A DNA stretch of 64,000 nt from Ructibacterium sp. Lineage in GTDB: Bacteria > Bacillota > Clostridia > Monoglobales > Monoglobaceae. The stretch covers positions 2,200-66,199 of the forward strand of contig JAZSKV010000054.1 in the NCBI GenBank assembly GCA_045534975.1. Reading direction: 5' to 3'. The notes beneath the pieces were generated by a model. That model worked only from the letters and a program-made list of their open reading frames with translations. It had not been told where the DNA came from and searched no databases. Positions within the stretch are counted from its first letter, which is position 1, and each line of letters begins with the position of its first letter. The translations under genes were made by a program, and so were the position numbers. Positions 1 to 64,000 of this stretch are shown one piece after another.

Positions 1-163
1 GTTCTTCACCACCTGACCGATGTACTTCCGCTTTCAAATATTTTCTTTGCTCCCAGAATGGAAGCCACACTTCTACAATAAATACACAAAGAAAAAATAA
101 AATTAAAACTACTAAAAAAATTGGTATCACAAGATCCCATGCATCATTTACTGTATACTCCAT
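1..163 (-). CDS. Small membrane protein, partial (runs off the window start)
   Basis: Hand translation from ATG at 163: MEYTVNDAWDLVIPIFLVVLILFFLCVFIVEVWLPFWEQRKYLKAEVHRSGGEE..., one hydrophobic helix, GAGGGTG RBS upstream; below the ORF-track cutoff. Confidence 0.6.
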   Translation of the reverse strand, partial: MEYTVNDAWDLVIPIFLVVLILFFLCVFIVEVWLPFWEQRKYLKAEVHRSGGEE

Positions 164-200
164 TATGCCATCACCCTCTAATGTCTTAATTTTTAATGTC

Positions 201-743
201 TTAATTTCCTAATTTGTCTACTGTTCTTTTATGTAAGTTATTTAATAGCATCTGTGCGATATCTTTATCATCCCATACAACATAGTCAATCACCACGGAT
301 ATGATAGTATAAATAAAGATATTGGCTTGTTCTTTGGTACACCCAAAGGTCTGCAAAAGTCTCTTTGCGTATTGTTCATAAAAAACTCTGAATTCCCTTG
401 ACTTACCGCGCATCCGTTCTCCGTAGAGAGGACTTGTTGTAATCTGCACTGCAAGCCGAAGTTCTTCCTTATATTGATCCACTTCGTCTAAAAATGTTTC
501 GAAATACCTTTCTATACTATCGGTATGTGCAAAGGTGAATTCCAAAAGAGCCTCAACAACCTTAGAAAGGCCATATTTCCCCGCGCTAATCCAAATCTCA
601 TCTTTGTTTTCAAACCAATGATAAAGACTGCTTTGGGCCAATCCCGTTAACCGACATAAGTCTCCAATAGAAGACTTGGATAAACCGGTTCTTAAAAGAT
701 ACTGCCACGTCATTTTTATAATCTCTTCTTTTTTACTGGACAT
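201..743 (-). CDS. TetR/AcrR family transcriptional regulator
   Basis: N-terminal TetR HTH (SSIGDLCRLTGLAQSSLYHWFENKDEI), 180 aa. Confidence 0.9.
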   Translation of the reverse strand: MSSKKEEIIKMTWQYLLRTGLSKSSIGDLCRLTGLAQSSLYHWFENKDEIWISAGKYGLSKVVEALLEFTFAHTDSIERYFETFLDEVDQYKEELRLAVQITTSPLYGERMRGKSREFRVFYEQYAKRLLQTFGCTKEQANIFIYTIISVVIDYVVWDDKDIAQMLLNNLHKRTVDKLGN

Positions 744-844
744 AGCGCAACTACCTATCCTTTTCTACGTTTCAATTACGTTTTAAGCAATGCATTTTTG
801 TAACGCCCATTACATACGAAGACAAAAAAAATTCTCCTTTGCAT

Positions 845-1124
845 CACATAATTTGCATTATGTGGGAAAGTTATTTGATTTTACTGCAAAAACTTTATTG
901 ATTATAGCAAAAAATTATGCAGTTGTCAATCTTATTACATAGGGAAAATAAGTTTTCAGCATAATGACAAAAAATGAGCATAGCAAACCAGACCGTTTGT
1001 TAAAAATGATAACATTACGGTCCTAAAACCATGTTTTTTTTATGTCAAATGTGCTTTTAATATTTGCATATCTGTAAATTTTCATAATGTCCTCTCTTTT
1101 GTGCAACATAATGCAAATTATGTG
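845..1124. mobile_element. Candidate invertible DNA segment bounded by 19-bp inverted repeats (dif-like recombination sites)
   Basis: 845-863 CACATAATTTGCATTATGT is the exact reverse complement of 1106-1124 ACATAATGCAAATTATGTG; each site has palindromic arms around an asymmetric 6-bp spacer; adjacent to a tyrosine recombinase. Confidence 0.75.
901..929 (-). promoter_or_regulatory. Consensus sigma-A promoter inside the invertible segment, facing the TetR gene
   Basis: Minus strand TTGACA (929-924), 17 bp, TATAAT (906-901), with extended -10 TG. Confidence 0.85.
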
Positions 1125-1287
1125 GTTTTTTATTTTTCAGTACCGTGATGTCAAGTTTTGCATCTGCCTTTGATGAATTTTTTCGCTTTTGTTGTAAAAA
1201 TCATATACCGGTCTGTTTTTACTTCATCTTGCGACGCAACACCATTTGAGCAAAAAACCTGACTCATTTTGACATTGAATATTAACT

Positions 1288-2127
1288 TTAGCACCGAAGA
1301 AGTCCGAGTTTTTGTAATTGTTCTAAGTGTACTTCGCCGTTTTCTATCGTATAAATTCGTGTCGTATTAACGTTTGCATGACCGAGAATGTCAGCAAGTC
1401 TTACAATGTCTTTTTGCATAGAATAAAATGTTCGGGCAAAAAGATGCCTAAAATTATGGGGAAAAACCTTGCTTTTTGCCACATTAGCACTTCTGCATAA
1501 TTTTTTAAGCATCTTCCATATAGAACTCCTGTCGAGTGCCTTGCCACTCCTGGTTACAAAGACCGAACCACTTTCTATATGCTGTTTCTTGATATATCCC
1601 TTTAGCATTTTGCATAGTTGCCTTGGCAAAAAGACTTGTCTTATTTTACCTTTACAGTTTATCCGCGCCTGTCCGGCCTTAACTGCTTCACAGGTGACAT
1701 ACTTTAATTCAGAAATTCTAAGTCCTGTACTCCCTATGGTCTGCATTAAATAATAAAGCCGTTCATTTCTTCTATTTTTGGCTGCTGTCAATAGCCTTTC
1801 ATATTCGGCTTTTGTCAGTTCTTTTTCTTTATCCGCAAAAATCTGTCTTTGAATTTTTAAAGTTTTCACTTTAAATTCATTCCATTCCATAAAGGCAAAC
1901 AACGCATTTAACGACGACAACATTGAGTTGACACTTTTAGGTGCATAGTTTTCACAAATCTTCTTTTTATAATCAAGCACTGCTAATTTGTCAACTTCTT
2001 TATTCCCGAGCCATTCTCGGAAAAATCGAATATCACGCATATATTTTTCTATTGTGTTGTCACTTTTTTCTTGTTCATATAGATATAACCTGAATCTGCT
2101 TACATTTTCGTCTGTAATTTTCCTCAT
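1288..2127 (-). CDS. Tyrosine recombinase/integrase (XerC/XerD-like, 279 aa)
   Basis: Catalytic set intact: TGLRISE (R), KGK, HNFRH (HxxR), LGH, TRIY (Y). Confidence 0.93.
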   Translation of the reverse strand: MRKITDENVSRFRLYLYEQEKSDNTIEKYMRDIRFFREWLGNKEVDKLAVLDYKKKICENYAPKSVNSMLSSLNALFAFMEWNEFKVKTLKIQRQIFADKEKELTKAEYERLLTAAKNRRNERLYYLMQTIGSTGLRISELKYVTCEAVKAGQARINCKGKIRQVFLPRQLCKMLKGYIKKQHIESGSVFVTRSGKALDRSSIWKMLKKLCRSANVAKSKVFPHNFRHLFARTFYSMQKDIVRLADILGHANVNTTRIYTIENGEVHLEQLQKLGLLRC

Positions 2128-2185
2128 TCTCTCAACTCCTTTTCATGATTTTAGTTTATTATATCCATAATGAAAATTCTTATAT

Positions 2186-2228
2186 AAAAACAAGGACATG
2201 CCGCTGATTAACAAGCGATATGTCCTTG
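2186..2228 (-). terminator. Terminator-like hairpin upstream of the recombinase
   Basis: Minus strand CAAGGACAT-ATCGCT-TGTTAATC-AGCGGC-ATGTCCTTG followed by TTTTT. Confidence 0.6.
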
Positions 2229-2300
2229 GGATTTTTATGTTATTCACTTGTTATCAACTATATTTTACCATAAAAATATAATTTTTCCATAAAAATTTAC

Positions 2301-2342
2301 AAAAAAACATCCTTGGAACTTATATCCTTCCAAGGATGTTTT
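2301..2342 (-). terminator. Intrinsic terminator of purF-guaA
   Basis: 15-bp perfect inverted repeat AAAACATCCTTGGAA/TTCCAAGGATGTTTT with a T-tract on the minus strand. Confidence 0.85.
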
Positions 2343-2360
2343 AAATCAACAGTTATAAAA

Positions 2361-3341
2361 TTATTCCCACTCAATTGTGCCGATAGGCTTGGGGGTAAGA
2401 TCTAAGAGAACACGGTTGATGCCCTCTACCTCGTTGGTGATCCGGTCTGTAATCTTATGAAGAACTTCATAGGGAATCTCCTCAATAGTTGCAGACATGG
2501 CATCGGTGGTATTCACCGCGCGGATAATCGCGGGCCAACCCTCGTATCGCTTATTATCTCTCACACCCACGCTCTTAAAGTCCGGCACAGCCACAAAATA
2601 CTGCCAAACCGTCTTGCTGAGTCCACAGTTATCAAATTCTTCCCGCAGAATAGCATCTGCCTCACGAAGGGCTTCTAAGCGATCACGGGTAATTGCCCCA
2701 AGGCAACGTACACCAAGACCGGGGCCCGGGAACGGCTGACGGTAAACCATGTCATAGGGCAAGCCAAGTTCAGAGCCTACCACACGAACCTCATCTTTAT
2801 AAAGGAGTTTAATGGGTTCACAAAGTTCCATCTTCATATCTTCCGGAAGACCGCCAACATTATGGTGGGCTTTCACGCCATCACTCTCTAAGATATCAGG
2901 ATAGATGGTGCCCTGTGCCAGGAAGTCAATGCCCTCTAACTTTCTTGCTTCTTCCTCAAACACACGGATAAATTCCGCACCGATAATTTTACGTTTGGTT
3001 TCCGGTTCTGCAACGTCTTTCAGTTTGTCCAAAAACCGGTCAACAGCATCCACATAAACAAGGTTAGCGTCCATTTCGTCCCGGAACACTCTGACAACCT
3101 CTTCCGGCTCTCCTTTACGAAGAAGACCATGATTTACATGGACACAGACCAGCTGTTTGCCAATGGCTTTAATCAACAAAGCAGCCACCACAGAAGAATC
3201 CACGCCGCCAGAGAGTGCTAACAATACCTTTTTATCACCAACCTGGGCACGGATTTCCTTTACCTGCTCATCAACAAACGCCTTCGCAAGTTCCGGCGTG
3301 TTGATACGTTTCATTTCTTCGGGTCTTACATTGGTGCTCAT
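2361..3341 (-). CDS. guaA: GMP synthase, ATP-pyrophosphatase plus dimerisation domains only (no glutamine amidotransferase domain)
   Basis: SGGVDSS PP-loop, QGTIYPD, PFPGPGLGVR, C-terminal KPIGTIEWE; start moved to ATG 3341 (GGAGGAGGA RBS, overlaps the purF stop). Confidence 0.92.
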   Translation of the reverse strand: MSTNVRPEEMKRINTPELAKAFVDEQVKEIRAQVGDKKVLLALSGGVDSSVVAALLIKAIGKQLVCVHVNHGLLRKGEPEEVVRVFRDEMDANLVYVDAVDRFLDKLKDVAEPETKRKIIGAEFIRVFEEEARKLEGIDFLAQGTIYPDILESDGVKAHHNVGGLPEDMKMELCEPIKLLYKDEVRVVGSELGLPYDMVYRQPFPGPGLGVRCLGAITRDRLEALREADAILREEFDNCGLSKTVWQYFVAVPDFKSVGVRDNKRYEGWPAIIRAVNTTDAMSATIEEIPYEVLHKITDRITNEVEGINRVLLDLTPKPIGTIEWE

Positions 3342-4777
3342 ATACGTTCCTCCTCCTGATTTTCTTCGGGTACATAAACGGGATAATTCCCGGTAAAGCA
3401 TGCGTCACAACAGTTTAATTTACAGTTGGGAGCCAATTTCTGCATAGCAGGAATCGAAAGATAAGCCAAAGAGTCTGCCCCGATTTTCTCACAAGTTTGC
3501 TCCAAGGTCAACTGACATGCAATTAACTTGTCCCGACTGTCAATATCGGTTCCAAAGTAACAAGGATTCAAAAATGGCGGTGAAGAAATACGAACGTGTA
3601 CCTCAGTAGCACCGGCCTCTCGCAGCAGATTCACAATCCGGCGACAGGTCGTTCCTCTCACAATAGAGTCATCCACCATGATAACACGTTTACCCTCGAT
3701 CATCTCACGCATAGCGTTTAATTTGATTCTCAGTGCCGCCTCACGTTCCTCTTGGGTCGGCAGAATAAAGGTTCTGCCAATATAACGATTCTTAATAAAT
3801 CCAACCCCATAAGGGATACCGGATTCATAGGAATAACCCAACGCTGCATCTAAGCCAGAATCCGGAACACCGATAACGATATCGGCATCCACCGGACTTT
3901 CCTGGGCCAGATATTTACCTGCGTTGAGTCTGGCACGGTGTACGCTCTCGCCCTCAATAATGCTGTCAGGACGGGCGATATAGATATATTCAAACACACA
4001 CATTGCCGGTTTCTGACCGCACATTTCTTTATAAGAATGCAAACCATCCTGATCAATGACGATGATTTCGCCCGGTTCTACATCCCGGACAAACTCTGCA
4101 TTGATGGCATCAAATGCACAGGTTTCCGAAGCAATCACCCAGGAATTTTTAACTTTACCAATGGAGAGCGGATGAAAACCCTGAGGGTCACGAACCGCAA
4201 GCAATCGATGGGGCGTCATAATCAGCAAGGAATAGGAACCGCTGATTTTCTTCATAATTCTGGTCATCGCCTCTGCGGTGGAATCAGTATGGATTCTCTC
4301 TTTAGCCATCAAGTGGGCAATGACTTCACTGTCGTTATTGGTGTGGAAAATCGCACCTTGTTCTTCCAATTCTTTACGAATCTGTTTTGCATTGACTAAA
4401 CTTCCGTTATTGGCAAGGGCAAAAGAACCTTTCTGGTATCTGGAAACCAAGGGCTGTGCATTGACCCTGCTACTTCCGCCGGCAGTACCATAACGGACAT
4501 GGCCTATGGCAGAAAAGCCATCCAATTCCTTTAACACCAGTTCGTTAAAAACTTCATTCACCAGACCCTGGTCTTTATATTGCAGAATTTGAATCATGTC
4601 TGATTCATCTCTGTTGTTTACTGCAATACCACAACTTTCCTGTCCACGATGCTGAAGCGCATATAATCCATAATAGGTTAACCGAGAAACATCCAGATTA
4701 TCCCCATTATCATAAATACCAAAAACGCCGCATTCCTCATGCACGGTATCTGCATCAAAAATCTCATGTTGTACCAC
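3338..4777 (-). CDS. purF: Amidophosphoribosyltransferase
   Basis: Propeptide then EE/CGVFG N-terminal nucleophile, QHRGQESCG, GHVRY, VDDSIVRGTT PRPP motif; GTG start at 4777 behind GGAGGTG. Confidence 0.95.
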   Translation of the reverse strand: MVQHEIFDADTVHEECGVFGIYDNGDNLDVSRLTYYGLYALQHRGQESCGIAVNNRDESDMIQILQYKDQGLVNEVFNELVLKELDGFSAIGHVRYGTAGGSSRVNAQPLVSRYQKGSFALANNGSLVNAKQIRKELEEQGAIFHTNNDSEVIAHLMAKERIHTDSTAEAMTRIMKKISGSYSLLIMTPHRLLAVRDPQGFHPLSIGKVKNSWVIASETCAFDAINAEFVRDVEPGEIIVIDQDGLHSYKEMCGQKPAMCVFEYIYIARPDSIIEGESVHRARLNAGKYLAQESPVDADIVIGVPDSGLDAALGYSYESGIPYGVGFIKNRYIGRTFILPTQEEREAALRIKLNAMREMIEGKRVIMVDDSIVRGTTCRRIVNLLREAGATEVHVRISSPPFLNPCYFGTDIDSRDKLIACQLTLEQTCEKIGADSLAYLSIPAMQKLAPNCKLNCCDACFTGNYPVYVPEENQEEERI

Positions 4778-4933
4778 AAAAAACACCTCCGCAAATTTTT
4801 GGCAAGGCTTTTTCTCCACAAATTCCGCAAAATTTGAAAAAGACTCTTTTATTTTATTATAAAGCCAAATAAATTGCAAGAAATTTTCTCGTTATTTACA
4901 ATATTTTTTTGAAAATTGTCATTCTGCACAAAA

Positions 4934-6307
4934 TCACAAGGTTGATGGAAAAGAATCTTTTTCAACTTTGCATTTTTGCTTCTTCAAAAGTTTTACCGTT
5001 TTCTCTGGAATTTCCGCCGTATCCAATACTTTTCTAACCGTCAGGAAACAAGTGAAGATATTACTGAAAATCACAACACTTTCCATTCCACTGATTCCAA
5101 ACTTGGAAACCACAAACCAGATTCCCAAAAGCCGGAGCAGATTATCACAAAGACTATAACAGAGCATCGAGAATTGTTTACCCATACCATTTAAAATAGC
5201 ACAGGAAAGAGAATCGAAAAACATCAGGGGACACATCAAAGAAAGTATACGAATCATGGGAACAATGCTGATTTCCTGATACACCATTCTTGCGATTTCT
5301 GTTGGGAAAACCTGAAAGACAATCAATACAAGGATTCCTATCATGCCCCCAAATCCATACACCTTTCCAATCATTTTTTGTAGTCTATAACGCTTTGACA
5401 TTGCGTTTGCCCGGGAAATCTCCGGTACTAACAATGTGGTCACCGAACCCATTAACGTCAGCGGAAAAACCAACATAGGCATCACCATACCATGAAGAAT
5501 TCCCAACTGGCTTACGGCTTCGCTATGATTCATACCAAACCGTTTTAACGCACTGATCATCCAGACTTCTTCCTGCATACGCAAGATAGAACCGGTCAAT
5601 GATGTCAGCATGGATGGAAAGGAAATTTTTAGTATTTCCCTGCCGATATGACGCTCCTCTGTCTGTCCCGGCAAAGATTTTCTCTCGTTCCAATAAAATA
5701 ATGAAAGATAAAGAAAGGAAGAAAACTCCCCGATGGTAATTCCTAAAAACACTGCAGTGCAACCATAGCCAATTCCTTTGGGCAAAAGCCATTGCAAAAA
5801 CAGAGTGATTAAAACACCTTTGACGGCTTGTTCCAAAAATTCTGATGATGCAGGAATCATCACCTTTCTTACCGCATAAAAATAACCTTTTAAACAGTAA
5901 GAAATGCCCATAAACAAGATGCTGGGCGCCAGGCAGCAGATGCCGGTAGCAATCCGGATATCACCTAAAATCTCTTCTGCCATCTTCTCCGCCCCCAGAA
6001 AGGTTAAAAGAATGACAGAAAAACTCAGGGTCGCCACGCCGTAAGTGGCAAGTTGCATACTCTTTTTGACCGCACCAAAATCCCCTTTTTCCAGATAGCC
6101 GGACACAATTTTAGAAACTGCCATCCCAAGACCTGCCGTTGCAACCGTCAGCATGACACCGTGGATACCAAAACCAAGAGATAAAAGTCCCATTCCCTCC
6201 GGTCCAAGACTTCTGGAATAAAAGGCTCGGAAAATAAAATCAAAACTTTTTGCACAAACTCCGGAAAACCCCAAAATAGATGCATTTTTTAAAACCTGAT
6301 TGCCCAT
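4934..6307 (-). CDS. spoVB: Stage V sporulation protein B-like MOP-superfamily flippase
   Basis: Multi-TM protein, SRSLGPEGMGL and AVSKIVS N-terminal pattern typical of SpoVB/polysaccharide flippases. Confidence 0.7.
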   Translation of the reverse strand: MGNQVLKNASILGFSGVCAKSFDFIFRAFYSRSLGPEGMGLLSLGFGIHGVMLTVATAGLGMAVSKIVSGYLEKGDFGAVKKSMQLATYGVATLSFSVILLTFLGAEKMAEEILGDIRIATGICCLAPSILFMGISYCLKGYFYAVRKVMIPASSEFLEQAVKGVLITLFLQWLLPKGIGYGCTAVFLGITIGEFSSFLYLSLFYWNERKSLPGQTEERHIGREILKISFPSMLTSLTGSILRMQEEVWMISALKRFGMNHSEAVSQLGILHGMVMPMLVFPLTLMGSVTTLLVPEISRANAMSKRYRLQKMIGKVYGFGGMIGILVLIVFQVFPTEIARMVYQEISIVPMIRILSLMCPLMFFDSLSCAILNGMGKQFSMLCYSLCDNLLRLLGIWFVVSKFGISGMESVVIFSNIFTCFLTVRKVLDTAEIPEKTVKLLKKQKCKVEKDSFPSTL

Positions 6308-6349
6308 CTGCCCACCTCATTCTCTTCCAAATATATGCGAAAGGCCAGA

Positions 6350-6378
6350 TTGACAATACCAAAATTACAGCGTATAAT
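6350..6378 (+). promoter_or_regulatory. Consensus sigma-A promoter for the RNase M5-HAD/mutY unit
   Basis: TTGACA 6350-6355, 17 bp, TATAAT 6373-6378. Confidence 0.85.
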
Positions 6379-6418
6379 GAAAAAGTCACCTTGTCGGTGG
6401 CAGGTGGAGGTTACCATT

Positions 6419-7666
6419 ATGATTCATATCAAAGAAGCCATTATTGTTGAGGGAAAATACGATAAAGAGCGGTTGCGGAAGATTACAGACGCACCCATTC
6501 TTTGTACCCACGGCTTTGAACTCTACCGTTCCAAAGCACTCATCAATAGTATCCGGAACTTCGCCAAAAGCCAAGGCGTGATTATCTTGACCGATTCCGA
6601 CCGGGCAGGCTTTCGTATCCGAAACTATTTAAAATCCTGTCTTGGCAACGATTGTCATATCAAAAACGCCTATATTCCCTCCATTACCGGCAAAGAACGT
6701 CGGAAAGATAAACCCGGCAAAGATGGTCTTCTGGGAGTTGAGGGTATGGAAGAATCCCTCTTAGAACAAATTTTAAAAACCGCTACAACATCCATAGATG
6801 ACCAAACACCAATAACCCCCGTCACCAAAACCGATTTCTTTACAGACGGACTTACCGGAAAACCAGATAGCACAAAGCGGAGAAAAAAACTCTGCAAAGT
6901 GCTTTCTCTGCCGCTAAGAATTTCTGCCAATGCACTGTTGGAATTGCTAAACCAGATTGGTGGCTATCCCATTTATCAGGAAGCCATGGCAGAGATAAAT
7001 GCTGGAAATGGAGAATTTTCTATTGACGTAAAACAAGCGGCGATCTTTGATTTAGACGGAACCTTAATTGATTCTATGTGGATTTGGGAGAACCTTTTAA
7101 TTGATTTCCTCAAAGCCAGAAACTTGGTTGCACCGGAACATATACTAAACGAAGTAACCCATATGAGTCTTGTGCAAAGTTCTGCCTATGTGCAGGAATT
7201 CTTTCAGTTACCTATGACACCGGCGGAGGTTCACAAAGAATGGACGGATACCGTCTATCAGGCTTATGCGAAAAAAATGAAGTTAAAGCCGGGGGCAAAG
7301 GAATATCTGGAGCACTTAAAAAGCCAGGGAATAAAACTGGCTGTTGCCACTTCCTGTGACCCTCGACTATGTGAGGCATGCCTGAGGCAGACCGGTGTTC
7401 TTCCTCTCTTTGATGTCATTACTTATGCTGATGAAGTTGGCAAAGGAAAAAACTACCCAGACATCTACTTAGAATGTCTGAAGCGGCTGAACTGTTCCCC
7501 AAAAGACGCTGTCTTGTTTGAAGACATTTTGGTGGCACTCCGTACCGGCAAATCTATCGGTATGCAAGTGGTCATTATGGAGGACCAAAGTGCCAAGCCG
7601 GATTGGCCACTTTTGAAAAAAGACGCAGACCGCTATATCCAAAGTTTCCACGAACTCATGGAATAA
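6419..7666 (+). CDS. Ribonuclease M5-like Toprim/DUF4093 domain fused to a HAD-family phosphatase
   Basis: N-terminus IIVEGKYD...ILTDSDRAGFRIR (Toprim) and C-terminal half FDLDGTLIDS, LAVATS, FED; ATG 6419 behind GGAGG; one continuous frame. Confidence 0.85.
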   Translation: MIHIKEAIIVEGKYDKERLRKITDAPILCTHGFELYRSKALINSIRNFAKSQGVIILTDSDRAGFRIRNYLKSCLGNDCHIKNAYIPSITGKERRKDKPGKDGLLGVEGMEESLLEQILKTATTSIDDQTPITPVTKTDFFTDGLTGKPDSTKRRKKLCKVLSLPLRISANALLELLNQIGGYPIYQEAMAEINAGNGEFSIDVKQAAIFDLDGTLIDSMWIWENLLIDFLKARNLVAPEHILNEVTHMSLVQSSAYVQEFFQLPMTPAEVHKEWTDTVYQAYAKKMKLKPGAKEYLEHLKSQGIKLAVATSCDPRLCEACLRQTGVLPLFDVITYADEVGKGKNYPDIYLECLKRLNCSPKDAVLFEDILVALRTGKSIGMQVVIMEDQSAKPDWPLLKKDADRYIQSFHELME

Positions 7667-7687
7667 TAACGAAAGGAGAACTTCACC

Positions 7688-8731
7688 ATGGAATTATCTA
7701 CTCTATTGCCAAAACACCTGCTTACTTGGTATGACCGAGAAAAGCGTAGTATGCCATGGCGAAGCGACCCTACTCCCTATCATGTCTGGGTTTCTGAAAT
7801 CATGTTGCAGCAAACCCGGGTTGAAGCAGTACGGCAATATTATCAGCGTTTCATGGAAGCACTCCCCGACGTTTATGCTCTGGCAAACGCCGATGAAGAA
7901 ACGCTTCTAAAACTCTGGGAAGGCCTTGGATATTACCGCCGTGTTTACAATCTGCAAAAAGCGGCGCAAATTATTGTGAATGAGTTTCAAGGAGAAATCC
8001 CGGGGGAATATCATTTACTCCGTGCTTTGCCCGGCATTGGCGACTATACCGCCGGTGCTATCTCTTCCATTGCCTTTCAAAAACCCAAGGCCGCTGTAGA
8101 CGGGAATGTTTTACGAGTCATCATGCGACTGATGGGGGATGATCGGGATATCTCCTCCCAATCCTTAAAAAGAGAAGTTGCGGCATCTTTGGAATCCATT
8201 TATCCCAAAGACCGCTGTGGCGACTTTACCCAAAGCATTATGGAGTTAGGCGCCATGATCTGTCTGCCAAACGGTGCACCAAAATGTGAAGCCTGTCCCC
8301 TGGCTGATCATTGTATTGCGCATCTTCAGCAAATCACCGATGAGCTCCCGGTAAAACCAGAAAAAAAGAAACGCAAAATCCAAAAACTCAATGTTTTGAT
8401 TCTGCGTTATCACGACTTCATTGGTCTGCAAAAACGTACCGAACCCGGACTGCTTCACGGACTTTGGCAACTGCCAAACTTCCCTGACGAAAACCTACCA
8501 GACAGCATTGCAACTTATTTAGAAGAACAAAAAATCACGTACGAAACCATTACGCCGGTGGGAAAAGCCAAACATATCTTTACCCATATAGAATGGCAGA
8601 TGACGGCTTACCTTGTGGACTGTACTAATCAAAGCGACTGCTTCCATTGGGTTACTCCAAAAGAACAAGAAGAAAATTTCAGTCTTCCCTCTGCCTTTCA
8701 GCATTTTGCGAAGTATTGGTCAACAAATTAA
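7688..8731 (+). CDS. mutY: A/G-specific adenine DNA glycosylase
   Basis: WVSEIMLQQT, WEGLGYY, HhH LPGIGDYTAGAI, VDGNV, Fe-S CLPNGAPKCEACPLADHC. Confidence 0.95.
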   Translation: MELSTLLPKHLLTWYDREKRSMPWRSDPTPYHVWVSEIMLQQTRVEAVRQYYQRFMEALPDVYALANADEETLLKLWEGLGYYRRVYNLQKAAQIIVNEFQGEIPGEYHLLRALPGIGDYTAGAISSIAFQKPKAAVDGNVLRVIMRLMGDDRDISSQSLKREVAASLESIYPKDRCGDFTQSIMELGAMICLPNGAPKCEACPLADHCIAHLQQITDELPVKPEKKKRKIQKLNVLILRYHDFIGLQKRTEPGLLHGLWQLPNFPDENLPDSIATYLEEQKITYETITPVGKAKHIFTHIEWQMTAYLVDCTNQSDCFHWVTPKEQEENFSLPSAFQHFAKYWSTN

Positions 8732-8762
8732 GTCGCTATGCAAGGAATTTCCTGCAAACTAC

Positions 8763-8807
8763 TTGACAGTTTTTCTCAGATAAGGTATAATGTTACAAAA
8801 TTGTTAC
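8763..8807 (+). promoter_or_regulatory. Consensus sigma-A promoter overlapped by a WalR-type box
   Basis: TTGACA 8763-8768, 17 bp, TATAAT 8786-8791; TGTTAC-N5-TGTTAC at 8791-8807. Confidence 0.75.
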
Positions 8808-8827
8808 AAGAAATGCGGGTGAGTCCC

Positions 8828-9076
8828 ATGCAGCACACAAAAGAATACAGTGAAGAAAATCTGGTTTCTCTTCGGAATGAGGTTGAAAAACTGGAAAATG
8901 TGACCTGGGTTGCTATTGAGGATTTAGAAAAGAAACTGAATAGTCTTGCCGACATTTCTCCGGTAGATGAGGCTGATTGGACACCTAATTTACAAACCGT
9001 AGAGATTTACACCTTTGAAGAGGTCCCTCCTCTATCCAAGAGTATCAGACAGATTACAAATCTCAAATTTTCCTAA
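8828..9076 (+). CDS. Hypothetical acidic protein (82 aa)
   Basis: Own promoter and terminator; ATG 8828 chosen because the longer ORF start overlaps the promoter; no recognisable family. Confidence 0.55.
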   Translation: MQHTKEYSEENLVSLRNEVEKLENVTWVAIEDLEKKLNSLADISPVDEADWTPNLQTVEIYTFEEVPPLSKSIRQITNLKFS

Positions 9077-9087
9077 AATAAATTTCC

Positions 9088-9128
9088 AAAAAACGAGGAC
9101 GCTTGCGTAGTGCACGTCCTCGTTTTTT
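9088..9128. terminator. Bidirectional intrinsic terminator
   Basis: AAAAAACGAGGACG...CGTCCTCGTTTTTT between convergent genes. Confidence 0.8.
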
Positions 9129-10080
9129 ACTGATTCAACGTATTTTCTTCTATGATATATCTTGGCCGGCGTTTCACTTCTTTATAAATCTTGCCAATGT
9201 ATTCCCCGATGATGCCAACCGAAATCAGTTGTACTCCGCCTAAAAACCAGATGGAAATCATCAAAGAAGACCAACCGCTCACACTGACGCCGGAAAACCT
9301 GGCAACCAGGGTATAAATTGCCGCAAACACCGCTAAAATACAGGCGAAAACGCCCAAAGACCAAACCAACCGAATAGGTTTGATGCTGAATGATGTCACG
9401 CCGTCAAAGGCAAAGGAAAGCATTTTCCGCAAGGGATATTTGCTTTTTCCGGCAAATCGTTTCCTGCGCTCATAGTAAACAATATCACTACGAAAACCAA
9501 CCAAACGCACCATTCCCCGGAGAAAAAGATTGACTTCCGGGAACTCAGCCAATGCCTCCAAAGCACGGCTGCTAAGAAGTCTGTAGTCAGCATGATTTTC
9601 TACCACATCGGCACCTAAAATCCGCAAAAATCGATAAAACCCCTTTGCAGTAATCCGTTTAAACCAGGAATCATTTTTTCGTTGATTCCGCACGCCATAG
9701 ACCACATCGCAACCGTCATGGTACTTTTTGATAAACTCCGGAATTGTCCAGATATCATCCTGCAAGTCCGCATCCACAGAGATGCAACAATCGCAATGAC
9801 CACGCACCGCCATCAATCCTGCAAGCAGCGCATTCTGGTGACCGGAATTTCTGGCTAATTTCAAGCCCTCTATCCATTCGTTTTGCTGGGATTCCTCCAA
9901 AATCTTCTGCCAGGTTTTATCACGGCTTCCGTCATCCACACAAAGAATCCGGCTTTCCCGGCTTATCAGATCCCGGTCTATCATATCCCGGAACAAATTT
10001 GTGGTTTGCTTTAAGGTTTCTTCTAAAACGGCTTCCTCATTATAACAGGGTATTACCAAATGAAGTTTGGTCCTTGGCAT
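9127..10080 (-). CDS. GT2 glycosyltransferase (GtrB/YkoT-like undecaprenyl-phosphate glycosyltransferase)
   Basis: VIPCYNEE, VDDGSRDKT, RNSGHQNALLAG, DADLQD, two C-terminal TM helices. Confidence 0.9.
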   Translation of the reverse strand: MPRTKLHLVIPCYNEEAVLEETLKQTTNLFRDMIDRDLISRESRILCVDDGSRDKTWQKILEESQQNEWIEGLKLARNSGHQNALLAGLMAVRGHCDCCISVDADLQDDIWTIPEFIKKYHDGCDVVYGVRNQRKNDSWFKRITAKGFYRFLRILGADVVENHADYRLLSSRALEALAEFPEVNLFLRGMVRLVGFRSDIVYYERRKRFAGKSKYPLRKMLSFAFDGVTSFSIKPIRLVWSLGVFACILAVFAAIYTLVARFSGVSVSGWSSLMISIWFLGGVQLISVGIIGEYIGKIYKEVKRRPRYIIEENTLNQ

Positions 10081-10146
10081 ACCATTTCCTCCTCTTTGAT
10101 ACAGTTAAAAAAATGGGCGAACTCACGTCCGCCCAAGAAAACTAAA

Positions 10147-10560
10147 TTATTCAGCAGGAGTTGCCTCACCTGCATCAGATGCAGATGCAGCCTCAGCCGC
10201 TGCCTGCTGCTCTGCGACTTCTTCCGCGGTAAGCAGAATATTACCAGCGCCATCTACCAGATTGCCTTTTTCATCAAGAGTTGCCTGAATTTCCTCACCG
10301 GTTGCCGGATTCTCTGCGTTGTAGGTATTTACTGCAACAGCAGCCAATGCCAAAGAAGAAATAATAAACAGGATTGCAACCACAGCGGTAACTTTCTTTA
10401 AAACTGCATCAATGGTTTTACCCTTGTTCTTACCAAAGAAAGTTTCTGCACCGCCGGCAATAGCACCGGACAACCCCTGTTGTTTACCGTGCTGCATCAA
10501 AACTGCCAGAACCAGCACCAAAGAAATAACGACATGAATAATGGTTAATGTTAACATCAT
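10147..10560 (-). CDS. secG: Preprotein translocase subunit SecG with an acidic C-terminal extension
   Basis: VLMQHGKQQGLSGAIAGGAETFFGKNKGKTIDAVLKKVT SecG signature. Confidence 0.9.
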   Translation of the reverse strand: MMLTLTIIHVVISLVLVLAVLMQHGKQQGLSGAIAGGAETFFGKNKGKTIDAVLKKVTAVVAILFIISSLALAAVAVNTYNAENPATGEEIQATLDEKGNLVDGAGNILLTAEEVAEQQAAAEAASASDAGEATPAE

Positions 10561-10703
10561 TTTGAAAATTTCCTCCTTATGTTGTGTGCAGGAATCTGCA
10601 CATCTTTCATCGTTTCAAAATCAATCGTCATTCATTGTATCACAATCCAGATAACATTTCAAGTGGTTTTTCGAAATTTATCAAACTTTTTCCAAAAACT
10701 TTT

Positions 10704-10779
10704 TAAAGAAAAGAAGACCACTTAGGGGAGCGGTCTTCAAGGGAGGGAGTTATGTATTTGCAACAATTTCTTGCTGCAT
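10704..10779 (-). ncRNA. Candidate small regulatory RNA (~75 nt)
   Basis: Extended -10 TGcTATACT (10792-10784); 5' hairpin UGCAGCAA-GAAA-UUGUUGCA; C-rich linker ACUCCCUCCC; terminator GAAGACCGCU-CCCCUA-AGUGGUCUUC-UUUUCUUU. Confidence 0.6.
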
Positions 10780-10809
10780 TTTTAGTATAGCAAACTCCCC
10801 CTAAGATGG

Positions 10810-10848
10810 GGTGAATTTTTTATGAAAGATATATGAATAGTTTATGAA
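10810..10848 (-). promoter_or_regulatory. Four direct repeats at 11-bp period (OmpR/PhoB-type binding array)
   Basis: Plus-strand GGTGAA 10810, TATGAA 10821, 10832 and 10843, i.e. TTCATA-N5-TTCATA-N5-TTCATA-N5-TTCACC on the minus strand. Confidence 0.7.
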
Positions 10849-11021
10849 CGCCAAAAAACTGTTTTTTCGGCATTTTGTATACAAAAATTCACTTCTCAAA
10901 AAAATTTTTAGGAAAAACCCTTGATTTTTTCATTACAGTAGTTTAAAATTGTAATATCTGTAATATAAATTTAATATGGTGTTTCATGACCAGATTAAAT
11001 TTTTAAGTAGGAGATGGAACC

Positions 11022-11612
11022 TTGCTTTATTACAGAGAAAAAACAAAGTCTAAGACATATCCCCTGTTGGTTGGGAAAAGTATTGCCTTGCTTGGTGTGA
11101 CCGTTTTATCGATTTTTCTTTTTTCTGGGTCATCTGTCCGGACAAACATGGATGCCACAGCTACCATGCGACAATCTCCGAAAGGCCTTTCTCCATTACC
11201 GGAAACAACACCGGTTCCCACTGAGGATCCTACCTTGGCACATGGTTTTTTTACCGAACCGGCTGTTGGTGTTTTAACCTCTGATTTTGGAGCACGTTGG
11301 GGACGGGAACACACCGGCATCGACATTGGTGCCGACCACGGAGCGGATATTCTGGCAGCAGACGGAGGCGTCGTTCTTCTTTCCGGTTGGGTTGATGGTT
11401 ATGGAAATTATATCATTCTCGACCACGAAAACGGTTTCCAGACCGGGTATGCCCATTGCAACGAACTTCTTGTCACAGATGGAGAACGGGTCTCGCAGGG
11501 CCAAAAAATTGCTTATGTTGGCAATACCGGCAACAGTACCGGTCCCCATCTTCATTTTGAAGTAAAATTAGACGGCGTTTTTCAAAACCCCTTAAACTAT
11601 GTAATGTACTAA
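11022..11612 (+). CDS. M23 family metallopeptidase (cell-wall endopeptidase) with an N-terminal TM/signal segment
   Basis: HTGID and HLHF zinc motifs, YAHC; TTG start behind AGGAG; promoter TTGATT-17-TAAAAT at 10921-10949. Confidence 0.9.
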   Translation: MLYYREKTKSKTYPLLVGKSIALLGVTVLSIFLFSGSSVRTNMDATATMRQSPKGLSPLPETTPVPTEDPTLAHGFFTEPAVGVLTSDFGARWGREHTGIDIGADHGADILAADGGVVLLSGWVDGYGNYIILDHENGFQTGYAHCNELLVTDGERVSQGQKIAYVGNTGNSTGPHLHFEVKLDGVFQNPLNYVMY

Positions 11613-11650
11613 AAGAGATATACGCTCGAGAATATTCCGGAGGTGGAAAG

Positions 11651-12343
11651 ATGAGTAAAAAAATCCTTGTGGTGGACGATGAAAAAAGTATTGTAGATAT
11701 CCTGAAGTTGAATTTACAAAACGAGGGTTACACCGTCTACGAGGCTTATGATGGCGAAGAGGCGATCATGAAAGCCAATGCCATTGAACCTGATCTGATT
11801 TTATTGGATGTCATGCTTCCCAAATTGGACGGTTTTTCTGTCTGTAAAAAAATCCGGGAGACTTCTTCCGTTCCGATCTTGATGCTGACTGCCCGTGAAG
11901 AAGAGGTGGACAAGGTTCTGGGTCTGGAACTGGGCGCAGATGACTACATCACCAAGCCTTTCAGCGTTCGGGAGTTGATGGCGAGAATCAAAGCCAATAT
12001 GCGTCGTCTGGAACAAGAAGCAGCACCGCAGACCGGCAATTCTGACATTGTCAAAGTAGGTTGTTTCACCTTAGATTGTAACCGCTATGAACTCTATAAG
12101 AACGAACAATTGATTGATTTAACGGTACGGGAATTTGAACTGATTAAGTTCTTATCGGCACAACCCAATAAAATTTATTCCCGTAAGGCACTTTTAGAAT
12201 ATGTTTGGGACTATGAGTACTATGGCGATGTTCGGACTGTTGACGTTACCGTTCGTCGTGTCCGGGAAAAGATCGAGGATGACCCCTCGCAACCTCAGCA
12301 CATTATGACCAAACGCGGTGTCGGCTACTACTTCGCTCTGTAA
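11651..12343 (+). CDS. walR: OmpR-family response regulator, WalR/YycF-like
   Basis: KKILVVDDEK, LLDVMLP, KPFS, and the WalR-like C-terminus YGDVRTVDVTVRRVREKIEDDPS..TKRGVGYY. Confidence 0.8.
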   Translation: MSKKILVVDDEKSIVDILKLNLQNEGYTVYEAYDGEEAIMKANAIEPDLILLDVMLPKLDGFSVCKKIRETSSVPILMLTAREEEVDKVLGLELGADDYITKPFSVRELMARIKANMRRLEQEAAPQTGNSDIVKVGCFTLDCNRYELYKNEQLIDLTVREFELIKFLSAQPNKIYSRKALLEYVWDYEYYGDVRTVDVTVRRVREKIEDDPSQPQHIMTKRGVGYYFAL

Positions 12344-12355
12344 TTTTAGAAACAA

Positions 12356-12389
12356 GAAAACTGCCAACGGAGATCGGTGGCAGTTTTTT
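12356..12389 (+). terminator. Intrinsic terminator after walR
   Basis: AAAACTGCCA...TGGCAGTTTTTT. Confidence 0.75.
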
Positions 12390-12405
12390 CTTTCAGGAGG
12401 ACATT

Positions 12406-12888
12406 ATGCAAAACATCACCATTGTATCCGTAGGTAAAATTAAGGAAAACTATTTTACTTCTGCTATATCGGAATATACAAAGCGTTTGCAACGCTACTG
12501 CAAACTCAACCTTTTTGAGGTCAAAGACGAACCTACACCGGATGCACCATCGGACCGAGAAAAAAATTTGGTATTAGAAAAAGAGGGACAGCGAATTTTA
12601 GAAAAAATCCCAGAAAACGCCTATGTCATCGCCCTTTGCATTGAGGGAAAAGCCCTTTCTTCAGAAACCCTTGCGACATACATGGATGAACTTGCCACAG
12701 CCGGGAACAGTCATCTGGTCTTTGTCATTGGCGGTTCCATGGGGCTTAGCGAAACCGTGAAAAAACGGGCAAATTTCAAACTTAGTTTTTCACCCATGAC
12801 CTTCCCCCACCAGTTGATGCGGGTAATTTTACTAGAACAAATCTATCGTGCTTTTCAAATTAACCAAGGTGGAAAATACCATAAATAA
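12406..12888 (+). CDS. rlmH: 23S rRNA (pseudouridine-1915-N3)-methyltransferase
   Basis: VGKIKE, FVIGGSMG, MTFPHQLMRVILLEQIYRAF, GGKYHK. Confidence 0.95.
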   Translation: MQNITIVSVGKIKENYFTSAISEYTKRLQRYCKLNLFEVKDEPTPDAPSDREKNLVLEKEGQRILEKIPENAYVIALCIEGKALSSETLATYMDELATAGNSHLVFVIGGSMGLSETVKKRANFKLSFSPMTFPHQLMRVILLEQIYRAFQINQGGKYHK

Positions 12889-12890
12889 TA

Positions 12891-12920
12891 GAAAGGCTTC
12901 GGCAAATGCCGAAGCCTTTC
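12891..12920. terminator. Bidirectional terminator
   Basis: Perfect inverted repeat GAAAGGCTTCGGCA-AA-TGCCGAAGCCTTTC. Confidence 0.8.
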
Positions 12921-14227
12921 TATTTAATATCTCCATTGGAAGGATTATTCAATAATTTTCCTTCCCTTGAAAACCGCGACCCATGGCAAGAACAATCCCA
13001 GGAATGTTCCTGTTTATTCCAATGGAGCGCACACCCCAAATGAGGGCAGCGTTTCACCGTTGGTGTCAGCAATCCCTGCATCGCCTCTTTGGTATTACAG
13101 AGCAACTGTCGATGCAGCATACTTCTTTGGGGAGAAAAGAGTGCCGCAAACTCATTTTCTCGCTCCATAATCATATCCCTAAGCAATAGTGCCGCTGTCA
13201 TGGAGGCTGTCATCCCCCATTTGTTAAACCCAGTTGCTACATAGAGATTTGCCTTTCGCCAAGAGTATTGTCCAATATAGGGTAGCCCATCCAAACTCAT
13301 GCAATCCTGGGTTGCCCAAGCATATTGTTCTTTTGCTTCCGGATAGTATTCTGCTGCAAAATCACGAAGGGGTTTCCAACCTTTGGTTGGTTTTCCGGTT
13401 CGGTGTTCCGTGCCACCCAGCAGAAGTGTTTTTCCTAGGCTCCGAAAGGAAAGTCCATTGGCATTTTCATCCCGATACATTCCATCTAACGGCGGAACAT
13501 CTTCCAATCCTATGACATAGGAGCGACTTTGATATAGTTTTAGAAAATAACCACCGGATAAATTGAGAAACGGAAAATGGGTGGCAACGATGATTTTCTT
13601 CGCCGTAATCGTTCCGGTTTCTGTGACTGCACAGTTACCGGAAATTTTTATGACTCTTGTATTCTCATAGATGGTTAAGTCTTTGCTGATTTCCGCCAAA
13701 AATTTCAATGGATGAAACTGTCCTTGCATGGGCATTTTCACTGCCCCAACCGTTTCAAAAGGCAATCCTGGCTGTTCAATCAATTCTGCACTTCCACCAA
13801 GGCAGCGAATCGCCCGGACCTCTTCTTCCAACTTTCTTCTATCTGTTTTCGAATAGGTATAAGCTGGCGTATAGATAAAATCACAATCCATCTTTTTTGC
13901 CATACATCCATAGCGTTCTAATGCACTGGTACAGGCATCCAAATAGAGTTTTGCTCTCTCCCTGCCAAGTTTCTCTTTCATGGAATGGTAGGTAAGCCCC
14001 TGCAAGGCTGTAATTTTAGCCGTCGTACGTCCGGTAACCCCCGCACCAATTCGATTTGCTTCTACCAAGCAACAATCCACACCGGTCCACTTTAAAAAAT
14101 AAGCAGTCAAAACGCCGCACAAACCACCACCGATGACCAAAACATCGGTTTTGATATTTTCTTGTAACTGCGGAAACTGCGGCATATTTATATCATTTTC
14201 CCAAATAGGATTCTGCATCTTCGTCAC
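12920..14227 (-). CDS. FAD-dependent oxidoreductase with a C-terminal Rieske domain (YhfW-like)
   Basis: VIGGGLCG FAD motif; CPHLGC...CSCHGSRF Rieske ligands. Confidence 0.88.
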   Translation of the reverse strand: MTKMQNPIWENDINMPQFPQLQENIKTDVLVIGGGLCGVLTAYFLKWTGVDCCLVEANRIGAGVTGRTTAKITALQGLTYHSMKEKLGRERAKLYLDACTSALERYGCMAKKMDCDFIYTPAYTYSKTDRRKLEEEVRAIRCLGGSAELIEQPGLPFETVGAVKMPMQGQFHPLKFLAEISKDLTIYENTRVIKISGNCAVTETGTITAKKIIVATHFPFLNLSGGYFLKLYQSRSYVIGLEDVPPLDGMYRDENANGLSFRSLGKTLLLGGTEHRTGKPTKGWKPLRDFAAEYYPEAKEQYAWATQDCMSLDGLPYIGQYSWRKANLYVATGFNKWGMTASMTAALLLRDMIMERENEFAALFSPQRSMLHRQLLCNTKEAMQGLLTPTVKRCPHLGCALHWNKQEHSWDCSCHGSRFSREGKLLNNPSNGDIK

Positions 14228-14275
14228 CTTTCTGCGTTTTTTCTATTTTGCCCGTAACGACCGCAAATATCCCAC

Positions 14276-14308
14276 AAAAAAACAGGTTGCTATACAACCT
14301 GTTTTTTT
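14276..14308 (-). terminator. Terminator of the aro operon, overlapping the aroE stop
   Basis: AAAAAAACAGGTTG-CTATA-CAACCTGTTTTTTT. Confidence 0.8.
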
Positions 14309-15144
14309 ACTTTTTCATATACCAACGAATAGAGTGCCTTTTGGTCAAATTCTTGACCAAGATAAATCTCATCTGCCAAAATAGCCTGAAAAATCAACAT
14401 TCCAAGACCGTTCATGGTTTGACATCCGCATTTTTTCGCCTCTTGAATCAGTAATGTTTCCTCCGGATTATAAATTAAATCCGAAACCAAAGCATGATTT
14501 GGCAGAGCATCCAGAAAAGAGAGATCCGTAAAATTATCGGTAACCCCATGCATTCCGAGAGGTGTCGCATGAATCAAGATATCGGTATCACAGCAGATTT
14601 TGGTCATGGTATCCATCTGCATCTCCGCCGCCAGGGTCCGGACTCCGGTTTCTGTCCTAACCATAGAACAAACTTCCTCTGATGCCGAAACCCTCCGGCT
14701 TAAAACTCGGATTTCTTCCGCTCCCTCCCGTGCGGCTTTTAAGGCAAGGGTGCGAACAACACCGCCGGATCCCAGAAAAGTCACACGATTACCAGAAAAG
14801 GTCTTACCACACTGCTTTAAAGAGGCTACATAACCCCCAGCATCTGTGTTATATCCATAAAATTTCCCATTTGTAACACGAACGGTGTTGACAGACCGGA
14901 AATAGACTGCCTCGTCATCTATTTCGTCTAAATAAGGCAAAATATCAACTTTATGGGGCATAGTCAAATTAAAGCCGTCTATCTTCTCATCTATGACAAA
15001 CTGCAAAAACTGTTCCAGTTCGCCTTTTTTCACCTGTACTTTTTGATAGTGATAAGGAATTTGCAACTCATTCAGAATTGCGCCGTGAACCGCGGGAGAC
15101 AGACTGTGGTCAATAGGATCGCCAATCACGGCAAGATTAATCAT
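14290..15144 (-). CDS. aroE: Shikimate dehydrogenase
   Basis: GDPIDHSLSP, NLTMPHK, SVNT, NTD, NGLGMLIFQA; start MINL at 15144. Confidence 0.93.
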   Translation of the reverse strand: MINLAVIGDPIDHSLSPAVHGAILNELQIPYHYQKVQVKKGELEQFLQFVIDEKIDGFNLTMPHKVDILPYLDEIDDEAVYFRSVNTVRVTNGKFYGYNTDAGGYVASLKQCGKTFSGNRVTFLGSGGVVRTLALKAAREGAEEIRVLSRRVSASEEVCSMVRTETGVRTLAAEMQMDTMTKICCDTDILIHATPLGMHGVTDNFTDLSFLDALPNHALVSDLIYNPEETLLIQEAKKCGCQTMNGLGMLIFQAILADEIYLGQEFDQKALYSLVYEKVKKQVV

Positions 15145-15577
15145 GCTGTTTCGCCTCTTCCAGGAGATAGTCAATGGCTAAGGTGTAGCCTCGAAAACCC
15201 AGACCGCAAATCTGACCAATGCAAGCCGGTGCTGTCACCGACTTATGCCGGAATTCATCCCGTTTATGAATATTACTAAGATGTACTTCCACCGTTGGCA
15301 AATTTACTGCTGCTAAGGCATCATAGATGGCATAACTGTAATGGGTATAGGCCCCTGGATTGATTACCATAGCATCGCAACTACCCAAAGCATGATGAAT
15401 GAAATCAATGATTTCTCCCTCGCAGTTACTTTGCAGAACAATCACTTCGCAATCTTTGTTTTGCCCATATTCTTCCAAGTAGGTTTCCAAAGTCTGATAG
15501 TCTTGTTTCCCATACACGTCAGGCTCTCTAACACCCAACATATTCAGGTTAGGACCATTAATTACCATGATTTTCAT
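15137..15577 (-). CDS. aroQ: Type II 3-dehydroquinate dehydratase
   Basis: INGPNLNMLGVREP, INPGAYTHYS, VEVHLSN. Confidence 0.95.
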   Translation of the reverse strand: MKIMVINGPNLNMLGVREPDVYGKQDYQTLETYLEEYGQNKDCEVIVLQSNCEGEIIDFIHHALGSCDAMVINPGAYTHYSYAIYDALAAVNLPTVEVHLSNIHKRDEFRHKSVTAPACIGQICGLGFRGYTLAIDYLLEEAKQHD

Positions 15578-16064
15578 ATTGTTCCACCTCTTTTATGATT
15601 TTTTCTATGACATCTTCTGGGCTTTGGTTATTCTTGATATGTATGTTTGCCCAAGCCAGATACTTTTCATATCGTTCCTGATAGAGCCGAATCAGTCTTT
15701 CTTTTCCCGCTGCCAATAGAGGTCTTTCCTCAGTAGCAATATCATCCAGAATTTCCCCCAGAGGACGATCCAGGAAGACAACGGTTCCTTTTTCTGCAAT
15801 GAACTTGTTTTCTTCTCTTACAACAATGCCGCCGCCGGTGGCTAATACGCCACCAAACCCGATGGTTTTTTCAAAAGTCTCGGTTTCCATATCACGAAAA
15901 ACACTCTCACCATCAGTTGTAAAAATTTCACTGATTTTTCTGCCGGACATCTTTTCAACGACCGCATCCAAATCCCGAAAAGGGAGTTTGCATTTCTCTG
16001 CCAACTGTCTGCCAATGGTGGATTTTCCGCACCCTGGCATTCCGATTAAAATAATGTCTTTCAC
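15558..16064 (-). CDS. aroK: Shikimate kinase
   Basis: GMPGCGKST P-loop, FRDMET, ATGGG, RPLL. Confidence 0.93.
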   Translation of the reverse strand: MKDIILIGMPGCGKSTIGRQLAEKCKLPFRDLDAVVEKMSGRKISEIFTTDGESVFRDMETETFEKTIGFGGVLATGGGIVVREENKFIAEKGTVVFLDRPLGEILDDIATEERPLLAAGKERLIRLYQERYEKYLAWANIHIKNNQSPEDVIEKIIKEVEQYENHGN

Positions 16065-16067
16065 GGT

Positions 16068-17231
16068 TCAATCCTCCATGTCGCCGGCGGGATAGTTCCC
16101 CAGCAATTCAAATTTCTGGGTTTCTGCAATCACGGATTGGGTGACTTCTCTCACATTCTCATCCATCAAATTACCGGTATAATCCACAAAAAACATATAG
16201 GAAAAACGGCTGTTGGGAATGGGTCTGGATTCTAATTTTAAAAGGTTGAGTCCGCCTTGTGCAAAACAGGACATCACCCGATGCAATTCACCACTCTCAT
16301 GGGGAAGGGTAAAGGCAATGCTGATTTTATTACAATCCGGCGTTACTTCCGGATACTTAGAAACCACGACGAATCTTGTCATATTCTTTTCGCTACTATT
16401 AATATTTTCTGCCAGAATTTCTAATCCGTAGATGGTAGCATTCTGTGCCCCGGCAATGGCGGCTACGGTTTTATCATGACCCTCCGCCACACGCTTGGCG
16501 CTTTGGGAAGTGCTGGCACAAACCTCGGTTTCTACCCCGTTTAATTTATGAAGAAAACTTTGGGATTGCAAAAGCCCTTGTTCATGGGAATACACTGTTT
16601 GAATATCAAAAAGTTTTGCCCCCTTTTGTCCAAGCAGACAATGATGAATGGGAAGATTGATCTCGCCCACAATATAAGCATCGCATTTTTCAATCAAGTC
16701 AAATACTGCCACAATGGCACCGGTAGAAGAATTTTCGATAGGGAGGACTGCGTAATCCACTTTATCGTCTTCTAATGCTTTTAATACCCCGACAAAGGAA
16801 TCCACACAAAATCTTTCGGTTTCTTTGCCAAAGTATCTCCTTGCTGCTGCTTCGCTGTAAGAACCTACCTCTCCAAAGCAACAGACTTTCGGCTTTAAAA
16901 TTTTTGCTCTGGAATTTTGCAAGAATTGATCAATACTATTTTCTGTTGCCAAATCAGCAAGAGAACGGTTCTGCAATCCTCTGCTAATTGCCATGACCGA
17001 CTTAAAAAACTCATATACTTCTTTTCTCAGCTCCGGCTTTTCTAACAACTGCATTTTGGATTCCAGTACTTCCCGTTCCCGTTTGGTATCTAAAACCGAC
17101 ATACCAACGCTTCGTTTATAATCGGCGACCTCGCTACACAGACCCATCCGTTTTACAAAAAGGTCCAGAAGTTGTCGGTCTGTTAGGTCGATTTCTTTTC
17201 TCAGTTCTTCCAGCTTTCTCATACATCTCAT
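16068..17231 (-). CDS. pheA: Bifunctional chorismate mutase/prephenate dehydratase
   Basis: N-terminal CM (LRKEIDLTD..KR), PIENSSTG, TRF, ACT domain ESRP. Confidence 0.92.
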   Translation of the reverse strand: MRCMRKLEELRKEIDLTDRQLLDLFVKRMGLCSEVADYKRSVGMSVLDTKREREVLESKMQLLEKPELRKEVYEFFKSVMAISRGLQNRSLADLATENSIDQFLQNSRAKILKPKVCCFGEVGSYSEAAARRYFGKETERFCVDSFVGVLKALEDDKVDYAVLPIENSSTGAIVAVFDLIEKCDAYIVGEINLPIHHCLLGQKGAKLFDIQTVYSHEQGLLQSQSFLHKLNGVETEVCASTSQSAKRVAEGHDKTVAAIAGAQNATIYGLEILAENINSSEKNMTRFVVVSKYPEVTPDCNKISIAFTLPHESGELHRVMSCFAQGGLNLLKLESRPIPNSRFSYMFFVDYTGNLMDENVREVTQSVIAETQKFELLGNYPAGDMED

Positions 17232-17234
17232 CCT

Positions 17235-18305
17235 TTATCTCTTTTTCAGCATATCTAAGATTGCAATGGCACATCCAGCCTCAACCACCGGCACTGCCCG
17301 GTGGGCGATACAAGGGTCATGTCTTCCCTGGATGAAGATTTTGGCATTTTCCATGGCTTTGATATCCACCGTTTTTTGTTCCTGAGAGATAGATGGAGTG
17401 GGTTTGATGGCAACCCGGAAAATCACCGGCATTCCATTGGTAATGCCACCGTTAATACCGGCATTGTGATTGGTTTCTGTTTTGATGACTCCGTCTTCTA
17501 TATAGAAAGCATCATTGGCTTCTCTTCCCGTCATTTCCGCAAACCGGAATCCGGCACCAAATTCGATCCCTTTGACAGCCGGAATGGAGAACATCATAGA
17601 AGAAATTTTGCTTTCCACCGAGCCAAAGAACGGTTCGCCCAGTCCTGCAGGAATGCCGGTCACCCCGCACTCTAAAATACCGCCCACAGAATTCATTTCC
17701 TCTTTCTTTTTGAGAATTACCTCTTCCATGGACTTTCCTGCACTATCATCAAGGGTCGGGAACGCCTTGCGAGAAACCTCTTTTAAGGTTTTGACAGAGA
17801 GATTGGTTTCATCAAATCTATCGTCCTGCACATCTGCTATTTGCAGAATATGGGCACCGATTTGAATACCCTCCCTTGCTAATACCTGTTTTGCAATGGC
17901 ACCAGCAAAAACCAGGGGTGCCGTAATCCGTCCGGAAAAATGTCCGCCGCCCCGGTAATCGTGAGCATCACCATATTTCAAAAATCCGGTGAGGTCTGCA
18001 TGTCCCGGTCGTATCAGTTCCTGGGTATAATCTTTAGACCTTGTATTGGTGTTTATGATAACGCCTGCCAAGGGCGTTCCTGTGGTTTTACCATCCAAAA
18101 AACCGGAGAGAATTTTAACCTCATCTTTTTCCGCCCGGGGCGTAGATAAGGAATTTTGCCCAGGGGCACGCCGCCCCATCTCCCGGCGAATTTCTTCCAA
18201 ATTCAGAGCGGTTCCAGCCGGAATTCCATCAATAACAACCCCGATACCTTCCCCGTGGGATTCTCCAAAGATACTGATTTTAAAATTTTCTCCCCATAGA
18301 TTCAT
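17235..18305 (-). CDS. aroC: Chorismate synthase
   Basis: FGESHG, RPGHAD, RGGGHFSGRIT, GRHDPC. Confidence 0.95.
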   Translation of the reverse strand: MNLWGENFKISIFGESHGEGIGVVIDGIPAGTALNLEEIRREMGRRAPGQNSLSTPRAEKDEVKILSGFLDGKTTGTPLAGVIINTNTRSKDYTQELIRPGHADLTGFLKYGDAHDYRGGGHFSGRITAPLVFAGAIAKQVLAREGIQIGAHILQIADVQDDRFDETNLSVKTLKEVSRKAFPTLDDSAGKSMEEVILKKKEEMNSVGGILECGVTGIPAGLGEPFFGSVESKISSMMFSIPAVKGIEFGAGFRFAEMTGREANDAFYIEDGVIKTETNHNAGINGGITNGMPVIFRVAIKPTPSISQEQKTVDIKAMENAKIFIQGRHDPCIAHRAVPVVEAGCAIAILDMLKKR

Positions 18306-18309
18306 TTGA

Positions 18310-19626
18310 TTAACCTTCTCTTTCTTTCGAAATTACCTGACCGTACTCCACAAGTGTTACCGGGCCGGTATGTAAATTCTCATAAACCTGAAAGAAATCA
18401 GGATAAGATTTCTTGACCGCGTTTTTTCCGCCGGCAATAGTAACTGTCCCCTCGCAACGACAAGCGGCAATGGCCAATGCCATAGCAATCCGATGGTCGT
18501 TCCAGGCAGACACCGTTTCTCCGTGCAAAATCTGGGTTCCCTGGATTTTTAAATAATCCACGCCCTCTTCAATCTGTAAGCCAAGCCGGATAAGTTCACT
18601 GGCAACCGCTGTCAGCCGGTCACTCTCTTTCATACGCAAACGCCCAGCATTGATAATTCTGCTTTCGCCCTCGCAAAAGCCACAAAGAACTGCCAGAATC
18701 GGCACCAAATCCGGAATTTCACGAGCATCAATTTCAATACCACGCATTTCGGCGGAAGAACATGCCTGCACGCTGCCATCCGGAAAGGTTTTTACCTTAG
18801 CACCTGCTCGTTCCAAAATTTCCAAGACCTTCTTATCCCCTTGCAGGCTGTCTGGGTTTAAATCACAGCACCGGATATCACAGCCTAACGCTCCTGCCAC
18901 TAAGAAAAAGGCGGCCTGGGAATAATCCCCCTCTATCCGATAATCCCTGGCGACATACCTTTGGTTACCCGGGACCAGAAAACGCCGGTAATCCTCATTG
19001 ATAATCTCAATTCCAAAACTTTCTAACACCGAAAGGGTTAAATCCAAATATCCTTTCGACTCCATTTCAGTGGTAATCTCAATTTCACTATCACCATTTA
19101 AAAGTGGCAGGGCAAACAAAAGACCGGTTACAAACTGGGAACTTATATTACCCGGCAGAGAAAACTTACCCGGTTTTAATTGCCCGTCGATGCGCATGGT
19201 ATCTTGCTCTATTTTACATGAGATACCTTTCTTTGCAAAAATATCTAAGTATGGCTTTTGGGGCCGTTGCATTAACCGACCTTTCCCTCGAAAAACAACA
19301 GGACGGTTCCATAAAAGAGCCACCGGAATCAAAAAACGCAGGGTAGAACCACTCTCTTCACAATCCAACACCAGTTCCTCGGCAATCTTTTTTTGCTTAC
19401 CGGAAAAGGTTACCCGGCCGTTTTGGATACTTTTCCGGAATCCCGCTCCCAAACTTTTCATACAGTTCAGCGTCGCCAAGACATCCTTGGAAAAGGCAAT
19501 ATGATCAATGGTACAATTCTCCCCAGAGAGAGCTGCCGCAATGATTGCCCTATGGGCAACACTTTTTGACGGGGGAATTTGTACCGTTCCCCGCAACATT
19601 CCCGGCTCGATGGTCGTAATATCCAT
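18310..19626 (-). CDS. aroA: 3-phosphoshikimate 1-carboxyvinyltransferase (EPSP synthase)
   Basis: PPSKSVAHR, ESGSTLR, SSQFVTGLL, KESDR, DHRIAM; start MDIT at 19626. Confidence 0.95.
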   Translation of the reverse strand: MDITTIEPGMLRGTVQIPPSKSVAHRAIIAAALSGENCTIDHIAFSKDVLATLNCMKSLGAGFRKSIQNGRVTFSGKQKKIAEELVLDCEESGSTLRFLIPVALLWNRPVVFRGKGRLMQRPQKPYLDIFAKKGISCKIEQDTMRIDGQLKPGKFSLPGNISSQFVTGLLFALPLLNGDSEIEITTEMESKGYLDLTLSVLESFGIEIINEDYRRFLVPGNQRYVARDYRIEGDYSQAAFFLVAGALGCDIRCCDLNPDSLQGDKKVLEILERAGAKVKTFPDGSVQACSSAEMRGIEIDAREIPDLVPILAVLCGFCEGESRIINAGRLRMKESDRLTAVASELIRLGLQIEEGVDYLKIQGTQILHGETVSAWNDHRIAMALAIAACRCEGTVTIAGGKNAVKKSYPDFFQVYENLHTGPVTLVEYGQVISKEREG

Positions 19627-19655
19627 TCTCTTCCTCCAACAACGAATTTCTCTTA

Positions 19656-20717
19656 TCAAACAAAACTCGCTTTATCAATTTTCAAAACCTCTACTTTTCC
19701 GATTTCCTTTAAAAGAATCAGGTTGATTTTCTCGCCGTCGCCTTTTTTATCCACCGCCATAGCCTCTTGCATGGATTTTGCGGACATTTCCGTTTCAAGA
19801 GGCAGATGGAATTGGGTAAGGATTTTTTCCATTCGTTCCTTGGTTCCGGGGTGGGTCATACCGATTTTTTCACCATATTCACACGCCATCACCATACCTA
19901 CAGCAACCGCTTCCCCGTGGGTATAAGTTTGATAATGATATTCTTTCTCAATGGCATGACCAAACGTATGACCAAAATTCAAAATCATACGACCGCCGGT
20001 GTCCAGTTCATCCTCTTCCACAACCTGTCTTTTAATATCACAACAAGTATACACGATTTCGGCAATTTTTGCAAACAGTTCTTCTTTGGTTTTGATTTGC
20101 TCTAATAAACCAAATAAGCCTGCGTCCCAGATGGCACCATATTTGATAACCTCTGCCATGCCATCTGCCACATTCCGCTCCGGTAAAGTAGCAAGGCATA
20201 AAGGATCCATTAACACCATCTTGGGTTGATAAAAAGTACCTACCAAATTCTTACCCTTGGGTAAATCAATGGCAACCTTACCACCTACGCTGGAATCCAC
20301 CTGTGCCAAAATACTGGTTGGAATCTGCACAAAGGGAATCCCCCGCAGCAAGGTTGCTGCCGCATAGCCGGTCAAATCACCAACAACGCCGCCACCCAAG
20401 GCAACCACCAAATCCGAACGGGTCATACCAAAATCCAGCATCTCATCATAGAGCCAAAAAAGGTTTTCCCTGCATTTACTCTCCTCGCCTGCCGGAATCT
20501 CACAAATATGTACCGAGAATCCAGCCTTTTCCAAACTGTGAGAAAGGATTTTCCCATAGAGAGGTCCTACATTAGAATCGGTTATAATGGTGGCTTTCTG
20601 ACCGGCAGAAATCTTCCGGATATATTCACCTGCTTTTTCCAAAAGCCCATTTTCGATATATATATCATATTCCCGTCCGGGCAGATTGATTGATAATTGT
20701 TTCATTTTCTCATTCAT
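19656..20717 (-). CDS. aroB: 3-dehydroquinate synthase
   Basis: LGGGVVGDLTG, DSSVGGK, GKNLVG, LNFGHTFGHAIE. Confidence 0.95.
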   Translation of the reverse strand: MNEKMKQLSINLPGREYDIYIENGLLEKAGEYIRKISAGQKATIITDSNVGPLYGKILSHSLEKAGFSVHICEIPAGEESKCRENLFWLYDEMLDFGMTRSDLVVALGGGVVGDLTGYAAATLLRGIPFVQIPTSILAQVDSSVGGKVAIDLPKGKNLVGTFYQPKMVLMDPLCLATLPERNVADGMAEVIKYGAIWDAGLFGLLEQIKTKEELFAKIAEIVYTCCDIKRQVVEEDELDTGGRMILNFGHTFGHAIEKEYHYQTYTHGEAVAVGMVMACEYGEKIGMTHPGTKERMEKILTQFHLPLETEMSAKSMQEAMAVDKKGDGEKINLILLKEIGKVEVLKIDKASFV

Positions 20718-21607
20718 TCCTTTTTCTTCGACACCATTTCGCGAAAGTATTCCGGCTCTTTATTTTGCATGTATTCTTTATTTTCTGTCACCGTCTGAAG
20801 AAGTGCAGACAAACCACTCGCATCTTTATCTTCAATGGCTTTTCGAATTTTTCCAAGACTATTTAGATAGCGGTCCACTTCCGCAAGGACATTCTCGCGG
20901 TTATCCAAAAAGAGTTCTGTCCAAAGTTCTGGATTAATTTGGGCAATCCGGGTACAGTCCCGAAATGCTCCGGCTGTATAAGCCCGGTTCATCTGGTCAT
21001 GAAAATCCAAACAAAGACCTGCCGCCGCAATATGCATTAAATCACTGGTATAGGCAATCACGCTGTCATGTTCCGCAAAATCCGCCATGGTGATACGGGT
21101 GGCACCAATGTACTGGGCCATTTCCCGAACCAAGGCAATGCTACTCTCTTTTGCACCGGACATGGGAGTGATGATAAAACCGGTCATCCAGAAAAGTTCC
21201 GGCGTTGCATAGGAGAAACCACTGTTCTCCGTTCCTGCCATTGGATGACCACCCACATAATCCACGCCTGCAGGCAAAATCTTTGCCATTTCTTCTGCAA
21301 TCTTACTTTTAATGCCGCAAACATCAGTCACAACTGCACCTTGTTTCAAACAATTCCTGTTTTCCCTTAGGATTTTAGAAATCAAATCCGGGTATGTGCA
21401 CATAATGACTAAGTCTGCACCCTGTATCGCCTCGCCAGGTTCTGCCACCGCATGATGAACTGCCTTTTTTTTCATTGCTTCTTCTCTGGTTTTGGGATTG
21501 ATATCACAGCCGATGATTTCGGCATTTCGAAATCCATGCAACGCATAGGCCAAGGAACCGCCAATCAGACCCAAGCCAACGACTGCTATCTTAAAGTCAC
21601 TGTTCAT
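20714..21607 (-). CDS. tyrA: Prephenate dehydrogenase
   Basis: GLGLIGGS, DVCGIK, GGHPMAGTE, HD, FRDCTRIA. Confidence 0.92.
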   Translation of the reverse strand: MNSDFKIAVVGLGLIGGSLAYALHGFRNAEIIGCDINPKTREEAMKKKAVHHAVAEPGEAIQGADLVIMCTYPDLISKILRENRNCLKQGAVVTDVCGIKSKIAEEMAKILPAGVDYVGGHPMAGTENSGFSYATPELFWMTGFIITPMSGAKESSIALVREMAQYIGATRITMADFAEHDSVIAYTSDLMHIAAAGLCLDFHDQMNRAYTAGAFRDCTRIAQINPELWTELFLDNRENVLAEVDRYLNSLGKIRKAIEDKDASGLSALLQTVTENKEYMQNKEPEYFREMVSKKKE

Positions 21608-21611
21608 AGTT

Positions 21612-22628
21612 CTAAACCTCTATACCCAAACTGTTACCTACACTCTTTATTTTAGTCATCAAAGAATCAAACTGTTGCGGATTTAGAGATTGCGCTCCGT
21701 CACACAATGCTTTTTCCGGGCAATTATGAACCTCAACAATGATACCGTCTGCCCCCACGGTCATGGCTGCCAGCGAAAGGGGTTCTACCATCCAACTCAT
21801 ACCGGCAGAGTGAGACGGGTCTACAATCACCGGCAGGTGGCTCAGGCGTTTTACAGCAGGAATCGCACTTAAATCAAGGGTGTTTCTTGTGTAGGTTTCA
21901 AAAGTACGGATACCCCGTTCGCAGAGAATCACATTGGGATTGCCGCCTGCCAGAATATACTCCGCAGACATCAGCCATTCTTCGATGGTAGAAGACAGAC
22001 CACGCTTTAAGAGGATGGGTTTACTGCACTTACCCAATTCTTTCAACAAATCGAAGTTTTGCATGTTCCGGGCGCCAACCTGAATCACGTCCACACTTTC
22101 TTCAAAGACCTCAACCATATACGGGCTCATGATTTCTGTTACAACCGGAAGTCCGGTTTCTTCTTTTGCCTCTTTTAACAGGCGAATGCCTTCCTGTTCC
22201 AGACCCTGGAAAGAATTGGGCGACGTTCTGGGTTTAAAAGCCCCACCCCGGAGCAGTTTTGCACCGCTTTGTTTTACATCTTCTGCAACAGAGAGAATCT
22301 GGGACTCATTTTCTACAGAGCAGGGACCTGCAATGACCGTAAAGGTATTCTCTACGCCGATCTTAGCATCGCCTACAGAAACGATGGTATTTTCGGGATG
22401 GAATTTCCGGCTAGCCTTTTTGAAAGGTTCTGCAATCCGCATAACCCGGTCAACATGACAGTTCAGCATCAAAGTATCCGGGTCAATCCTGCTGGTATCG
22501 CCAAGCAAACCAAGAACGGTGCAGTCCACGCCGGTATTAACCATCACATCAAGCCCCATGTCTTTTACATAGGATATCATTTTTTGAACATCTTCTTCTA
22601 ATGTTCTGGGTTTCAAAATTACTACCAT
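21612..22628 (-). CDS. aroF: DAHP synthase (type I-beta) with N-terminal regulatory domain
   Basis: IAGPCSVE, RGGAFKPRTSP, GARNMQNF, LKRG, DPSH. Confidence 0.95.
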   Translation of the reverse strand: MVVILKPRTLEEDVQKMISYVKDMGLDVMVNTGVDCTVLGLLGDTSRIDPDTLMLNCHVDRVMRIAEPFKKASRKFHPENTIVSVGDAKIGVENTFTVIAGPCSVENESQILSVAEDVKQSGAKLLRGGAFKPRTSPNSFQGLEQEGIRLLKEAKEETGLPVVTEIMSPYMVEVFEESVDVIQVGARNMQNFDLLKELGKCSKPILLKRGLSSTIEEWLMSAEYILAGGNPNVILCERGIRTFETYTRNTLDLSAIPAVKRLSHLPVIVDPSHSAGMSWMVEPLSLAAMTVGADGIIVEVHNCPEKALCDGAQSLNPQQFDSLMTKIKSVGNSLGIEV

Positions 22629-22681
22629 TTTTTATTCCTCCAAATTTTATATTAAGTTACGATACATGACTTGTTTCACAC

Positions 22682-22719
22682 AAAAAGAAAATGGGCGGGT
22701 TCCTTTGAACCAGCCCATT
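22682..22719 (-). terminator. Attenuator terminator in the aro operon leader
   Basis: AAUGGGC-U-GGUUC-AAAG-GAACC-C-GCCCAUU followed by UUCUUUUU, ending ~54 nt before aroF. Confidence 0.85.
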
Positions 22720-22747
22720 CTTTTACATAAAAGAAGAAATCTTTTTC

Positions 22748-22885
22748 CTACACTTTCGTAGAAATAGGCTCAAAGGAATTTAAGAATTTGGTAAAGCAAA
22801 AACAGCCGTAGCCAAAAAAGCTAAAGCAAAAGTAAAAGAAATAATATTCAGCTATTTTGAAGTATTGCTTCATACACTCTTTCAT
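22748..22885 (-). CDS. Phe/Tyr-rich leader peptide (45 aa) of the aro-phe-tyr operon
   Basis: Hand translation MKECMKQYFKIAEYYFFYFCFSFFGYGCFCFTKFLNSFEPISTKV*; GAGGAA RBS 6 nt upstream; 11 Phe, 5 Tyr. Confidence 0.85.
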   Translation of the reverse strand: MKECMKQYFKIAEYYFFYFCFSFFGYGCFCFTKFLNSFEPISTKV

Positions 22886-22956
22886 CTGAAATTCCTCATT
22901 CTAAAATTACTGTGTGAAAAAAGTCTGCCCTTCGCACTACACAAACTTTAAAACAC

Positions 22957-22984
22957 ATTATAGCACATTTTTCTCAAATTGCAA
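22957..22984 (-). promoter_or_regulatory. Sigma-A promoter of the aro leader/operon
   Basis: TTGCAA, 16 bp, TATAAT with extended TG. Confidence 0.7.
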
Positions 22985-23029
22985 GAGTTTTTCCAGAAAA
23001 TATTTCTTTTCTCTGCTAAAATCAAAAAA

Positions 23030-23659
23030 TTAACACATTGCAAAATACTCTTGCATAATCTCTATTGCACCCTTTGGAATCATAACTTCGCCGTATTCGT
23101 GCAGTCTTCCATGCATATATTGACAATTTTTTACCTTTTCCCCAAATTCGGTAATCAGCATTTCCGTGCACAAAAACGTTTCGGGTTCTTGAGGAACCAA
23201 ATAAAGATAAAAGGCGCTCTGTAACTTATATAAAACGCTATCACCCACGTAGCGGTCTGCAAGTTCCCCTGCAGCGGCACAAGCGTTTTCAAATTCCGAA
23301 AACCGATAGATGTATGGTTTTCCATACCCGGTCTGTCTCAACGTAACCCGGCTTTTCTTTAATGTGCCTTTATATTGACAATGATCTATCGCCTGCTGCA
23401 ACTCTTCCTGATTCACAACCCGTGTAATCATCATGCCAAAGCCGTCATTTGCCTCGCCCCGCACTGCCTCCACAAAAAGTTTCGCCCCATCAATGGAAAA
23501 ATCAACGTTTTCTTCTGCCAGTTTCATGGCCTTCCAGAACATCTCCTGAACCTGTGGCGTATTAGCATCGATTTCTTTAAAGGAAATGTACCAATGTTCA
23601 GCCTCCTGGCCATAAATCATCACTTTGATTTTGTTTTCGTTGATTTTCTCAATCCTCAT
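23030..23659 (-). CDS. mecA: ClpC adaptor protein MecA
   Basis: MRIEKINENKIKV N-terminus, EMFW, GAKLFVEA, EFG..EYG C-terminus. Confidence 0.88.
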   Translation of the reverse strand: MRIEKINENKIKVMIYGQEAEHWYISFKEIDANTPQVQEMFWKAMKLAEENVDFSIDGAKLFVEAVRGEANDGFGMMITRVVNQEELQQAIDHCQYKGTLKKSRVTLRQTGYGKPYIYRFSEFENACAAAGELADRYVGDSVLYKLQSAFYLYLVPQEPETFLCTEMLITEFGEKVKNCQYMHGRLHEYGEVMIPKGAIEIMQEYFAMC

Positions 23660-23921
23660 ATGTCACCCCTCCACCTGTCATATCACAAACACACTGCATT
23701 CCACTGTATGCATCTTTAAAATCTTCCATACATTTATTATACTTTAACCTTTTTAGATTGCAACGGGATTTTCCAGAAAAAAAGGAATTGTAAGCACTTT
23801 GTAAACCTTAGGAAAACTTTGTAACACAATCGAAATTTTCCCAGTGATTTTTTGCAGGAATTTTTCCAAAACCTCTTGTATTTTTTTAGATTTGTGCTAT
23901 AATAAAACCATCAAAACAAAA

Positions 23922-24112
23922 GCATCCCTGCTATGTTTGTAAACAGAGGTTACAATGTAAAACCAACAATTTTACGAAGGGGCCTTGTCTCCAAAAGCGG
24001 CGCACATGCCTCATGCTTTATGCATCCAGTGGACTTGTAATGTTTTTGGGCGTTTCCCCACCTGGATTCCAGGTTTTTACAAAACCTCATGCTACGGCAC
24101 GGCGGGGTTTTT
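23922..24112 (+). ncRNA. ssrS: 6S RNA
   Basis: ~190-nt self-complementary rod (CCCUGC/GCGGGG, GAGGUU/AACCUC, UGUAAAACC/GGUUUUUACA) with a central bubble; CCCACCUG..GGUU and ACGGCAC motifs recalled from Bacillota 6S; promoter TTGTAT..TGcTATAAT at 23876-23903. Confidence 0.82.
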
Positions 24113-24220
24113 TCTTTTGCCCAAAAAGTTACCCTTGTATCGTAAAAAAGCACTTGACAAATTGCAGGAATTAAGATATAAATATTAGTAAGTATTTGTT
24201 ATGAAATAGGGGGATTTGTC

Positions 24221-24757
24221 TTGCGGATTATTTCCGGAATGCGAAAGGGCTTGAAACTGAAAACGCCTGACGGAATGAACACACGACCCACGACGGATCG
24301 AGTAAAAGAATCCATCTTTAATCTCCTGCAATTTCATCTTCCCTGCCCCTTGGTGCTTGACCTTTTTGCTGGCAGTGGCGCTTTGGGAATCGAAGCACTC
24401 AGCCGTCATTGTTCTCACGCAGTTTTTGTGGACAAGAACCCCCGTTCTGTGGCTTTGGTGCGGGAAAACTTAACGGCTGCACGGTTGGAAGAAAATGCTT
24501 CCGTTTTTTCTACTGATGCTTTTTCTTTCCTTGCCGGATGTCAGGAAACTTTTGACTTAATCTTTCTTGACCCCCCTTACAACCAAGGTTTTCTACAACC
24601 GATTATGGACGAGATTGCAAACCGGAATCTTTTAAACGAAAACGGTGTCATCATCATAGAAAGCGAAAAAAATGGTGAACCCTTGACAAATACCTATTAT
24701 ACAGTGAGACGGGTTGCCACCTATGGCAATACGGTTATCACAGTGTTGCAAAGGTGA
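24221..24757 (+). CDS. rsmD: 16S rRNA (guanine966-N2)-methyltransferase
   Basis: TRPTTDRVKES, LDLFAGSGALGIEALSR, DPPY; promoter TTGACA-17-TATAAA at 24154-24182. Confidence 0.93.
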   Translation: MRIISGMRKGLKLKTPDGMNTRPTTDRVKESIFNLLQFHLPCPLVLDLFAGSGALGIEALSRHCSHAVFVDKNPRSVALVRENLTAARLEENASVFSTDAFSFLAGCQETFDLIFLDPPYNQGFLQPIMDEIANRNLLNENGVIIIESEKNGEPLTNTYYTVRRVATYGNTVITVLQR

Positions 24758-24761
24758 CAGT

Positions 24762-25244
24762 ATGACCACAGTTGTTTATCCGGGGAGTTTTGATCCCTGT
24801 ACAAATGGACACCTTGATATTATTGCCAGGGCCTCCCGCCTTTTTGACCGAGTTATCATTGCTGTCTTGGTAAATCATGCAAAATTTCCGCTCTTTACAG
24901 CAGAAGAACGTGTAGAACTTTTAAAAACTGCTGTTGCGGAGTATCCCAACGTGGAAGTTCACGCCTTTTCAGGATTGTTGGTTGACTTCATGGAAAAGAT
25001 GGGCGCCAACATTATTATCAAAGGGATTCGTGCTTTATCAGATTACGAATACGAGTTCCAAATGGCATTGACCAACCACGCCCTATCGCCTACCATTGAA
25101 ACGCTTTTTCTCCCGGCGAGCAAGGAATATATGTTCCTAAGTTCCAGTCTGGTCAAAGAGGTGAGCAAGTACGGTGGCCCACTCAATGGTTTGGTTCCCG
25201 ATTCCTTAATCCCAGTTATAAATGAGCGGTGTAAAGAAAAATAA
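24762..25244 (+). CDS. coaD: Phosphopantetheine adenylyltransferase
   Basis: YPGSFDPCTNGHLDI, GIRALSDYEYE, SSSLVKE. Confidence 0.95.
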   Translation: MTTVVYPGSFDPCTNGHLDIIARASRLFDRVIIAVLVNHAKFPLFTAEERVELLKTAVAEYPNVEVHAFSGLLVDFMEKMGANIIIKGIRALSDYEYEFQMALTNHALSPTIETLFLPASKEYMFLSSSLVKEVSKYGGPLNGLVPDSLIPVINERCKEK

Positions 25245-25284
25245 CCGCTTCTCTATATCTATTTATTTATTAGGAGGTAAACAC

Positions 25285-25800
25285 ATGGACGCATTAGAAT
25301 TATTGGATGAGTTAGAGGATATTATAGAGAAAGGTGCTGCTGTTCCCTTTTCTGGCCGTTGCATTTTGGAACGGGACGAACTTTTAGATGTTCTTCAGGA
25401 ATTAAAACTCAAACTCCCCGAAGACTTAAAGCAGGCAAAATGGATCAAAGAAGAAAGACAACGGATTCTGCAAGAAGCACAGGCTGAGGCAGATGAAATT
25501 ATCAAAACCGTAGAAAAGAAAGCGGTTTCTATGGTTGATGAAAACGAAATTACCAAGCAGGCTATGATCCGTGGTAAGCAAATCGTAGATAGTTCTACCA
25601 ACGAAGCTATTGAGATTGCAGATTCTGCTTACAACTATTCTGACAACCTGCTGGAAACCGTAGAAAAAGTTGTCCTGAGTTCTATGAAAGAACTGGAACA
25701 GTGTGTTGCGATTGTTCGTAACAATCGTAGCAATCTACGTGACAGCCATGATCAGCAATTTAACGCTCCTGTTATGGAACCGGAAACAGACGTTGAATAA
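25285..25800 (+). CDS. Conserved coiled-coil protein typically found downstream of coaD (DivIVA/ATPase-subunit-like)
   Basis: ELEDIIE..VPFSG..LPEDLKQAKWIKEER..ILQEAQAEA; GGAGG RBS. Confidence 0.7.
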   Translation: MDALELLDELEDIIEKGAAVPFSGRCILERDELLDVLQELKLKLPEDLKQAKWIKEERQRILQEAQAEADEIIKTVEKKAVSMVDENEITKQAMIRGKQIVDSSTNEAIEIADSAYNYSDNLLETVEKVVLSSMKELEQCVAIVRNNRSNLRDSHDQQFNAPVMEPETDVE

Positions 25801-25811
25801 TTTTAAAAGTT

Positions 25812-25847
25812 AAAAACCTATGCAACTTTCGTCGCATAGGTTTTTTT
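25812..25847. terminator. Bidirectional terminator
   Basis: AAAAACCTATGC...GCATAGGTTTTT. Confidence 0.75.
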
Positions 25848-26101
25848 CATTCTTCCTTTTGCCGATGCATCCGCTCTACAATCACCAAATCATCGCCGAT
25901 TTTTTTAATATTCTCCCAAGGAATGGATCGTTCCGGCTCCTTACCAAACAAACCAAAAGCCCGATATCCCCCTGGCACATGAATGGCAATCACCCTACCG
26001 GTTACCGCATCAATCTCCAAATCCGATACAAAGCCAAGCCGTTCCCCATCTCCTACATGAATGACCTCTTTTTCTCGTAATTCCCCAAAAGTATAAATCA
26101 T
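25847..26101 (-). CDS. YlmC/YmxH family sporulation protein (PRC-barrel)
   Basis: ELREKEVIHVGDGERLGFVSDLEID...IPWENIKKIGDDLVIV; sigma-E-like ACATAAA-N14-CATAAAAT at 26164-26136. Confidence 0.88.
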   Translation of the reverse strand: MIYTFGELREKEVIHVGDGERLGFVSDLEIDAVTGRVIAIHVPGGYRAFGLFGKEPERSIPWENIKKIGDDLVIVERMHRQKEE

Positions 26102-26218
26102 ACGTCTCCAACCTTTCCGCTCTATTCTTAGTTTCATTTTATGATAGACCTAATTCGTTTATGTTCTACTGTCCATAAGAAAAAAGAAAGCCACAAGATG
26201 CGGCTTTCTTTTTTATCC

Positions 26219-26818
26219 TTATAACTGGACATAAGGCGCAAGATTTAATGGCAGGAAATAGCCCTTATCGTGGCTACAAACCGGGCATTTGGGTGGCACT
26301 TCGGTCCCCTCAAAGATATGACCACAATTTAAACACATCCACTGCTGGGTTTCTGCTGACGAATATAATGCATTATTTTCCAAAAGGTCTGCCAATAATC
26401 CAAACCTGTCCCCGTGGGTTTTTTCAATTTTTGCAATTTTATAAAAGGTTTCCGCAATCTGGGTAAAACCCTCTTCTTTTGCGATATCTCCAAAGCTTTG
26501 GTAAACATCATCGTGTTCTTCATATTCGTTATGCTGTCCTGCCCGGAGTAATTTCACTGTGTTTTCGTAGATATCAACGGGATAACTCCCATCAATCTCA
26601 ATGTTATTACCAGAACATTCGGTCAGATATTTATAAAAGACTTCCGCATGTTCTTTTTCCTGTCCGGCGGTAAACAGGAATACATCAGCAATGGCAGGCA
26701 GATTTTCCTTTTTCGCCTGACCTGCTGCAAAGGTATAGCGGTTTCTCGCCTGGCTCTCGCCGGCAAATGCCCGCATCAAATTTTCTTTTGTCTTACTTTC
26801 TGCAAAGGGAACGCTCAT
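26219..26818 (-). CDS. rbr: Rubrerythrin
   Basis: NLMRAFAGESQARNRY, EKEH, EKTH, C-terminal CLNCG..CPVC. Confidence 0.92.
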   Translation of the reverse strand: MSVPFAESKTKENLMRAFAGESQARNRYTFAAGQAKKENLPAIADVFLFTAGQEKEHAEVFYKYLTECSGNNIEIDGSYPVDIYENTVKLLRAGQHNEYEEHDDVYQSFGDIAKEEGFTQIAETFYKIAKIEKTHGDRFGLLADLLENNALYSSAETQQWMCLNCGHIFEGTEVPPKCPVCSHDKGYFLPLNLAPYVQL

Positions 26819-26916
26819 ATCAAATACCTCCTATGAAATTTATAGGTAGTATTTCCCAGATATGGTGGTTTCTATACATACAAAAAGCAAGTGCTTTGCA
26901 CTTGCTTTTTGTATTC

Positions 26917-28770
26917 TTACTGGTTCATTAGATTCTGAATCCGGTGCATAAACAAAGCAACTTCAATCCGGGTTGCATTGCCTTGAGGATTCACCCATCC
27001 GTCGCCATAGCCGGACATCAATCCTGCACCAACACAACCCGCCACGGCATCCCGGGCATAAAAATCAATGGAATCCTTGTCCAGAAATTGGTTCAAAACA
27101 CCTGTGTTTGGAATCGCTGTCAATACACCCTCTTTTTGTAATACCCGATAAGCCAGCGTCGCCATATCCTGGCGTTTGATTTTGTTATCCGGATCAAAGC
27201 GGTTGTTTCCATATCCCTCCGCAATACCAAGGGCTTTGGCAACACCAATTTCCTGGTAATAATAGGATCCGGGATATACATCAGCAAAGTTATCCTCAAA
27301 GGTTGCCGTCTTACCTAAAACACGTAACAAAAGCACTGTATTATCTGCTCTTGTGATATAGGAATCCGGGTCAAACTCTGTCTCGCTGACACCACGAATA
27401 ATGCCTTGCGATGCCAGAGCGTTGACTGCATCCATTGCCCACCAGTAATCCAACATATCGGTAAATTGATTCACATAGGCATCTCCCAAAGGTTTCTCTG
27501 TCTGGGCAGGGCCTGCCAGGGGCTTTGATACCTCAACTGCCTCTTCGTCTACCGTCACATCCCCATTCATTTCCTGCATCAACTGATAAATAGACGGATT
27601 ATCCACAAAGGTATGATAAGTGAACATACAATAACCATCGATATTTTCATTGTTGCGGCCAAGGGTAATGTGCTTTTCTAGTTCCTCGATCCCATTCTCT
27701 CCGGTCCATGCCGGCAAGGTGCTAGTTGTCGTTCTGTAAGCACCCTCTCCAATATAGAGAGCAACATCGGTGCCGTCAACCAAATCAGACCACCAATCGC
27801 ACAGCGTCGTATAATCAGCCAGTTCGTGACCGATATTCCAATAAACCTGAGGCATGATATAATCTACCCAACCGTTTTCAACCCAGGCTTTGGAATCTGC
27901 ATAAATCTTACTATAAGAACCACCGCCGTTGGTATTACTACCACCAGGCACCTCAGAGGCATTCGCCCAGATACCACGGGGACTGATACCAAACACAATG
28001 TCCGGATTTGCCTTATGTACAGCCACATCCATTTCCTGCACTAATTGATTTACCATGGCTCTACGCCAATCTCCCCGATCGGGATATTGGTCTTGATAAA
28101 ACGAATAAGTACTGTCATCATTAAACGCATCTTCCGGATAGAAATAGTCATCCATATGCAGGCCGTCTACATCATAGTTTTCAATGATTTCCATCGCGCC
28201 GTCTACAATCAGTTTGATAGACGCGCTGTCGCCGGGATTATAATACATTTTCCCGTTTTCGTCTGTCAAAACCATTTCCGGATGCAATACTGCCGGATTG
28301 TTTGCCGCGAGTCCATCACGATCCGCCGATGATGTGGTAATCCGATAGGGGTTAATCCAAGCATGAAGTTCCATATCCCGGGCATGGGCTTCTTCTACTG
28401 CAAATGCAAGCGGGTCAAAATTATCATCCGGGGCAACGCCTTGGGTTCCGGTCAAATACCGGGACCAGGGAAAAATCTCTGACTGATAAAAGGCATCCCC
28501 GGTAGGACGAACTTGGAAAAAGACTGTATTAAAGCCCATTTCCTTGCAGTTTTCTAAAATGGTAATCATATCTTTTTTCAACACATCTGCATCCGTGGTC
28601 TGCTGGGAGGGATAGTCAATATTGGTTACCGTAGAAACCCAAACACCACGCAACTCACTTTTCTTCGCAAAAACAGTATCCTCTGCCACCGGATAAAACA
28701 CCCCTATGGAAACAGCGGCACAGATGAACAAAGCAATCATGCGCAAAGAAAAATTATATTTTTTCAGCAT
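26917..28770 (-). CDS. Secreted glycoside hydrolase family 10-like (DUF187/YngK-type) protein with three S-layer homology domains
   Basis: Signal peptide; ELRGVWVSTVTNIDYP, FQVRP, HAWINPYR, DGLHMDDYFYP; C-terminal SLH repeats (ITRAD, IKRQD, ATRIE). Confidence 0.85.
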   Translation of the reverse strand: MLKKYNFSLRMIALFICAAVSIGVFYPVAEDTVFAKKSELRGVWVSTVTNIDYPSQQTTDADVLKKDMITILENCKEMGFNTVFFQVRPTGDAFYQSEIFPWSRYLTGTQGVAPDDNFDPLAFAVEEAHARDMELHAWINPYRITTSSADRDGLAANNPAVLHPEMVLTDENGKMYYNPGDSASIKLIVDGAMEIIENYDVDGLHMDDYFYPEDAFNDDSTYSFYQDQYPDRGDWRRAMVNQLVQEMDVAVHKANPDIVFGISPRGIWANASEVPGGSNTNGGGSYSKIYADSKAWVENGWVDYIMPQVYWNIGHELADYTTLCDWWSDLVDGTDVALYIGEGAYRTTTSTLPAWTGENGIEELEKHITLGRNNENIDGYCMFTYHTFVDNPSIYQLMQEMNGDVTVDEEAVEVSKPLAGPAQTEKPLGDAYVNQFTDMLDYWWAMDAVNALASQGIIRGVSETEFDPDSYITRADNTVLLLRVLGKTATFEDNFADVYPGSYYYQEIGVAKALGIAEGYGNNRFDPDNKIKRQDMATLAYRVLQKEGVLTAIPNTGVLNQFLDKDSIDFYARDAVAGCVGAGLMSGYGDGWVNPQGNATRIEVALFMHRIQNLMNQ

Positions 28771-28947
28771 AGAGAATCACCCCTTTATTCTTAAAAGCAC
28801 GGAAAACGTTTTTAGGTCTTGTCCTATTCTTATGTTTGTTTCTTGATAAAAATGTTATTTTCCGGCACAAACAAAAGACATTCTACCATACCCCTTGTAA
28901 AAATGTCAATCATTGCCACAAGTTCTTAACACATCTGTAAGAATCCA

Positions 28948-30105
28948 TTATCGCTTTACCCTTACATAACCGGTTCTTTCAATAATCGATTGTCCTTCTT
29001 CAGACAATATCCAGTCAATCAACTTGTCTACATTCTCGTTATCATTTTCTGCGTAGGTCACCGCATACAAAGGCCCAACAATAGGATAACTGCCATTTTC
29101 AATATTTTCCACCGTTGGCTGGATGCCATCAATGGCAATCATCTTAATATCCGGATTTTTAATAATACCCTCCAAATAATAACGGAAAGAAAATCCAATA
29201 GACCCTGACTTGCTCTTATAATCTGCGACCTGTTCTATAATGCCTGACATCAAGTCATTAACCATTTTTGTAGGGGGTTCCATAATGGGGGTATCTCTCA
29301 TGAACCGTTTCAGCGTACTCTGGCTTCCGCTTCCCTCATTTCTCTGGAAAGCGGCAATCCGCTCATTGTTACCGCCAACTTCTTTCCAATTTGTAATTTC
29401 TCCGGAATAAATACCCTTAATCTGCTGGGTTGTTAAACTCTCGATAGGATTATCCTTATGGACAAAAAATACAAAGGCATCCGCCCCGATCGGTGTATAT
29501 TCGAAGGTTGTTCCCAGTTTCTTTGCCTCATCAATTTGTTCCTGGGATGGGTAGGCGCCAAAGAAAATATCTGTTTCTTTCATGCCAAGATAATAATAAC
29601 CAGAAGAAGTATTGTTATACTCAAAAACCCCGTCGTTAAGTCTTGTGGTATTAGGGTAAACTGCATTGACAAAGGCAGAATAGACAGGGAATACCGCCGC
29701 TGCACCATCGACGATTGGCAAATCTTCTTCCAACTTCAATGTTTGGCTATCCACTTTAACAATTTTGCTGTCATCTCGAAAAGGCAAGTATTCGCGTACA
29801 GGAATATTAGGCGTTACATTAATGGTAATACTGTCTTGGTATCTAACAATTCCATAATCGACAACCAGAGCGATTAAAACCACTGCACCAAAGACACTCC
29901 ACCATTTCACATACCGCCAGCGTTTCCGCAGCCAAACCAGGGGAATCAATAAAGAAGGCAAGAGAAGCATCACCGGATAGTAGACTGCCATATGAATATC
30001 ATCTGCCGAAAAGATAAAACCCAAAAGCAACGCCGCAATCAAACTACAGTATAAAATCGCCGCTGTTGCCAGGATTTTTATGACTATCTCGAATATCTTA
30101 TTCAT
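28948..30105 (-). CDS. PstS-family substrate-binding protein with N-terminal TM helices
   Basis: DAFVFFVHKDNPIESLT..IKGIYSGEITNWKEVGG, QRNEGSGSQ, IDGIQPT..YP. Confidence 0.8.
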   Translation of the reverse strand: MNKIFEIVIKILATAAILYCSLIAALLLGFIFSADDIHMAVYYPVMLLLPSLLIPLVWLRKRWRYVKWWSVFGAVVLIALVVDYGIVRYQDSITINVTPNIPVREYLPFRDDSKIVKVDSQTLKLEEDLPIVDGAAAVFPVYSAFVNAVYPNTTRLNDGVFEYNNTSSGYYYLGMKETDIFFGAYPSQEQIDEAKKLGTTFEYTPIGADAFVFFVHKDNPIESLTTQQIKGIYSGEITNWKEVGGNNERIAAFQRNEGSGSQSTLKRFMRDTPIMEPPTKMVNDLMSGIIEQVADYKSKSGSIGFSFRYYLEGIIKNPDIKMIAIDGIQPTVENIENGSYPIVGPLYAVTYAENDNENVDKLIDWILSEEGQSIIERTGYVRVKR

Positions 30106-30130
30106 CTTCCTCCCCCTTTTCCTATCTTTT

Positions 30131-30667
30131 TTATTTACAGAAGTTGTCCAAGTAATTTTCCATTGCCGCTTGGATAATTTTTACCGCATCTTCCCGACCA
30201 CGAATTTCATCAACCGCAGTTTCTTTATTCTCTAAGTTCTTATATACCGAGAAGAAATGCTTCATTTCATCAAAAATATGTCTAGGCAGTTGGTCGATAT
30301 CGGTATACATATTATAGTTGGGGTCATTAAAAGGAATCGCAATAATTTTCTCATCCGCTCTTCCATTATCCACCATGGTTATGACACCGATCGGATATGC
30401 CCGAACCAAGGACATTGGTTCTAAGGGTTCTGCGCAAATCAAAAGCACATCTAAAGGGTCATTATCATCACCATAAGTCCGAGGGATAAACCCATAGTTT
30501 GCCGGATAGTGGGTAGAGGTATAAAGAATTCTGTCCAGCATAATGTAGCCGGTTTCTTTATCCAACTCATACTTTTTCTTACTTCCCTTAGAAATCTCAA
30601 TGACACAGATAAAATCTTCTGTGGTAATCCGTTTCGGGGAAATATCATGCCAGATATTATTTGCCAT
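30131..30667 (-). CDS. ppa: Family I inorganic pyrophosphatase
   Basis: IEISKGSKKKYELDK, YPANYGFIP, DNDPLD, DEK; start MANN at 30667. Confidence 0.93.
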   Translation of the reverse strand: MANNIWHDISPKRITTEDFICVIEISKGSKKKYELDKETGYIMLDRILYTSTHYPANYGFIPRTYGDDNDPLDVLLICAEPLEPMSLVRAYPIGVITMVDNGRADEKIIAIPFNDPNYNMYTDIDQLPRHIFDEMKHFFSVYKNLENKETAVDEIRGREDAVKIIQAAMENYLDNFCK

Positions 30668-31214
30668 TGTTATCCTCCTCTGTTTGGTAATTATGGACTT
30701 CATCTACCAACGTTTGAATATATTCTTGTTTGGTAAAATCTTCATTTGCATCACAAAGTTTCACCAATAATTTTTCCATTTCTGTGGGATTTTCTTTCGC
30801 AGACATTATTTTCTTCAAGGTTTTCAATGCGGCTTTATGAGGTAAGGAAAGTTCATCCATGATCATTTTCCCCAGAAAATTAAAAACCTTGACGTTATCC
30901 GGAATTCCCTGCTTGAAATTCTTTTCTATCACCAGTTTATCGTAATATTCCCGACACTCCATGGGGGTAATTCCGGTTGTATAAATGATAATTTTTTTAT
31001 CCTGCAACACATCCAGGTTTTTGATAATAAAATTTGCCCCGTTGATAACTTCTGCATACAAACCGCCACCATAAATAATCACATCATAGGAGAGTAAATC
31101 CTCCATCTCGATCTCTTTACTCTCGTATGCTTGGCATCCAAGTTCTTCTGCAATCCACTTAGCATAGGTTTTGGTAGAACCATATTTTGACTTATAAAGA
31201 ACGATACATTTCAT
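30657..31214 (-). CDS. Flavodoxin-domain protein
   Basis: YKSKYGSTKTYAKWIAEEL, YGGGLYA; promoter TTGACA-17-TATAAT at 31299-31271. Confidence 0.85.
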   Translation of the reverse strand: MKCIVLYKSKYGSTKTYAKWIAEELGCQAYESKEIEMEDLLSYDVIIYGGGLYAEVINGANFIIKNLDVLQDKKIIIYTTGITPMECREYYDKLVIEKNFKQGIPDNVKVFNFLGKMIMDELSLPHKAALKTLKKIMSAKENPTEMEKLLVKLCDANEDFTKQEYIQTLVDEVHNYQTEEDNNGK

Positions 31215-31342
31215 TCTATCACCTCATATTATATTTAGTCCAAACCTGTTGTGGATAGAAGTCTTTCTCTATTATAATACCTAAAAAAATCTTTGTCAAA
31301 TACAGATATTAGCAAAGGACGGCAGATGCCGTCCTTTCTATC

Positions 31343-32293
31343 CTATTTCTTCATTGCAATGGCAGCCTTTGCCTTTTCTGCGATGCTTTTTGCATCAAGG
31401 CCGTACATTTCTAAGAGAACGTTGGGTTTTCCGCTCTTACCAAAGACATCTTCTGTTCCTACCCGAAGCATAGGTACCGGAACAGTTTCGCACAATACCT
31501 CTGCCACAGCAGACCCCAGACCGCCAATGATATTATGTTCTTCGGCAGTGACAATCGCACCAGTTTCCTTTGCCGCTTTCACAATAATATCTTTGTCGAT
31601 TGGCTTGATGGACGCCATATTGATAACCCTTGCAGAGATTCCTTGTTCTGCGAGAATCTTCTTTGCTTCCAATGCCGCCGGAACCATCAAACCCGTCCCG
31701 ATTAAGGTAACTTCAGTGCCATCTTCTAACATAACACCTTTACCGATTTCAAACTGATAACTCTCATCAAAGATGGTAGGTACCGCTAACCGACCAAAAC
31801 GCAGATAGACTGGGCCATTATGTTCAATCGCCGCTTTCACTGCAAGGCGGGACTCTGTGGCATCTGCCGGATTTAAGATAATCATGCCCGGAATGGTCCG
31901 CATAATACCGATATCCTCTAAGCATTGATGGGTTGCACCATCTTCACCAACTGAAATACCGGCATGGGTTGCGCCAATTTTTACATTCAAGTGGGGATAG
32001 CCAATGGAATTGCGGATTTGCTCAAAAGCACGACCCGCCGCAAACATCGCAAAAGAACTGGCAAACACCGTCTTTCCGCAAGAGGCAAGACCTGCCGCTA
32101 CAGCCATCATATTTCCCTCAGCAATACCGGAATTGATAAACCGCTCCGGATATGCCTTTTTAAAGCCGTCTGTCTTGGTAGATTTAGAAAGGTCCGCATC
32201 CAAAACAATAATATTTTCATCTGCACCGAATTCCACTAAGGCGTTTCCATAAGCCTCCCTGGTGGCAATTTTTTCTCCGATTTGATAACTCAT
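31343..32293 (-). CDS. Transketolase, C-terminal (pyrimidine-binding) subunit
   Basis: DADLSKST, GIAEGNM, GEDGATHQ, EEHNIIGGLGS. Confidence 0.92.
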   Translation of the reverse strand: MSYQIGEKIATREAYGNALVEFGADENIIVLDADLSKSTKTDGFKKAYPERFINSGIAEGNMMAVAAGLASCGKTVFASSFAMFAAGRAFEQIRNSIGYPHLNVKIGATHAGISVGEDGATHQCLEDIGIMRTIPGMIILNPADATESRLAVKAAIEHNGPVYLRFGRLAVPTIFDESYQFEIGKGVMLEDGTEVTLIGTGLMVPAALEAKKILAEQGISARVINMASIKPIDKDIIVKAAKETGAIVTAEEHNIIGGLGSAVAEVLCETVPVPMLRVGTEDVFGKSGKPNVLLEMYGLDAKSIAEKAKAAIAMKK

Positions 32294-33141
32294 TCTGCCA
32301 CACCTCCCAATTCATTTAAGTAAGCATCCAGTTCTGCAATCGCCTGTTCATACTGCTCCTGATTGGGTGCCGCACCATGCCATCCGGCCTGGTTTTCCAT
32401 ATAGGATACGCCACGGCCTTTGATGGTTTTTGCAAGTATCAGCGTGGGCTTTCCTTTGGTGTTCTTTGCCTCTTCTACGGCTTTGGCAATCTGGTTAAAG
32501 TCATGACCATCAATGGTGATAACATGCCAGTTAAATGCTTCAAACTTCTGATCAATGGGGGTGGGGTTCATAACCTCTGTGACATCACCGTCAATTTGCA
32601 ACCCGTTAAAATCAAGAAACGCTGTCAGGTTGTCCAGTTTATAATGGGCAGCAAACATGGCCGCTTCCCAGACCTGACCTTCTTCGATTTCACCATCGCC
32701 TAAGACGGCAAAGACACGATAATCTTTCTCATCGATTTTAGCCGCTTTTGCCATACCGGCTGCAGCGCTGATTCCCTGACCCAAAGAACCGGTGGACATA
32801 TCAACACCGGGAACGCCCTTCATATCCGGATGGCCTTGCAGATAACTGTCTGCCCGGCGGAAGGTTTTAATATCCTCCTTGGGCAAAATTCCTACCTCTG
32901 CCAGAACGCCATAAAGAGCAGGGGAACAATGTCCCTTTGATAGAACAAAACGATCTCGATCCGGATTTTTAGGATTTTTAACATCCACATTCATTTCTGT
33001 TGTATATAAATATGTAAGAATATCCGCCGCAGATAAAGACCCGCCCGGATGTCCTGCACCTGCGCTGTATACGGCTTCCAATGCCATTTTGCGCACATGG
33101 GTTGCATGAATTTGTAATGCTTTTACCTGTTCTGCATTCAT
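32290..33141 (-). CDS. Transketolase, N-terminal (TPP-binding) subunit
   Basis: GHPGGSLS, LSKGH, STGSLGQG, GDGE..EGQVWEA. Confidence 0.92.
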   Translation of the reverse strand: MNAEQVKALQIHATHVRKMALEAVYSAGAGHPGGSLSAADILTYLYTTEMNVDVKNPKNPDRDRFVLSKGHCSPALYGVLAEVGILPKEDIKTFRRADSYLQGHPDMKGVPGVDMSTGSLGQGISAAAGMAKAAKIDEKDYRVFAVLGDGEIEEGQVWEAAMFAAHYKLDNLTAFLDFNGLQIDGDVTEVMNPTPIDQKFEAFNWHVITIDGHDFNQIAKAVEEAKNTKGKPTLILAKTIKGRGVSYMENQAGWHGAAPNQEQYEQAIAELDAYLNELGGVAE

Positions 33142-33179
33142 AACACCTGAACCTCCACTACTATATTAATTTTCCATTG

Positions 33180-34016
33180 TTATTCCACTTTAAATCCTTT
33201 ACCCAGAACCTCCCTGGCATCGGAAACAATCACAAAAGCATCGCCGTCGATTTCATGAACCACTTGTTTCAGTTTTGGTAGTTCCACTTTACGAATCACA
33301 CAAAACAAAACTTGTCTGCTTTTGCCTGTATAAAAAGACACCGATTCAAGACCGGTAACACCCCGCCGCATATCCTTATAAATTCCTTGGGAAATTTCTG
33401 CTGCATGTTCAGATATAATATAAACCATCTGGGCATAGTCCACACCGGTTAAAATAGCGTCAATCACCTTGCTGGTAACAAATAGGGTAATTCCTGAATA
33501 TAAGATGACTTCCCATTGCTGAAAAACAAACCCTGCCAGGGAAATCACCAATCCGTCAACCAAAAGGAAAAACTGTCCCACAGAGAAAGCAGGAAAACGT
33601 TTTTTAAGGAGCAAAACCATAATATCGGTACCGCCGGTTGTCCCATTGACAGAGAGAACCATGCCAAGTCCCAGTCCCATACTTGCACCGCCGATCAGCG
33701 CTGCAAGCAACGGGTCCTCCGTCATTGCCGGAATTCCGGAAAAGGCTTGGGTAGATAAGGATAGTGCCAGCATTCCAATCAAAGAATAGAACAAAAATCG
33801 CTTGGAAAAATGCACAAGCCCAAGGATAAAAAGGGGAAGATTGATAAGCAAAATCAAAAAACCTACACCTATCCCACTCAAATGATTTAACACCATAGCA
33901 ATACCGCTGACGCCGCCGGCAGTAATATGCAACGGAATCAGAAAAAGTTGTAGGGCTGCCCCCATAATAATCGCACCCGCAACTGTAAAGATTCCCTTTT
34001 TCCATTTTTCGTACAT
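33180..34016 (-). CDS. YitT family membrane protein
   Basis: GGVSGIA, INLPLF, GTTGGTD, C-terminal DUF2179 (D..AF..V....EV.G.GF). Confidence 0.88.
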   Translation of the reverse strand: MYEKWKKGIFTVAGAIIMGAALQLFLIPLHITAGGVSGIAMVLNHLSGIGVGFLILLINLPLFILGLVHFSKRFLFYSLIGMLALSLSTQAFSGIPAMTEDPLLAALIGGASMGLGLGMVLSVNGTTGGTDIMVLLLKKRFPAFSVGQFFLLVDGLVISLAGFVFQQWEVILYSGITLFVTSKVIDAILTGVDYAQMVYIISEHAAEISQGIYKDMRRGVTGLESVSFYTGKSRQVLFCVIRKVELPKLKQVVHEIDGDAFVIVSDAREVLGKGFKVE

Positions 34017-34053
34017 AGCATCACATCCTATCTGCAATATGTACGAAAAGCAA

Positions 34054-34455
34054 TTAGCGGAACAAATATTCCATAAGTTCAGAAATGCGATCGATATTAT
34101 TCTTCAGATAGAGATAACCAATCAGGGTTTCTACCCCTGTGGCAATCCGATAATCAGAAACCGAGGCATTTTTCGGCGGACGGGAATTGGTATTCCGCCC
34201 CCGATGATAAACCGCCTGTTCTTCTTCTGTCAGTATACCCTCAATCTTATGATAAAATTCTGCTTGTGCAGAAGCGCAAACAAATTTGGTTGCCTGCTTA
34301 TGCAAGGCATTGACCTTTTGGTCTGTCTGGCTAATCAGGAAACTGCGGACATAGACTTCGTAAATGCTATCGCCAAGATAGGCAAGGGATAATGCACCAT
34401 ACTGATTGGTGGGAAGAAACTCTCCCTGAAAACTCTTTTTAATTTCTTCAAGCAT
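34054..34455 (-). CDS. mrnC: Mini-ribonuclease III
   Basis: LAYLGDSIYEVYVR, RGRN, ATGVETLIGYLYL; follows cysS. Confidence 0.92.
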   Translation of the reverse strand: MLEEIKKSFQGEFLPTNQYGALSLAYLGDSIYEVYVRSFLISQTDQKVNALHKQATKFVCASAQAEFYHKIEGILTEEEQAVYHRGRNTNSRPPKNASVSDYRIATGVETLIGYLYLKNNIDRISELMEYLFR

Positions 34456-34468
34456 AGATTTTCCTTCT

Positions 34469-35884
34469 TTAAATCCGTTTCAGTTGCTGCCCCTGAGGCG
34501 TATCCTTAACCTCATAACCTTTTTCCCGCAGGGTATCACGAAGTTCATCGGACACGGCCCAATTCTTCTCACTTCTCGCCTTAGCACGCTGGTCTAAGAG
34601 TTCCTGAATTTCATCAGACAAAACATCCTCTTCTTTTTTCTGCAATAATCCTAAAACGCCGCCAAGTTCACGAATCATAGCCGCAGCCTGCGTGATTACA
34701 GATGCCGCCGTACCGCTTTCAGCAGTAATTGCTTTGTTGACAGCCGCAACCATCTCAAAGATAACTGAAATCGCATCAGCAGTATTTAAATCATCATCCA
34801 TGGCTGCCACAAACTTTTCTTTGTATCCATGCAGTTGTTCCAGCAACGCCTTTTCCTCCGCATTCTCTTCCCGCTCCGGGGCAGATGCCAAGAAAAAGTC
34901 CATAGACGAAAGACAGGTCTTGATCCGTTCTAATCCGGATTTTGCGGATTCCATTAAATCTTTGCTAAAATTGATAGGGCTCCGATAATGGGCTGAAAGC
35001 ATAAAGAAGCGAATAACTTCATAATCAAATTCCTTGGCAACATCACGAACAGTAAAGAAGTTACCTAAGGATTTGGACATTTTTCTGTTATCTACATTAA
35101 TGTAGCCATTGTGTACCCAATAGTTTGCAAACTGACAGCAATTTGCCGCCTCGCTCTGGGCAATCTCATTTTCATGATGAGGAAAAATCAAATCCTGACC
35201 ACCGCTATGAATATCAATAGTCTTACCAAGATAAGTATTCGCCATGGCACTACATTCGATATGCCAACCCGGTCTTCCCATGCCCCAGGGGCTTTCCCAT
35301 GCAGGTTCACCCGGTTTTTGCTTTTTCCAAAGCGCAAAATCCATAGGGTCACGCTTATCAGTATTGACGTCAATCCGAGCGCCACTTTCCAAATCCTCTA
35401 AAGGCTGGTGAGAGAGTTTTCCATACTCATCAAACTTTTTGGTGCTGTAATAGACGTCGCCGTCTACGTTATAGGCATAGCCTTTTTCAATCAAATCAGC
35501 CACCAATTTGATAATGGCCTCAATATTCTCCGTGGCTCTGGGATGTACCGTAGCCTCCCGGATACCAAGACCTTTTGCATCGGTAAAATATTCGGCAATA
35601 TATTGGTCCGCCAATTCCTTAACGGTAATACCAAGTTCGTTGGCCTTATTAATCATTTTATCGTCAACGTCCGTAAAGTTCTGCACAAAACTAACGTCAT
35701 AGCCTTTGTACTCCAAATACCGTCGCAAGGTATCAAAGATAATAAAAGGACGAGCATTGCCAATATGGAAGAAATTATATACCGTGGGTCCACAGGAATA
35801 CATCTTTACCTTACCGGGCTCAACGCTATGAAATTCCTCTTTTTTTCTTGTTAAGGTATTATATAAATACAAATTACTTTCCAT
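34469..35884 (-). CDS. cysS: Cysteine-tRNA ligase
   Basis: CGPTVY..HIGNAR, GRPGWHIECSAM, KMSKS. Confidence 0.96.
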   Translation of the reverse strand: MESNLYLYNTLTRKKEEFHSVEPGKVKMYSCGPTVYNFFHIGNARPFIIFDTLRRYLEYKGYDVSFVQNFTDVDDKMINKANELGITVKELADQYIAEYFTDAKGLGIREATVHPRATENIEAIIKLVADLIEKGYAYNVDGDVYYSTKKFDEYGKLSHQPLEDLESGARIDVNTDKRDPMDFALWKKQKPGEPAWESPWGMGRPGWHIECSAMANTYLGKTIDIHSGGQDLIFPHHENEIAQSEAANCCQFANYWVHNGYINVDNRKMSKSLGNFFTVRDVAKEFDYEVIRFFMLSAHYRSPINFSKDLMESAKSGLERIKTCLSSMDFFLASAPEREENAEEKALLEQLHGYKEKFVAAMDDDLNTADAISVIFEMVAAVNKAITAESGTAASVITQAAAMIRELGGVLGLLQKKEEDVLSDEIQELLDQRAKARSEKNWAVSDELRDTLREKGYEVKDTPQGQQLKRI

Positions 35885-36551
35885 CTTGTTCCATCTCCTC
35901 CATTTTCTTTTTCATTCGTTCCAACTCAGCACGCAAACTGCAAAGTTCCATGGATACCGGGTCCGGAATATGAATCTGGTCCAAATCGGCAATGGGCTGC
36001 AGGGTCGGTTTTGCCGATGCCACCCGGACATTATCCCGTTTTACGATATGCGCCGGCACACCCACGCAAGTGCTGTTCGGAGGAATTTCGTTCAATACAA
36101 CAGCGTTAGCAGCAATCTTACTGTTATCCCCTACGGTAAAGGGACCTAAGATTTTCGCACCGCTGCCAATGGTTACGTTCTTTCCAATGGTTGGATGACG
36201 TTTCCCCTTATCTTTACCGGTACCACCCAAGGTAACACCCTGGTAAATGGTACAAAAGTCGCCAATCTCTGCGGTTTCACCAATGACCACGCCCATACCA
36301 TGGTCGATAAAAACACCTTTTCCTATCTTGGCAGACGGATGGATTTCAATCCCGGTTCTCGCTCTTGTTTTTTTGGAAATCCAATCTGCAATAAAATGAA
36401 ATCCTTTGCTATCTAACCAATGGGCAATCCGGTAATTGATCAGGGCGCGGACACCGGGATATAAGAAATAAACCTGCGCCTTGGATTTGGCAGCCGGGTC
36501 ACGTTCAAAAACGATATCCACTTCCTGTTTTACCATTGAAAAAATTCCCAT
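35874..36551 (-). CDS. cysE: Serine O-acetyltransferase
   Basis: TGIEIHPSA, FIDHGMGVVIGET, GKRHPTIG. Confidence 0.95.
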   Translation of the reverse strand: MGIFSMVKQEVDIVFERDPAAKSKAQVYFLYPGVRALINYRIAHWLDSKGFHFIADWISKKTRARTGIEIHPSAKIGKGVFIDHGMGVVIGETAEIGDFCTIYQGVTLGGTGKDKGKRHPTIGKNVTIGSGAKILGPFTVGDNSKIAANAVVLNEIPPNSTCVGVPAHIVKRDNVRVASAKPTLQPIADLDQIHIPDPVSMELCSLRAELERMKKKMEEMEQDGK

Positions 36552-36808
36552 AGATTCTCCCTCAATTCTGTTTTGCTAACATTGTATTTTCTCTTTATCA
36601 TTCCCTGTTTTTGCAAAACAGTATGCCTATTTTGGCATTTTCTATTATTTTAACATATTTTCTCGCAATAGTAAAGAAAAAAAGTGATAAATATTTCATC
36701 TTGATTTTTAAGAAAGATTGGCATATAATGATAACATATCCTATGCATCAATCTACCGTTTGGTATCTTGACCATTTTTTACCTAAGAGAAAGAAAGGAA
36801 TGATTTCC

Positions 36809-37186
36809 TTGAAAAAAATTATTGTTTTATTCCTGGTTCTGGCATCGTTATTTCTGCTATCTTCCTGCGGTTTTAATGAACTCCCTGGGTCTACTACAAG
36901 ACCCTTGCCAGACATCACCGTTATGCCGGATAATCCCAACACTACCGATGACCCAGATGCCTCTGACGAACCTGTGATAGATCCTGCTAACGATGAAAGA
37001 AATCAACCGGAAATGATTCGGGGCGAAATCGCCAATATGCTTCGGGATGCAGAGGAACTCATCAGCGAAGGCTTATACGATGATGCAAAAATGGTTTTAA
37101 GAGACCTCCGTTCCCGGAATTTAACTTCCGCTGAAAAGAAAAAAGTAGATGCTCTCCAATCCCGTATGATTACCATTAGTAACTAA
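36809..37186 (+). CDS. Hypothetical lipoprotein
   Basis: KK plus hydrophobic stretch plus lipobox LSSC; TTG start behind AAAGGA; promoter TTGATT-17-TATAAT at 36701-36729; terminator at 37186-37216. Confidence 0.7.
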   Translation: MKKIIVLFLVLASLFLLSSCGFNELPGSTTRPLPDITVMPDNPNTTDDPDASDEPVIDPANDERNQPEMIRGEIANMLRDAEELISEGLYDDAKMVLRDLRSRNLTSAEKKKVDALQSRMITISN

Positions 37187-37221
37187 AAAAGTTCGGTGCA
37201 TTGCACCGAACTTTTTCTTTT

Positions 37222-39270
37222 TTAATTTAAAATACCGCCTGCTTTTTCAAAGGTTTCTTTCACCTGCTTCCGCAGCACTTCCATGGACATATGGGAAAGA
37301 TCGGGATCATTTTTTAATACCAAAGTTGCCGCATTCTGAGCCTCTTTTAAAAGTTCCATATCTGTCATCAAATCACCCACCCGCATCTGGGGAAGTCCGT
37401 GTTGTCTGGTTCCTAAAAACTCACCGGGGCCTCGTAATTCTAAATCTCTTTCCGCAATTTTAAATCCATCATCCGTTTCACATAAAACCTGCATCCGCCT
37501 CTTGGCAAACGCACCGCCGGCACAAAACATGATGCAATAAGACTGCCATTCTCCCCGACCGACACGGCCCCGAAGTTGGTGCAGTTGGGAAAGTCCAAAC
37601 CGCTCTGCATTTTCAATTACCATCACATTGGCATTGGGTACATCCACACCTACCTCAATGACAGTAGTAGAAACTAAGGCTTCAATTTCGCCCCGGACAA
37701 ACTGCTCCATAATGGCATCTTTTTCTGCACCTTTCATCCGGCCATGCAAAGCGACAATTTTTCTTCCGCGATAAGCGCCCTTTTGCAGTTTTTCCAGATA
37801 TTCTTCCACGGCATTGCCTTCAATCACTTCGGATTCCTCAATCAAAGGACAGACAAAATATGCCTGTCGCCCGGCATCCAACTGCTGCAAAACAAAGGCA
37901 TCTACCTGCTTTCTGTTATCCTCGGTCACCGCCTTTGTTACAATCTTCTTCCGTCCTGCCGGAAGTTCATCAATGAAAGAGATATCCAAATCCCCATATA
38001 AAATCAAAGATAAGGTACGGGGAATCGGCGTGGCAGTCATAACCAGGGTATGAATCTTCTCACTCTTACCGGATAATGCCGTTCTTTGCCGGACCCCAAA
38101 TCGATGCTGTTCATCGGTGATGGCAAGCCCCAGTTTAAAAAACTCCACCTTCTCGGTAATGAGCGCATGGGTTCCCACAACAATTCCTGCCCTGCCATCT
38201 GCAATCATTGCTAAATTCTCTTTTCGTTCTGCGGTCTTTTGACTGCCGCTTAAAAACGCTACCGTGATTCCCCAAGGGGCAAAGAGTCTGGATAAATTTT
38301 CATAATGTTGCTTGGCGAGAATTTCGGTAGGTGCCATCATCACAGCCTGAAATCCCGATTGCACAGCAGAAAACATCACCGCAGCAGCAACTATGGTTTT
38401 TCCGGAGCCTACATCCCCTTGTACCAGACGGTTCATGGGGGTATCTTTGCGTAAATCTGTACAAATTTCATTGATGACACGTTTCTGGGCGTTGGTCAAA
38501 GAAAAGGGTAACCCTGCCGCAAAATCAGCAATGCACTTGACATTAGAAAAAATGGGGGCTTTCCCCTGACTTCTTTGTTTTTTTGCCATACCAATACCAA
38601 CTTGCAGTACAAAAAATTCCTCAAAAGCAAGGCGTCTTCTCGCATCCTCGAAACAATCAAAATCATCCGGCTGATGAATCTGATGAATTGCCTGTTCTGC
38701 CGTTGGCATACAAAACATTTCCCGTATTGATACAGGAAGAATGTCCGGAATCGGCTCTGTCAGCGATTCCAGGGCTCTTTGCACGCTCTCTCTGATGTTC
38801 CGCTGGTTTAATCCTGCGGTACAGGGATAAATAGGCACAATTTTTCCGGTGGTATTGCCGGCGCGTTCCTGGGTTTCTACCACAGGATTGACCATTTCCG
38901 GCATTCTGCCCCGAAAGCCTACCTTGCCAAAGAGGATAAACTCCTCTGCACTCCGTAAAGTCTTCTCGATATACGGTGCATTGAACCAAGTGACAACCAA
39001 AACACCGGTTCCATCAGACATATGTACTTGTGTTACCCTCGCTCCGGTTTTTGCCCGGAAAGAGCGGATCCCGCCGACAAGAGAAACACGCACACAAACA
39101 CTCTCCCCCTCCTGCAAAGTGGCTACTTCCCGCAAATTGGTGCGATCCTCATAGCCCCGGGGGAGATGATAAAGTAAATCGCAAATGGTAAAAACGCCAA
39201 GCTTTTGAAAAAGCTCGGCGCGTTTTTCTCCAATTCCTTTGAGATAACGAATACTGTCTGTAAGTTTCAT
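37222..39270 (-). CDS. recG: ATP-dependent DNA helicase RecG
   Basis: QGDVGSGKT, DEQHRFG, MTATPIPRT, QLRGRVGRG. Confidence 0.96.
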   Translation of the reverse strand: MKLTDSIRYLKGIGEKRAELFQKLGVFTICDLLYHLPRGYEDRTNLREVATLQEGESVCVRVSLVGGIRSFRAKTGARVTQVHMSDGTGVLVVTWFNAPYIEKTLRSAEEFILFGKVGFRGRMPEMVNPVVETQERAGNTTGKIVPIYPCTAGLNQRNIRESVQRALESLTEPIPDILPVSIREMFCMPTAEQAIHQIHQPDDFDCFEDARRRLAFEEFFVLQVGIGMAKKQRSQGKAPIFSNVKCIADFAAGLPFSLTNAQKRVINEICTDLRKDTPMNRLVQGDVGSGKTIVAAAVMFSAVQSGFQAVMMAPTEILAKQHYENLSRLFAPWGITVAFLSGSQKTAERKENLAMIADGRAGIVVGTHALITEKVEFFKLGLAITDEQHRFGVRQRTALSGKSEKIHTLVMTATPIPRTLSLILYGDLDISFIDELPAGRKKIVTKAVTEDNRKQVDAFVLQQLDAGRQAYFVCPLIEESEVIEGNAVEEYLEKLQKGAYRGRKIVALHGRMKGAEKDAIMEQFVRGEIEALVSTTVIEVGVDVPNANVMVIENAERFGLSQLHQLRGRVGRGEWQSYCIMFCAGGAFAKRRMQVLCETDDGFKIAERDLELRGPGEFLGTRQHGLPQMRVGDLMTDMELLKEAQNAATLVLKNDPDLSHMSMEVLRKQVKETFEKAGGILN

Positions 39271-39272
39271 GG

Positions 39273-40889
39273 TTATTCCACCGCAATAAAATAATAATAT
39301 ACCGGCTGGCCTCCATAAACAAGAGAAACGTCTAAATATTCATATGTTTCTTCCAGTTTCTCTTGCAATGCTTCTGCATCTTCTTTCTTCACATCGGCAC
39401 CGTAATAAACTGTGATCACACCGCTCTCGTCATCAATCATGCCATGGACCAGTTCTTCCGCAACCTCATTGATGTCTTTACCAAGACATTGAATAGAACT
39501 TCCTATCATTCCCATGATATCGTTCTTCTTGATTTTTTTACCATCTACTGTGGAATTTCGTGCTGCAAAGGTAATCTGACCACACTTGACCATGCTTGCC
39601 ATATCCGCCATGGCATCCGCATTTTCCTGAGGCTCAGCCTCTTCCTGGAACGCCAATAGGGCAGAAATTCCCTGGGGAATATTCTTGGTGGGAATCACTT
39701 TCACATTTTGGTCAGTCAAGGCATCGACCTGTTCTGCCGCAAGGATAATGTTTTTATTATTCGGCAAAATGAAAACAGTATCTGCAGGAATTTCCTGTAC
39801 TGCATCTAACAAATCCTGGGTACTGGGGTTCATAGTCTGGCCACCCTCTACCACAGCGTCTGCACCAATACTCCGGAACACTTCACTCAAACCATCACCG
39901 GCAGAAACGGCTACTGTACCATATTTCTTCCGTTCTACCACCGGGGCGTCTTCGGTCCGGACCTTTTCCTCGTGCTGATACTTCATATTGTCAATTTTCA
40001 AATTGGTCAGTTCGCCAAGTTTCAACGCCTGCTCAATCACAAAACCAGGGTGATTGGTGTGGATATGGACTTTTACAATTTCTTCATCTTCAATCACCAG
40101 CATGCAATCGCCCTTAGGACGAATGGCTGCCTTAAACTGGGTAGCCTGACGGTCTGGTTTTTTCTGGATCAAAAATTCCGTACAATAAAGAAATTTAATT
40201 TCTTCATTTGTCTTGCCGACTGCTGTTTTGGGCGCACTGGCTACCTGCTCTGCCCCTTGTTCCAAAGCAACAGGAGTTCCCTCTGCTGCCAAAACGGCAC
40301 CCTCTAAAATGGTAACGATACCCTTACCCCCGGCATCTACCACCCCTGCCTGCTTCAATACAGGCAGAATTTCCGGGGTTCGGTCAAGGCTCTCCTGTGC
40401 CGCTTTCAGCATGGCACGTAAAAACTTCACCGGCTTCTTATGCTTTCCGGAAGATTTTTCAGCAAATTCCGCGATTTCCCGTACTACCGTCAAAATGGTT
40501 CCCTCGGTGGGCTTCATAACGGCACGGTAAGCCGTATCACGGCTGTTTTTTGCCGCCGCCGTAATTGCGGCAACATCCAATTCTTTCTTTCCGTGCACGC
40601 CGGTTGCCAGACCACGAAGAATCTGGGATAAAATAACGCCGGAATTACCCCGGGCATTCCGCAAGGAAGATTTTGCCAGAGTTTCCAGGATTTCATCGGC
40701 ACCGGCACCTGCATCACAAGAGAGCGCTTCACTGGCCGCCGCACCGAACGTCATTCCCATATTGGTTCCTGTATCGCCGTCCGGAACAGGGAATACATTC
40801 AGGTCATTAATCTGTTTCCGTTGATTTTGCAGATGATTGGAAGCAGATTCTATCATCTGACGTATGATTTCACTTTGCAATCGTTCCAC
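39273..40889 (-). CDS. fakA: DAK2-domain fatty acid kinase catalytic subunit (FakA/YloV)
   Basis: LNVFPVPDGDTGTNM, GNSGVILSQ, YCTEF, GGQTMNPS, GGQPVY. Confidence 0.9.
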   Translation of the reverse strand: MERLQSEIIRQMIESASNHLQNQRKQINDLNVFPVPDGDTGTNMGMTFGAAASEALSCDAGAGADEILETLAKSSLRNARGNSGVILSQILRGLATGVHGKKELDVAAITAAAKNSRDTAYRAVMKPTEGTILTVVREIAEFAEKSSGKHKKPVKFLRAMLKAAQESLDRTPEILPVLKQAGVVDAGGKGIVTILEGAVLAAEGTPVALEQGAEQVASAPKTAVGKTNEEIKFLYCTEFLIQKKPDRQATQFKAAIRPKGDCMLVIEDEEIVKVHIHTNHPGFVIEQALKLGELTNLKIDNMKYQHEEKVRTEDAPVVERKKYGTVAVSAGDGLSEVFRSIGADAVVEGGQTMNPSTQDLLDAVQEIPADTVFILPNNKNIILAAEQVDALTDQNVKVIPTKNIPQGISALLAFQEEAEPQENADAMADMASMVKCGQITFAARNSTVDGKKIKKNDIMGMIGSSIQCLGKDINEVAEELVHGMIDDESGVITVYYGADVKKEDAEALQEKLEETYEYLDVSLVYGGQPVYYYFIAVE

Positions 40890-40920
40890 GATATCTCCTC
40901 CTTCTTGAAGTCAATTTCCT

Positions 40921-41277
40921 TTACTGGTGTACCCGGATACTTTCCACGTTCACCGTAACAGAACCCACTTCAAGACCCGTCGTTTCCTCAACCTGATATT
41001 TTACATTATTTCTGATAATTTCGCCAACGGTACTAATATTGACGCCATATTCCATAATGACATACAAAGTGATATGCAGAATATTCTCGTTGATTCTCAC
41101 CTTGATGCCCCGGTCCATGCTCTCTTTCTTCAAAAGCCGTGCGATACCGTCTTTGCTACTTCTGGTCGCCATACCAACCACGCCATAGCACTGACTTGCC
41201 GCATAGCCTGCCAGTTTTGCAATGACAGTATTAGAGATTTCCACCAAACCTCTTTCATTTTTGATTTCTGCAGCCAT
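40921..41277 (-). CDS. Asp23/Gls24 family protein (YloU-like)
   Basis: CYGVVGMA, YVIMEYGVNI; upstream of the DAK2 gene. Confidence 0.88.
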   Translation of the reverse strand: MAAEIKNERGLVEISNTVIAKLAGYAASQCYGVVGMATRSSKDGIARLLKKESMDRGIKVRINENILHITLYVIMEYGVNISTVGEIIRNNVKYQVEETTGLEVGSVTVNVESIRVHQ

Positions 41278-41281
41278 TCCT

Positions 41282-43351
41282 TTATTCCTCCTCTAAACAA
41301 TGAATCGATGCATCCAACTTTTCCGCGTTTTTTGCATCTCTTTGATGACATGTAAATAAGAAAATCTGGCGTTCTTTCGCCAATTTCTGTAATAGTCCAA
41401 GTGCCAGTTCTGCCCGTGTATCGTCATAGGCAATCAAAAAGTCATCCAAGAACAATGGTTCTGTCCCGTCACCAAGCAGACTACCAAGTGCCAATCGCAG
41501 GGCAAAATAGGTTTGTTCATAAGTGCCTTTACTGAAATATTCCGCCGGATACAAATGATGTTCATCCGGGAATAATTTTAACTGATATTCCTCCGAAACA
41601 CGAACATCCTGATATTTTCCTCCGGTTAGTATATCCAGAAAACCATTGACTTTTTCATTCACAAAGGGTGTAAAATCCGATTTTCTTTTTTCATGAACTC
41701 GGGTGAAAACCGCTGTTGCCAAATCCAAAGCCTTCTCCTTTTTTTCAAGGTCTAAAATTTTCTGGTCAATCTGTAAAATCTCAGTTTCTGCATCGGCAGG
41801 GTTCCGGTTTCCATGGAAAACATAACTGAGTTTTCCCTCAATTTCCTTGATATTAGATACCGCCGACAACTGTATCTCTTGCATTCTCTGCATCTCTGTG
41901 TCAAGGTCTGCTTTTAATAAATCTTCATACTTTGCCAGAATTTCATCTGCTTCTTGTATCTTTCCAGAAAGCGTCTGTGCATCTTCATCTTCCATCAAGG
42001 ATTCATAGGTTTTTCTAAAACCCTCCGCCTCAATAGCGGATTGTCGATACCGGAGAAAGCCGGCATACAAATCCTGGGCATTCTTACAACCATAAGATTC
42101 TAATATACTTTGATAGTCAGCCACAAGGGCATCTCTTTCCCGGACAGCACTTTCTCTCTCTGCCAGTATCCGGGTTTTTTCTTCCGCCTTTTCCCATGCA
42201 ATTTTCTTTGCCCTTTGTCCATGAAAAAGGGCACTGCCTATCAAGAAAAGTCCGACCGTACCAAAGAACACCGTCCATCCCCAGTGGATGACAGAAAAAA
42301 ACATTGCTACGACCAAAAGAGCAATTCCTACAACCAAGAAAAAACTGTTTTTCTTTTCTCTTTCTTGTGCCATGGAAATTCTTTCCTCGGTCTGTCTTAT
42401 ATCATACTCTATTGCATCCATTTGGTCAAGTGTTTCTATCTTTTTTTCTAATATTTCTACTTTTTCAATCAGTGATTCATTTAAGGCTTGAAATTTTTGA
42501 TAATCTTCCCTCGCCTCAACCTGACGGGCAAACTCCAACATCCGCTGTGCTTGTTCTAATTTCTTTTTCCCGGCGTCCAATTCCAGAATCCGGCTCTTTT
42601 GTTCCGCCAGATTTTTAAGGCGTTCTATCTCAGTTTTTGCAGTTTCTAACTTGACCTTTTCTTCTGCCAGTCTACGTTCTTCCGCCTCCCGCTGATGCAT
42701 ATCGGAAAGCAACTGATACCGTTCTTTTACCTTTTCTTCCCGGAGGTCCCGGTATCGATCCAACTCTCCCGGATTACTCCGCTTGTCTTTGGCTTTTAAA
42801 GCGCGCTTTTCCCGTTCTAGCCAGGAAAGGGTTCTCTCTGCCGAAACATCTTCTGCTCCGGTTTCCAAAAGGTTTAAAAGTCTTCGGTTTAAGACATCGT
42901 CTGCCTCACCAAAGAATGCGCCGTCCTGATGGAGCCAGAATGTTTTCTCAAAAATGGATTCCGGCACACCAAGTAACTGCTCTCCTAACTGTTTAGGATC
43001 ATAATCAGCGATAATACTGCCGGTATTAGAATCCAGAATTTCAGTTTTATCGCCAGCCGCTGTTTTTCCGAATTTCCGCCGGATTTCTAAGTTTTTTCCA
43101 TCCGCAATAAGCCGCAAAATACCCTCTGCGCTTTTTTCCTCCCAAGGGATGATACGTTCCCGTACTTTTAATCCCCTTTCATCCTTTTTCGAGCCGGAAA
43201 TTCCGTAAAGCATCACTTTTAAAAACAACTGCAACGTAGATTTTCCCGCTTCGTTCCCGCCGTAAATAACCTGTAATCCATTTTGAAATGAAAGGGATAC
43301 GCTTTGAAATTTTCCAAACCGAATCAAAACTGCTTCTGTGATTTGTATCAT
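41282..43351 (-). CDS. Rad50/SbcC-like AAA ATPase (YhaN-like)
   Basis: GGNEAGKST Walker A, long coiled coil, FSKGTYEQ signature, LDD Walker B. Confidence 0.85.
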   Translation of the reverse strand: MIQITEAVLIRFGKFQSVSLSFQNGLQVIYGGNEAGKSTLQLFLKVMLYGISGSKKDERGLKVRERIIPWEEKSAEGILRLIADGKNLEIRRKFGKTAAGDKTEILDSNTGSIIADYDPKQLGEQLLGVPESIFEKTFWLHQDGAFFGEADDVLNRRLLNLLETGAEDVSAERTLSWLEREKRALKAKDKRSNPGELDRYRDLREEKVKERYQLLSDMHQREAEERRLAEEKVKLETAKTEIERLKNLAEQKSRILELDAGKKKLEQAQRMLEFARQVEAREDYQKFQALNESLIEKVEILEKKIETLDQMDAIEYDIRQTEERISMAQEREKKNSFFLVVGIALLVVAMFFSVIHWGWTVFFGTVGLFLIGSALFHGQRAKKIAWEKAEEKTRILAERESAVRERDALVADYQSILESYGCKNAQDLYAGFLRYRQSAIEAEGFRKTYESLMEDEDAQTLSGKIQEADEILAKYEDLLKADLDTEMQRMQEIQLSAVSNIKEIEGKLSYVFHGNRNPADAETEILQIDQKILDLEKKEKALDLATAVFTRVHEKRKSDFTPFVNEKVNGFLDILTGGKYQDVRVSEEYQLKLFPDEHHLYPAEYFSKGTYEQTYFALRLALGSLLGDGTEPLFLDDFLIAYDDTRAELALGLLQKLAKERQIFLFTCHQRDAKNAEKLDASIHCLEEE

Positions 43352-44463
43352 GCTCCCTGCCCCCTCTCCATGGCCTTGATACCAAGTTCCAAGGCAAGAT
43401 AGCCGATTTCTTTTTCTTCTTCCAGCATGACCTCAATTTCCCGGAGCATCGCCGAAACAAAATCTCCCCGGAGGGTATTCTCCTTTGCCATTTCTGTAAG
43501 AGAAATCTCCGGACGGGTTTCATCGATGATATCCAAGTAAAAAGCCTTATCTTTGAGTTCTTCTTTGAAAACTTCAATGGAGAGGTCGCACGGACCCATT
43601 TGCCCGATTAAATATATTTTATAAATATCTTCTACACTGCCTGCTTTTTCCATGGCAGACACAATGGCATCCTGCACTTGGAAACTGTCTTCCATGTCAG
43701 TGACATCCACCTGCAAATGCCAGGAGGAACGCCGCGAAGCAGGAACCCAAGTAAGTTGCACATTTCCTTTTTCTGCAACTCCCTGATAAAAGCCTTTCAC
43801 ACCCTCTTCATCAAAGCCTCTTCCCTCCGGCACACCGGGATAGGCATAACGAGTATTGTCAAGACGTACAAGTCCGCTTGCCTGATGGATATGACCCAGG
43901 GCAAGATAATCCATACCGGATGCGGCAACTTTCCCTTTTTCCATAGGATTATAGGCGCTTTTACCGCCATCGGCCACAACATCGCCATGAAGAACCATCA
44001 TATTACACCAATCTTCCCGTACAGGGAGGTCTGTCAACAAGGTATCTTCTTCATGTTCCTGCCCAAAACTTCGACCATGAATCCGGGTCTTTAATTCAGG
44101 GAAATCAAAATATTCCCACTGGGTTGAAAAGATATGAACATTTTCTCCCCAATCCTCCCCTTGATATACCGAACCGGGGTTAAGAGGGTCGTGGTTGCCT
44201 GCTGCAATGAAAACCTTTGTATCACCTAATTCCCGCAAACACCGTTTCACAAAAGAAACCGTTTCTAAGGACACAAAGCGTCCGTCAAACAAATCACCGC
44301 TGATGAAGAGAAAATCTTTTCCCTTTGCGGCATCTAGTACCTTTTGAAAAGTTTTCAAGACTTCACGCCGCCGCAGTTGCATCTGCTTCTGGCTGAAATT
44401 TGCAGAAAACGGCGTATCTAAATGAACATCTGCCGTATGGACAAAGGTTGCCAAATCACTCAC
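43348..44463 (-). CDS. Mre11/SbcD-like metallophosphoesterase DNA repair nuclease (YhaO-like)
   Basis: HTADVHLD, SGDLFD, GNHD, LHG, LGHIH; promoter TTGACT-17-TACAAT at 44529-44501. Confidence 0.88.
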   Translation of the reverse strand: MSDLATFVHTADVHLDTPFSANFSQKQMQLRRREVLKTFQKVLDAAKGKDFLFISGDLFDGRFVSLETVSFVKRCLRELGDTKVFIAAGNHDPLNPGSVYQGEDWGENVHIFSTQWEYFDFPELKTRIHGRSFGQEHEEDTLLTDLPVREDWCNMMVLHGDVVADGGKSAYNPMEKGKVAASGMDYLALGHIHQASGLVRLDNTRYAYPGVPEGRGFDEEGVKGFYQGVAEKGNVQLTWVPASRRSSWHLQVDVTDMEDSFQVQDAIVSAMEKAGSVEDIYKIYLIGQMGPCDLSIEVFKEELKDKAFYLDIIDETRPEISLTEMAKENTLRGDFVSAMLREIEVMLEEEKEIGYLALELGIKAMERGQGA

Positions 44464-44606
44464 CTCCGAACCAACTGATAGAACAATCCTATAATATTAT
44501 ATTGTAGCATAAAACTTTATCACAGTCAATTTAATTATCATACAATAGCTCATAAAAAAAGACCCAATGGGTCTTTTTTTCTTTATTTTTATGTAGGATA
44601 CAAAAA

Positions 44607-46034
44607 CTACCTATCCGTCAGCATGCCCAAAAAGATAAAGTAATGACATACGGTATAGAAAATGAAAACGCCGACAAGTGCAGATATGGTGTAAGCGATA
44701 ACAATACCAAGGGGAATGAGCATGGAGTTATCTTCAAGATGATCTTTCCGTTTGAGTCTTGTAACAATCAAATAAAGTAACGCTCCTACGTAGCATACCC
44801 CGGAAAGTATTCCTGTACTTACCGCTCTTTCAAGGATCTCATTGTGGGCTCTGTCGAATTCAACGGTTCTTTTGGTATATTCGTCTTTTAAATTATCAGG
44901 TCCATAGCCCAAAATAGGCTTTTCCCCTATCATTTCTATTGTGTTCATCCAGATTTTCCATCTGCCGCTTCCGGCTAAGCCCACATCTTCGTTGGGTTTG
45001 GTAGGCTCGTCGGAATTTACAATTTTGGAAACGTCATTACCAAGTTCTATAAAGTTGTTAATCACTAAGGAATCCGATGTTGATACAAAAGACACCGCGA
45101 TACTCACAATGATAAAGATAATAAGAGGGGCAAAAGCGGTGGTAAATTTACCTTTTGCTACGAAACATGTTGCAGCGCCAATGATGATAACTGCTGCCAA
45201 CACCGCCAGATACACACCAAAGGAATTGTTAAGTACAAGCACCCAAAAAGCATAACCCATAAAGAGAGCCGAGAAAACTTTTAATAAGGGTTTCTTTGCT
45301 TTGATAAACAAGCCAACGCCAAGCATGGCACACATGCCAATGTAATAACCAAGGTGATTGAGATTGTAAAATGACCCGGTATTTCCTTTGAAAAAGTGTC
45401 CGGTTGCTATTCCTGACTTAAAATATTGAAATCTTAGTTTTCCACCGATTTTACCGAAAGGCTCCTGCTGCGCAGTGCCTAAAACACCATAATGCTGCTG
45501 AATCATAATTGCCGCTTGGATCAAAAAGCTTACGATGTAAATGGTATAGATAATTTTTCTATATTTGGGATTTTGAATGAATGACGAAAAAACAAAAAGG
45601 ATCATCAGTGCCGTGTGAAGGAAAAGTCCATCCGGTCTGGTCTCTATACCAAACAGAGCATGTCCTTTATCTTTTGCAAAAAAGCAGGAAAGGATCACGC
45701 AAAGATAAATAACCAGAAAAAGGAACGCGTGCTTATTCTTCGCAAAATATGTTTTCAGATTATTCCACAGATATCTTGTTTTTCCCACTCCGCCGGGCAC
45801 ATGCAAAACATGATAGTAGTTATGAAGATATACCCACAACGCTATGATCGCTGAAAGAATAGCAATGATTGTAAGAAACGAGAAAATATTACCGTGTTTG
45901 ATGGGTGCAAAAACTGCAAAAAGCGGCAAGAGTGCAAACAGCGACACTACCACAAGGCAAAGTTTTTCAAAATTTTCTTTTAATTGATCCGCATATTTTT
46001 GTAATCTTTTATTTGCCATAATATATTTCTCCAA
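44607..46034 (-). CDS. O-antigen ligase (Wzy_C) family membrane protein
   Basis: Multi-TM; GSGRWKIW...PILGYGPDN...AHNEILE. Confidence 0.82.
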   Translation of the reverse strand: MEKYIMANKRLQKYADQLKENFEKLCLVVVSLFALLPLFAVFAPIKHGNIFSFLTIIAILSAIIALWVYLHNYYHVLHVPGGVGKTRYLWNNLKTYFAKNKHAFLFLVIYLCVILSCFFAKDKGHALFGIETRPDGLFLHTALMILFVFSSFIQNPKYRKIIYTIYIVSFLIQAAIMIQQHYGVLGTAQQEPFGKIGGKLRFQYFKSGIATGHFFKGNTGSFYNLNHLGYYIGMCAMLGVGLFIKAKKPLLKVFSALFMGYAFWVLVLNNSFGVYLAVLAAVIIIGAATCFVAKGKFTTAFAPLIIFIIVSIAVSFVSTSDSLVINNFIELGNDVSKIVNSDEPTKPNEDVGLAGSGRWKIWMNTIEMIGEKPILGYGPDNLKDEYTKRTVEFDRAHNEILERAVSTGILSGVCYVGALLYLIVTRLKRKDHLEDNSMLIPLGIVIAYTISALVGVFIFYTVCHYFIFLGMLTDR

Positions 46035-46057
46035 TTCGTAAAATCATAATCTTTTCC

Positions 46058-46792
46058 TTATTCCTCGGGCATTTCCCAGGTGTGATATACGTTTTGAACA
46101 TCATCGTTTTCTTCCAGCATATCAATGAGTTTTTCCATCTTGGTTACCGCTTCCGGATCATCCAAAGCGGTGGTAGTTTGAGGAATGTAGTTGATTTCCG
46201 CCTGGGCAAAGTTATAGCCGCCCTGCTCTAATGCCTCACGAACTGCACTAAAGTTTTCTACCGCAGTTAAAACTTCATAACACTCATCTTCTACGTTAAA
46301 ATCATCGGCACCTGCCTCTAAGGCATCCATCATCAGGGTGTCTTCGTCAATACCCTCTGCCTTTTCAATCACGATAAGACCTTTTCTGTCAAACATAAAA
46401 CTTACACAACCATTTTGCCCTAAGTTACCACCGTTTTTATCAAAGTAGTGGCGCAAATCCCCAGCGGTTCTGTTTTTGTTATCGGTCAGGGTTTCTACAA
46501 TCACAGCGATACCGCTGGGACCGTAACCCTCATAAACCATCTCAAAATATTCGCTGGTGTTACCCTCGCCGGAAGCCTTTTTAATGCTTCTGGTGATATT
46601 ATCATTGGGCATATTATTGGCTTTCGCCTTAGCGATAACATCCCGGAGTTTGGAGTTAGAATCCGGATCCGGTCCGCCCTCTTTGACTGCCACCATAAGT
46701 TCTCTGCCTATTTTAGTGAAAATCTTACCACGCTTTGCATCAATGGCACCTTTTTTTCTCTTAATCGTTGCCCATTTGGAATGTCCTGACAT
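46058..46792 (-). CDS. yebC: YebC/PmpR family protein
   Basis: [31 protein letters not shown]. Confidence 0.94.
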
Positions 46793-46891
46793 AACTGTAT
46801 TCCTCCTAAAAACTATTTTCTGCTGTTAAAATAAAAGGCACTGCCTCACAAAAACCAGGAGGGGCATCTCCCCTCCCGGATAAGAACAAAT

Positions 46892-47824
46892 TTACTTTTC
46901 GTCTATCTTGGTATCTCCTGCAAGTTCTTGGATACTGGTCACCAACCCTGCAAGTCCCTGAATCTCTGACGGGATAATAATTTTAGTTGCCTTGCCGTCT
47001 GCCGCTTTGGCAAAGGCTTCCAGACTTTTGATGGCAACAACCTTTTCGGTAGGATTTGCCTCGTTGAGCATTCTAAGTCCCTCAGCGGTTGCCTTTTGCA
47101 CCTCTAAAATCGCTTGGGCTTCACCCTCTGCAATCCGGATTGCCGCTTCCTTTTCCGCTTCCGCTTGAAGAATCTGGGACTGTTTTTCTGCTTCCGCTTG
47201 CAAAATACGGGATTCTTTCTCGCCCTCAGCCACTAAAACGGCAGATTTCTTCTCTCCCTCTGCTCTTAAAATCGCTTCCCGGCGTTCCCGCTCCGCTTTC
47301 ATCTGTTTCTCCATGGCTTCACGGATACCAGAGGGGGGAATGATATTTTTTAATTCCACACGGTTAACCTTGATGCCCCAGGGGTCGGTGGCTTCATCCA
47401 AAATTGCGCGCATCTGGGTATTAATCACATCACGAGAGGTCAAACTCTCGTCCAGTTCCATATCACCAATGATGTTACGCAAGGTGGTTGCCGTTAAGTT
47501 TTCGATAGCAGACATGGGCATATCCACGCCATAGGTGTATAACTTCGGGTCGGTAATCTGGAAATATACTACAGTATCAATCTGCATGGTAACGTTATCC
47601 TTGGTGATAACCGGCTGAGGCGGAAAATCCACCACCTGTTCCTTTAAACTAACCCGTTTTGCAATCCGGTCAATCATGGGGAATTTCACATGTAACCCCA
47701 CGCCCCAAGTTGCATGATATGCACCTAAGCGCTCTACTACATAGGAATGTGCTTGGGGAACAACCTTGATACAAGACAAAAATACAATAATTAAAACAAT
47801 CAGCAAACCTAAGAATAATGCCAT
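46892..47824 (-). CDS. SPFH/Band 7 (stomatin-like) membrane protein
   Basis: VERLG, ITKDNV, TLRNIIG, WGIKVNRVE, AERERR. Confidence 0.92.
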   Translation of the reverse strand: MALFLGLLIVLIIVFLSCIKVVPQAHSYVVERLGAYHATWGVGLHVKFPMIDRIAKRVSLKEQVVDFPPQPVITKDNVTMQIDTVVYFQITDPKLYTYGVDMPMSAIENLTATTLRNIIGDMELDESLTSRDVINTQMRAILDEATDPWGIKVNRVELKNIIPPSGIREAMEKQMKAERERREAILRAEGEKKSAVLVAEGEKESRILQAEAEKQSQILQAEAEKEAAIRIAEGEAQAILEVQKATAEGLRMLNEANPTEKVVAIKSLEAFAKAADGKATKIIIPSEIQGLAGLVTSIQELAGDTKIDEK

Positions 47825-47845
47825 ATCTCTCTTCCTTTCTGCTTG

Positions 47846-48289
47846 TTAATCTAATCTCTTAACGACTGCTTTGACACCCTCAATGGATTCCACGCTGACT
47901 TTCTCGCCAATTTCAATCACCGTATGATTCAGGCTGGATGCAGACCAAATCTGCCCCAGAACCTTAATCTGACCGGTATTTTCAATGGGTTCAATTTTCA
48001 CTACCACAATGCCCTCTGCACCAATCAGACGGTCGGCATTAGTACCGATGGTATTGTTATTCCGAAACCGTTTGGAAAACGGTACTGTCAACACAAGCAA
48101 AAGTGCCGAGAGAATCAGAAAGGTCAAAACCTGCGCAAAGATACTGCCGCCAAATGCCGCAATAATCGCCGCACCTACCGCACCAACCGCCATCCAGATG
48201 GAAATCAAAGAAACGGTAAGTCCCTCTACCATGCCCAAAACAACTGCGACAATAAGCCAAACAACTACGGTACCATTCATCTTGTCCAC
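47846..48289 (-). CDS. NfeD family protein
   Basis: N-terminal TM helices plus OB-fold (LIGAEG..GQIKVLGQIWSA); paired with the SPFH gene. Confidence 0.88.
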   Translation of the reverse strand: MDKMNGTVVVWLIVAVVLGMVEGLTVSLISIWMAVGAVGAAIIAAFGGSIFAQVLTFLILSALLLVLTVPFSKRFRNNNTIGTNADRLIGAEGIVVVKIEPIENTGQIKVLGQIWSASSLNHTVIEIGEKVSVESIEGVKAVVKRLD

Positions 48290-48315
48290 CCTTTCCCGGC
48301 AGAAATAAAGACTAT

Positions 48316-48786
48316 TTAATAAGCACGTTTATAACCGCCGCTGCGTTTTCCTTCATTGCTTCGTTTTAAATCCTGGAATTTCTCATCACTATCCTGCTTG
48401 AATTTTTGCAGCATATCATCAAAAGACATTTCCTCGTTACGCTTATGGAAACTAAACTCCTCAGGAGGTCCAGAGGGGCCATGATCCCTCTTAGGAAAAC
48501 GATCCTGCCTTTTTTGCCGTGGCGCCCGCCGCTCTTTTGGGGCACCGGCTTCCGGATTTTCTACCCTCTTGATGGAAAGGCTAATCTTCCCTTTATCCAT
48601 ACTGATAACTTTGACTTTAACAGTCTGTCCCTCTTTGAGGTGCTGATTGATGTCGCTGACATATTCCGAGGCAACCTCAGAAATATGTATCAAGCCGGTC
48701 TTGCCGCCCTCCAGTTCCACAAACGCGCCAAAGGCTGCGAGTCCTGTAATTTTTCCTTCTACAATCGAATCCACTTCAATTTGCAT
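48316..48786 (-). CDS. S1 RNA-binding domain protein (YabR-like)
   Basis: FGAFVEL, GLIHISEVA, SFDDMLQKFKQDSDEK. Confidence 0.9.
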   Translation of the reverse strand: MQIEVDSIVEGKITGLAAFGAFVELEGGKTGLIHISEVASEYVSDINQHLKEGQTVKVKVISMDKGKISLSIKRVENPEAGAPKERRAPRQKRQDRFPKRDHGPSGPPEEFSFHKRNEEMSFDDMLQKFKQDSDEKFQDLKRSNEGKRSGGYKRAY

Positions 48787-48873
48787 TCTTTTTCATGACC
48801 CTTTCTCAGGGGAAATACCCCTATGATGTAATTTAAAATCTGTCCCCATAAATGGGAACAATGTTTTCTTCTG

Positions 48874-49251
48874 TTAATGATTACTTTGATTAACCTCGCT
48901 TTGGTTGGCATCCACAAAAACCCGCTCATTGGGCCGAACCAAACCTAACTTTTCCCGAGCGATTCTTTCCAGATATTCGGGATCATTCAAATTCTCTAAT
49001 TCTTTTTCCAGTTCTTCTGCCTGCTGGGTTGCGGCAGTGATTTGTTCTTCCAGAACATCAATCTCCCGATTTTTTCTGGTCAGCATAACCTGCTGCCAGA
49101 TCATCACATAGACAAAATAAATCGCAAAAACCGCAATCACCATAGCAACTGCAAATCGTTTGGGATTTAAATTTGCCTTTTTCTTGTTTTCGGAAGCGGG
49201 TTTACCTGAAGATTGACTTTTCTTTTTCCCATCAACATTTGTCTGCATCAA
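48874..49251 (-). CDS. divIC: Septum formation initiator DivIC/FtsB
   Basis: TM plus coiled coil plus YLERIAREKLGLVRPNE. Confidence 0.85.
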   Translation of the reverse strand: MMQTNVDGKKKSQSSGKPASENKKKANLNPKRFAVAMVIAVFAIYFVYVMIWQQVMLTRKNREIDVLEEQITAATQQAEELEKELENLNDPEYLERIAREKLGLVRPNERVFVDANQSEVNQSNH

Positions 49252-49298
49252 GAAACACCACCCCCAGTTTATTATGATATTTTATTATATCCCAAATG

Positions 49299-49862
49299 TT
49301 ATCCTTTGTCAACGGCAATTTTCACTTTTGACCGGTCTGTTTTTCGCTGTTTTTTTCGTTTTTCCATTTCGGCTTTTTTGCATTTTTCCCGAATCTTTTT
49401 TTGCTCCCGGCTGGCACGGAAAATCCCATTGACTCGGCGGACCCGCTCCCGGCTATACCAACCAATCACCAAAAACGGCTTTGCCAGCATCTTATAGACT
49501 ACCCGAACGGGAAAAAGCAAAACACGAAAGACCCACAAAAAGGCTTCTATCAGCCCTTTGTTACACCAGACCAGAACCTTGACCAGCCGATCCTTTAACA
49601 CCGCCCGATAGAACCCAAAACCCAGGATGGCACCAAAAAAACCTTGCCAGCGTAACTGGCCGCCGTTTTTGTCATAGGCAGTCCAGAACAAAAGCAGTCC
49701 ACCAAGCAGAAAAAAACAGATATCCTCTAAATTCACACCAAACACCGAAGTGGAAATCATCCGTCTTGTCATACGAAGTAAATCATACAAAAACGCCATG
49801 ATTCCGCCCAAAGCCAGGGACCACAGAAAATAACTGACGGTGATACCGAATTTCATCTCCAT
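49299..49862 (-). CDS. yabQ: Spore cortex biosynthesis protein YabQ
   Basis: FLYDLLRM..EDICF..GQLR; between yabP and divIC. Confidence 0.82.
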   Translation of the reverse strand: MEMKFGITVSYFLWSLALGGIMAFLYDLLRMTRRMISTSVFGVNLEDICFFLLGGLLLFWTAYDKNGGQLRWQGFFGAILGFGFYRAVLKDRLVKVLVWCNKGLIEAFLWVFRVLLFPVRVVYKMLAKPFLVIGWYSRERVRRVNGIFRASREQKKIREKCKKAEMEKRKKQRKTDRSKVKIAVDKG

Positions 49863-49892
49863 AACGCGTTCAACCTTTCCGGATTTTTTGAA

Positions 49893-50162
49893 TTATTGAA
49901 ATAATCTTGCAAAAAATCCGCCCTGCTCTTTGGATCGGTTATCACTATACTGAATTTCATCAATCGTCCCCTCAATCACAAGGTGTCCGTCATCCACATT
50001 CAGTTTATGAATCCGAAAATTACTGCCAAGCACCGTCATCATCCCCATGGATGTTTCTACAATCACCTTTTCTTCATCAAAACTCTCTACATCTGCCACT
50101 GCCGTAATGGTCAGTTTTTCCCTGTTTTCCATGGAGATACTGTGCTTTTTAATTTCTTCCAT
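49893..50162 (-). CDS. yabP: Sporulation protein YabP
   Basis: HSISMENREKLTITAVADVESFDE..GFFARLF; start MEEI at 50162. Confidence 0.88.
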   Translation of the reverse strand: MEEIKKHSISMENREKLTITAVADVESFDEEKVIVETSMGMMTVLGSNFRIHKLNVDDGHLVIEGTIDEIQYSDNRSKEQGGFFARLFQ

Positions 50163-50224
50163 ACTCGTTCCTCCTATTTTTTGCAATATAATAATAGATA
50201 TTCCAAAAAACAGGAATTTATGAT

Positions 50225-51334
50225 TCATACAAAGTCTGCTAAAATCCCGTTACTGACATAGAGAAACGCGGGAGAAATCCGATATCTGTCATTCTCCTTT
50301 AACATAGTTCCTCTCTGCAAATTTTTGCAAAGAATATCACCAAAGACTTCTTCAATTTTGATAGAAAACCGATTTTGAAATGTACGGACATCGATACCAT
50401 CCGCCATCCGTAGCCCCAAAAAACAAAACTCGCTCATTCTATCTTGCAGGGTCAAGGGAATTTCCTCCAATATCACTGTCCTGTTTTCTTCCACGGCACA
50501 GCAGTATTCTTCAATCCCCCTTAAATTGTCATATCGGCGCTCTCCCACACAGGAATAGGCACCGGCACCAAACCCAGCGAAATCATCACATTGCCAGTAT
50601 TTGATATTATGTCGGCTCTCTCTGCCCGGTTTGGCAAAATTGGAGATTTCATAGCGCAGATATCCTGATTTTTCCAGAAAGTCTACTCCCGCATCATACA
50701 TCTGCCGAACTGTATCGTCATCCGGCAGGGTTAGATTCATAGCAGCAAAGGGCGTTCCCTCTTCCACTTTTAATCCATAACAAGAAAGATGCTCCGGCGA
50801 AAATTTCACCGCCCCAGTTAAGGTTTCCATCCACCCCTCCAAGGTCTGCCCCGGCAGACCATACATCAAATCCAAGGAAAGATTTTCAAAGCCGACCTCT
50901 CTGGCGTTTGTGAAACAATGCTTAAAGTCATCAAAACCATGAATTCTGCCAAGACTTTTTAACACCTTATCATCTGTGGATTGCAGACCAATGCTCAAAC
51001 GGTTGAAACCCGCCTTTCGCAAATCTTCCAACCCTGCCTTGTCAATGGTTCCCGGATTGCATTCCGCCGTGATTTCACAGTCCCCTGTCAGGGAAAAACA
51101 TTCTTTTATTTTGTTCAGCAACGCTCCCAACCGCGCTGCGCCCATCGCCGTTGGTGTTCCGCCCCCAAAATAGACAGTATCTATGATTTCCTGGGTGGAA
51201 AAACCTGCAATTTCTTTGGATAGTGCTCTGCAATATTCATCCATAACATCTTCTTTTCCGGCATAGGAATTAAAGTCGCAATACAAGCATTTTTGCCTGC
51301 AAAAGGGGATATGCAAATAAATTCCCAAGGACAT
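50225..51334 (-). CDS. hemW: Radical SAM heme chaperone HemW
   Basis: YLHIPFCRQKCLYCDF, YFGGGTP, YEISN, HNIKYW; follows lepA. Confidence 0.9.
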   Translation of the reverse strand: MSLGIYLHIPFCRQKCLYCDFNSYAGKEDVMDEYCRALSKEIAGFSTQEIIDTVYFGGGTPTAMGAARLGALLNKIKECFSLTGDCEITAECNPGTIDKAGLEDLRKAGFNRLSIGLQSTDDKVLKSLGRIHGFDDFKHCFTNAREVGFENLSLDLMYGLPGQTLEGWMETLTGAVKFSPEHLSCYGLKVEEGTPFAAMNLTLPDDDTVRQMYDAGVDFLEKSGYLRYEISNFAKPGRESRHNIKYWQCDDFAGFGAGAYSCVGERRYDNLRGIEEYCCAVEENRTVILEEIPLTLQDRMSEFCFLGLRMADGIDVRTFQNRFSIKIEEVFGDILCKNLQRGTMLKENDRYRISPAFLYVSNGILADFV

Positions 51335-51391
51335 CTTTTTCCCTCCTTGTAAAGACAAAGACCGTAGCAAACCGCCACAGTCCTCGCTTTT

Positions 51392-53197
51392 TTAGTCTAA
51401 TTTCAAAACGGACATAAAGGCTTCCTGAGGAACCTCCACAGAGCCTACCTGACGCATCCGCTTTTTACCTTCTTTCTGCTTTTCCAGAAGTTTTCGTTTT
51501 CTGGTGATGTCACCACCGTAACACTTAGCCAAAACGTCTTTCCGCATAGCACGAACGGTTTCTCTGGCGATGATTTTCCCGCCAATCGCCGCCTGAATCG
51601 GCACTTCAAACAACTGCCGAGGGATGACCTCTTTGAGTTTTTCTGCCATCCTTCTGCCTCTGGAATAAGCCCGTTCTTTATGGACAATAAATGAGAGCGC
51701 ATCCACCATCTCGCCGTTTAAAAGCATATCCAGTTTCACCAGTTCTGCCTGTTCAAAACACTTGAACTCATAGTCAAAAGAGGCATAACCACGGGTTCTG
51801 GATTTTAACGCATCAAAGAAATCATAAATAATCTCGTTAAGAGGCAAGTCATAATTTAACGAAACACGATTTTCGTCCATATAGGTCATATCCCGATAGA
51901 CTGCACGCCGTTCCTGGCAAAGTTCCATGATACTTCCCACATATTCTTTGGGGGCCATAATGGATGCCTGCACAATGGGTTCCATCATATAATCGATTTC
52001 TGAAACGCTAGGTAGATTGGTGGGGTTATCAATCATCAGTTCGGTACCGTCAGTTTTGATGACTTTATACTCAACCGAGGGTGCCGTGGTGACCAAATCC
52101 AGATTATATTCCCGCTCCAGACGTTCCTGGATAATTTCCATATGCAAAAGACCTAAGAATCCGCACCGGAAACCAAACCCCAATGCGATGGAGGTTTCTG
52201 CATCAAAACAAAGAGCCGCATCATTGAGTTGGAGTTTTTCCAACGCCTCTCTTAAATCATCATATCTCGCCCCGTCTGCCGGGTAAATACCACAGTATAC
52301 CATGGGCTTGACTTCCTGATAACCGGGCAGAGGTTCTTCCGCACCATTTTCGGCAGTGGTTACCGTGTCACCCACATGAACCTCCTGGACATTTTTGATG
52401 CTGGCGGCAATAAATCCTACCTCTCCGGCAGAAATCTGACCTGCGGGAAGCATCCCGTTGGGATGGAGATAGCCGGTTTCCACCACATCAAAGGTAGCGC
52501 CAGTTGCCATCATCTTGATTTGCATCCCGGGTTTTAAGGCGCCATCAATCACCCGGACATAGACAATAACACCTTTATAAGAATCATAGTAGGAATCAAA
52601 AATCAGCGCCTTTAAGGGTGCGTTCTCGTCACCGGAGGGCGGCGGTACCAATTCTACTACCTTTTCTAACACTTCTTCAATATTGATGCCATTCTTGGCA
52701 GAAATCAATGGTGCATTTTCACCATCAATGCCGATAACATCCTCAATCTCTTTTCTCACCTCATCCGGTCTTGCAGAGGGCAAATCAATCTTATTGATAA
52801 CCGGAACCAGTTCCAAATCATGTTCCAATGCCATATAGGTATTGGCAAGGGTCTGTGCTTCAATGCCCTGTGCCGCATCTACCACCAGTACAGCGCCCTC
52901 ACAGGCTGCAAGGCTTCGAGATACCTCATAGTTAAAATCCACATGGCCAGGGGTATCAATCAAATTTAAAACATAGTCTTCTCCGTCTTTTGCTTTATAC
53001 AAAAGACGGACCGCACGGGCTTTAATGGTGATACCACGTTCCCGTTCCAAGTCCATATTATCCAAAATTTGCGCCTGCATCTCCCTCTGGGTCAATGCAC
53101 CGGTATGCTCCAAAAGCCGGTCTGCCAGGGTACTCTTGCCATGGTCAATATGGGCGATAATCGAAAAATTCCGTATCTTGTCTTGCCGATTCTGCAT
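51392..53197 (-). CDS. lepA: Elongation factor 4
   Basis: [36 protein letters not shown]. Confidence 0.97.
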
Positions 53198-53534
53198 TCT
53201 TCTTCCTCCGATGAACTAATCTTTGCTTATTATAAAATGAGTGAACGATTTAGATGCCAACCTTTTTGTCGATAGCTTCCTCTTACAATTTTATCTTTAT
53301 AATAACCTTTTTAAATATTATACCATATATCGGCAAATATTTCAATCGGCAATAGAGAAAAATATATAACCTAATTTTGTCATTTTCTTTTCCCCATTTC
53401 ATTTGTTAAATCATTTATCATTTTATTACCATTTTCGTAAACAAAAAAAACATCTTGATTTCACTCAAAATGTGTTTTGATACTTTTCATTAAATTTTAA
53501 AAAGTTATGCATGCATATATTCAATCGCTTTAAT

Positions 53535-53660
53535 CTATACGCATTTTTCTGTAACCGTTACCGTGTTTCCTGCCGCATAGGCGGTGCCGGTGCCGTCTGC
53601 TCTGGTGTTCCAACCGGCAAAACTATAGTTTAAGCCATTAGCAGTCTGTTTCGGGTCCAA
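53535..53660 (-). pseudogene. Remnant of an InlB B-repeat/Listeria-Bacteroides repeat surface-protein domain
   Basis: Hand translation LDPKQTANGLNYSFAGWNTRADGTGTAYAAGNTVTVTEKCV*; the F.GWNT..DG.G motif; no intact parent gene. Confidence 0.6.
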
Positions 53661-53857
53661 TAAAAATGCACATAAAACCCTCCAAGTTGGAAAAAGCGTT
53701 TGGTTTGCTCTCTGTATCCCCCTATTTTCACAACATCGACATTTTATAAAATTCTCAAAACCCGCATAAACACTAGGATTTCATCCCTGCATCTTTCCTG
53801 TCACTCCTTTATAGCATAACTTTTTCAAATGGAACAAATATCCTCCTGATATGATTT

Positions 53858-53896
53858 AAGACCTCCTATGCATGCTATCATAGAAGGTCTTTTTTC
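53858..53896 (-). terminator. Terminator of the perR-rbr-ftn operon
   Basis: AAGACCT-CCTATG...CATAG-A-AGGTCTTTTTT. Confidence 0.6.
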
Positions 53897-53909
53897 TATT
53901 AATGAAATC

Positions 53910-54422
53910 TTATAAAGTCAAAGACGGTGCAGAATATACTCTTGCGGCAAACTCCGCATCCAACATATAAAGTCCTTTGGAATCTTTCCCAAACAACTCC
54001 ATCTTGGTAATCATATCTTCTGCATTCTTTTCTTCTTCCATCTGTTCTTTCACAAACCAATCTAAGAACTGCATGGTTCTAAAATCCTTAGCAGCATAGG
54101 CCTCTGCATAGATATCATTGATCAGGCTGGTTACATATTGCTCATGCTCTAAGCCCATCTTTAAGGGGTCTATCAATTCTTTAGGTTCCTTATCCGGTTT
54201 TGCAACCGCTTCTAAGGTAACCTTTTCATTATTGTTTTGCAGATATTGAAGCATCAGCATCGCATGGTCTCTTTCTTCCTGCGCCTGAATCAGATACCAG
54301 TTAGAAAATCCGGCAAGACCTTTTTCATCATAAAAAATTGAAAAATCAAGATACAAATATGCCGAATACAATTCCTTGTTGATCTGGTCATTGATCAACT
54401 CCGCCACTTTTTGATTTAACAT
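53910..54422 (-). CDS. ftnA: Non-heme ferritin
   Basis: QINKELYSAYLYL, EERDHA, EHE, WFVKEQMEEE ferroxidase residues. Confidence 0.93.
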   Translation of the reverse strand: MLNQKVAELINDQINKELYSAYLYLDFSIFYDEKGLAGFSNWYLIQAQEERDHAMLMLQYLQNNNEKVTLEAVAKPDKEPKELIDPLKMGLEHEQYVTSLINDIYAEAYAAKDFRTMQFLDWFVKEQMEEEKNAEDMITKMELFGKDSKGLYMLDAEFAARVYSAPSLTL

Positions 54423-54440
54423 ACCATCACCTCATTAAGA

Positions 54441-55028
54441 TTAACCAAAATATCTCTTTAAAAGTCCCTCTAAGCCACGACCATGCCGAGCCTCGTCCCT
54501 TGCCATTTCATGAACGGTGTCGTGGATGGCATCCAGACCGTTTTTCTTAGCGCAAACAGCTAAATCAAACTTACCCTGAGTTGCACCATATTCGCAGTCC
54601 ACACGCCATTTCAGATTATCCTTGGTGGTGGCTTTCATATTGGGTTCTAAATCCTCACCCAAAAGTTCTGCAAACTTAGCCGCATGCTCCGCTTCTTCAT
54701 AAGCGGCTTTTTCCCAATAAAGTCCGATTTCCGGATAACCCTCTCTGTGTGCAATTCTCGCCATGCAGAGATACATACCCACCTCTGCGCACTCACCATT
54801 AAAGTTTGCCATCAGTTGCTCAAAAATATACTGTTTATCTTCTTCGCTGATATCAGGATTGTTTTTCACAGTTTTTCCATAAACGCCATATTCATGTTCA
54901 GCCGCCAGTGCAGCACCCTCTACCATTTCATTGAATTTGCTGCCGGGAACTTTACATACCGGACAAGCCTCAGGAGGATTTTCCCCCTCATGAACATAAC
55001 CACATACAGTACATACCCATTTTTTCAT
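54441..55028 (-). CDS. Reverse rubrerythrin (N-terminal rubredoxin; NADH peroxidase-type)
   Basis: CTVCGY..CPVC at the N-terminus, then [19 protein letters not shown]. Confidence 0.9.
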
Positions 55029-55046
55029 TTTTCATTACCTCCAAAT

Positions 55047-55466
55047 TTATAATATAATAAAATCATTTTTCTTGCTATTCAGGCACTTGGTACAGGTGCC
55101 CTGAAAAATCAGATTATGGCGTTCAATTTTACCGCAACCTGTTTTTTCTGCCAACTCATCCAAATCCTCATCATAGGAAAGTTCTACATCGTAAAGGCTG
55201 CCGCACTCTGCACAATAGAAATGGTCGTGAGGATGAACCGTATAATCAAAGCGGTCTATCCCGTCCCCCACTTCCATCCGGGAAATCTGCCCATCTTTTG
55301 CAAGGTTAGCAAGATTTCGATAGACAGTGCCTAAACTAATATTAGGAATCTTCCGGCTCACCTTTTGATAAACCCAATCCGCCGTGGGATGAGAATCCGT
55401 CTTTGCCAAAACATCTAAAATTGCTGTCTTTTGTTTGCTGTTTCTGATGGCTTTTTCCGTTGCCAT
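55047..55466 (-). CDS. perR: Fur-family repressor, probably PerR
   Basis: HPTADWVY, SLGTVYRNL, HDHFYCAECG, CTKC; heads the peroxide-defence genes. Confidence 0.78.
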   Translation of the reverse strand: MATEKAIRNSKQKTAILDVLAKTDSHPTADWVYQKVSRKIPNISLGTVYRNLANLAKDGQISRMEVGDGIDRFDYTVHPHDHFYCAECGSLYDVELSYDEDLDELAEKTGCGKIERHNLIFQGTCTKCLNSKKNDFIIL

Positions 55467-55483
55467 TTCCTTCACCTCAATTC

Positions 55484-55536
55484 GTAATAGGAATTATTAC
55501 TGTTTAAATTATATATTGTTTTTTCTTGTTTGTCAA
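55484..55536 (-). promoter_or_regulatory. Consensus sigma-A promoter plus palindromic Fur/PerR-type operator
   Basis: TTGACA (55536-55531), 17 bp, TATAAT (55513-55508); GTAATA-N5-TATTAC at 55484-55500 between the -10 and the RBS. Confidence 0.75.
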
Positions 55537-55560
55537 CCCCTTTTTTGAAATTTTTTTCAT

Positions 55561-55592
55561 AAAAAAAGAACTGTCATACGACAGTTCTTTTT
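55561..55592 (-). terminator. thrS terminator
   Basis: AAAAAAAGAACTGTC-ATAC-GACAGTTCTTTTT. Confidence 0.8.
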
Positions 55593-55601
55593 CGTGTATC
55601 G

Positions 55602-57542
55602 TTATCTTTGTTTTTCTTCAACCTCTTTTTGAATCTTGGCAATAAAGTCGTCCAGTTTCCATGCACCAAGGTCGCCCTCTTTTCGGGAGCGAACAGCAAC
55701 TGCATTCTCTGCCTGTTCTTTCTCACCTACAATTAACATATAGGGAACTTTCTCTAACTGAGCTTCCCGAATCTTATAACCAATCTTCTCGTTGCGGTAG
55801 TCTACTTCGGTACGGATACCTGCCGCAGATAACGCCTTATCTACCTTTTCAGCATAGTCCATATAATGTTCGGAAATCGGCAGAATCTTCACCTGTGTCG
55901 GAGCAAGCCAGGTGGGGAAGGCACCGGCATATTTTTCAATCAAGAGCGCCAGGGTTCTCTCATAACAACCGATAGAAGTTCTGTGGATGATATAGGGGTT
56001 CTTCTTGCTTCCGTCAGAATCCACGTATTCCATACCAAACTTTTCTGCCAGCATCTGGTCAATCTGGATGGTAATTAAGGTATCCTCTTTGCCAAATACA
56101 TTCTTAATCTGGATATCCAGTTTAGGGCCGTAGAACGCTGCCTCACCAATACCAACCTTATAAGGGATTTCCAAATGGTCTAAAATCTTAGCCATGGTGT
56201 TTTGGGCTTCGTCCCATTGTTCTTTGGTACCAATATATTTTTCAGAATCATTGGGATCCCATTGGGAGAACCGGTAGGAAACATCTTCATAAAGGCCTAA
56301 GGTTTTGAGCATATAGATTGCCATTTCCAGACAACCTTTAAACTCCTCTTCCAACTGGTCAGGACGACACATCAAATGTCCCTCTGAGATGGTAAACTGA
56401 CGGACGCGAATCAGTCCGTGCATCTCACTGGATGCCTCATTTCTAAATAAGGTAGAGGTTTCGCCGTAACGCAAAGGCAAGTCACGGTAACTGCGCATTC
56501 TGTTTAAATAAGCCTGATATTGGAAAGGACAGGTCATGGGACGAAGAGCAAAAACCTCTTTATCTTTTTCTTCATCACCAAAGATAAACATACCATCCTG
56601 GTAATGGTCCCAGTGACCGGAGATTTTATAAAGATCACTCTTTGCCATATAGGGGGTCTTGGTCCGTACCCAACCATTGGCATCCTCATGGTCTTCTACA
56701 AATCTTTGAAGAATCTGCATCATTTTTGCACCCTTAGGGAGCATAATAGGAAGACCCTGACCGATGGAATCTACTGTGGTAAAGAGTTCCAGTTCTCGGC
56801 CCAATTTATTATGGTCTCTCTTTTTTGCCTCTTCTAATTGTTCTAAATATTCGTCCAATTCAGATTTCTTGGGGAAAGCCGTTCCGTAGATACGGGTCAG
56901 CATCTTTTTCTTCTCATCACCCCGCCAGTAAGCGCCGGCAGTATACTGAAGTTTAATCGCCTTTAATTTACCGGTAGACATCAGGTGCGGACCTGCACAC
57001 AAATCGGTAAAATCACCTTGCTTGTAGAAAGAAATCTCTGCACCCTCGGGCAGGTCTTCAATTAACTCTACCTTATAAGGCTCGTCCTTCATCAGGGCAA
57101 TGGCATCCGCTTTGGGCAGGGAAAACCGCTCAATCGCAATGTTCTCCTTAATGATTTTCTTCATTTCTGCCTCGATTTTCTCTAAGTCTGCTGCCTGAAT
57201 AGGGGTAGAAAAATCAAAGTCATAGTAAAAACCGTTCTCGATTGCAGGGCCAATGGCACACTTGGTGTCCGGATACAGACGTTTTACTGCCTGGGCAAGA
57301 ACATGAGAAGCCGTATGCCGGTAGGCAAGTTTGCCCTCTGGGGTATCCCATGTCAGGAAGTTCACCGCACAATCCTTTCCGGGACAAGTTCGCAAATCTT
57401 GAACTTCTCCGTCTACCGTCGCAGCCATGCAAGCCCGTGCCAACCCTTCGCTAATAGCAAATGCCATATCCAAAAGGGTAGCGTCTTTCGCAAACTCCTT
57501 GACGTCGCCGTCTTTTAAGGTTACCTTAATCATTCCAAACAC
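55602..57542 (-). CDS. thrS: Threonine-tRNA ligase
   Basis: TGS domain, HTASH, DLCAGPH, RDHNKLG, PMTCP, GEAAFYGPKLD. Confidence 0.96.
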   Translation of the reverse strand: MFGMIKVTLKDGDVKEFAKDATLLDMAFAISEGLARACMAATVDGEVQDLRTCPGKDCAVNFLTWDTPEGKLAYRHTASHVLAQAVKRLYPDTKCAIGPAIENGFYYDFDFSTPIQAADLEKIEAEMKKIIKENIAIERFSLPKADAIALMKDEPYKVELIEDLPEGAEISFYKQGDFTDLCAGPHLMSTGKLKAIKLQYTAGAYWRGDEKKKMLTRIYGTAFPKKSELDEYLEQLEEAKKRDHNKLGRELELFTTVDSIGQGLPIMLPKGAKMMQILQRFVEDHEDANGWVRTKTPYMAKSDLYKISGHWDHYQDGMFIFGDEEKDKEVFALRPMTCPFQYQAYLNRMRSYRDLPLRYGETSTLFRNEASSEMHGLIRVRQFTISEGHLMCRPDQLEEEFKGCLEMAIYMLKTLGLYEDVSYRFSQWDPNDSEKYIGTKEQWDEAQNTMAKILDHLEIPYKVGIGEAAFYGPKLDIQIKNVFGKEDTLITIQIDQMLAEKFGMEYVDSDGSKKNPYIIHRTSIGCYERTLALLIEKYAGAFPTWLAPTQVKILPISEHYMDYAEKVDKALSAAGIRTEVDYRNEKIGYKIREAQLEKVPYMLIVGEKEQAENAVAVRSRKEGDLGAWKLDDFIAKIQKEVEEKQR

Positions 57543-57566
57543 CGTTCCTTTCTTGGAAATTCCTCA

Positions 57567-58028
57567 TCATAATCCTATGGTCACTGCGGCAATGACCGCA
57601 ATCAAAATACCCAGCAACGCCCCCGCTGTCACTTCCAAAGGCGTATGCCCTAAAATCTCTTTTAGCCGTGTCTGTTTTTCCATGGGGTCTGTTTCTTTCC
57701 ATGCATCAATAATCATATTAATCATCTTTGCTTGCTGACCTGCCGCCCGGCGAATCCCGGATGCATCATACATTACCACCAGTGCAAAAGCACAACAAAC
57801 CACAAACAACGGGCTATCAAAACCTACTTTAATTCCCACACAAGTGGCAAGGCTGGTCACCAAAGTCGAATGAGACGAGGGCATACCGCCCGGACCCAAG
57901 AAACGGGTCATGTCTAATTTTCCATCTTTCATCCAGACCAAAAAACCTTTCAATACGCAGGAAAAAATCCAGGCAAAAAGCACCACGAAAAACATGGTAT
58001 TGCTCGTAAATTCTTTAAAATGTTCCAT
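57567..58028 (-). CDS. Divergent PAP2 family protein (DUF212)
   Basis: GGMPSSHS, VMYDASGIRRAAG, LGHTPLEV. Confidence 0.9.
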   Translation of the reverse strand: MEHFKEFTSNTMFFVVLFAWIFSCVLKGFLVWMKDGKLDMTRFLGPGGMPSSHSTLVTSLATCVGIKVGFDSPLFVVCCAFALVVMYDASGIRRAAGQQAKMINMIIDAWKETDPMEKQTRLKEILGHTPLEVTAGALLGILIAVIAAVTIGL

Positions 58029-58037
58029 AAAACTCCT

Positions 58038-58937
58038 TTAATAATGACGCTTCAATAAAAAGTCTGCAAATTCTAATAAAAATTCTGTATCAGGAAGACC
58101 CGCAAGGTTTTCTTTGGCTTCCTGGGTCAACCGTTCCAGTTCTGCCTCGGCACCGGCAAGACCCAGCAGAGTAACAAAGGTTGTTTTTTCCTGCTCTGCA
58201 TCACTGCCCACCGGCTTACCCAGAGATGTTTCGTCGCCAATTACATCCAGTATATCATCTTTTATTTGAAATGCCAACCCCAATTTCTCAGAAAAAGCAA
58301 CAATTTTTTGGTATTCTTCTGCTTTTTCATCTAAAATCCCGGCTGCAAGACATCCACAAATGGCAGAAACCCGAATCATAGCACCGGTTTTCCCCGCATG
58401 GAGGGTTTCCAGTTCTTCCCTTAAAACATCGGTGCGATGCTCGCAGGCAAGGTCAATCACCTGGCCGCCAATCATACCATAACAGCCTGCCGCCAAAGCG
58501 ATTTCCCGTATTGCCGCAACCACTGCCGCCGGTTCCATGGTTTCATAAGATTCTTTGCCTGCTAAAATAGAAAAGGCTTCCGTCAAGAGCCCATCTCCGG
58601 CAAGGAGAGCAATATCTTCTCCGTATGCCTTGTGACAGGAGGGTTTTCCCCGACGCATATCATCATCATCCATACAGGGCAAATCATCGTGGAGCAGAGA
58701 ATAGTTATGGATTGCCTCAATGGCACAGCCCAATCTTGCAGCATCATCAAGACTTCCTCCCAACATATCGCATACTGCCATGGTCAATACAGGCCGGATT
58801 CTTTTTCCGCCGCCTGCAATCCCGTATGCCATTGCTTCAAAAACCTTTCTTTGAAGCAGGTCAGGAACAGGAAAATACTTCTCTATATTTTGATTGATAC
58901 GGTCTAAGTATACCTGATATTGTCTTTGAAAATCCAT
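58038..58937 (-). CDS. ispA: Polyprenyl (farnesyl/geranylgeranyl) diphosphate synthase
   Basis: GGKRIRP, HDDLPCMDDDDMRRGKP, KTG, FQIKDDILD; start MDFQ at 58937. Confidence 0.93.
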   Translation of the reverse strand: MDFQRQYQVYLDRINQNIEKYFPVPDLLQRKVFEAMAYGIAGGGKRIRPVLTMAVCDMLGGSLDDAARLGCAIEAIHNYSLLHDDLPCMDDDDMRRGKPSCHKAYGEDIALLAGDGLLTEAFSILAGKESYETMEPAAVVAAIREIALAAGCYGMIGGQVIDLACEHRTDVLREELETLHAGKTGAMIRVSAICGCLAAGILDEKAEEYQKIVAFSEKLGLAFQIKDDILDVIGDETSLGKPVGSDAEQEKTTFVTLLGLAGAEAELERLTQEAKENLAGLPDTEFLLEFADFLLKRHY

Positions 58938-58938
58938 A

Positions 58939-59175
58939 TCATTCACCCATTCCTGCAAAAGGCTGTTCCTCCAACTGACCGCTTTCCCGGTTCTTCATCA
59001 AAATCGAAATTTTCTGTTCTGCGGCATTTAACGCCTCGGTGCATTCTTTGGTCAAATGAATTCCTTTTTCAAAAAGAGCAATCATTTCATCCAAAGATAC
59101 ATCATTTCCCTCTAAGGCTTTCACTACGCCTTCCAGTTCTTTTAAATTGCCTTCAAAGTTCTGTTTATCCGCCAT
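58939..59175 (-). CDS. xseB: Exodeoxyribonuclease VII small subunit
   Basis: FEGNLKELEGVV..LDEMIALFEKG..LNAAEQKI. Confidence 0.92.
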   Translation of the reverse strand: MADKQNFEGNLKELEGVVKALEGNDVSLDEMIALFEKGIHLTKECTEALNAAEQKISILMKNRESGQLEEQPFAGMGE

Positions 59176-59180
59176 TTTGG

Positions 59181-60392
59181 TTACCCCTCTTTCACCGCTT
59201 GGTTTACCGTAGTCAAAATTTGACCATCCTCCACCTGTACCGTCATGGTTTCACCGGTTTTCACCTGCTCCACCGAGCGAATTACCTTGCCGTCCTCGCC
59301 TTTGGCTACTGAAAATCCCCGTGCCAAGGTTCCAAGAGGACTGAGTCCGTCTAATTTAGACGTTTCCATACCAAGGCTCTGTTTCTTCTGTTCCAGAATC
59401 CGCAGGGTACCGCCGGTAAAATCCTGATACAAACGGTCTAAATAGATCTGGTTTTCACTGAGTTTCTGCATGGGATTGGAAAGTGCCGGCCGCTCTATCA
59501 GCCGCTGTAATCCCGATCTGGCACGTTCTAAAATCCGGCTGGATTGCTGATAAAGACGATGGTATACATTCTGGAATTTATCCATCAGTTCATTCTGCGC
59601 CGGAACCACCAGTTCTGCTGCCGCCGACGGAGTGGGGGCACGCAGATCCGCCACAAATCCAGCAATGGTAAAGTCAATCTCATGACCCACCGCCGAAACA
59701 ATGGGAATCTCACTTTGATAAATTTCCCGTGCTACAATTTCTTCATTGAATGCCCACAAATCCTCAATCGAGCCACCGCCACGGCCTACGATTAACACAT
59801 CTGCGCCTTTGGTTTCATTGAAATAGCGGATGGCTTCCGCTATGCTTTCTGCGGCATTCTCACCCTGTACCAGTACCGGATAGAGAATCACATCCGCATA
59901 GGAAAACCGCCGACTAAGGACATTAATAATATCCCGAATCGCCGCACCGGTAGGTGCCGTCACCACACCCACCCTTTTAGGGTATTTGGGCAAAGGTTTT
60001 TTGTGGCTTGGGTCAAACAAACCCTCTTGACTTAATTTTTGCTTTAATTCTTCAAAGGCAACATATAGGTCACCCACACCCTCCTGCTGCATGTCATCGA
60101 TATACAGTTGGTATTGGCCGTCCCTTTCATAAACGGTAACCCGGCCATGGGCAACGACTTTCATGCCATTCTGGGGTTTGAACCGGAGTTTGGCTGCACT
60201 ACCCCGAAACATCACCGCCCGCATAACACCATTTTCATCTTTTAAGGACATATACATATGTCCGGAAGAATGGGCTTTAAAGTTAGAAATCTCTCCCTTG
60301 ACCAAAACATCTGTCAAAATATCGTCCCGGTTCATAAGTTCTTTGATGTATAAATTCACCTGGGTAACCGATAAGGCTTGTCTTTCCTGCAT
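59181..60392 (-). CDS. xseA: Exodeoxyribonuclease VII large subunit
   Basis: GEISNF..SGHMY, RGGGSIEDLWAFN, VGHEID..D.RAPTPSAAAE; start MQER at 60392. Confidence 0.95.
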   Translation of the reverse strand: MQERQALSVTQVNLYIKELMNRDDILTDVLVKGEISNFKAHSSGHMYMSLKDENGVMRAVMFRGSAAKLRFKPQNGMKVVAHGRVTVYERDGQYQLYIDDMQQEGVGDLYVAFEELKQKLSQEGLFDPSHKKPLPKYPKRVGVVTAPTGAAIRDIINVLSRRFSYADVILYPVLVQGENAAESIAEAIRYFNETKGADVLIVGRGGGSIEDLWAFNEEIVAREIYQSEIPIVSAVGHEIDFTIAGFVADLRAPTPSAAAELVVPAQNELMDKFQNVYHRLYQQSSRILERARSGLQRLIERPALSNPMQKLSENQIYLDRLYQDFTGGTLRILEQKKQSLGMETSKLDGLSPLGTLARGFSVAKGEDGKVIRSVEQVKTGETMTVQVEDGQILTTVNQAVKEG

Positions 60393-60460
60393 ATGTATAT
60401 CACCCTCTTTCTCCATGTTCATATGGAAACAGAGCGGCATCATCTGCTGCCGCCCTGCGA

Positions 60461-60865
60461 TTATACTTTTTGTTCTTCCTTGATGCGACCGAGAATACCG
60501 TTGACGAAATCCACAGATTCTTCTCCGTCAAATTTCTTGACAAGGGCAATCGCCTCATTGATAGCAACTCCTGCGGGAACATCATCAATATAACGCATTT
60601 CGTAGATAGCAAGGCGCATTGCTGTCATACATACAACTGAAATCCGATTCAAAGACCAACCCTTTGCATATTGCTCAATCAAACCGTCAATCTCAGTCAA
60701 ATGATCAATGGCACCCTCTACCGCTGTCCGGATATATCCCCCCTGCTCACCGGCATTGTTTTCCACCAGAAAATCATCTAAGATTTCCTGAATACAATCC
60801 GGCTGAAACCGATATTCAAACAGCAGAATGAAGGCATATTCTCTGGCTTTTCTTCTGTTTATCAT
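60461..60865 (-). CDS. nusB: Transcription antitermination factor NusB
   Basis: RRKARE, AINEAIALVKKF, FVNGILG. Confidence 0.93.
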   Translation of the reverse strand: MINRRKAREYAFILLFEYRFQPDCIQEILDDFLVENNAGEQGGYIRTAVEGAIDHLTEIDGLIEQYAKGWSLNRISVVCMTAMRLAIYEMRYIDDVPAGVAINEAIALVKKFDGEESVDFVNGILGRIKEEQKV

Positions 60866-60871
60866 ACCGGG

Positions 60872-61318
60872 TTATTCCTCCGTGGTTTCTTCCTCTTCGT
60901 TCTCTTCTTCTACATCAGGCAGGTCCTCTGCGGCAACAGCCTCCGGTGCTTCTTTTTCGTTCTCGACTTTCGGAACATTCACACCATCTACTGAGATATT
61001 CACACCAGTAACTGTAAGACCGGTCATGGTTTCCACTTCATTCTTCACCTTTTCCTGGAGTTCCCATGCTACCTCTGGAATCTTGGTGCCATATTCCACA
61101 ATGATAGAAAGGTCTAATACAACCGTCTTTTCGTTCAGGGTCAGTTTGACGCCTTTGGAAAGGTTTTTCTTACCCAAAAGTTCTGCAATGACACCGCCGC
61201 CCATACTGGCAACACCCTTGACTTCTGATGCGGCAAGGGATGCAATCACAGAAACTACTTCGTCTGCAATATTCACATTACCATTTGCGTCTATTCCCGG
61301 ATTCATGGTATTTTCCAT
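60872..61318 (-). CDS. Asp23/Gls24 family protein (YqhY-like)
   Basis: IADEVVSVIASLAA..KNLSKGVK..VEYGTKIP; upstream of nusB. Confidence 0.88.
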   Translation of the reverse strand: MENTMNPGIDANGNVNIADEVVSVIASLAASEVKGVASMGGGVIAELLGKKNLSKGVKLTLNEKTVVLDLSIIVEYGTKIPEVAWELQEKVKNEVETMTGLTVTGVNISVDGVNVPKVENEKEAPEAVAAEDLPDVEEENEEEETTEE

Positions 61319-61435
61319 AAGAATTCCTCCTTATCCATCTTAAAAAGCAGAAATTATTTATTCTTTCAAAATAGTATACCATATTTGAAAACAGATTACA
61401 ATGGTTATTTTGCAAACTTTTTGGATTTTCTTTCC

Positions 61436-61957
61436 TTATTCTGCACTAATTTTGATATCCCGGACGGGAACATTGGTTTCTCCGACGATAATGTCTTTCA
61501 TCTGGGCGACCTTAGAGCCGTTCATTTCCCCGCCGGCAACTCGAACCGTAACACCGCTTTCACTGATATGCACAAAACAATCGCTATACCCTTTGGCTTG
61601 AATCAAGGTTTCAATGGTTTTTTCCTTTTCGCTGTACTCCCCGGCTTTTTTCATTTTTTCTTCTGCAGACTTTTTGGCTTCTAAGCCAGCATCACTACTC
61701 TCTACCGTCTTCTTCCATTCTTCCATAGATGCACTTCGACTGCTATCCCGATCCTTTTTTAATTCTGTCAGACTCTTATTCTGGGTTTGTGCCTCCTCGC
61801 CGTTTTCCACAGGCACTGCATCTCCGGTAACCGGTAAGGTATTATACTTCTCGGTTTCTACCGTCCAACGATAGTACCCCGCAGTAATCACCAACGCCAC
61901 CAACCCCAACAATAACACCTGTTTCCCTTTTAAGTTGAACTTTCGTTTCTGACTCAT
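61436..61957 (-). CDS. spoIIIAH: Stage III sporulation protein AH
   Basis: N-terminal TM, IETLIQAKGYSDC, operon position. Confidence 0.85.
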   Translation of the reverse strand: MSQKRKFNLKGKQVLLLGLVALVITAGYYRWTVETEKYNTLPVTGDAVPVENGEEAQTQNKSLTELKKDRDSSRSASMEEWKKTVESSDAGLEAKKSAEEKMKKAGEYSEKEKTIETLIQAKGYSDCFVHISESGVTVRVAGGEMNGSKVAQMKDIIVGETNVPVRDIKISAE

Positions 61958-61968
61958 AAAAATACCTC

Positions 61969-62523
61969 CTAATAACTGATTTGAATCCGATGGGCAGGCA
62001 ACCCGAACAATGACCGGACCGCCTGATAAATTTCATAACGTACCGTTTCATTTTTAGCACCCTCTGCCACCACCAAAACACCTACCGGCTCCGGGAAACG
62101 CTCTTCCACCACATAAGGATTTTCCTGGGTGCTTTTCCCTTGTAATACCACTTTTCGTTCTTCCTCTGCCTCTTTGACCGTTTCGCTTTCTTCCTGGGTT
62201 TTATAAATCCGGTCTGTTGCCAGAATCTTCTCACCTCCGCCCTCAATACTGATGAACACCGAAACCGTACCGGCTCCGTTGATTTTTTGCAAGGTTTCTT
62301 TCAGCCGTTTTTCCAGAGATTGCACATACTCCTCTGCCGAAATGAAGGAGGTTTCAACTCCTGTTTCTCGCGGCTCATCATCGTCACCGGCAAAACTGCT
62401 CATTGCCAAAAAGACAATAGCAGCCACAATCATCCATATTACCACCGGATGAATCCGCTTTTTTATCGTCTCCGCACCTTCCATGTTCGGGAGCCGAATC
62501 AACTGGTTCAGCGCATCTTTCAT
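61969..62523 (-). CDS. spoIIIAG: Stage III sporulation protein AG
   Basis: LQKINGAGTVSV, P.PVGVLVVAEGA, HRI. Confidence 0.88.
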   Translation of the reverse strand: MKDALNQLIRLPNMEGAETIKKRIHPVVIWMIVAAIVFLAMSSFAGDDDEPRETGVETSFISAEEYVQSLEKRLKETLQKINGAGTVSVFISIEGGGEKILATDRIYKTQEESETVKEAEEERKVVLQGKSTQENPYVVEERFPEPVGVLVVAEGAKNETVRYEIYQAVRSLFGLPAHRIQISY

Positions 62524-63038
62524 CCGTTTCTCTCCTTTAAATACCGGACCACAATCTTTTCTTCGGAAATTCCATAGTCCTGCTTTAACACCTTTACAAT
62601 CTCCTCAGTTTGATTGGTTTCCTCCTCATTGCGAAAGAGTACCAACACTTCTTTTACCGTGCCAAACTCCTCCGGGTCTTCTTTCTCCACACTACATCGT
62701 ACCTCCATATCTCCATCTCCCAATCTCCGTTTGATGGAAGATAAAAATTTCTGGTTTAAGTTCTCCTGATAAAGATGAAGTACCGCCTCTTTTTCTTGGG
62801 ATTCCATACTCTCCCGTTCCTCATAGACCCTACTATGGCGCAGAGCCATTTCTTCCTCTTTGGGAATGATATGAAACAGTTGTTGCATGGGTGTCATCAA
62901 GGTCAACACCAATAACATTCCAACAGAAAACCGGATATATTTCTGGAAACTTCCCTCCGGTAAAATCACCTCGCAAACCGACCCGAACACCGCCACGCCG
63001 GAAAGGGACAGTGCCCACTCCCGCAAGAAATCCAGCAT
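62520..63038 (-). CDS. spoIIIAF: Stage III sporulation protein AF
   Basis: ILPEGSFQKYIRFSVGMLLV..P; operon position. Confidence 0.85.
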   Translation of the reverse strand: MLDFLREWALSLSGVAVFGSVCEVILPEGSFQKYIRFSVGMLLVLTLMTPMQQLFHIIPKEEEMALRHSRVYEERESMESQEKEAVLHLYQENLNQKFLSSIKRRLGDGDMEVRCSVEKEDPEEFGTVKEVLVLFRNEEETNQTEEIVKVLKQDYGISEEKIVVRYLKERNG

Positions 63039-63042
63039 TATT

Positions 63043-64000
63043 TCACCTCCCCAGCATCAAAGCGGTGCTCCCTGCATTAATGACAATGGTCAGCACAATC
63101 ACAAACATCACGGTCGTTGCCGCCAGCATGGAAAAAAGCATAGAAATGGAATTGGCAAGTTCCGAAAGGCAGGTGATGATTTTCGATTCCGAAACCGGCT
63201 CCGCCACAGCGGCAGTCAGGCGAAAAATCAAGAGAATCGCCGCCACCTTTAGAATGGGGGCTACGGCAATGACCAAAAGGCAGAGAATCCCCAAAACGCC
63301 CACAGCATTTTTAATCAAAACACTGCAATTCATAACAGTTTCTACCGATTCTGCTAAAATGCCGCCCACCACGGGAATTAAGTTGGCAGCGGCAAACTTG
63401 GTCAGTTTTACCGTAAGTCCGTCAGCCCCGGATGCGGCAATACTCTGGATACCGGAGGTTGCCACAAAGATGGTCAGCATGATAGAAAGCCCCCATTTGA
63501 CACATTGGTTGATAAACTTCACCAACCGTTGTATTTTAAACTTATCCGATATCCCGTTTGCCACATTCATCGCCGTTCCAATCATCACAAGGGGCATAAA
63601 GAGATTCTGGATAACCTGCACGGCAACTTCTACAATGGTGAGTAGGACCGGTTCAAATACCGAGGCAGAAACAATGGCACCACTTGCCACCAGGGTTGTA
63701 ATCACCACTGGTACCACCATCTCCATAAAAAGGGCGATGTTTTCCATGGCTTGGCTGACACAACCTGCCGCATCATAAAAGGCGGTTGTCGATACCCCGG
63801 CGATGACCAGGTAGCAGGTATAATAAGCAGCCTGGGTCACTCCTTTTTCCCCAAATCCGTCTTTTAGCCCCATCAAATAGGAGCAGAGGATTGATGCAGT
63901 AAGCACCAGTGCCATCAACTTACTGCTGGTATAAACCTCTCCCAGGAGTTTCCGCACCAGCATCCGTAGCAATTCCGGAAGAGAAATTTCCAGTTTTCCG
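63043..64000 (-). CDS. spoIIIAE: Stage III sporulation protein AE, partial (5' end beyond the window)
   Basis: IPVVGGILAESVETV..KNAVG..AAVAEPV; frame stays open to the window edge. Confidence 0.88.
   Translation of the reverse strand, partial: GKLEISLPELLRMLVRKLLGEVYTSSKLMALVLTASILCSYLMGLKDGFGEKGVTQAAYYTCYLVIAGVSTTAFYDAAGCVSQAMENIALFMEMVVPVVITTLVASGAIVSASVFEPVLLTIVEVAVQVIQNLFMPLVMIGTAMNVANGISDKFKIQRLVKFINQCVKWGLSIMLTIFVATSGIQSIAASGADGLTVKLTKFAAANLIPVVGGILAESVETVMNCSVLIKNAVGVLGILCLLVIAVAPILKVAAILLIFRLTAAVAEPVSESKIITCLSELANSISMLFSMLAATTVMFVIVLTIVINAGSTALMLGR

Follow-up and report, generated by a model that had tools for sequence, protein, structure and literature searches.

Phase variation is far less understood in gut Firmicutes than in Bacteroides. 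In Escherichia coli, the fimS switch is a segment of ~300 bp that carries inverted repeats and an outward promoter, is served by the adjacent tyrosine recombinases FimB and FimE, and controls a surface-structure operon; synapsis is assisted by accessory sites within the segment (IHF, Lrp). In C. difficile, the single recombinase RecV acts on several distant switches that have different repeats, and one of these, cmr, varies a transcription regulator system (cmrRST), an example of the phase-variable regulators already known. The C. difficile cwpV switch is the subject of PMC2784873. Xer-like invertases are described in Mollicutes, namely Xer1 at vpma of Mycoplasma agalactiae (PMC2268961) and XerC of Ureaplasma (PMC3599477), and the single-recombinase systems XerA/dif, XerH/difH, and XerS/difSL are reviewed in PMC5357621. 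For the defined gut community hCom2, the available text of PMC11892184 describes inverton group 139 as 33 invertons of ~250 bp in 17 strains, 32 of the 33 in Clostridia. Nearly all of them have a tyrosine recombinase within 5 kb and are linked to invertase group 35, and the same text reports reads in both orientations and shifts on passage, Intestinimonas butyriciproducens and Clostridium sp. D5 being examples.

Here, we describe a locus in a window of 64 kb, the whole stretch of DNA that was analyzed, whose positions are used throughout. On comparison of its sequence with those of related loci, the region 845-2127 is very probably a self-contained invertible-promoter cassette that is run by the adjacent recombinase and was assembled in the ON orientation. 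Its invertible segment is bounded by a perfect 19-nt inverted repeat at 845-863 (CACATAATTTGCATTATGT) and 1106-1124 (ACATAATGCAAATTATGTG), with 242 nt separating the arms. Each copy belongs to a core in which the arms ACATAAT and ATTATGT are palindromic around an asymmetric 4-nt centre, TTGC in the left site and GCAA in the right; because the arms are palindromic, the relative orientation of the two cores is set by the centres alone. The distal core recombination site, on the cargo side, reads CACATAAT-TTGC-ATTATGTG (845-864), and the proximal core recombination site, on the recombinase side, reads AACATAAT-GCAA-ATTATGTG (1105-1124). Neither core is assigned a strand, and the core-to-core distance is 260 bp. 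The motif ACATAAT-N4-ATTATGT occurs just these two times in the 64-kb window, even when two mismatches are allowed (0.39 expected), and a scan of the whole 1.32-Mb genome at up to one mismatch found no further copy beyond the 845/1105 pair. The bases flanking the window cores are tc/gg, versus ca/gg in the family mode. A literature search with the core sequence returned nothing but primer coincidences.

The 242-bp segment between the cores is noncoding, without a credible ORF, and holds the switch promoter, TTGACA-17-TGcTATAAT (901-929, minus strand). This promoter matches the consensus at 12 of 12 positions, has an extended -10 TG, and is the sole 12/12 match within positions 1-2500. It reads outward and leftward through the distal core toward the TetR gene, which defines the ON orientation, the one orientation seen in this genome. 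No second assembly of the strain exists: the 90% cluster of the window recombinase (P0001) has one member, on one contig, and its nearest relatives are at most 82% identical. On the other side, a spacer of 163 bp (1125-1287, no strand), against a family median of 17 bp, separates the proximal core from the recombinase stop codon; G007, the closest relative, has one of equal length. A lone half of the family palindrome discussed below, ACCGGTCT, lies inside the window spacer at 1207-1214 and is perhaps left over from an earlier segment.

The presumed invertase is a 279-aa tyrosine recombinase of the Xer clade (1288-2127, minus strand; Phage_integrase, PF00589, E=1e-27). All the catalytic residues (R137, K161, H224, R227, H250, and Y259) are present, and in an alignment they are invariant across 15 homologs. 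The best profile matches are XerA (135.4 bits against a cut-off of 220), XerD (133.9/329.6), and XerC (114.5/335), followed by XerS (64.3/267), with every Xer score far under its cut-off; models of FimB/E-type invertases also match far under their cut-offs (E=1.6e-8 and 6e-7). The closest solved structures are of archaeal XerA-type, XerD, and XerH proteins, among them 4a8e (XerC-like, of the archaeal XerA type; E=2e-24). A genuine XerD, which scores 332.2 bits and passes the cut-off, and an XerC-like gene are found elsewhere in the genome (contigs C87 and C43). Because the host has its own XerD and XerC-like gene, the window recombinase is an extra, dedicated enzyme. Overall, the anatomy laid out in an earlier note on this DNA holds: the 19-bp inverted repeat is perfect over all 19 nt, the sites said to be dif-like are so and the adjacent recombinase falls in the Xer clade, the perfect extended promoter lies at 929-901 on the minus strand and faces TetR, and the tyrosine recombinase described as intact is a complete ORF that ends 163 bp from the right site.

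Directly upstream of the recombinase gene, a terminator-like hairpin (CAAGGACATatcgct...agcggcATGTCCTTG, then TTTTTAT; 2184-2228, minus strand) probably shields the gene from transcription running on from guaA. A tandem 19-bp direct repeat, ATTTTACCATAAAAATATA / ATTTTTCCATAAAAATTTA (2262-2299), sits between this hairpin and the guaA terminator (2304-2342); it overlaps weak promoter-like sites and may serve to regulate expression of the recombinase. At another locus of the family, L109, a gene for a 130-aa recombinase fragment (L109:4420-4812) lies between the intact recombinase and its switch, the latter starting 481 bp past the stop codon, and is evidence for duplication and decay inside cassettes.

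The first gene downstream of the switch encodes a TetR-family regulator of 180 aa (201-743, minus strand; Pfam TetR_N, E=6e-4, below the cut-off). The second is represented in the window by its 3' part (1-163, minus strand) and encodes a single-pass membrane protein; this is the small membrane ORF that had been noticed earlier at 2-163, where it is cut by the window start, and it amounts to 82 aa in full on the contig (C69:2114-2362). A gap of 246 bp separates it from a gene, outside the window and in the same direction as TetR, that runs from C69:1868 to the contig start and encodes at least 622 aa of a secreted protein that has a signal peptide and beta-helix-like repeats. This large gene is probably cotranscribed with TetR. 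TetR homologs of 57-67% identity occupy the same position in G007, G039, G047, G001, G015, and G054, and in relatives small membrane ORFs homologous to that of the window come after the TetR gene. The order from TetR to a large secreted protein recurs in eight relatives (these six, G022, and G016), in six of which a small membrane ORF is called between the two; G039 and G047 have additional genes at this place. The large secreted proteins of the eight relatives range from ~430 aa, where a contig end cuts the gene, to >1500 aa. Because TetR comes first in a secreted-protein operon, the switch would vary a regulator-led surface-protein operon. In this respect, we depart from the earlier note, which took the varied product to be a transcription factor and not a surface antigen: TetR leads an operon that ends in a giant secreted protein.

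Across the family, the first cargo gene is a TetR homolog in 17 of 66 loci and another gene in 49. The domains found in these other first genes include YpsA, SPFH, zinc-ribbon, cohesin/dockerin, BspA-LRR, SLH, Big_2, and subtilase, as well as Eco57I-methylase, acyltransferase, and GGDEF, and Wzy and VTC also occur among the non-TetR cargo. By a simple heuristic, nine of ten genes that follow TetR have signal peptide-like N termini, and the tenth has a hydrophobic N-terminal stretch. The cargo of the family thus consists mostly of surface or secreted proteins.

When 60 related genomes were searched at the DNA level, recombinase homologs with nucleotide identities of 64-76% turned up in several families of the order, and in this search the stretch with the proximal site was often better conserved than the recombinase gene. 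In each fetched locus whose contig runs through the switch, two ACATAAT-N4-ATTATGT sites come after the recombinase, with centres that vary between loci and are reverse complements within each. The recombinase has >595 relatives in species-representative genomes, metagenome-assembled genomes (MAGs) of gut and rumen Clostridia labeled in their records as, among others, Oscillospiraceae, Monoglobaceae, Feifaniaceae, and Lachnospiraceae; in metagenomes, the cassette family accounts for at least 8000 protein clusters. The relatives are phylogenetically nonindependent, and counts among them therefore overstate the number of independent events. Two or more sites are present in 68 of the best 80, and the centres of the partners are reverse complements in 68 of 68, with 38 distinct centres represented. 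The first site lies a median of 17 bp past the recombinase stop codon in the best 80, and the median inner segment is 233 bp long. Such covariation of the centre with that of its own partner is a prediction of a tyrosine recombinase site pair and of no operator model, and together with the co-occurrence of recombinase and sites it points to the window recombinase as the presumed catalyst of inversion.

Comparison of relatives reveals both orientations. The inner segments of L008 (G039) and L011 (G047) are 51% identical in the forward direction and 91% identical when one is reversed, and their flanks are 93% identical forward; flipping the L011 segment in silico lets L008 and L011 be aligned over their full length. 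The inner segments of L010 and L013 are likewise 49% identical forward and 69% reversed, and in L043 and L044 an identical promoter sequence occupies mirror positions, with its strand switched from one locus to the other. The promoter of G007 is in the orientation opposite to that of the window. In 51 family loci, a single strict promoter is always directed outward, 40-130 bp from one core; it faces the recombinase (OFF) in 39 and the cargo (ON) in 12, and two further loci carry both. Assembly breaks at the switch are the usual symptom of a mixed-orientation region, and we find that in 8 of 10 single-site loci a contig end cuts the sequence within 204 bp of the site and that in G003 one site sits at the end of a contig and its partner at the start of a different one. 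The earlier note had proposed an ON/OFF invertible promoter captured in the ON state, and had named as checks a search for the site motif near homologous recombinases and a comparison of related genomes for both orientations. The paired sites in 68 of the best 80 loci, the covariation of their centres, and the pairs L008/L011, L010/L013, and L043/L044 all agree with that proposal. The antisense geometry that it had drawn for the OFF state proves to be a rule of the family, as the 39 loci assembled OFF show, and from such a position the OFF promoter might damp the recombinase by antisense transcription as a form of feedback.

Several variants of the cassette were encountered in the same comparison. 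Contigs with an identical recombinase (P0003, 81% identical to that of the window) include three OFF copies and two copies of a segment-deletion allele, and no ON copy was found among them. At L111:2057-2074 and L114:1657-1674 (compare L112:1880-2136), which come from independent samples, the invertible segment is exactly absent, and the one remaining site, ccACATAAT-GCAA-ATTATGTag, joins both outer flanks as a promoterless "scar" allele. This allele fits either of two origins: a deletion across the left arms, which are direct repeats of each other, or recombination of sites aligned by their palindromic arms. A third core with the same centre is present in L005, L011, L012, and L022 and in 13 of the 68 two-site loci (for example, L053, L057, L065, and L104); it stands 32-34 bp, or approximately three helical turns, from one of the paired cores, on the cargo or the recombinase side, and permits two nested inversions. 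The switch at L028:3850-4284 is longer, with a 399-bp inner segment and strong outward promoters at both ends, and may act as a toggle instead of switching ON and OFF. We also considered the 4-nt centre as a strict per-genome barcode and rejected this idea: G047, with switch loci at C7:5186-5433, C3:3148, and C54:6176, has at least two loci that share the CAGC centre, so centres are not strictly unique per genome. Recombination between the G047 loci may be possible.

A second regularity of the family is the spacing of its elements. Across 100 distinct pairs, core-to-core distances cluster at ~209, 220, 230, 241, 252, 262, 273, 283, 294, and 304 bp, a periodicity of 10.5 bp (Rayleigh R=0.71, n=100, against at most 0.34 in jittered controls), and the 260 bp of the window falls within the 260-264 class. 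Among 77 site pairs with a single strict promoter, 52 contain an internal palindrome, AGACCRAT-N16-19-ATYGGTCT, whose centre lies mostly 75-77.5 bp upstream of the start of the -35 element and is phased at 10.6-10.8 bp to both cores. In the window, this element takes the form AGACCGT-N20-ACGGTCC (990-1023, no strand), diverged from the family consensus; from its centre, the proximal core is 108 bp away, the distal core 152 bp away, and the start of the -35 element 77.5 bp downstream. All the window distances (260, 108, 152, 77.5, and 74.5 bp) fall in the modal phased classes of the family. In the genomes of five relatives, the palindrome is confined to the switches, and it is therefore part of the cassette and not of a global regulon. 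We infer that it is an architectural or accessory site for looping the 260-bp segment. The explanation that we rank second, a weak intrinsic terminator or insulator, has to contend with a loop of 12-20 nt and a weak U-tract (GUUUG), with arm positions 6, 7, 9, and 10 that covary without G-T intermediates, and with the helical phasing of the element to DNA sites; these three properties together argue for a role at the level of DNA.

Other readings of the whole locus must be weighed against an inverting cassette. The suggestion that the palindromes are operators of the adjacent TetR repressor, which would regulate itself without any recombination, is encouraged by their form as 20-bp near-palindromes and by the plausible roadblock position of one of them between the promoter and the TetR gene. 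We nevertheless consider it scarcely credible and rejected it: the sites co-occur with the recombinase, and because 49 of the 66 loci that have both a site pair and a recombinase carry other cargo, with TetR first in just 17, the sites are not TetR operators. This suggestion also leaves unexplained how partner centres stay complementary amid variation between loci and how homologous segments come to lie in opposite orientations. A dif site for dimer resolution, or att (IMEX-type) sites for the integration and excision of an element, would instead account for the resemblance of the core to dif (CATAA-N6-TTATG), for the ranking of XerA, XerD, and XerC models and of XerA, XerD, and XerH structures as the best matches of the recombinase, and for the presence of the cassette before unrelated cargo in different genomes, which means that it has moved somehow. 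Such functions are very improbable here, however, given Xer model scores so far under their cut-offs, the true XerD and XerC-like gene elsewhere in the genome, and a segment that contains a promoter and a palindrome alone. The dif reading was rejected on the separate XerD and on the presence of the site as two inverted copies 260 bp apart, and the att reading on the reverse-complementary centres of all 68 pairs, with no direct repeats, and on the gene-free 190-399 bp that they enclose. Because the window sites are inverted, lie 260 bp apart, and enclose no gene, recombination between them would yield inversion, not excision.

It is also unlikely, if less so, that the locus is a genuine family member that is now locked, with a promoter fixed ON and no flipping at a meaningful rate. 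Several observations lean this way: the genome has a single such locus in a single orientation, the atypical spacer with its lone half-palindrome suggests a past rearrangement, the internal palindrome has diverged, and locked variants do exist in L111 and L114, which have lost the whole segment and kept a single site. Against this stand an intact recombinase ORF with every catalytic residue, two cores that are still identical across 19 nt, distances that all remain in phase, and the promoter of G007, which shares the 163-bp spacer and has the opposite orientation. We thus favor an active invertible-promoter cassette, which presumably flips in this strain.

In the mechanism that we propose for this cassette, the 279-aa recombinase would bind the dif-like cores at 845-864 and 1105-1124 and exchange strands within the asymmetric centres TTGC and GCAA; because these centres are reverse complements, the 242-bp segment would invert. 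Synapsis at 260 bp would be aided by a fixed architecture, with the cores whole helical turns apart and the palindrome at 990-1023 in phase with them. In the ON state, the promoter at 929-901 would drive TetR, then the 82-aa membrane protein, and probably the secreted protein of at least 622 aa. In the OFF state, it would point into the 3' end of the recombinase gene, leaving the TetR operon without a promoter and the recombinase perhaps damped by antisense transcription. A bolder version, which we hold to be possible but doubtful, joins three further ideas into a rigid, self-regulating "invertasome." The switch-specific palindrome and the strict phasing could be an accessory architecture undescribed for any Xer-derived system; the OFF promoter, usually ~40-130 bp from the recombinase stop codon, could silence the recombinase and so make the OFF state stable (39 OFF, 12 ON); and TetR, first in the commonest type of cargo, could act in trans on other loci by analogy with UpxZ in Bacteroides. 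If TetR does act in trans, a single flip would reprogram expression beyond its own operon.

For this genome, the invertible cassette means that the operon of TetR, membrane protein, and giant secreted protein is probably expressed heterogeneously. More broadly, the family fronts surface proteins, glycan genes, a restriction-modification methylase gene, and regulators. The combination of fixed arms, a pairwise-matched 4-nt centre, whole-turn spacing, and a palindrome would permit the prediction of switches in MAGs without reads, and the compact set of recombinase and sites, with many naturally orthogonal centres, is on offer for synthetic biology.

Among known systems, the locus shares with fimS a short segment, inverted repeats, an outward promoter, an adjacent tyrosine recombinase, and the ON/OFF control of a surface operon. 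It differs in that the recombinase is of the Xer clade and single rather than one of two, in that the cores are dif-like with a variable 4-nt centre, and in that the recombinase gene lies upstream, codirectional with the cargo and convergent with the OFF-state promoter. Inversion by a tyrosine recombinase and membership of the class Clostridia are shared with the RecV switches of C. difficile, and the regulator cargo of cmr resembles TetR; unlike the RecV arrangement, each cassette of the window family has its own recombinase immediately upstream, and its arms are common to all. The Mollicutes systems also recruit Xer-clade recombinases for phase or antigenic variation through inversion at short sites, but they shuffle promoters among lipoprotein multigene families, whereas the cassette in the window has two sites, a promoter segment of its own, and an ON/OFF output. 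With XerA, XerH, and XerS, the locus has in common one recombinase, near-palindromic arms, and a CATAA...TTATG inner core; inversion between two inverted copies takes the place of the dimer resolution at one site that those systems perform. Judged by size, taxon, and recombinase linkage as set out in the available text on hCom2, the window family is probably inverton group 139, for which that text describes neither covariation of the centres nor helical phasing, an internal palindrome, or TetR-led cargo. The mechanism is that of a fimS-type ON/OFF inverton with a Xer-derived recombinase, a kind already known, in a cassette family that is very common in gut Clostridia yet little described. What our analysis adds is the set of rules that the family follows: a free but matched centre, helical phasing, and a switch-specific palindrome.

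Follow-up and report, generated by a model that had tools for sequence, protein, structure and literature searches.

Organisation of the locus

The window analysed in this study is a stretch of 64,000 nucleotides of DNA from Ructibacterium sp. (contig JAZSKV010000054.1). On its minus strand, between secG and an operon that encodes an M23 peptidase and a WalR/YycF-like response regulator, lies a compact unit made up of an array of four hexamers, an extended -10 element, a hairpin, an unpaired stretch and an intrinsic terminator (Table 1). All the features of this unit listed in the first-pass annotation were recovered, each at its position, on reading the minus strand, and with high probability the segment 10848-10705 holds a genuine gene, absent from the catalogues, that encodes a small RNA (sRNA) of about 70-74 nucleotides.

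Table 1. Features of the probable sRNA gene in the window, and the unlinked regulator-kinase locus
Feature	Position	Strand	Basis or remark
Hexamer array, TTCATA x3 + TTCACC, exact 11-bp period	10848-10810	minus	direct sequence reading
TTCATA hexamers	10848-10843, 10837-10832, 10826-10821	minus	sequence
Fourth hexamer, TTCACC	10815-10810	minus	sequence
Extended -10, TGcTATACT	10792-10784	minus	sequence, sigma-70 scan; TGnTAtAcT kept in alignments
5' hairpin, 8 bp, GAAA loop	10778-10759	minus	fold
Unpaired region, predicted seed, contains ACUCCCUCCC	10758-10739	minus	unpaired in MFE fold and in consensus structure
Anti-start-codon CAU	10754-10752	minus	sequence
Anti-Shine-Dalgarno CUCCCUCCC	10749-10741	minus	sequence
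Intrinsic terminator with U tract, total	10738-10705	minus	fold and terminator scan
Terminator stem, 10 bp, loop CCCCUA	10738-10713	minus	fold
Terminator tract UUUUCUUU	10712-10705	minus	sequence
Regulator-kinase pair directly upstream of htrA	C99:7538-9718		on another contig, unlinked to the sRNA gene; membrane histidine kinase

The 5' end of the RNA would lie at about 10778/10777, 6-7 nucleotides past the -10 element. The predicted fold has a minimum free energy (MFE) of -24.9 kcal/mol (z = -6.1), and none of 200 shuffled sequences folded as well. When one mismatch is allowed, the four-hexamer pattern has a single match in the window and none in 100 dinucleotide shuffles. Similarly, three-hexamer arrays counted over the 1.32-Mb genome number seven at a period of 11 bp, against 1, 1, 1 and 0 at periods of 9, 10, 12 and 13 bp respectively. 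The sigma-70 scan of the window did not call a -35/-10 pair at the sRNA promoter, and since TTCACC sits 20 nucleotides upstream of TATACT, this promoter is regarded as having no usable -35 element. A run of G residues in the promoter spacer is not kept in relatives and is specific to this genome. As for the 5' hairpin, which had been described as closed by a GAAA tetraloop, the hairpin itself is conserved, but the GAAA loop is peculiar to this genome.

The flanking genes show some features of their own. The SecG reading frame (10147-10560, minus strand) encodes 137 amino acids with the SecG domain limited to residues 5-74, and therefore continues at its C-terminal end for about 60 residues beyond the domain, which is unusual. 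On the other side of the sRNA gene, the plus-strand segment 11022-12888 holds the orphan WalR/YycF-like regulator, with the M23 peptidase upstream, rlmH downstream and no adjacent kinase. Just past the predicted promoter of the M23-regulator operon (10921-10949), a direct repeat GTAATAT-CT-GTAATAT with a 9-bp period (10951-10966, plus strand) looks like an operator.

Conservation and distribution of the sRNA

BLAST searches of 60 related genomes detected the unit in 17 of the 23 genomes of the same genus, at 74-81 % identity and sometimes as tandem pairs. In the alignment the similarity starts exactly at the first hexamer and stops at the U tract, and the promoter spacer and the hairpin loop are variable. 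A covariance model built for the sRNA, R1, was used for family-wide searches and for searches of the wider Clostridia. It identified the sRNA in 60 of 120 genomes of the same GTDB family, spread over 13 of 14 genera (12 besides that of the window), with two to three copies per genome in two genera. None of the 22 genomes examined from the largest sister family and none of 145 sampled genomes from other families of Clostridia matched R1, and elsewhere in the order only two borderline matches were obtained. A BLAST search of the window's own genome found no paralogues of the sRNA, which is single copy here, against up to three copies in relatives. An exact-word scan of named genomes placed the sRNA in Ructibacterium and in rumen and gut MAGs, with 8 of the 36 matches attributable to chance. 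The cultured Ructibacterium gallinarum DSM 107454 carries two copies, in tandem. The genus Ructibacterium is placed in Oscillospiraceae by NCBI.

Across 32 aligned RNAs the core ACATAACT-CCTCCC does not change except at the position marked by the dash, where at least 90 % have C and the others A, and the letters on either side of the core hardly vary. The CCCC of the terminator loop is retained in 30 of these 32 sequences. RNAalifold recovered two helices in which 11 of 15 pairs show compensatory changes (4 of 6 in helix 1 and 7 of 9 in helix 2). With the structure held fixed, 95.8 % of the cells are paired compared with 82.3 % in shuffles, double-change cells number 77 compared with 24.8 in shuffles, and the covariation score is 0.529, compared with at most 0.167 for controls with slid partners. 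Conservation of both the repeats and the hairpins, on which the first-pass annotation had made its proposal depend, was found. The independence of the sRNA, also proposed there, agrees with the limits of conservation, which are the promoter and the terminator, with the covariation of both helices and with the orientation of the gene, which may be either way with respect to secG.

The sRNA gene keeps the secG intergenic region across genera and is inverted in one subclade; the arrangement is tandem in the window and in loci L017, L022, L024 and L032, and divergent in L019, L021, L023, L026-L030, L033, L036 and L037. That the gene is kept beside secG in either orientation hints at a functional tie to the Sec translocon. 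The unit could also be envisaged as a 5' leader or attenuator acting in cis on secG, and not as an RNA in its own right, given the adjacency kept across genera and the tandem position immediately ahead of secG in the window and four relatives. However, the two genes are divergent in most relatives, other genera included, secG has a conserved promoter of its own, TTGaaa-17-TGTGATACAAT, in the interval from the terminator to the secG start codon, and the fold offers no alternative antiterminator pairing. The secG leader is therefore a highly improbable explanation and is largely refuted by these observations.

The unpaired core of the independent sRNA reads 5'-CAU-AA-CUCCCUCCC-3'. The complementary sequence, GGGAGGGAG-UU-AUG, has the form of an idealised ribosome-binding site followed by a start codon, and it is for this reason that the plus strand resembles a mini-gene. 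The good Shine-Dalgarno sequence and ATG on that strand had led to a 12-codon peptide (GGAGG, ATG 10752) being put forward as the alternative functional product. In 24 homologues, however, the antisense frame ranges from 3 to 26 codons with only Met-Tyr-Leu in common, a tripeptide that merely reflects the complement of the invariant RNA core, and the indels in the hairpins are not multiples of three. The frame is unconserved and is a mirror image of the anti-AUG/anti-Shine-Dalgarno core, and we attach practically no likelihood to the peptide.

Relationship to known RNA families

At gathering score no Rfam family covers the sRNA, and relaxing the search to E-values up to 10 in the region 10500-11100 yielded chance-level matches only. 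The csRNA model (RF02379) aligned to the sRNA with 19.9 bits (E = 4.9), far from its gathering score of 57 bits, so that neither sequence nor structure places the sRNA in this family.

The layout is nevertheless that of a csRNA. The csRNAs of Streptococcus possess two hairpins with anti-Shine-Dalgarno and anti-AUG motifs, and a direct repeat for the regulator replaces the -35 element of their promoters (PMC3091779). In the present sRNA, as had been suggested from its csRNA-like architecture, the two hairpins lie one on each side of an unpaired stretch with CAU followed by the anti-Shine-Dalgarno sequence. A good -10 element is likewise preceded by a direct repeat with an 11-bp period in place of the -35, and in both cases some lineages carry multiple copies per genome. 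The CiaR box, NTTAAG-N5-TTTAAG, lies 10 bp upstream of the -10 (PMC3091779), whereas the sRNA promoter has four TTCAYA hexamers ending 19-20 bp before it, and the host is a clostridial family and not Streptococcus. Because the csRNA model fails and the box differs, we take the sRNA, from its sequence, to be a new family of a design already known from Streptococcus and Listeria.

The LhrC RNAs are LisRK-dependent, induced by envelope stress and equipped with UCCC motifs, and it is through such C-rich UCCC motifs, in linkers or loops, that LhrC, RsaE and other RNAs pair (PMC4132741). LhrC1-5 of Listeria monocytogenes differ from the present sRNA in having three UCCC sites in about 110 nucleotides, and the LhrC model of Rfam was absent among the matches at E-values up to 10 in 10500-11100. 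We know of no consensus for the LisR binding site.

RoxS/RsaE likewise use C-rich motifs, and a phosphate or redox sRNA of this kind under a Pho-type or ResD-type box would be another way to read the promoter. The B. subtilis PhoP box is TT[ATC]ACA x4, and the TTCACA consensus, 11-bp period and four copies found here are close to PhoP core sites and to the ResD half-site; we take the box to resemble the PhoP or CssR-type repeats of B. subtilis as well. However, the RsaE/RoxS model (RF01820) produced no match at E-values up to 10, and the only PhoU-domain gene has no array. The box occurs at htrA, at exporter genes of the HlyD family and at a kinase operon, and not at phosphate or respiration genes or in a regulon of the ResD/SrrA type. 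A phosphate or redox sRNA is thus very unlikely.

The promoter array and its candidate regulators

Four TT[C/A/T]A[C/T]A hexamers with an 11-bp period are present in all 40 distinct homologous promoters, and in each of them the last hexamer (TTCACC) lies 19-20 bp before TGnTAtAcT. These promoters include those of divergent paralogues from another genus. Direct hexamers repeated every 11 bp at a fixed distance to the -10, with no -35, are the hallmarks of an OmpR/PhoB-type promoter, and the response-regulator-type promoter of the original proposal is supported by this evidence. Two dimers of an OmpR/PhoB-type response regulator are presumed to occupy the array.

Only two OmpR-type regulators are encoded in the genome. 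Besides the neighbour of the sRNA gene, there is one which forms a single operon with a HAMP-HisKA kinase, with the protease gene htrA directly after. The only other histidine kinase found, of 598 amino acids and WalK-sized, lies unlinked on a different contig (C14:13857-15653, minus strand). The gap between the operon's kinase gene and htrA contains TTAACC, TTTACA, TTCATA and TTCATA, then 9 nucleotides and then TATAAT, and the register of this array relative to the -10 is that of the sRNA array. Of 24 genomes of the genus, 21 have an htrA array following the kinase gene. The operon of the regulator and kinase is itself preceded, in about 14 relatives, by TTYACA-N5-TTCATA, with 19-21 nucleotides to an extended -10, and a box with the geometry of the sRNA promoter at this position suggests autoregulation.

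A search of 24 genomes with the geometry pattern gave 87 matches compared with 8 for a reversed control, and most of the matches belong to four recurrent promoter classes, namely those of the sRNA, the regulator operon, htrA and an HlyD-family gene. In the window's own genome, where the members of the regulon were named using Pfam and NCBIfam, looser arrays occur before two HlyD-family exporter genes, one of which heads a MacB-type ABC operon. One array there precedes an HlyD-ABC-MacB/FtsX-SLH operon and a weaker one precedes a small alarmone synthetase gene. Since the box type is shared by htrA and the regulator operon, the box was assigned to the htrA-linked regulator, which within our best explanation is the likely activator of the sRNA. 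The kinase occurs throughout the family, even in the genera that lack the sRNA, and co-occurrence of kinase and sRNA is therefore uninformative.

An alternative that retains the same sRNA would have it activated by the adjacent WalR/YycF-like orphan regulator (11651-12343), as an sRNA of cell-wall homeostasis. About half of the relatives have the sRNA gene next to the operon of the M23 peptidase and this regulator, and the regulator itself reaches 318 bits with the YycF model. The genus also has a conserved class of promoters with TTAACA-N5-TTAACA, and some of the sRNA arrays start with TTAACA. The WalR box, TGTWAH-N5-TGTWAH, reads TTWACA on the opposite strand with an equal 11-bp period; WalR boxes are thus one position apart from the hexamers described here, and the assignment to the htrA-linked regulator is for that reason not exclusive. 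Nevertheless, position 3 of the dominant hexamer is a C, a letter disallowed by W, and many genomes retain the array but have lost the linkage to the WalR-like regulator. A TTYACA/TTCATA box is moreover found on both sides of the locus of the other regulator, at its own promoter and at htrA. The first-pass annotation had cautioned that the regulator may not be the neighbouring WalR, and the same box type flanking the unlinked regulator-kinase-htrA locus makes this the likelier case; activation by the adjacent regulator appears unlikely.

Among the observations that count against the overall reading, of which the assignment to the htrA-linked regulator is part, is that this genome and its nearest relative do not have the box at the regulator-kinase operon and have a constitutive consensus promoter instead. 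Comparison of C99:7440-7537 with loci L179-L196 showed that in these two genomes the box promoter has been swapped for TTGACA-17-TATAAT. As this promoter matches the consensus perfectly, it implies that the stress system of the small 1.32-Mb genome is expressed constitutively.

At C94:16193-16235 (plus strand) TTAACA-N5-TTAACA was found 20 nucleotides before TGnTATAAT, upstream of an HlyD-family gene, an arrangement seen in about 18 genomes of the genus. On the opposite strand this conserved box reads TGTTAA-N5-TGTTAA, a canonical WalR-type box. The two OmpR-type regulators may share or split the regulon of the HlyD box.

Predicted mode of action and targets

In the mechanism that we propose, a phosphorylated OmpR/PhoB-type regulator would bind the four TTCAYA hexamers, which lie one helical turn apart, as two tandem dimers. 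Its binding would substitute for the missing -35 at the extended -10 promoter and would lead to transcription of the sRNA. The order and spacing of CAU and CUCCCUCCC would fit pairing with a Shine-Dalgarno sequence and AUG, and the sRNA may thereby pair with the translation-initiation regions of target mRNAs and block ribosome binding. The C-rich loop of the terminator is a possible second pairing site. As the box is common to htrA, the regulator operon and the HlyD-family exporters, the sRNA may be regarded as the RNA arm of their regulon, which would make it the post-transcriptional arm of an envelope or secretion-stress response. Taken as a whole, the locus is with good probability the gene of a regulator-activated, trans-acting sRNA that blocks ribosome-binding sites within an envelope/secretion-stress regulon.

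Duplex-energy target prediction over all start sites did not discriminate the seed from shuffled seeds (1st percentile of -21.3, compared with -18.6 to -20.2 for the latter). Genes with signal peptides made up 28 % of the predicted targets compared with 17 %, a difference which is not significant (p = 0.09). Two individual candidates were considered and rejected. The best single site, at the start of an OPT oligopeptide transporter gene, has a 12-nucleotide perfect complement over its Shine-Dalgarno sequence and AUG, but this complement is kept only in the three closest genomes (G000, G012 and G017) and not in the other sRNA-bearing ones, so that it was discarded as a conserved target. Feedback on the regulator mRNA was similarly considered, where GGAGGGAG occurs in the 5' UTR only in G000 and G017, that is, in this genome and its nearest relative.

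Comparison with known stress systems

In Streptococcus one regulator, CiaR, serves both the csRNAs and htrA, the latter being reported as a CiaR target (PMC10197876). The corresponding arrangement in the present genome is suggested by the box that the sRNA and htrA share. In our reading the circuit would be analogous to CiaRH-csRNA and LisRK-LhrC, an envelope-stress system that controls htrA being combined with anti-Shine-Dalgarno RNAs. We suggest, tentatively and with slightly less than even confidence, that an anti-Shine-Dalgarno sRNA wired to an HtrA-linked stress system is a recurrent, independently evolved Gram-positive design, represented by CiaRH-csRNA, LisRK-LhrC and the system of Ructibacterium.

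HssR and HitR respond to heme or envelope stress and work through a direct repeat in the promoters of ABC exporters (PMC3968170). These systems, HssRS and HitRS of Staphylococcus and Bacillus anthracis, share with the present one the use of OmpR-type regulators on direct repeats at ABC exporters, given that exporter genes here have related arrays, including the one at the head of the MacB-type ABC operon. They differ in that the kinase pair here is linked to htrA and not to a transporter. The HssR repeat is GTTCATATT-N2-GTTCATATT, and we take its hexamer and period to be equal to those of the sRNA array. To our knowledge no sRNA belongs to the HssRS or HitRS regulons.

The regulatory RNAs of uncultured gut and rumen Clostridia are almost uncharted. 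The present analysis provides a well-defined sRNA family, described by a covariance model and spanning about 60 genomes, as well as a reconstructed predicted regulon in which the sRNA is joined by the regulator-kinase pair, htrA and exporter genes of the HlyD family. It also provides a candidate DNA box for the regulator, and Ructibacterium gallinarum DSM 107454 is available as a cultured host for testing. An extra lineage is added to the pattern in which a stress system controlling HtrA possesses an RNA arm as well; systems of this kind are already known, and the gain is one of breadth and annotation and not of a new principle.

The window also contains a gene for 6S/SsrS RNA (23922-24112, plus strand), detected with 65.5 bits against a gathering score of 46.4, and this is the sole Rfam match at gathering score within the window.

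Follow-up and report, generated by a model that had tools for sequence, protein, structure and literature searches.

A very probable Phe/Tyr leader-peptide attenuator before the phenylalanine and tyrosine biosynthesis operon of Ructibacterium

Transcription attenuation by a translated leader peptide is a classical mechanism, familiar from trpL, pheL and hisL. In the pheL-pheA and pheM-pheST systems of Escherichia coli, a short open reading frame (ORF) with a run of Phe codons is combined with a terminator and with an alternative pairing that is set by the position of the ribosome. For Bacillota, textbooks expect T-boxes or TRAP. The Ructibacterium leader described here follows the same logic as pheL and pheM, but it is three times longer, mixes Phe with Tyr codons, has no match to the Rfam family RF01859, places the 5′ arm of its antiterminator within the ORF upstream of the stop codon and has only a weak candidate anti-antiterminator.

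The first leader peptides to be noted in Bacillota were the His leaders before hisS paralogues or hisZ in bacilli (PMC2965389), and the ilv-leu operon of Staphylococcus aureus carries a Leu-rich attenuator peptide (PMC5794164). Like the leader studied here, these are 'regular' amino-acid leader peptides in a T-box-dominated phylum (PMC2965389, PMC5794164), but they concern other amino acids, genes and sequences, and neither involves aromatic genes or Clostridia. A clostridial aroF leader with a premature terminator is on record in Clostridioides difficile, where a premature termination event was seen experimentally in the aroF 5′ UTR and its mechanism was left unassigned (bioRxiv 10.1101/2020.08.10.244764).

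In Corynebacterium glutamicum, the aroR leader, with the regulatory codons Phe-Tyr-Phe, stands directly before aroF, the gene for DAHP synthase (Neshat et al. 2014, via PMC11802643). According to PMC11802643, attenuation by ribosome stalling was demonstrated experimentally for aroR under Phe limitation, and Tyr availability had no effect. As described there, aroR resembles our locus in its mixed Phe and Tyr leader codons, in the DAHP synthase gene that comes next and in the attenuation by stalling that we propose for our locus; it differs in belonging to another phylum, in having three regulatory codons where the Ructibacterium leader has 16, in lacking any sequence relation to it and in controlling a smaller operon, whereas the Ructibacterium leader precedes the complete common pathway together with pheA and tyrA. 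The second precedent, uORFC-13-1, is a predicted upstream ORF from Acholeplasma and environmental sequences that combines a ribosome-binding site and start codon with a Phe-coding U run (Brewer et al. 2021, PMC8632094). It is placed there just before an intrinsic terminator and exclusively upstream of aroF, with an additional conserved base-paired element and 24 sequences, from Acholeplasma (PMC8632094). Compared by description only, its gene context and general design are those of the Ructibacterium leader; Tyr codons and an antiterminator do not figure in the account of the motif (PMC8632094), and the Ructibacterium leader has no Rfam match. An earlier note on this DNA had named no described equivalent, a statement that aroR and uORFC-13-1 overturn.

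Here we analyse the leader before aroF in a 64-kb stretch of Ructibacterium DNA, referred to as the window, and conclude that the Phe/Tyr biosynthesis operon is very probably controlled by a ribosome-mediated transcription attenuator of the leader-peptide type. The leader is real, well conserved and of a known kind, and because the mechanism is classical, the conceptual gain is modest. It would nevertheless place one RNA switch over the whole Phe/Tyr pathway in poorly studied gut Clostridia, where T-boxes or TRAP are expected, and it belongs to a family that is large and uncatalogued in Clostridia; our literature search found no description of this leader family in that class.

The leader ORF, its terminator and the operon

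All of the features described in the earlier note, from promoter and ribosome-binding site to a 45-codon ORF, a terminator and an overlapping antiterminator, are present on the minus strand before aroF. A sigma-70-type promoter (TTGCAA-16-TATAAT, 22984..22957, with TG before the -10 element and 10 of 12 consensus matches) sits in the gap behind a mecA-like gene (23659-23030, minus strand). The Shine-Dalgarno sequence GAGGAA (22897-22892, minus strand) is spaced 6 nt from the ATG at 22885, which opens an ORF of 45 codons plus UAG (22885..22748, minus strand; UAG at 22750-22748). Its peptide, MKECMKQYFKIAEYYFFYFCFSFFGYGCFCFTKFLNSFEPISTKV, contains 11 Phe, 5 Tyr and no Trp. Thirteen of these 16 aromatic codons (9 Phe and 4 Tyr) are gathered in codons 14-31, YYFFYFCFSFFGYGCFCF (22846..22793, minus strand), which we refer to as the regulatory codon run. 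When all stop-to-stop frames of 18 or more residues, read in six frames across the 1.32-Mb genome, were scored for Phe plus Tyr density, the leader ORF ranked first of 41,861, with 12 in its best 18-residue window. Five runner-up frames score 11 per 18-residue window; the two of these that were inspected are antisense or non-coding artefacts with no start codon and no relevant neighbours.

Between the ORF and the start of aroF at 22628 stands an intrinsic terminator, GGGCUGGUUC-AAAG-GAACCCGCCC (22716..22682, minus strand), with stem arms at 22716-22707 and 22702-22693, an AAAG loop and a U tract at 22691-22682; the letters after the hairpin read UUUUCUUUUU. Its fold energy is -20.4 kcal/mol (z = -4.9). 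A simple terminator scanner missed the hairpin because of a single U.C mismatch in the stem, and RNA folding shows it clearly. A promoter scan found no promoter-like site between the terminator and aroF.

The operon itself, aroF-tyrA-aroB-aroA-aroC-pheA-aroK-aroQ-aroE (22628..14290, minus strand), comprises nine genes identified by NCBIfam matches, including a pheA that encodes a chorismate mutase-prephenate dehydratase. The genes are tightly packed, with gaps or overlaps of -38 to +4 nt, and the presence of pheA and tyrA without any trp gene fits the Phe/Tyr codon enrichment of the leader. A terminator hairpin at 14308-14276 overlaps the end of aroE and closes the operon; it is symmetric, AAAAAAACAGGTTGC-TAT-ACAACCTGTTTTTTT, with an A run and a T run at its flanks, and can terminate on both strands. 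The gene directly behind it (12920-14227, minus strand) encodes a 435-aa FAD-dependent oxidoreductase of the DAO family that is fused, unusually, to a C-terminal Rieske [2Fe-2S] domain.

Two further observations concern the DNA upstream of the leader ORF. At the 5′ end of the leader transcript (22900-22950, minus strand), a hairpin is possible between the promoter and the Shine-Dalgarno sequence, and an equivalent is possible in several species with differing sequences (L002-L006); it may serve as a stem-loop that stabilises the 5′ end. A 6S RNA (SsrS) gene (23922-24112, plus strand; Rfam RF00013, 65.5 bits, E = 1e-10) lies on the strand opposite to that of the mecA-like gene, just upstream of the latter, and this 6S RNA was the only match when the whole window was scanned against Rfam at gathering thresholds.

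A DNA search of relatives retrieved homologous leaders from 17 further genomes of the genus. One locus is truncated by a contig end, and the remaining 16 leaders lie directly upstream of aroF genes whose proteins are 83-91% identical to that of the window. Together with the window genome, these 16 relatives form the 17-genome genus set and the 17-sequence alignment A1. A pattern scan of named genomes showed that the leader is also present in the cultured R. gallinarum DSM 107454. Aligning the aroF upstream regions, as the earlier note had advised, revealed conserved Phe/Tyr codon runs as well as the covarying terminator and antiterminator pairs described below. In 17/17 genomes, a purine-rich Shine-Dalgarno sequence and an ATG precede an ORF that is 41-47 codons long and includes 7-12 Phe and 4-6 Tyr. 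The leader frame is the only one open in all 17, the other two being interrupted by stops in nearly all, and the indels within the ORF all have lengths divisible by three. TTT and TTC interchange in the 5′ part of the codon run, as do TAT and TAC, and Phe swaps with Tyr there; outside the Phe/Tyr run, the peptide is poorly conserved.

As a separate matter, three contigs labelled Roseburia faecis or 'uncultured Ruminococcus sp.' (L032 = CAVGTH010000009.1, L040 and L048) bear Ructibacterium-type leaders. Their aroF is 79-86% identical to that of the window, and the leader peptide of L032 equals that of L012, a genome of the genus Ructibacterium; the labels or bins of these three contigs are probably wrong.

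Competing folds and the position of the ribosome

The 5′ arm of the antiterminator, UUCCUUUGAGCC (22778-22767, minus strand), falls within codons 36-40 (NSFEP) of the leader ORF. Its 3′ arm, GGUUCAAAGGAA (22711-22700, minus strand), consists of the last 5 nt of the terminator 5′ arm, the loop and the first 3 nt of the terminator 3′ arm. RNA that lacks the terminator 3′ arm folds as a continuous 12-bp helix between these two segments (-24.8 kcal/mol), and because the 3′ arm of the antiterminator overlaps the terminator, the two folds are mutually exclusive. In the full-length fold, the Shine-Dalgarno region is also able to pair with the antiterminator arm.

Both structures are maintained across the genus. 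The terminator is 99.4% paired in the 17 genomes, with two-sided changes at two pairs. The 12-pair antiterminator helix is 92% paired as counted on alignment A1, and its 11 core pairs (columns 133-143 with 201-211) are held in nearly all 17 genomes. The column pair 137-207 covaries (UA 11, GC 3, GU 1, UG 1). The helix extends into the terminator loop, where the terminator itself imposes no constraint, and UA to GC changes are found there. The earlier note had drawn the antiterminator as 9 bp and 8 bp around a 4-nt bulge. The first part of that duplex is conserved, but on the genus alignment the second helix, GCCUAUUUCU/AGAAUGGGC, reaches only 56% pairing, and we rejected it as a conserved feature. 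In the single sequence, the bulged duplex is the best available (-19.9 kcal/mol), and 43 of 2000 shuffles reach it, so that on one sequence the complementarity is only modestly unusual. A weak local hairpin, CUUAAA-UUCC-UUUGAG (22784..22769, minus strand; -1.4 kcal/mol), sequesters part of the antiterminator arm and is a possible anti-antiterminator; in the genus it is 67% paired, with some compensatory changes and register shifts.

We propose that transcription would start near 22950 and that the 45-codon leader would be translated while RNA polymerase proceeds. When Phe-tRNA or Tyr-tRNA is scarce, a ribosome would stall among the 13 Phe/Tyr codons of the regulatory run and leave UUCCUUUGAGCC free to pair with GGUUCAAAGGAA once the latter has been made, which would block the terminator and allow read-through into all nine genes from aroF onwards. 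With ample supplies of both charged tRNAs, the ribosome would travel over codons 33-45 to the stop, covering or unwinding UUCCUUUGAGCC during synthesis of the terminator; with the arm covered, the terminator would form and transcription would end at the U tract.

This proposal was modelled by placing a 30-nt ribosome footprint at successive codons of a nascent RNA without the terminator 3′ arm. As long as the A site has not passed codon 31, the modelled antiterminator probability is 0.91, which agrees with the earlier suggestion that a stall on the Phe/Tyr run leaves the antiterminator segment free. With the A site at codons 34-44, the ribosome covers the arm and the modelled probability drops to about 0. 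The same note had assigned the masking to a ribosome at the stop codon, and in the model this position is marginal: the antiterminator arm ends 17 nt before the stop codon in the window (11-17 nt in the genus), the footprint misses it, and with the A site on the stop codon the antiterminator is predicted to form again (0.96). Since a ribosome at the stop codon leaves the arm free, termination would require the ribosome to be on codons 33-45, or only just moving off these last codons, while the terminator is made; the alternative would be masking that is partial or steric. For an untranslated nascent RNA, the antiterminator is predicted at 0.91, and in the model the leader thus appears to be 'on' by default when it is not translated. 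The weakness of the candidate anti-antiterminator means that no 'superattenuation' is predicted, unlike in trp. At equilibrium, the modelled complete transcript always folds as the terminator, and the switch would therefore have to be kinetic, as in other attenuators.

Nested hairpins and rival explanations

Two further hairpins are nested in the leader. The one we call P1, GCU-U-UAGCU-UUUUU-GGCUA-C-GGC (22827..22805, minus strand; -8.9 kcal/mol, z = -4.4), lies inside the codon run and is followed by a U-rich stretch. In the genus it is 100% paired, with variation limited to the loop, and the region is nearly invariant at all three codon positions (0.08-0.12 bits in the genus alignment), and this accounts for the near absence of synonymous change in the core GCTTTAGCTTTTTTGGCTACGGCTATTTT. 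Among 41 distinct sequences from other genera, the hairpin keeps 9-11 of its 11 positions paired and is maintained with two-sided changes; one position reads UA in 32 sequences, GU in 5, AU in 2 and an unpaired CU in 2. In 15 of the sequences from other genera, the loop is longer by exactly one codon. The amino acids encoded here vary (FSF to SQS, SRS or SHS; GYGYF to SFGYF) and the pairing is kept, indicating that selection acts on the RNA and not on the peptide. By analogy with the trp and his leaders, P1 is likely to be a pause or synchronising hairpin that lets the ribosome catch up.

The second hairpin, UUCUAC-GAAAGU-GUAGGA (22763..22746, minus strand; -5.7 kcal/mol, z = -4.6), surrounds the stop codon and lies inside the loop that the antiterminator closes. 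It is 85% paired in the genus, with one pair that is UA in 10 sequences and CG in 6, and it probably shortens that loop and so would bring the two antiterminator arms together. Being conserved and nested, P1 and the stop-codon hairpin would probably tune the timing of the switch. A his-type chain of alternative hairpins, in which the 3′ arm of P1 would pair with the next element, was considered and rejected, as no complementarity supports it.

P1 could also be more than a passive pause, acting as a second input, either as the site of a trans-acting factor or as a programmed polymerase-ribosome synchroniser that the ribosome melts. We hold this to be unlikely; if true, it would make the family a two-signal attenuator unlike the enterobacterial paradigm. 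A rival explanation would make the ORF irrelevant and let a protein or other trans factor bind P1 or the U-rich core and control the terminator, in a TRAP-, PyrR- or riboswitch-like manner. The near invariance of P1 at all codon positions exceeds what codon identity needs, and together with its covariation across genera it speaks for such a factor. Yet every relative keeps the ORF, its frame and the Shine-Dalgarno sequence, with indel lengths always divisible by three, and of the 44 families sampled, 23 have Phe/Tyr-rich ORFs of unrelated nucleotide sequence in front of aroF. A hairpin within the regulatory codons is, moreover, expected of the pause hairpin in classical attenuators, and the region has no Rfam match; we regard control by a trans factor alone as very unlikely. 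Conservation at the nucleotide level, with hardly any synonymous change, and residue changes that preserve the pairing of the hairpin also argue against a TnaC-like arrest, in which free Phe or Tyr, rather than charged tRNA, would be the signal that makes a nascent peptide with an FSFSFFGYGYF-like core stop the ribosome. The core motif S-F-(Y/F)-F-(G/S)-(Y/F)-G-Y-F is indeed common to several genera of the family, which speaks for such an arrest peptide, but more distant families have in common only Phe/Tyr richness, and stalling on an abundant amino acid would regulate a biosynthetic operon of this geometry in the wrong direction. Arrest of this kind is highly improbable.

The peptide is hydrophobic and of conserved length and has been recorded by no gene caller, so that one might see in it a small product with a function of its own, the hairpin being its terminator and aroF having a separate promoter. 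An exact look-up of four leader peptides (those of the window and three relatives) in a collection of 15 billion proteins returned no called or named protein. To this reading we give next to no credence: the interval between terminator and aroF offers no promoter-like site, in all lineages, including those with different sequences, the end of the ORF complements the terminator, the ORF was found only with aroF in our survey (all homologs from the DNA search and 27 of 28 leaders from the pattern scan), and the sequence outside the Phe/Tyr run is poorly conserved. A divergent T-box or another known riboregulator has a precedent in the genome, which contains three T-boxes of the Rfam model RF00230, before leuA-like, acyl-CoA synthetase-like and trpB genes. 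The first is at C50:2580-2829 (minus strand) and the trpB one at C93:30477-30705 (minus strand; 86 bits, just under the Rfam cut-off); another lies at C43:2517-2754 (plus strand). In the leader region, however, scanning 22400-23200 permissively against Rfam yielded nothing above noise, the best match reaching 23 bits against a threshold of 52, and neither T-box (RF00230) nor Phe_leader (RF01859) nor any other Rfam leader family was among the matches up to E = 10. The probability of this last alternative is negligible, and the earlier note was right to set the locus apart from T-boxes. With trpB behind a T-box and the Phe/Tyr operon behind a leader peptide, two mechanisms divide the aromatic pathway in this genome.

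Taken with the absence of a T-box, the conservation and covariation make ribosome-mediated attenuation a well-supported reading. The core of what had been proposed, an attenuator with Phe and Tyr codons over the whole operon, is upheld by the ORF that keeps its frame in 17/17 genomes, by the covariation of terminator and antiterminator and by the recurrence of the design across Clostridia.

Related leaders across Clostridia

In this survey, every leader homolog from the DNA search lies just upstream of aroF, as do 27 of the 28 leaders found by pattern scan, the 28th being truncated where its contig stops. The pattern scan also located leaders outside the genus, in Guopingia tenuis, in one Christensenellaceae metagenome-assembled genome (MAG) and in several MAGs labelled 'Clostridia bacterium'. 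Four further DNA-pattern matches, in a Pelagibacteraceae genome, a gammaproteobacterium, a Bacilli MAG and Flavisolibacter, are without aroF and were set aside as chance.

Within the order to which Ructibacterium belongs, a Phe/Tyr-rich ORF occurs in 22 of 40 aroF upstream regions. In 13 representatives from about ten genera and three families, each leader has a Shine-Dalgarno sequence and a start codon, its terminator folds at -11 to -26 kcal/mol, and the end of each ORF contains a segment complementary to the terminator 5′ arm and loop (-11 to -22 kcal/mol). The complement is retained through sequence change: in other genera, a terminator loop that reads UCUC is matched by CGAGAGA in the ORF end, and a wholly different terminator, CAGGCUGAAAAGCCUG, is matched by the ORF end GGCUUUUCAGC as an 11-bp complement.

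The class as a whole was sampled evenly, with 60 aroF upstream regions from 44 families, and a leader was counted when a small ORF with at least 6 Phe/Tyr per 10 residues ended 20-260 nt before aroF. Such Phe/Tyr leaders stand in 31 of the 60 regions and in 23 of the 44 Clostridia families; by the same measure, they appear in 1.2% of random segments of the window genome and in 5 of 60 antisense controls. Phe/Tyr aroF leaders are thus common in Clostridia, accounting for about half of the sampled aroF leaders, and form a large family that is absent from Rfam. Cataloguing it would improve the annotation of thousands of gut genomes and would keep premature terminators and 'orphan' leader ORFs from being misinterpreted.

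How far Tyr contributes beside Phe may differ among these leaders. Only Phe, and not Tyr, acts on aroR of C. glutamicum (PMC11802643), and dual sensing of Phe and Tyr by the Ructibacterium leader is therefore not assured. Some second aroF paralogues in Clostridia are preceded by Tyr-only leaders, with runs such as YNYYYYY. Two of these, L127 (G113:C22) and L126 (G124:C15), with the peptides MMRVFSAELAYNYYYYYRNLG and ...AAKYYYLYSVCYE, each have their own terminator and complementary segment, an arrangement that suggests isoenzyme-specific Tyr-sensing attenuators beside the Phe/Tyr type. The existence of Tyr-only leaders suggests in turn that at least part of the family uses Tyr codons as functional inputs.
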